Source of the DNA: Naegleria gruberi | Taxonomy: Eukaryota | Length of the DNA stretch: 2,755 nucleotides | Strand: one strand, 5' to 3' | NCBI GenBank assembly: GCA_000004985.1 | Contig: GG739247.1 | Shown: one piece after another, positions 1 to 2,755 of the stretch | Layout of the letters: every line of letters starts with the position of its first letter | Position numbering within the stretch: position 1 is the stretch's first letter | Notes under the pieces: model-generated | Database searches by the model: none | The model's input: only the letters and a program-made list of their open reading frames with translations | What the model was told of the DNA's origin: nothing | Position numbers and translations under genes: made by a program

Positions 1-100
1 CATAATCTTCGGGAAATGAATTTGTGGTGGAGGCTATCAAAAGACAACTCTTTCCGACGGCGCCATCACCAACAACTACCAATTTCAAGCTATTGTCCAT
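1..100 (-). CDS. Rho/Rac-family small GTPase, N-terminal fragment (5' end of the gene; the CDS continues past the left edge of the window)
   Basis: The reverse complement of 1..100 reads ATG(100-98) GAC AAT AGC TTG AAA TTG GTA GTT GTT GGT GAT GGC GCC GTC GGA AAG AGT TGT CTT TTG ATA GCC TCC ACC ACA AAT TCA TTT CCC GAA GAT TAT g. This translates to [33 protein letters not shown]... It contains the P-loop/G1 box GDGAVGKS. It also shows the Rho-subfamily pattern [10 protein letters not shown][ST]CLLI..T.N.FP.(E/D)Y known from Rac/Cdc42 (established knowledge). The ATG has A at -3 and G at +4. Local GC (ggcgccgtcgg...) is visibly higher than in the flanking intergenic DNA. There is no in-frame stop before the window edge. 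At 33 codons it is below the ORF-track cut-off, which explains its absence from the track. Confidence 0.8.
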
Positions 101-704
101 TATTATGTACACGTTGATGTGAGTTTGTTATTTTTTTTTGATTTTGTTTTCAAAGTACCATTGAACAAGGAACTCTTACAAAAATTTGATTAATGATTAC
201 TTTATTCAGATTTAAGATCATAATTAAAATTCAAAAACAACTTTATTAGTAGGATAGTTTGTAAACTTCAATTTCTTCAACTTTGAATTTCAACAATCTA
301 TAAAAAAAATAGTCAACATTCTTCTACTCTAGGAGGACATGATGATTTTCGGAGTGGTTTTACATCATGAAACTACCAAACTTTCACAGCATCATCTCAA
401 CATCATCTAAATAGTAGTAATAGTAATAATTGTTTTTGGTGGATTATCATCATCATTTTGGAATTTATTTTTCATGATGGAAAATCACACGTTGATGTTT
501 AATCATCCGATCATTCACCTACCATCATCAATGTTGTTTTACATTAAAATAATAATAGTATTTGTGGAAATTAATTTTTAGCAATATAATTTTGGAGTCC
601 TTCTGAGTTCCAAATTTCTTCCTTTGTGGTAACAATTAATCAAAACTCAAACAAAATACCTTTAACTCTTCATCATCATCATATTGCAAAATAATTCCAC
701 AATC
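101..704. promoter_or_regulatory. Divergent (bidirectional) intergenic/promoter region between the start codons of the minus-strand GTPase gene and the plus-strand F-box/DUF4116 gene
   Basis: About 600 bp have no ORF of meaningful length on either strand. The region is very AT-rich and has homopolymer runs (T9 at 132-140, A8 at 302-309). The two flanking CDSs point away from each other. The TATA-like element and the CAT/ATG motif cluster listed separately lie inside it. Confidence 0.55.
299..310 (+). promoter_or_regulatory. TATA-like element TATAAAAAAAAT
   Basis: The exact string tataaaaaaaat is at 299-310. It lies ~395 nt upstream of the plus-strand ATG (705) and ~200 nt upstream of the minus-strand ATG (100). 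In an AT-rich intergenic region such a match can arise by chance, and its distance to either ATG is long for compact protist promoters. Confidence 0.2.
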
Positions 705-711
705 ATGATGG
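338..711. repeat. Cluster of short CAT/ATG trinucleotide tracts (CATCAT / ATGATG motifs), running up to and including the start-codon doublet
   Basis: Seen directly in the sequence: catgatgat 338-346; catcat 363-368; CATCATCT twice at 390-397 and 401-408; (ATC)3AT at 446-456; catgatg 473-479; atcatc 502-507; catcatcaATG 523-533; (CAT)4 at 671-682; catgatg 704-710. That is roughly ten occurrences of one hexamer family in ~370 bp, far more than an AT-rich background would give. Confidence 0.6.
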
Positions 712-2264
712 ATCAATTAAATATTGATATTCTCGGGTATGTGTTTGAATTTCTTCCGAGAGGAACAGACAGGAAGAGAATTGCATTGGTCAACAAGACT
801 TTTCACCATTCTAGATATGTGTTGGAGAAACGTGAAATGACTCGGATGTGGCATGATGAGAATAATTGTCTACAATATCACCCTCTCATGGAAGATGTGG
901 TGAGTGAAGAAGAATTGGAGAAGAAACAAGAAGAATTACAAATTGCCATACCTTTCCATTTGAAATTGTTTGTAACTGTCTTGACGAATGGTAGACAGCC
1001 ATGGTCTAATACTGTTGTGCATGTTAGTAATTTGTTGGGACCTGTCGAATCTTGGTTTTTGGACACACATAATGGTTTGGACACACAGAATGGTTATGCA
1101 ATCTTGGGAGTTGATACCCAATTATCTAACATATTAACATTGAGCAGAGATGGGAGGATTAGAGTGAATGGAGACACGGTTGACTTTTTTGAGTTTGTAA
1201 CGATGGTAAATCGTCCATTTAATCCAGAATTTTACAATTTTGAAAAGTTTAAAGAAAGAGTGTACTTCCCCTTCTCAATGACCAAGGAATATTATAGTAC
1301 GTTGCCAGACAAGTACAAATTTGTGGACAAGTTGACCATGCATGCTATTGAATTGGATCCAAAATGTTATGCATATGTTCCTGATTATATCAAGATGATG
1401 AGACATATTGCCAAGAAGGTATTCATTAGAAATCCATCCTTGGGCACATTAATTCCAAAAGAACTTTTGGAAGATACAGATTTTGTTATGGATGTTTACA
1501 AATCATCACAATCAATTCTGTTTTATGCTTCTCCAATAGGAAAATGGTGGAGTGATAGGGTTTTTATGATTGAGGCATTGAAGAGTGATGTATGTTTAAT
1601 AAGAAACTGTTCTGAGGAAATACGGACTGATAGAGAAATTATTGACATGATTATTGACATAGATGCAGCAAGTTCTTTTCAATATATTGGAAAATTCAAG
1701 GAAGATGAAGATATTGTGAAAAAGGCACTATTTAAATCAAACTTCACGATTCTACATTATATCAATAGTGATTTTCTGCTTAATAATAGAGAACTAGTTC
1801 TCACAATATTGAAAAGTAACGGAAAGTATATTAACGAAATGCCAGAGGCAATCCAAAAGGATAGAGAATGCTTTTTCCTAGCTGCAAGAACGCCTTATTT
1901 TACATCCAAAGTTCAATCTCTTTACAAAATAATAGAGAGTGACAGAGAGGATTTCAAATCAATTCTGCAATTTAATCCGGACCTTTTGGAGAAGACCATT
2001 TTCAAAGACGACAGAGAGCTTCTTAAAGAGGCTCTTTCACACTGTGGATTTTGTCTCAGATTTGCAAGTGAAGAATTCAAGGCAGATAAGGAACTTGTTT
2101 TGACAGCCGTAACAAAAAATGGATCTGCCCTTATGTATGCCTCTCCAAAACTCAAAGATTGTGAAGAGATTGTCTTGGCAGCTGTAACGAATGATGGAAA
2201 AGCAATTCGATTTGCTTCAAAGAGATTCTCGAATCAGAAAACTCTAAATTGTAATATTTATTAA
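705..2264 (+). CDS. F-box-like / DUF4116-repeat protein (519 aa from the first ATG). It is a candidate SCF E3 ubiquitin-ligase substrate-recognition subunit.
   Basis: Track ORF 684..2264 is one uninterrupted 1.58-kb frame, and the three antisense ORFs inside it are low-complexity. The track start at 684 is TTG, and the frame is open from 666. The first ATG is at 705 (ATGATGG, with A at -3), so I take it as the start for a eukaryotic gene. The stop is TAA at 2262-2264. The N-terminus QLNIDILGYVFEFLPRGTDRKRIALVNKTF fits the F-box pattern L[PN].[DE]IL..[IV]F..L....D...[IL]..V.K.[WF]. The C-terminal half has ~12 tandem ~25-aa units of the form [DE]-[ILV]-V-L-x-A-[VL]-x-+-[ND]-G-x-[AS]-L-+-[YF]-A-S-x-x-L-K-x-D-+-E. 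One example is ADKELVLTAVTKNGSALMYASPKLKDCEEIVLAAVTNDGKAIRFASKRF. This matches my recollection of the Pfam DUF4116 repeat (not HMM-verified). Confidence 0.85.
   Translation: MMDQLNIDILGYVFEFLPRGTDRKRIALVNKTFHHSRYVLEKREMTRMWHDENNCLQYHPLMEDVVSEEELEKKQEELQIAIPFHLKLFVTVLTNGRQPWSNTVVHVSNLLGPVESWFLDTHNGLDTQNGYAILGVDTQLSNILTLSRDGRIRVNGDTVDFFEFVTMVNRPFNPEFYNFEKFKERVYFPFSMTKEYYSTLPDKYKFVDKLTMHAIELDPKCYAYVPDYIKMMRHIAKKVFIRNPSLGTLIPKELLEDTDFVMDVYKSSQSILFYASPIGKWWSDRVFMIEALKSDVCLIRNCSEEIRTDREIIDMIIDIDAASSFQYIGKFKEDEDIVKKALFKSNFTILHYINSDFLLNNRELVLTILKSNGKYINEMPEAIQKDRECFFLAARTPYFTSKVQSLYKIIESDREDFKSILQFNPDLLEKTIFKDDRELLKEALSHCGFCLRFASEEFKADKELVLTAVTKNGSALMYASPKLKDCEEIVLAAVTNDGKAIRFASKRFSNQKTLNCNIY
714..830 (+). 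other. F-box-like motif (protein residues ~11-49 in track numbering)
   Basis: The residues are LNIDILGYVFEFLPRGTDRKRIALVNKTFHHSRYVLEK. The hydrophobic spacing and the IL..VF..L / LVNK.F positions match the F-box consensus LP.EIL..IF..L....DL....VCK.W. P is replaced by N at the LP position, which makes this a degenerate F-box-like motif of the kind common in protists. Confidence 0.5.
1059..1094 (+). repeat. In-frame 18-bp tandem duplication inside the CDS
   Basis: ttggacacacaTaatggt at 1059-1076 is followed directly by ttggacacacaGaatggt at 1077-1094, 17/18 identical. The pair encodes LDTHNG-LDTQNG (residues 126-137). A degenerate partial third copy (gaatcttggttt) precedes it. Confidence 0.8.
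1305..2243 (+). repeat. Protein-level tandem array of ~12 degenerate ~25-27-residue repeats (DUF4116-like), residues ~208-520
   Basis: The anchor pair x-E-[ILV] recurs at residues 292, 318, 343, 370, 395, 422, 445, 470 and 495, i.e. a period of 23-27 aa. The units are PDKYKFVDKLTMHAIELDPKCYAYV / PDYIKMM...KELLE / DTDFVMDVYKSSQSILFYASPIGKWWS / DRVFMIEALKSDVCLIRNCSEEIRT / DREIIDMIIDIDAASSFQYIGKFKEDE / DIVKKALFKSNFTILHYINSDFLLNNRE / LVLTILKSNGKYINEMPEAIQKDRE / CFFLAARTPYFTSKVQSLYKIIESDRE / DFKSILQFNPDLLEKTIFKDDRE / LLKEALSHCGFCLRFASEEFKADKE / LVLTAVTKNGSALMYASPKLKDCEE / IVLAAVTNDGKAIRFASKRFSNQKT. The last two units share 22 of the first 30 nucleotides. Confidence 0.6.
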
Positions 2265-2362
2265 CGTCTCTGGTCTACAATGAGTATACACATTTTGGCG
2301 ATCGACTATTGGCGAAAATTGCCACTTGAATTTTACGAATAGTTTCATTCGCTTAATGAAAT

Positions 2363-2374
2363 TGGAGATCTCCA
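2363..2374. repeat. 12-bp perfect palindrome TGGAGATCTCCA in the 3' flank
   Basis: tggagatctcca at 2363-2374 equals its own reverse complement. It lies ~100 nt after the stop codon. A small A/T hairpin lies just upstream (tttcatt 2343-2349 / aatgaaa 2355-2361). Confidence 0.7.
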
Positions 2375-2410
2375 GATGAAAATTGCGATTGCTTTTTTGA
2401 AAAAGAAACA

Positions 2411-2416
2411 AATAAA
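2411..2416 (+). promoter_or_regulatory. AATAAA hexamer, candidate poly(A) signal for the plus-strand gene
   Basis: aataaa lies at 2411-2416, ~147 nt downstream of the TAA stop. A second aataaa lies at 2630-2635, just after the terminator-like hairpin. In AT-rich DNA the hexamer is common by chance, and not all protists use it. Confidence 0.3.
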
Positions 2417-2590
2417 CCAAAATTCCAACATTTGTGGGATATTTGTTATTAAAATTATAGACCGTGGGAGGTGAGAAGGATTGACAAATATTTTTTTTAA
2501 AAATTTAGAAGTAATTCCCTAATGATTGGCTGAGGTCTGTGTTTGTAAAAAATCAAGGTGTTGAGTTTTGAGCATCGGTTTTGAACAAAT

Positions 2591-2628
2591 CAGGTCCTCG
2601 ATTTTTCGATTATCAGGACCTGTTTTTT
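2591..2628 (+). terminator. Hairpin with an 8-bp GC-containing stem and a T6 run (intrinsic-terminator-like shape), followed by AATAAA
   Basis: caggtcct at 2591-2598 pairs perfectly with aggacctg at 2615-2622. After one mismatch, three further A-T pairs are possible (2587-2589 with 2624-2626). The 16-nt loop cgatttttcgattatc contains a tcgatt direct repeat. A tttttt run at 2623-2628 follows immediately, then aataaa at 2630-2635. Any role in 3'-end formation is inferred only. Confidence 0.3.
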
Positions 2629-2675
2629 CAATAAATTAGGTATCAAGTTTTCAAAAATTTACTTTATTAAAATTT

Positions 2676-2706
2676 TACAAGTCGAAAAATGCAAAGTCGA
2701 CTTGTA
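2676..2706. repeat. Perfect 10-bp inverted repeat (hairpin) with an 11-nt loop
   Basis: tacaagtcga at 2676-2685 is the reverse complement of tcgacttgta at 2697-2706, and the loop is aaaatgcaaag. A second, bulged hairpin follows: tggaag 2711-2716 / cttcca 2734-2739, with an inner gtaa 2721-2724 / ttac 2730-2733. Confidence 0.7.
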
Positions 2707-2742
2707 CGTATGGAAGAATGGTAATAATCTTACCTTCCAACT

Positions 2743-2755
2743 GGGTTTGGGTTTG
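2743..2755. repeat. GGGTTT GGGTTT G at the right edge of the window (possible start of a G/T-rich tandem tract)
   Basis: gggtttgggtttg is at 2743-2755. Only two full units are visible before the window ends. Confidence 0.4.

What the first reader, a model, noticed from the sequence alone, without database searches (positions are those of the whole stretch)
1..100. Unannotated divergent gene: 5' end of a Rho/Rac-family GTPase on the minus strand, missed by the ORF track
The minus strand from the ATG at 100-98 reads [33 protein letters not shown] with no stop before the window edge. It contains the P-loop GDGAVGKS, and the flanking [14 protein letters not shown]...T.N.FP.(E/D)Y signature is specific to Rho-family (Rac/Cdc42-like) GTPases. 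The canonical ISYTTN segment is replaced by IASTTN, and the P-loop ends in S rather than T. That marks a divergent family member, as is common in protists with expanded Rho repertoires. This establishes a head-to-head gene pair (a GTPase signalling gene and a putative ubiquitin-ligase adaptor) sharing a ~600-bp promoter region.
Basis: partly seen in the sequence, partly recalled or inferred. Interest (0 to 1): 0.5.

Follow-up and report, generated by a model that had tools for sequence, protein, structure and literature searches.

The report
Truncated Rho-GTPase first exon, probably RhoBTB-type
The first 100 bases of this small Naegleria gruberi scaffold really do encode the start of a Rho-family GTPase gene cut off by the end of the assembly piece, most likely one of the large Rho+BTB ("RacA/RhoBTB") kind, and this is an ordinary finding in an amoeba with more than 80 Rho genes.

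Summary
**Observation confirmed.** The minus strand 100..1 reads [33 protein letters not shown]. It starts at the first ATG after an in-frame stop and runs open to the window edge.

**It is a real Rho-family exon.**
- Pfam Ras scores 31.6 bits (cut-off 21.6).
- All 60 best solved-structure matches are RhoG, Cdc42 or Rac.
- GC is 43%, against 21-34% in the upstream spacer.
- It is 91% identical in protein but 70% in DNA to a homologous exon from a metagenome.

**The "divergent" reading needs revision.** The P-loop serine (GKS) and "IA" are typical of RacA/RhoBTB-type proteins (Rho domain plus two BTB domains).
- 106 of 108 such proteins have GKS.
- All 7 GKS first exons whose downstream sequence could be read lead into BTB domains.
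- None of 78 readable GKT relatives does.
- Only the Tyr-to-Ser change (IASTTN) is unusual.

**Context.** RhoBTB-type genes and more than 80 Rho genes are already reported for N. gruberi (Herman et al. 2021).

**Not resolved.** I could not tell whether this copy is a new paralogue, an allele of an annotated gene, or a dead fragment.

**Verdict.** The head-to-head layout with the F-box-like/DUF4116 gene is real; a shared promoter is only inferred. Interest is low.

The parts
1..100 (-). Start of exon 1 of a Rho-family GTPase gene: codons 1-33 ([33 protein letters not shown]) plus the first base (G) of codon 34. It is cut by the end of the scaffold.
   Evidence: Translation. Pfam Ras 31.6 bits against a GA of 21.6. 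Top 60 PDB hits are all Rho family. 30/33 aa but 69/99 nt identical to the L001 exon. GC 43%.
98..100 (-). Initiator ATG
   Evidence: First ATG after the in-frame stop. It aligns with Met1 of P0044, P0045 and P0184.
128..130 (-). In-frame TAA stop that closes the frame 10 codons upstream of the ATG
47..70 (-). P-loop / G1 box GDGAVGKS (residues 11-18). Ser18 is the Mg2+-coordinating position, equivalent to Thr17 of Rac1 and Ser17 of Ras.
   Evidence: Read directly from the sequence. GKS is found in 106 of 108 Rho+BTB proteins. 122 of the 150 best-matching representatives have GKT.
29..31 (-). Codon 24, TCC = Ser, where relatives have Tyr (TAC/TAT); one base away from Tyr. It lies 29-31 bases from the scaffold end.
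   Evidence: In 108 BTB-type proteins this position is Tyr 99, Ala 6, and Thr, Arg and Cys once each, never Ser. Rare Ser cases exist elsewhere: P0173 IASATG and P0223 ITSTTN.
101..704 (.). AT-rich 604-bp spacer between the two divergent start codons; a candidate bidirectional promoter region.
   Evidence: GC 21-34%. No ORF of note. No Rfam match. Promoter function was not tested.
705..2264 (+). Neighbouring gene NAEGRDRAFT_82374: an F-box-like N-terminus plus six DUF4116 repeats. The public model starts only at Met45 (position 837).
   Evidence: Pfam DUF4116 161 bits in 6 stretches. F-box 15.5 bits, below the GA of 20.5. P0056 is listed at 475 aa on a contig of 2,755 bp.

Best explanation
Window 100..1 (minus strand) is the genuine first 33 codons of a Rho-family GTPase gene of Naegleria gruberi. 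It is truncated because the window is a complete 2,755-bp assembly scaffold that ends inside exon 1.

**What the fragment encodes.** It covers beta-strand 1, the phosphate-binding P-loop (GDGAVGKS) and helix alpha-1, up to the start of switch I. Ser18 occupies the Mg2+-coordinating position, which is Thr17 in Rac1 and Ser17 in Ras, so nucleotide binding is expected to be normal. That expectation rests on established GTPase structure.

**Most likely gene type (about 0.65-0.7).** The gene is probably of the RacA/RhoBTB type: a Rac-like GTPase domain, a proline-rich linker, two BTB domains and usually a C-terminal CxxX motif, about 590 aa in all. It is probably not a 190-aa CAAX Rac. In characterised relatives the GTPase domain binds Rac effectors (Dictyostelium RacA binds PAK and WASP), and the BTB domains recruit cullin-3 ubiquitin ligase. 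That is literature knowledge, not shown here.

**Shown:** the reading frame, family membership, the subfamily marker and the truncation by the scaffold end.

**Inferred:** the rest of the protein, its activity, and co-regulation with the divergent neighbour.
For: **Family.** Pfam Ras scores above its gathering cut-off. All 60 best PDB matches are RhoG, Cdc42, Rac or Entamoeba Rho.

**Real exon.** It is 30/33 aa but only 69/99 nt identical to the first exon of a metagenomic homologue, so most differences are synonymous. GC is exon-like. The start Met aligns with the homologues, and an in-frame stop lies upstream.

**Truncation.** Cluster member P0056 (XP_002668173.1, NAEGRDRAFT_82374), the public model of the neighbouring gene, is listed at 475 aa on a contig of 2,755 bp, which is the window length.

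**RhoBTB type.**
- The closest homologue, P0044 in L001, splices through a 36-nt GT..AG intron into a 587-aa protein with Ras 154 bits, BTB 109 bits in 2 stretches, and a C-terminal CCIM.
- The best full-N-terminus match among 1.84e9 representatives, P0184 (82% identity), is Ras+BTB.
- 106 of 108 full-length Rho+BTB proteins have GKS.
- All 7 GKS first exons with readable downstream sequence lead into BTB: L001, L002/L003, L004, L009, P0184, P0216 and P0090.
- 0 of 78 readable GKT relatives do; they end soon after the GTPase domain, many in CxxX.

**Literature.** RhoBTB-type genes are reported in N. gruberi and N. fowleri (Herman et al. 2021, PMC8296547, Suppl. Material 4 and Table S8).
Against: - Only 33 codons exist here. 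No G2-G5 box, Rho insert or BTB domain can be seen.
- The GKS-to-BTB rule was derived from non-Naegleria sequences that are related to one another, so the counts are not independent events. Only 7 GKS cases could be read through.
- N. gruberi has more than 80 often aberrant Rho genes, and a small Rho with GKS there cannot be excluded.
- No Naegleria protein appeared among the 120 best hits of the RhoBTB-type probe.
- The N-terminal string is absent from the sequences printed in the curated census.
- Ser at position 24 is not seen in any of 108 BTB-type proteins. It could be a sequencing error near the scaffold end or a sign of decay.
Confidence: 0.68

Rival explanations
1. It is the first exon of an ordinary stand-alone Rac/Cdc42-like small GTPase (about 190-200 aa, polybasic tail and CAAX box), one of the many lineage-specific Rho paralogues of N. 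gruberi. This is what the first reader proposed.
For: The best solved-structure matches are small RhoG, Cdc42 and Rac. 122 of the 150 best representative matches are of GKT type, and the readable ones are small GTPases. Short GKT fragments such as P0188 reach 87% identity. Most of the more than 80 N. gruberi Rho genes are listed as Rac, and only 4 as RhoBTB.
Against: The fragment has GKS, not GKT. No readable GKS relative was a small GTPase (0 of 7), and 106 of 108 BTB-type proteins have GKS. The three relatives with the best full-length N-terminal match are L001/P0044 at 91%, P0045 at 85% and P0184 at 82%, and all are Rho+BTB. None of the N. gruberi Rac sequences printed in Table S8 part 4 has GKS in the P-loop.
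Confidence: 0.22
2. Whatever its subfamily, this copy is not a working gene. It could be a truncated duplicate or pseudogene fragment carried along with a recently duplicated F-box/DUF4116 gene. It could also be a redundant haplotype piece (haplotig) of a locus assembled elsewhere, in which case nothing new is encoded.
For: The neighbouring gene belongs to a cluster of five N. gruberi proteins at >= 90% identity, on scaffolds of 2.7, 8.7, 195, 236 and 259 kb. The 195-kb copy (P0001) shows one amino-acid difference (Glu for Asp) from the window's ORF over the 475 residues they share. The scaffold is tiny and ends inside the exon. The conserved Tyr24 is replaced by Ser. The census lists several Rho pseudogenes, including one RhoBTB, XP_002672175.1.
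Against: The frame is open from the ATG to the edge, with no frameshift. 30 of 33 residues match functional homologues, with mostly synonymous DNA differences. All P-loop residues are intact. If XP accessions follow gene order along a scaffold, which I assumed but did not verify, the neighbours of the paralogous copies (XP_002669082/84, XP_002671095/97) are not listed as GTPases in the census. That argues against a simple allelic relationship in which the partner is already annotated.
Confidence: 0.3
3. It is a chance open frame in AT-rich DNA that happens to resemble a P-loop.
For: Only 33 codons are available, and P-loop-like strings are common.
Against: Pfam E = 1.4e-7. PDB E = 3e-10, with 30 aligned residues matching Rho proteins specifically. 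E = 1.3e-8 against a 1.84-billion-protein library for a full-length N-terminal match. GC jumps from about 25% to 43% exactly over the frame. The pattern of synonymous substitution against L001 also argues against chance.
Confidence: 0.01

Closest known systems
RacA / 'racA-like' RhoBTB-type GTPases (Dictyostelium discoideum RacA; Acrasis kona 'Rho-related protein RAC' P0070; many invertebrate racA-like proteins)
   Same: N-terminal signature [16 protein letters not shown][AS]YTTN.FP..Y with Ser in the P-loop. The closest homologues of the fragment (P0044/L001, P0045, P0184) have this Rho + 2xBTB architecture.
   Different: Only 33 residues are available, so no BTB domain can be shown. Tyr24 is replaced by Ser. 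Dictyostelium RacA is reported to lack a CAAX motif (PMC8305917), whereas 91 of 102 BTB-type hits here, including L001, end in CxxX.
N. gruberi RhoBTB genes catalogued by Herman et al. 2021 (XP_002670692.1, XP_002678166.1, XP_002670302.1, XP_002672175.1)
   Same: Same organism and the same reported family. XP_002670692.1 is marked as having orthologues outside Heterolobosea.
   Different: The two whose sequences are printed have quite different P-loops (GDIGCGKT, GDEGVGKQ). The other two are given by accession only and could not be fetched, so identity or allelism with the fragment is untested.
Classical small Rho GTPases Rac1/2/3, RhoG, Cdc42
   Same: 21-23 of 30 aligned residues are identical, and these are the best solved-structure matches. 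The P-loop and alpha-1 layout is the same.
   Different: They carry Thr (GKT) where the fragment has Ser, and 'IS/IC' where it has 'IA'. They end about 190 aa in with a CAAX box. None of 78 readable GKT relatives carries BTB domains.
Vertebrate RhoBTB1-3
   Same: Same general idea of a Rho-like domain fused to tandem BTB domains that recruit cullin-3 (literature; PMC8305917).
   Different: By my own recollection, vertebrate RhoBTB GTPase domains are much more divergent (RhoBTB3 barely Rho-like) and do not share the [12 protein letters not shown] signature. This was not tested here.

Membership tests
Ras-superfamily small GTPase (Pfam PF00071) | G1 / P-loop GxxxxGK[ST] following a hydrophobic beta-strand | tested here: met
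   [14 protein letters not shown]. Pfam Ras 31.6 bits against a gathering score of 21.6; residues 6-33 match profile positions 1-28 of 162.
Ras-superfamily small GTPase (Pfam PF00071) | G2 (switch I Thr), G3 DxxG, G4 [NT]KxD, G5 SA[KR] | not testable with these tools
   The scaffold ends at codon 33. No other copy of the locus could be retrieved.
Rho family | The N-terminal region resembles Rho proteins more than Ras, Rab, Ran or Arf | tested here: met
   All 60 best PDB sequences are RhoG, Cdc42, Rac or Entamoeba Rho. All close database relatives are Rho family.
Rho family | Rho insert helix between G4 and G5 | not testable with these tools
   It lies beyond the scaffold end.
RacA/RhoBTB-type (Rho + tandem BTB) | Tandem BTB domains C-terminal to the GTPase domain | not testable with these tools
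   Beyond the scaffold end. Present in the closest homologues L001, L002/L003, L004, L009, P0184, P0216 and P0090.
RacA/RhoBTB-type (Rho + tandem BTB) | Empirical marker derived here: Ser in the P-loop (GKS) within a Rac-like VGDGAVGK context | tested here: met
   The fragment has GKS. 106 of 108 BTB-type proteins have GKS. 7 of 7 readable GKS exons lead to BTB, against 0 of 78 readable GKT relatives.
RacA/RhoBTB-type (Rho + tandem BTB) | Conserved Tyr at the position equivalent to Rac1 Tyr23 | tested here: not met
   The fragment has Ser24. Tyr occurs in 99 of 108 BTB-type proteins and Ser in none. The position does tolerate Ala, Thr, Arg and Cys, and Ser occurs in P0173 and P0223. This is not a family-defining residue.
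Classical Rac/Cdc42 small GTPase | Thr17 in the P-loop (GKT) and ISYTTN | tested here: not met
   The fragment has GKS and IASTTN. All readable small relatives have GKT.
Classical Rac/Cdc42 small GTPase | About 190 aa, ending in a polybasic region plus CAAX directly after the GTPase domain | not testable with these tools
   Beyond the scaffold end.
Divergent (head-to-head) gene pair with a bidirectional promoter | Two start codons on opposite strands facing away from each other across a short spacer | tested here: met
   ATG at 100-98 (minus strand) and ATG at 705 (plus strand), with a 604-bp AT-rich spacer.
Divergent (head-to-head) gene pair with a bidirectional promoter | Co-regulation from shared promoter elements | not testable with these tools
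   No expression data. The arrangement is not conserved in L001, where the upstream gene lies on the same strand.
F-box protein (the neighbour, called a 'ubiquitin-ligase adaptor') | F-box domain at the Pfam gathering threshold | tested here: inconclusive
   PF00646 scores 15.5 bits (E = 0.016) on residues 3-35, below the GA of 20.5. The relative P0033 passes at 33.7 bits, and the N. lovaniensis homologue P0022 is named an F-box protein.

The most novel reading that the evidence does not exclude
The fragment could be the start of a RacA/RhoBTB-type paralogue of N. gruberi that is absent from both the original annotation and the 2021 curated census. It would lie head-to-head with an F-box/DUF4116 gene. 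If so, two different cullin-RING ligase substrate adaptors (BTB for Cul3, F-box for Cul1) would be driven from one 600-bp bidirectional promoter and duplicated together as a unit.
Probability: 0.15. Interest if true: 0.3.

Novelty: new member of a known kind. Interest (0 to 1): 0.15.

Why it matters
It matters little beyond annotation hygiene. The result shows that a tiny N. gruberi scaffold carries the start of a Rho-family gene that gene callers skip because it runs off the end. The curated count of Rho/RhoBTB genes in this organism may therefore miss or double-count such edge fragments.

One by-product is practical. In Rac-like N-termini, a P-loop Ser (GKS) rather than Thr predicts the Rho+BTB architecture very well (7 of 7 against 0 of 78 readable cases). 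This could help classify the many first-exon fragments found in protist and metagenome assemblies.

Tried and rejected
**Extending the locus failed by every route.**
- Exact-protein look-ups found nothing for the neighbouring ORF (519 aa and 475 aa versions) or its paralogues P0001 and P0053.
- An exact 26-mer from the exon had no match in metagenome contigs.
- The 33-aa fragment is too short for the search for homologous proteins and the search for related loci. I used window:1-121 (40 aa, including 7 non-coding codons) and then an alignment instead.

**A chimeric probe did not retrieve a Naegleria protein.** The probe joined the window's 33 aa to L001 residues 34-587. None of the top 120 hits was from Naegleria.

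**The curated census could not identify the gene.**
- In Herman et al. 2021 Table S8, the fragment's strings are absent from all printed sequences.
- The accession neighbours of the three paralogous DUF4116 genes are not listed as GTPases.
- Most entries are accession-only and could not be fetched.

**A log-odds classifier was discarded.** The first non-BTB control set had only 4 unique sequences. I replaced it with direct architecture counts.

**One apparent counter-example was rejected.** L023 has GKS and was first classed 'small'. On inspection its stop follows ...HRTKRY with no Cys and only about 200 nt of contig left, so it is most likely an exon boundary. L016 is unreadable because of a 1.6-kb intron and the contig end.

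**Negative checks.** Rfam found nothing. The repeat search found nothing relevant to the fragment. The gene upstream of the L001 homologue has no significant Pfam domain, so no conserved F-box/Rho neighbourhood can be claimed.

Full report
**1. The observation.**
- The reverse complement of window 1-100 translates without a stop to [33 protein letters not shown].
- The ATG is at 100-98. An in-frame TAA lies ten codons upstream at 130-128, so this is the first ATG of the frame.
- The single leftover base at position 1 is a G on the minus strand, which fits the Val that follows in every homologue (...DYVPTVFDNY).
- The ORF list omits the frame only because ORFs that run off an end of the source are not listed.
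- The frame is not a chance product. Pfam Ras scores 31.6 bits against a gathering score of 21.6, E = 1.4e-7. phmmer against all PDB sequences gives E = 3e-10. A search of 1.84 billion representative proteins gives 1,356 hits at E <= 1e-3.
- GC is 43% over 1-100, against 21-34% in the 600 bp upstream.

**2. Where the window comes from.**
- The large ORF at 705-2264 is 100% identical over its aligned region to a Naegleria gruberi predicted protein.
- A cluster look-up lists XP_002668173.1 / NAEGRDRAFT_82374 (475 aa), the public model of this gene, on a contig of 2,755 bp, exactly the window length. The window is therefore a whole small scaffold, and the GTPase frame is cut by the end of the assembly piece.
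- I tried to reach near-identical copies of the neighbouring gene on scaffolds of 195 kb and 259 kb (P0001, P0053) and the window's own models. None is in the positional index.
- An exact 26-mer from the exon is absent from the metagenome collection.

**3. Family.**
- All 60 best solved-structure matches are Rho-family proteins: RhoG, Cdc42, Rac1/3 and an Entamoeba Rho.
- Every close database relative is Rho family. Rho-family membership of the fragment is secure as far as 33 residues can show.
- The G2-G5 boxes and the Rho insert lie beyond the scaffold end and are untestable.

**4. Which kind of Rho.**
- The closest relative is P0044, 91% identical over the 33 residues. It is a first exon on a 15.6-kb metagenome contig (L001).
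- The next called product downstream carries Ras and BTB domains.
- Read directly, the gene splices through a 36-nt GT..AG intron into a 587-aa protein. It has DTAGQE, TKTD and ETSAR boxes, Pfam Ras at 154 bits, BTB at 109 bits in two stretches, and a C-terminal CCIM.
- Fragment and homologue share 30 of 33 residues but only 69 of 99 nucleotides. Most differences are synonymous, as expected of a coding exon under purifying selection.
- A probe made of the window's 33 residues plus the homologue's residues 34-587 retrieved 120 top hits that are almost all Rho+BTB proteins. These included Dictyostelid RacA orthologues, the heterolobosean Acrasis kona, and many invertebrate 'racA-like' proteins.
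- Reading those sequences showed that they carry GKS in the P-loop, as the fragment does, whereas the non-BTB Rac/Cdc42 hits carry GKT.

**5. Testing the GKS marker.**
- *Full-length BTB-type proteins.* Among 108, 106 have GKS and 2 have GKT. Position 23 is Ser in 65 and Ala in 32. Position 24 is Tyr in 99 and never Ser.
- *Unbiased search.* In the search of the 33 residues against all representatives, 122 of the top 150 have GKT and 28 have GKS. The best match over the complete N-terminus, P0184 (82%), is Ras+BTB by Pfam.
- *Other first-exon fragments.* P0045 leads into GTPase+BTB+BTB (L002/L003). P0048 leads into a tandem Rho-Rho-BTB protein (L004). The GKT control P0052 ends ...KKKKQSNQCVIL-stop directly after the GTPase domain (L005).
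- *Attempted refutation.* I scanned metagenome contigs with a pattern that does not specify Ser or Thr (VGDGAVGK) and obtained 80 loci. Of 77 GKT loci, 66 are small GTPases that stop soon after the domain, 11 are unreadable, and none has BTB. Of 3 GKS loci, one has BTB and two are unreadable on inspection.
- *Totals.* 7 of 7 readable GKS cases lead into BTB-containing proteins, against 0 of 78 readable GKT cases.
- *Caveat.* These sequences are related to one another, so the counts are not independent events, and none is from Naegleria.

**6.
- The P-loop Ser and the 'IA' are not signs of a divergent Rac. They are the normal state of the RacA/RhoBTB subfamily.
- Only Tyr24-to-Ser is unusual. 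It is one base from Tyr (TCC against TAC) and lies 29-31 bases from the scaffold end.
- It may be a true substitution, a base-calling error, or a hint of relaxed constraint. Rare relatives also have Ser there (P0173, P0223).
- The expected product is about 590 aa with two BTB domains.

**7. What is already known.**
- Herman et al. 2021 (PMC8296547) re-annotated the Ras superfamily of N. gruberi. They report more than 80 Rho-family genes, including the RhoBTB type, and many Rho domains fused to F-box, Kelch or BTB domains. They state that many models were wrong or missing.
- Four N. gruberi RhoBTB entries are listed. One (XP_002670692.1) has orthologues outside Heterolobosea, and one (XP_002672175.1) is a putative pseudogene.
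- The fragment's strings do not occur in any sequence printed there, but accession-only rows carry no sequence.
- If XP accessions follow gene order along a scaffold, which I assumed but did not verify, the neighbours of the paralogous DUF4116 genes are not listed as GTPases.
- I therefore cannot say whether the fragment is an uncatalogued paralogue, an allele or haplotig of a listed gene, or a dead duplicate.

**8. Surroundings.**
- The neighbour on the plus strand has six DUF4116 repeats at 161 bits. Its N-terminus resembles an F-box but scores below threshold, at 15.5 bits against 20.5.
- The public model starts only at Met45 (position 837) and so omits that N-terminus.
- The two start codons face away from each other across 604 bp of AT-rich DNA. 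The head-to-head layout is real.
- A shared promoter is inference only. The layout is not conserved at the homologous metagenomic locus.
- The neighbour belongs to a cluster of five N. gruberi proteins at >= 90% identity on five scaffolds. This fits recent duplication or separately assembled haplotypes, and it keeps the pseudogene/haplotig rival alive.

**9. Verdict.**
- This is a real, correctly read, correctly oriented 5' end of a Rho-family GTPase gene.
- It is probably RacA/RhoBTB-type (about 0.65-0.7) rather than a small Rac (about 0.2).
- It is truncated by the scaffold end, and its functional status is unknown.
- It belongs to a family already documented in this organism and is of low interest.
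- The only generalisable by-product is the GKS marker for Rho+BTB architecture.

Noticed in passing
window 705-2264 (+), especially 705-836: The public gene model NAEGRDRAFT_82374 (475 aa) starts at Met45 (position 837). The ORF is open from the ATG at 705, and the extra 44 residues carry an F-box-like motif (LNIDILGYVFEFLP...ALVNKTF; PF00646 15.5 bits, below threshold). The model probably lacks its true N-terminus.
   Followed up: partly
window 705-2264 (+), with P0001, P0053, P0054, P0055 and P0056: The DUF4116 gene has four near-identical (>= 90%) relatives in the N. gruberi proteome, on scaffolds of 8.7, 195, 236 and 259 kb. The 195-kb copy shows one amino-acid difference from the window's ORF over the 475 residues they share. 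This points to a recent gene-family expansion or to separately assembled haplotypes.
   Followed up: partly
window 1058-1093 (+): A perfect-register 18-nt tandem duplication (TTTGGACACACATAATGG / TTTGGACACACAGAATGG) lies inside the DUF4116 gene and encodes a repeated LDT(H/Q)NG motif.
   Followed up: no
window 2265-2755: The 490-bp 3' flank has no convincing ORF and no Rfam match. It contains two short hairpin-like palindromes: CAGGTCCT...AGGACCTG at about 2590-2622, followed by a T-run and AATAAA, and CAAGTCGA...TCGACTTG at about 2679-2705. These may be 3'-end signals.
   Followed up: no
L004 253-2900: This metagenome contig encodes an unusual tandem architecture. Two Rac-like GTPase domains, both with GKS, lie in one open frame and are followed by BTB-region homology (Rho-Rho-BTB).
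   Followed up: partly
L001 4406-6205: The closest homologue is a 587-aa Rho + 2xBTB protein with a very short (36-nt) GT..AG intron after codon 59 and a C-terminal CCIM. 91 of 102 BTB-type proteins retrieved end in CxxX, although Dictyostelium RacA is described as lacking a CAAX motif.
   Followed up: partly
one search hit list (for example P0062, P0065, P0066, P0067, P0069): Many amoebozoan or protist RacA-type proteins carry a U-box or RING domain inserted between the two BTB domains (Pfam PF04564 / PF13920). This places an E3-ligase domain inside a presumed Cul3-adaptor scaffold.
   Followed up: no

What the first reader, a model, noticed from the sequence alone, without database searches (positions are those of the whole stretch)
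705..2264. F-box-like N-terminus fused to an array of DUF4116-type repeats: a candidate SCF substrate receptor built on an uncharacterised repeat
Seen in sequence: a 519-aa intronless CDS. Its first ~45 residues fit the F-box hydrophobic pattern, and its last ~310 residues are ~12 tandem 25-27-aa units. The unit consensus [DE][ILV]VL.A[VL]..[ND]G.[AS]L+[YF]AS..LK.D+E is what I recall for Pfam DUF4116, a domain of unknown function. Established knowledge: F-box proteins dock onto Skp1/Cul1 and use a C-terminal repeat module (LRR, WD40, Kelch) to select substrates. Inference: the DUF4116 repeats would be the substrate-binding solenoid. That would give this orphan repeat a concrete functional hypothesis, namely protein-protein recognition within the ubiquitin-proteasome system.
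Basis: partly seen in the sequence, partly recalled or inferred. Interest (0 to 1): 0.6.

Follow-up and report, generated by a model that had tools for sequence, protein, structure and literature searches.

The report
FBXO3-like F-box protein with DUF4116 repeats

The parts
705..2264 (+). Complete intronless CDS, 519 aa plus TAA stop. It corresponds to N. gruberi NAEGRDRAFT_82374 / UniProt D2W673 with 44 extra N-terminal codons.
   Evidence: ORF listing and sequence. P0070 is identical to the ORF from Met45 and lies on a contig of exactly 2755 bp, the length of the window.
705..836 (+). The 44 codons missing from the public gene models, which start at Met45 (nt 837). They encode most of the F-box.
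   Evidence: Codon-usage log-likelihood is 0.43 bits per codon in frame, against 0.49±0.13 for the downstream CDS and at most 0.06 for intergenic windows. In a leave-one-out test against the other family members, residues 1-44 score 32.5 bits, E 6e-9, with a shuffle maximum of 7.9. They also align to N. lovaniensis P0022.
711..866 (+). F-box, residues 3-54, forming three helices (7-16, 21-27, 31-54). The LP motif reads LN (L5-N6).
882..1319 (+). SUKH-1 (Smi1/Knr4-type) α/β domain, residues ~60-205.
1058..1093 (+). 18-nt in-frame tandem duplication (LDTHNG|LDTQNG, residues 119-130) in a loop of the SUKH domain.
   Evidence: Repeat family D7, 94% identity. The AF2 pLDDT dips to 65 in residues 121-130. 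Paralogue P0067 has a single copy.
1326..2240 (+). DUF4116 array, residues 208-512, made of 12 units of 23-27 aa. It is followed by a 7-residue tail.
   Evidence: Pfam PF13475 scores 161-168 bits in 7 stretches. The periodicity is 25 residues.
2016..2240 (+). The three canonical DUF4116 units (units 10-12, residues 438-512).
   Evidence: Each scores about 47-48 bits against the unit HMM. The best Pfam stretch covers residues 461-508.

Best explanation
The gene encodes a member of a small Naegleria-type family of F-box proteins. Its N-terminal ~205 residues form an FBXO3-like module, a three-helix F-box followed directly by a SUKH-1 domain. Its C-terminal ~305 residues are 12 DUF4116 repeats, which the literature predicts to be helical. 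The most likely function is substrate receptor of an SCF (Skp1-Cul1-Rbx1) ubiquitin ligase. In this model the F-box docks onto Skp1, and the SUKH domain and/or the DUF4116 array capture the proteins to be ubiquitinated. The DUF4116 array occupies the position that the substrate-binding ApaG domain holds in FBXO3. Shown here: the identity of the three domains, from sequence profiles and predicted fold; the family; and the corrected start codon. Inferred: Skp1 binding, ligase assembly, and which module binds substrate.
Against: The window protein alone fails Pfam's F-box threshold (12.2-15.5 bits against 20.5). It gives no SMI1_KNR4 hit on its own. The LP dipeptide at the start of canonical F-boxes reads LN here and LA in the closest relatives P0045 and P0047. 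From my own knowledge, LP-to-AA mutations are commonly used to abolish Skp1 binding. All three N. gruberi public models start at Met45 and omit the F-box. Foldseek E-values against the PDB were not significant, the best being 0.19. No Skp1 interaction, substrate or transcript data exist. The fold of this protein's DUF4116 part was not obtained, because the single-sequence AF2 run gave pLDDT 38.
Confidence: 0.6

Rival explanations
1. Degenerate or pseudo F-box. The N-terminal three-helix bundle keeps the fold but no longer binds Skp1. The protein would then act as a ligase-independent scaffold or adaptor through SUKH and DUF4116, as the yeast SUKH protein Smi1/Knr4 acts as an interaction hub.
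For: The Pfam F-box score is sub-threshold. The LP motif reads LN, and LA in the closest relatives. Smi1/Knr4 is described as a hub protein without an F-box.
Against: The hydrophobic core positions and the V-x-K-x-F motif are retained, and they align with TIR1's VCKSW. The predicted fold superposes on Skp1-bound F-boxes at 1.7 Å. The region is conserved across three Naegleria species at a level similar to the rest of the module.
Confidence: 0.2
2. SCF receptor in which the SUKH domain is the substrate-binding element. The DUF4116 array would then do something else, such as localisation, oligomerisation or regulation. This is a variant of the best explanation rather than an exclusive alternative.
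For: Zhang et al. 2011 proposed SUKH as the substrate-recruiting domain of FBXO3-type proteins. Some family members are short and lack a clear DUF4116 array, namely P0052 (246 aa) and P0046 (452 aa).
Against: Bacterial F-box+DUF4116 proteins and the U-box+DUF4116 protein have no SUKH domain, so in them DUF4116 is the only candidate binding module. In FBXO3 the domain C-terminal to SUKH is the one reported as needed for FBXL2 binding. The short members may be truncated gene models or contig fragments.
Confidence: 0.25
3. The public gene model is right. Translation starts at Met45, the upstream 44 codons are untranslated leader, and the protein is SUKH + DUF4116 with no F-box.
For: Three N. gruberi models (P0001, P0070, P0067) all start at the equivalent Met.
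Against: In-frame codon usage for 705-836 is typical of CDS and beyond any intergenic window. Fifty-seven codons are open upstream of Met45, whereas the chance of 44 open codons is about 0.03. Residues 1-44 are homologous to the modelled N-termini of N. fowleri and N. lovaniensis proteins at E 6e-9. AF2 folds them confidently.
Confidence: 0.07

Closest known systems
FBXO3 class of F-box proteins (human FBXO3, Arabidopsis SKIP16, Chlamydomonas CEHC1)
   Different: FBXO3-class proteins end in an ApaG/DUF525 β-sandwich, whereas this protein ends in 12 DUF4116 repeats and has no ApaG hit. No sequence-level affinity was detected, because the family profile does not retrieve the FBXO3 chain at E<=10. 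The FBXO3 lineage was described as having no lineage-specific expansions in eukaryotes. Here there are at least 4 paralogue groups in N. gruberi, 3 in N. fowleri and 6 in N. lovaniensis.
Repeat-type SCF substrate receptors (FBXL such as Skp2, TIR1 and COI1 with LRR; FBXW such as FBXW7 and β-TrCP with WD40; Kelch F-box proteins)
   Same: The logic of the architecture is the same, an F-box for Skp1 plus a C-terminal repeat array for substrates. The family's F-box profile aligns best to TIR1, including the shared D-R and V-C-K-x-W/F features.
   Different: The repeat type is DUF4116, with about 25 aa per unit and no solved structure. An extra globular SUKH domain is intercalated.
Bacterial F-box effectors, including the F-box+DUF4116 proteins found here (P0033, L003, L004) and Legionella AnkB (F-box + ankyrin)
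   Different: They are bacterial (prfC neighbour; MAG titles), they lack a SUKH domain, and their F-boxes are unrelated in detail. From general knowledge they are presumably secreted effectors that hijack the host SCF, which was not tested here.
Yeast Smi1/Knr4 and bacterial SUKH immunity proteins (YobK and others)
   Different: They have no F-box and no DUF4116. The bacterial members act as toxin-immunity proteins.

Membership tests
F-box domain (Pfam PF00646 / PF12937) | The protein itself scores above the curated Pfam gathering threshold | tested here: not met
   12.2 bits (E 0.18) for the whole protein and 15.5 bits (E 0.016) for residues 1-60, against a cut-off of 20.5.
F-box domain (Pfam PF00646 / PF12937) | Homology to sequences that do pass the curated threshold (transitive, family-level membership) | tested here: met
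   Residues 1-44 score 32.5 bits, E 6e-9, against a profile of the other members, with a shuffle maximum of 7.9. P0044, P0055 and P0058 pass PF00646. In the family-profile PDB search, 10 of 12 hits are F-boxes, the best being TIR1 at E 0.0011.
F-box domain (Pfam PF00646 / PF12937) | Three-helix fold superposable on Skp1-bound F-boxes | tested here: met
F-box domain (Pfam PF00646 / PF12937) | Conserved L-P start and hydrophobic Skp1-contact positions | tested here: inconclusive
   L5 is present but Pro is replaced by Asn. I9, L10, V13, F14, L17, V29 and F33 are retained. Several paralogues keep LP.
F-box domain (Pfam PF00646 / PF12937) | Physical binding to Skp1 and assembly into SCF | not testable with these tools
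   No complex prediction or experiment was available. I did not verify that Naegleria has Skp1. I assume it from general knowledge that Skp1 is conserved among eukaryotes.
SUKH-1 / SMI1_KNR4 (PF09346) | Sequence match above the curated threshold | tested here: inconclusive
   The window protein alone gives no hit. Twelve of 17 relatives hit at E<=0.1, and P0052 (32.1 bits) and P0059 (26.0 bits) exceed the cut-off of 25.4. The family profile hits the SUKH structure 2pag at E 0.092.
SUKH-1 / SMI1_KNR4 (PF09346) | SUKH α/β fold | tested here: met
FBXO3 / SKIP16 class | F-box immediately followed by a SUKH-1 domain | tested here: met
FBXO3 / SKIP16 class | C-terminal ApaG / DUF525 domain | tested here: not met
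   There is no ApaG hit even at E<=10, and the C-terminus is DUF4116. The protein is therefore not filed as an FBXO3-class member, only as FBXO3-like in its N-terminal half.
FBXO3 / SKIP16 class | Specific sequence relationship or orthology to FBXO3 | tested here: not met
   The family profile does not retrieve the FBXO3 chain among PDB sequences at E<=10. No phylogeny was run.
DUF4116 (PF13475) | Sequence match above the curated threshold, in tandem copies | tested here: met
   161.3 bits against a cut-off of 24.9, in 7 stretches of the two-unit, 49-position model. There are 12 units of 23-27 aa with a periodicity of 25.
DUF4116 (PF13475) | α-solenoid fold, known only as a prediction from the literature | not tested
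The single-sequence model is unusable at pLDDT 38. PMC8078820 reports a trRosetta α-solenoid for the family. No solved structure matches the repeat profile.

The most novel reading that the evidence does not exclude
DUF4116 may be a general target-recognition repeat of ubiquitin ligases that has been recruited several times. Naegleria would use it in an expanded F-box/SUKH family, bacteria that probably live inside protists would use it in F-box+DUF4116 effectors (DUF4116 proteins also occur in Legionella and Chlamydiaceae), and it is fused to a U-box elsewhere. Host and intracellular bacteria might then use the same repeat to aim ubiquitination at overlapping targets, through mimicry or gene transfer.
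Probability: 0.25. Interest if true: 0.55.

Novelty: new variant of a known kind. Interest (0 to 1): 0.35.

Why it matters
DUF4116 is a widespread orphan repeat found in protists, bacteria and sequences attributed to viruses. It has no solved structure, and only four papers in the searched library even mention it. Finding it three times behind E3 modules turns "unknown function" into a specific hypothesis that can be tested: it may be a substrate- or target-binding array of ubiquitin ligases. The three cases are a Naegleria F-box/SUKH family, bacterial F-boxes and a U-box. The work also corrects a gene model. The public N. gruberi entries start at Met45 and hide the F-box, which is why they are named only "predicted protein". 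Finally, it documents a lineage-specific expansion of an F-box+SUKH architecture that was previously described as not expanding in eukaryotes. None of this overturns current understanding, because F-box proteins are known for combining with many C-terminal modules.

Tried and rejected
1. Single-sequence AF2 of the full protein gave pLDDT 37.8, so nothing was read from it. That used one of the two structure jobs, so the DUF4116 part could not be modelled with an alignment.
2. A word-index homologue search with residues 1-215 found nothing, not even the identical P0001. This is a tool limitation, and the exhaustive HMMER search solved it.
4. The afdb50 fold library was unavailable.
5. The contig look-up for P0001 returned no record, so the two N. 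gruberi copies could not be compared at DNA level.
6. The DUF4116 repeat profile against PDB sequences gave only noise, a ferredoxin domain and stathmin.
7. I tested the idea that the U-box+DUF4116 protein P0005 is from a giant virus. There is no relative in IMG/VR. Its neighbours are another DUF4116 protein and an LDLa-domain ORF, so its origin remains open.
8. Literature searches for Naegleria Skp1/SCF or any study of this family found nothing specific. One search on 'SKP1-FBXO3' was unproductive.
9. Rfam and tRNA scans of the window gave only a snoR19 match far below threshold and no tRNA.
10. I considered and rejected that the N-terminus is some other three-helix module. All meaningful profile and fold matches for residues 1-54 are F-boxes.

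Full report
**What is in the window.** The window is AT-rich eukaryotic DNA, with 27-30% GC in the flanks and 31-39% in the gene. The ORF from ATG 705 to TAA 2262-2264 on the + strand encodes 519 aa. The protein from Met45 onward is identical to N. gruberi NAEGRDRAFT_82374 (UniProt D2W673, "predicted protein", 475 aa). That record lies on a contig of exactly 2,755 bp, so the window is one entire small scaffold. A copy differing by one residue (P0001, NAEGRDRAFT_75957) lies on a 195-kb scaffold. A paralogue in the same 90%-identity cluster (P0067) lies on a third scaffold.

**Check of the observation.** Pfam DUF4116 matches at 161.3 bits (E 3.6e-48, 7 stretches, cut-off 24.9). Residues 206-519 show a 25-residue self-similarity period about 6 SD above the best lag of shuffled sequences. 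Residues 1-205 show none. Only units 10-12 are canonical. Pfam F-box aligns to residues 3-35 but scores only 12.2 bits (E 0.18), or 15.5 bits (E 0.016) for residues 1-60 alone. Both are below the gathering score of 20.5. The F-box call could not be accepted on this sequence alone.

**The start codon.** All three N. gruberi public models begin at the Met equivalent to Met45, which removes exactly the putative F-box. Four lines of evidence show that the upstream 44 codons are coding.
- The frame is open for 57 codons upstream of Met45. The chance of 44 open codons at this composition is about 0.03.
- In-frame codon-usage log-likelihood is 0.43 bits per codon. That lies inside the range of the downstream CDS (0.49±0.13) and above every intergenic window (maximum 0.06). 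The other two frames score 0.12 and -0.04.
- Residues 8-117 align to the N-terminus of an N. lovaniensis protein at E 2e-5.
- In a leave-one-out test, residues 1-44 score 32.5 bits (E 6e-9) against a profile of the other family members. Two thousand shuffles reach at most 7.9 bits.

**The family.** An exhaustive HMMER search of 1.84 billion representatives used a profile of the N-terminal module (window residues 1-215 plus N. lovaniensis P0022). It found 18 proteins. Every named one is from N. gruberi, N. fowleri or N. lovaniensis, and the rest are from unnamed metagenome contigs. Scanned individually with Pfam, most end in DUF4116 arrays. Three pass the F-box threshold: P0044 at 27.8 bits (also F-box-like at 24.8), P0055 at 23.2 and P0058 at 20.9. 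Several more are just below it.

**The missed domain.** Unexpectedly, 12 of the 17 relatives hit SMI1_KNR4 (SUKH-1, PF09346) in the stretch between the F-box and the repeats. P0052 (32.1 bits) and P0059 (26.0 bits) are above the cut-off of 25.4. UniRef already names individual members "F-box domain-containing", "DUF4116 domain-containing" or "Knr4/Smi1-like domain-containing". The window's own entry is only "Predicted protein".

**Profile and fold evidence for the N-terminal module.** A 19-sequence alignment of the module (A2) shows the signature LPxE(L/I)xxxIxxFL...R...(V/L)(C/S)xxF, followed by PFxLREFLKxTNGR...W...H...W...G.
- Searched as a profile against all PDB sequences, 10 of the 12 matches are F-box proteins aligned at their F-box: TIR1 (E 0.0011), FBXO42 (0.0083), KDM2B, FBXL3, COI1, KDM2A, FBXW7, FBXW11 and FBXL5. 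One further match is the SUKH structure 2pag.
- AF2 with this alignment gives a confident model of window residues 1-215 (pLDDT 88.7, pTM 0.84). It has helices 7-16, 21-27 and 31-54, then an α/β domain.
- Foldseek against the PDB was not significant, although FBXO3, Knr4 and YobK led the list.
- PMC3113570 lists 2prv, 2icg, 3d5p and 2pag as SUKH structures. It describes FBXO3 and SKIP16 as F-box + SUKH-1 + DUF525.

**Comparison with the known.** The N-terminal half is FBXO3-like in architecture and predicted fold. The protein is not a member of the FBXO3 class as defined by F-box + SUKH + ApaG. No ApaG domain is present, and the family profile shows no specific sequence affinity to FBXO3. The DUF4116 array sits where ApaG sits. 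In FBXO3, ApaG is reported as essential for binding the substrate FBXL2. SKIP16 was isolated as an interactor of the Skp1 homologue ASK2. Zhang et al. 2011 proposed SUKH itself as a substrate-recruiting domain. They also stated that the eukaryotic FBXO3 lineage shows no lineage-specific expansions, and their paper does not mention Naegleria. This family has at least 4, 3 and 6 paralogue groups in N. gruberi, N. fowleri and N. lovaniensis respectively, counted at 50% clustering.

**Independent fusions of DUF4116 to E3 modules.**
- P0033 has an F-box at 33.7 bits followed by DUF4116. It sits beside a prfC equivalog at 643 bits, so it is bacterial.
- A scan of bacterial genomes found a 70%-identical orthologue in another MAG (L003, F-box 32.3 bits).
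- The same scan found an alphaproteobacterial MAG protein with an LPDDLLVGIF motif, F-box-like at a sub-threshold 16.5 bits, plus DUF4116 (L004).
- It also found DUF4116-only proteins in Legionella brunensis, a Chlamydiaceae MAG and a Pseudomonadota MAG.
- P0005 combines six DUF4116 stretches with a C-terminal U-box at 74 bits. Its origin is undetermined.

None of these proteins has a SUKH domain, so in them DUF4116 is the only candidate target-binding part.

**Mechanism and confidence.** The most likely function is an SCF substrate receptor. The F-box would bind Skp1, and SUKH and/or the DUF4116 array would recruit substrates (confidence 0.6). Domain identities are shown. Skp1 binding and substrate recruitment are inferred. 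The main caveats are as follows.
- The Pfam F-box score of this particular sequence is sub-threshold.
- The LP motif is replaced by LN here, and by LA in the closest relatives.
- No structure was obtained for the DUF4116 part. The only support for a solenoid is a published trRosetta model, and no solved structure matches the repeat.
- No expression or interaction data exist.

The rivals are a pseudo-F-box scaffold (0.2), SUKH rather than DUF4116 as the binding module (0.25, nested within the main model), and the Met45 start (0.07).

**Novelty and verdict.** This is a new variant of a known kind: an F-box/SUKH protein whose third module is an uncharacterised repeat. It is not a surprise to a specialist, because F-box proteins combine with many C-terminal domains, and automatic annotation already shows F-box and DUF4116 labels on paralogues. 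The value lies in four things: a concrete, testable role for DUF4116; the missed SUKH domain and FBXO3 likeness; the gene-model correction; and the parallel bacterial fusions. Interest is 0.35.

Noticed in passing
window 1-100 (- strand): This is the 5' end of a divergently oriented Ras-superfamily small GTPase, running off the scaffold end. Its sequence is [33 protein letters not shown], Rho/Rac-like by eye, and Pfam Ras scores 31.6 bits. A 604-bp intergenic region with 27% GC separates it from the F-box gene.
   Followed up: partly
window 1058-1093: An 18-nt in-frame tandem duplication (94% identical) encodes LDTHNG|LDTQNG at residues 119-130. It lies in a low-confidence loop of the SUKH domain. 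Paralogue P0067 has only one copy, so the duplication is recent.
   Followed up: partly
window 837-839 (Met45); P0001, P0070, P0067: All three N. gruberi public gene models of this gene and its near-copies start at the same internal Met and lack the F-box. The same truncation may affect other members of the family in that annotation.
   Followed up: partly
P0056 (N. fowleri FDP41_005577, 766 aa): This family member has the F-box/SUKH-like N-terminus and DUF4116 units, followed by a complete DEAD-box helicase (DEAD 81.5 bits, Helicase_C 74.8 bits). It is either a real fusion or two merged gene models.
   Followed up: no
L001 582-1628; L003 1727-2992; L004 400-1884: These are bacterial F-box + DUF4116 proteins. 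One lies next to prfC, and the others are in an unclassified MAG and an alphaproteobacterial MAG. DUF4116-only proteins occur in Legionella brunensis (L005), a Chlamydiaceae MAG (L007) and a 1194-aa Pseudomonadota protein with 20 stretches (L006). They may be effectors aimed at host ubiquitination.
   Followed up: partly
L002 524-1744 and 1973-2497: A DUF4116 + U-box protein (P0005) sits directly upstream of a second DUF4116 protein, with an LDL-receptor class A domain ORF on the other side. The organism is unknown, and no relative was found in IMG/VR.
   Followed up: partly
window 303-460 (- strand): A weak Rfam match to the C/D-box snoRNA snoR19 scores 30.5 bits against a gathering score of 60, E 0.7. 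It is most likely chance in AT-rich intergenic DNA.
   Followed up: no
window 2743-2755: The scaffold ends in GGGTTTGGGTTTG, two copies of a GGGTTT unit. This is too short to interpret.
   Followed up: no
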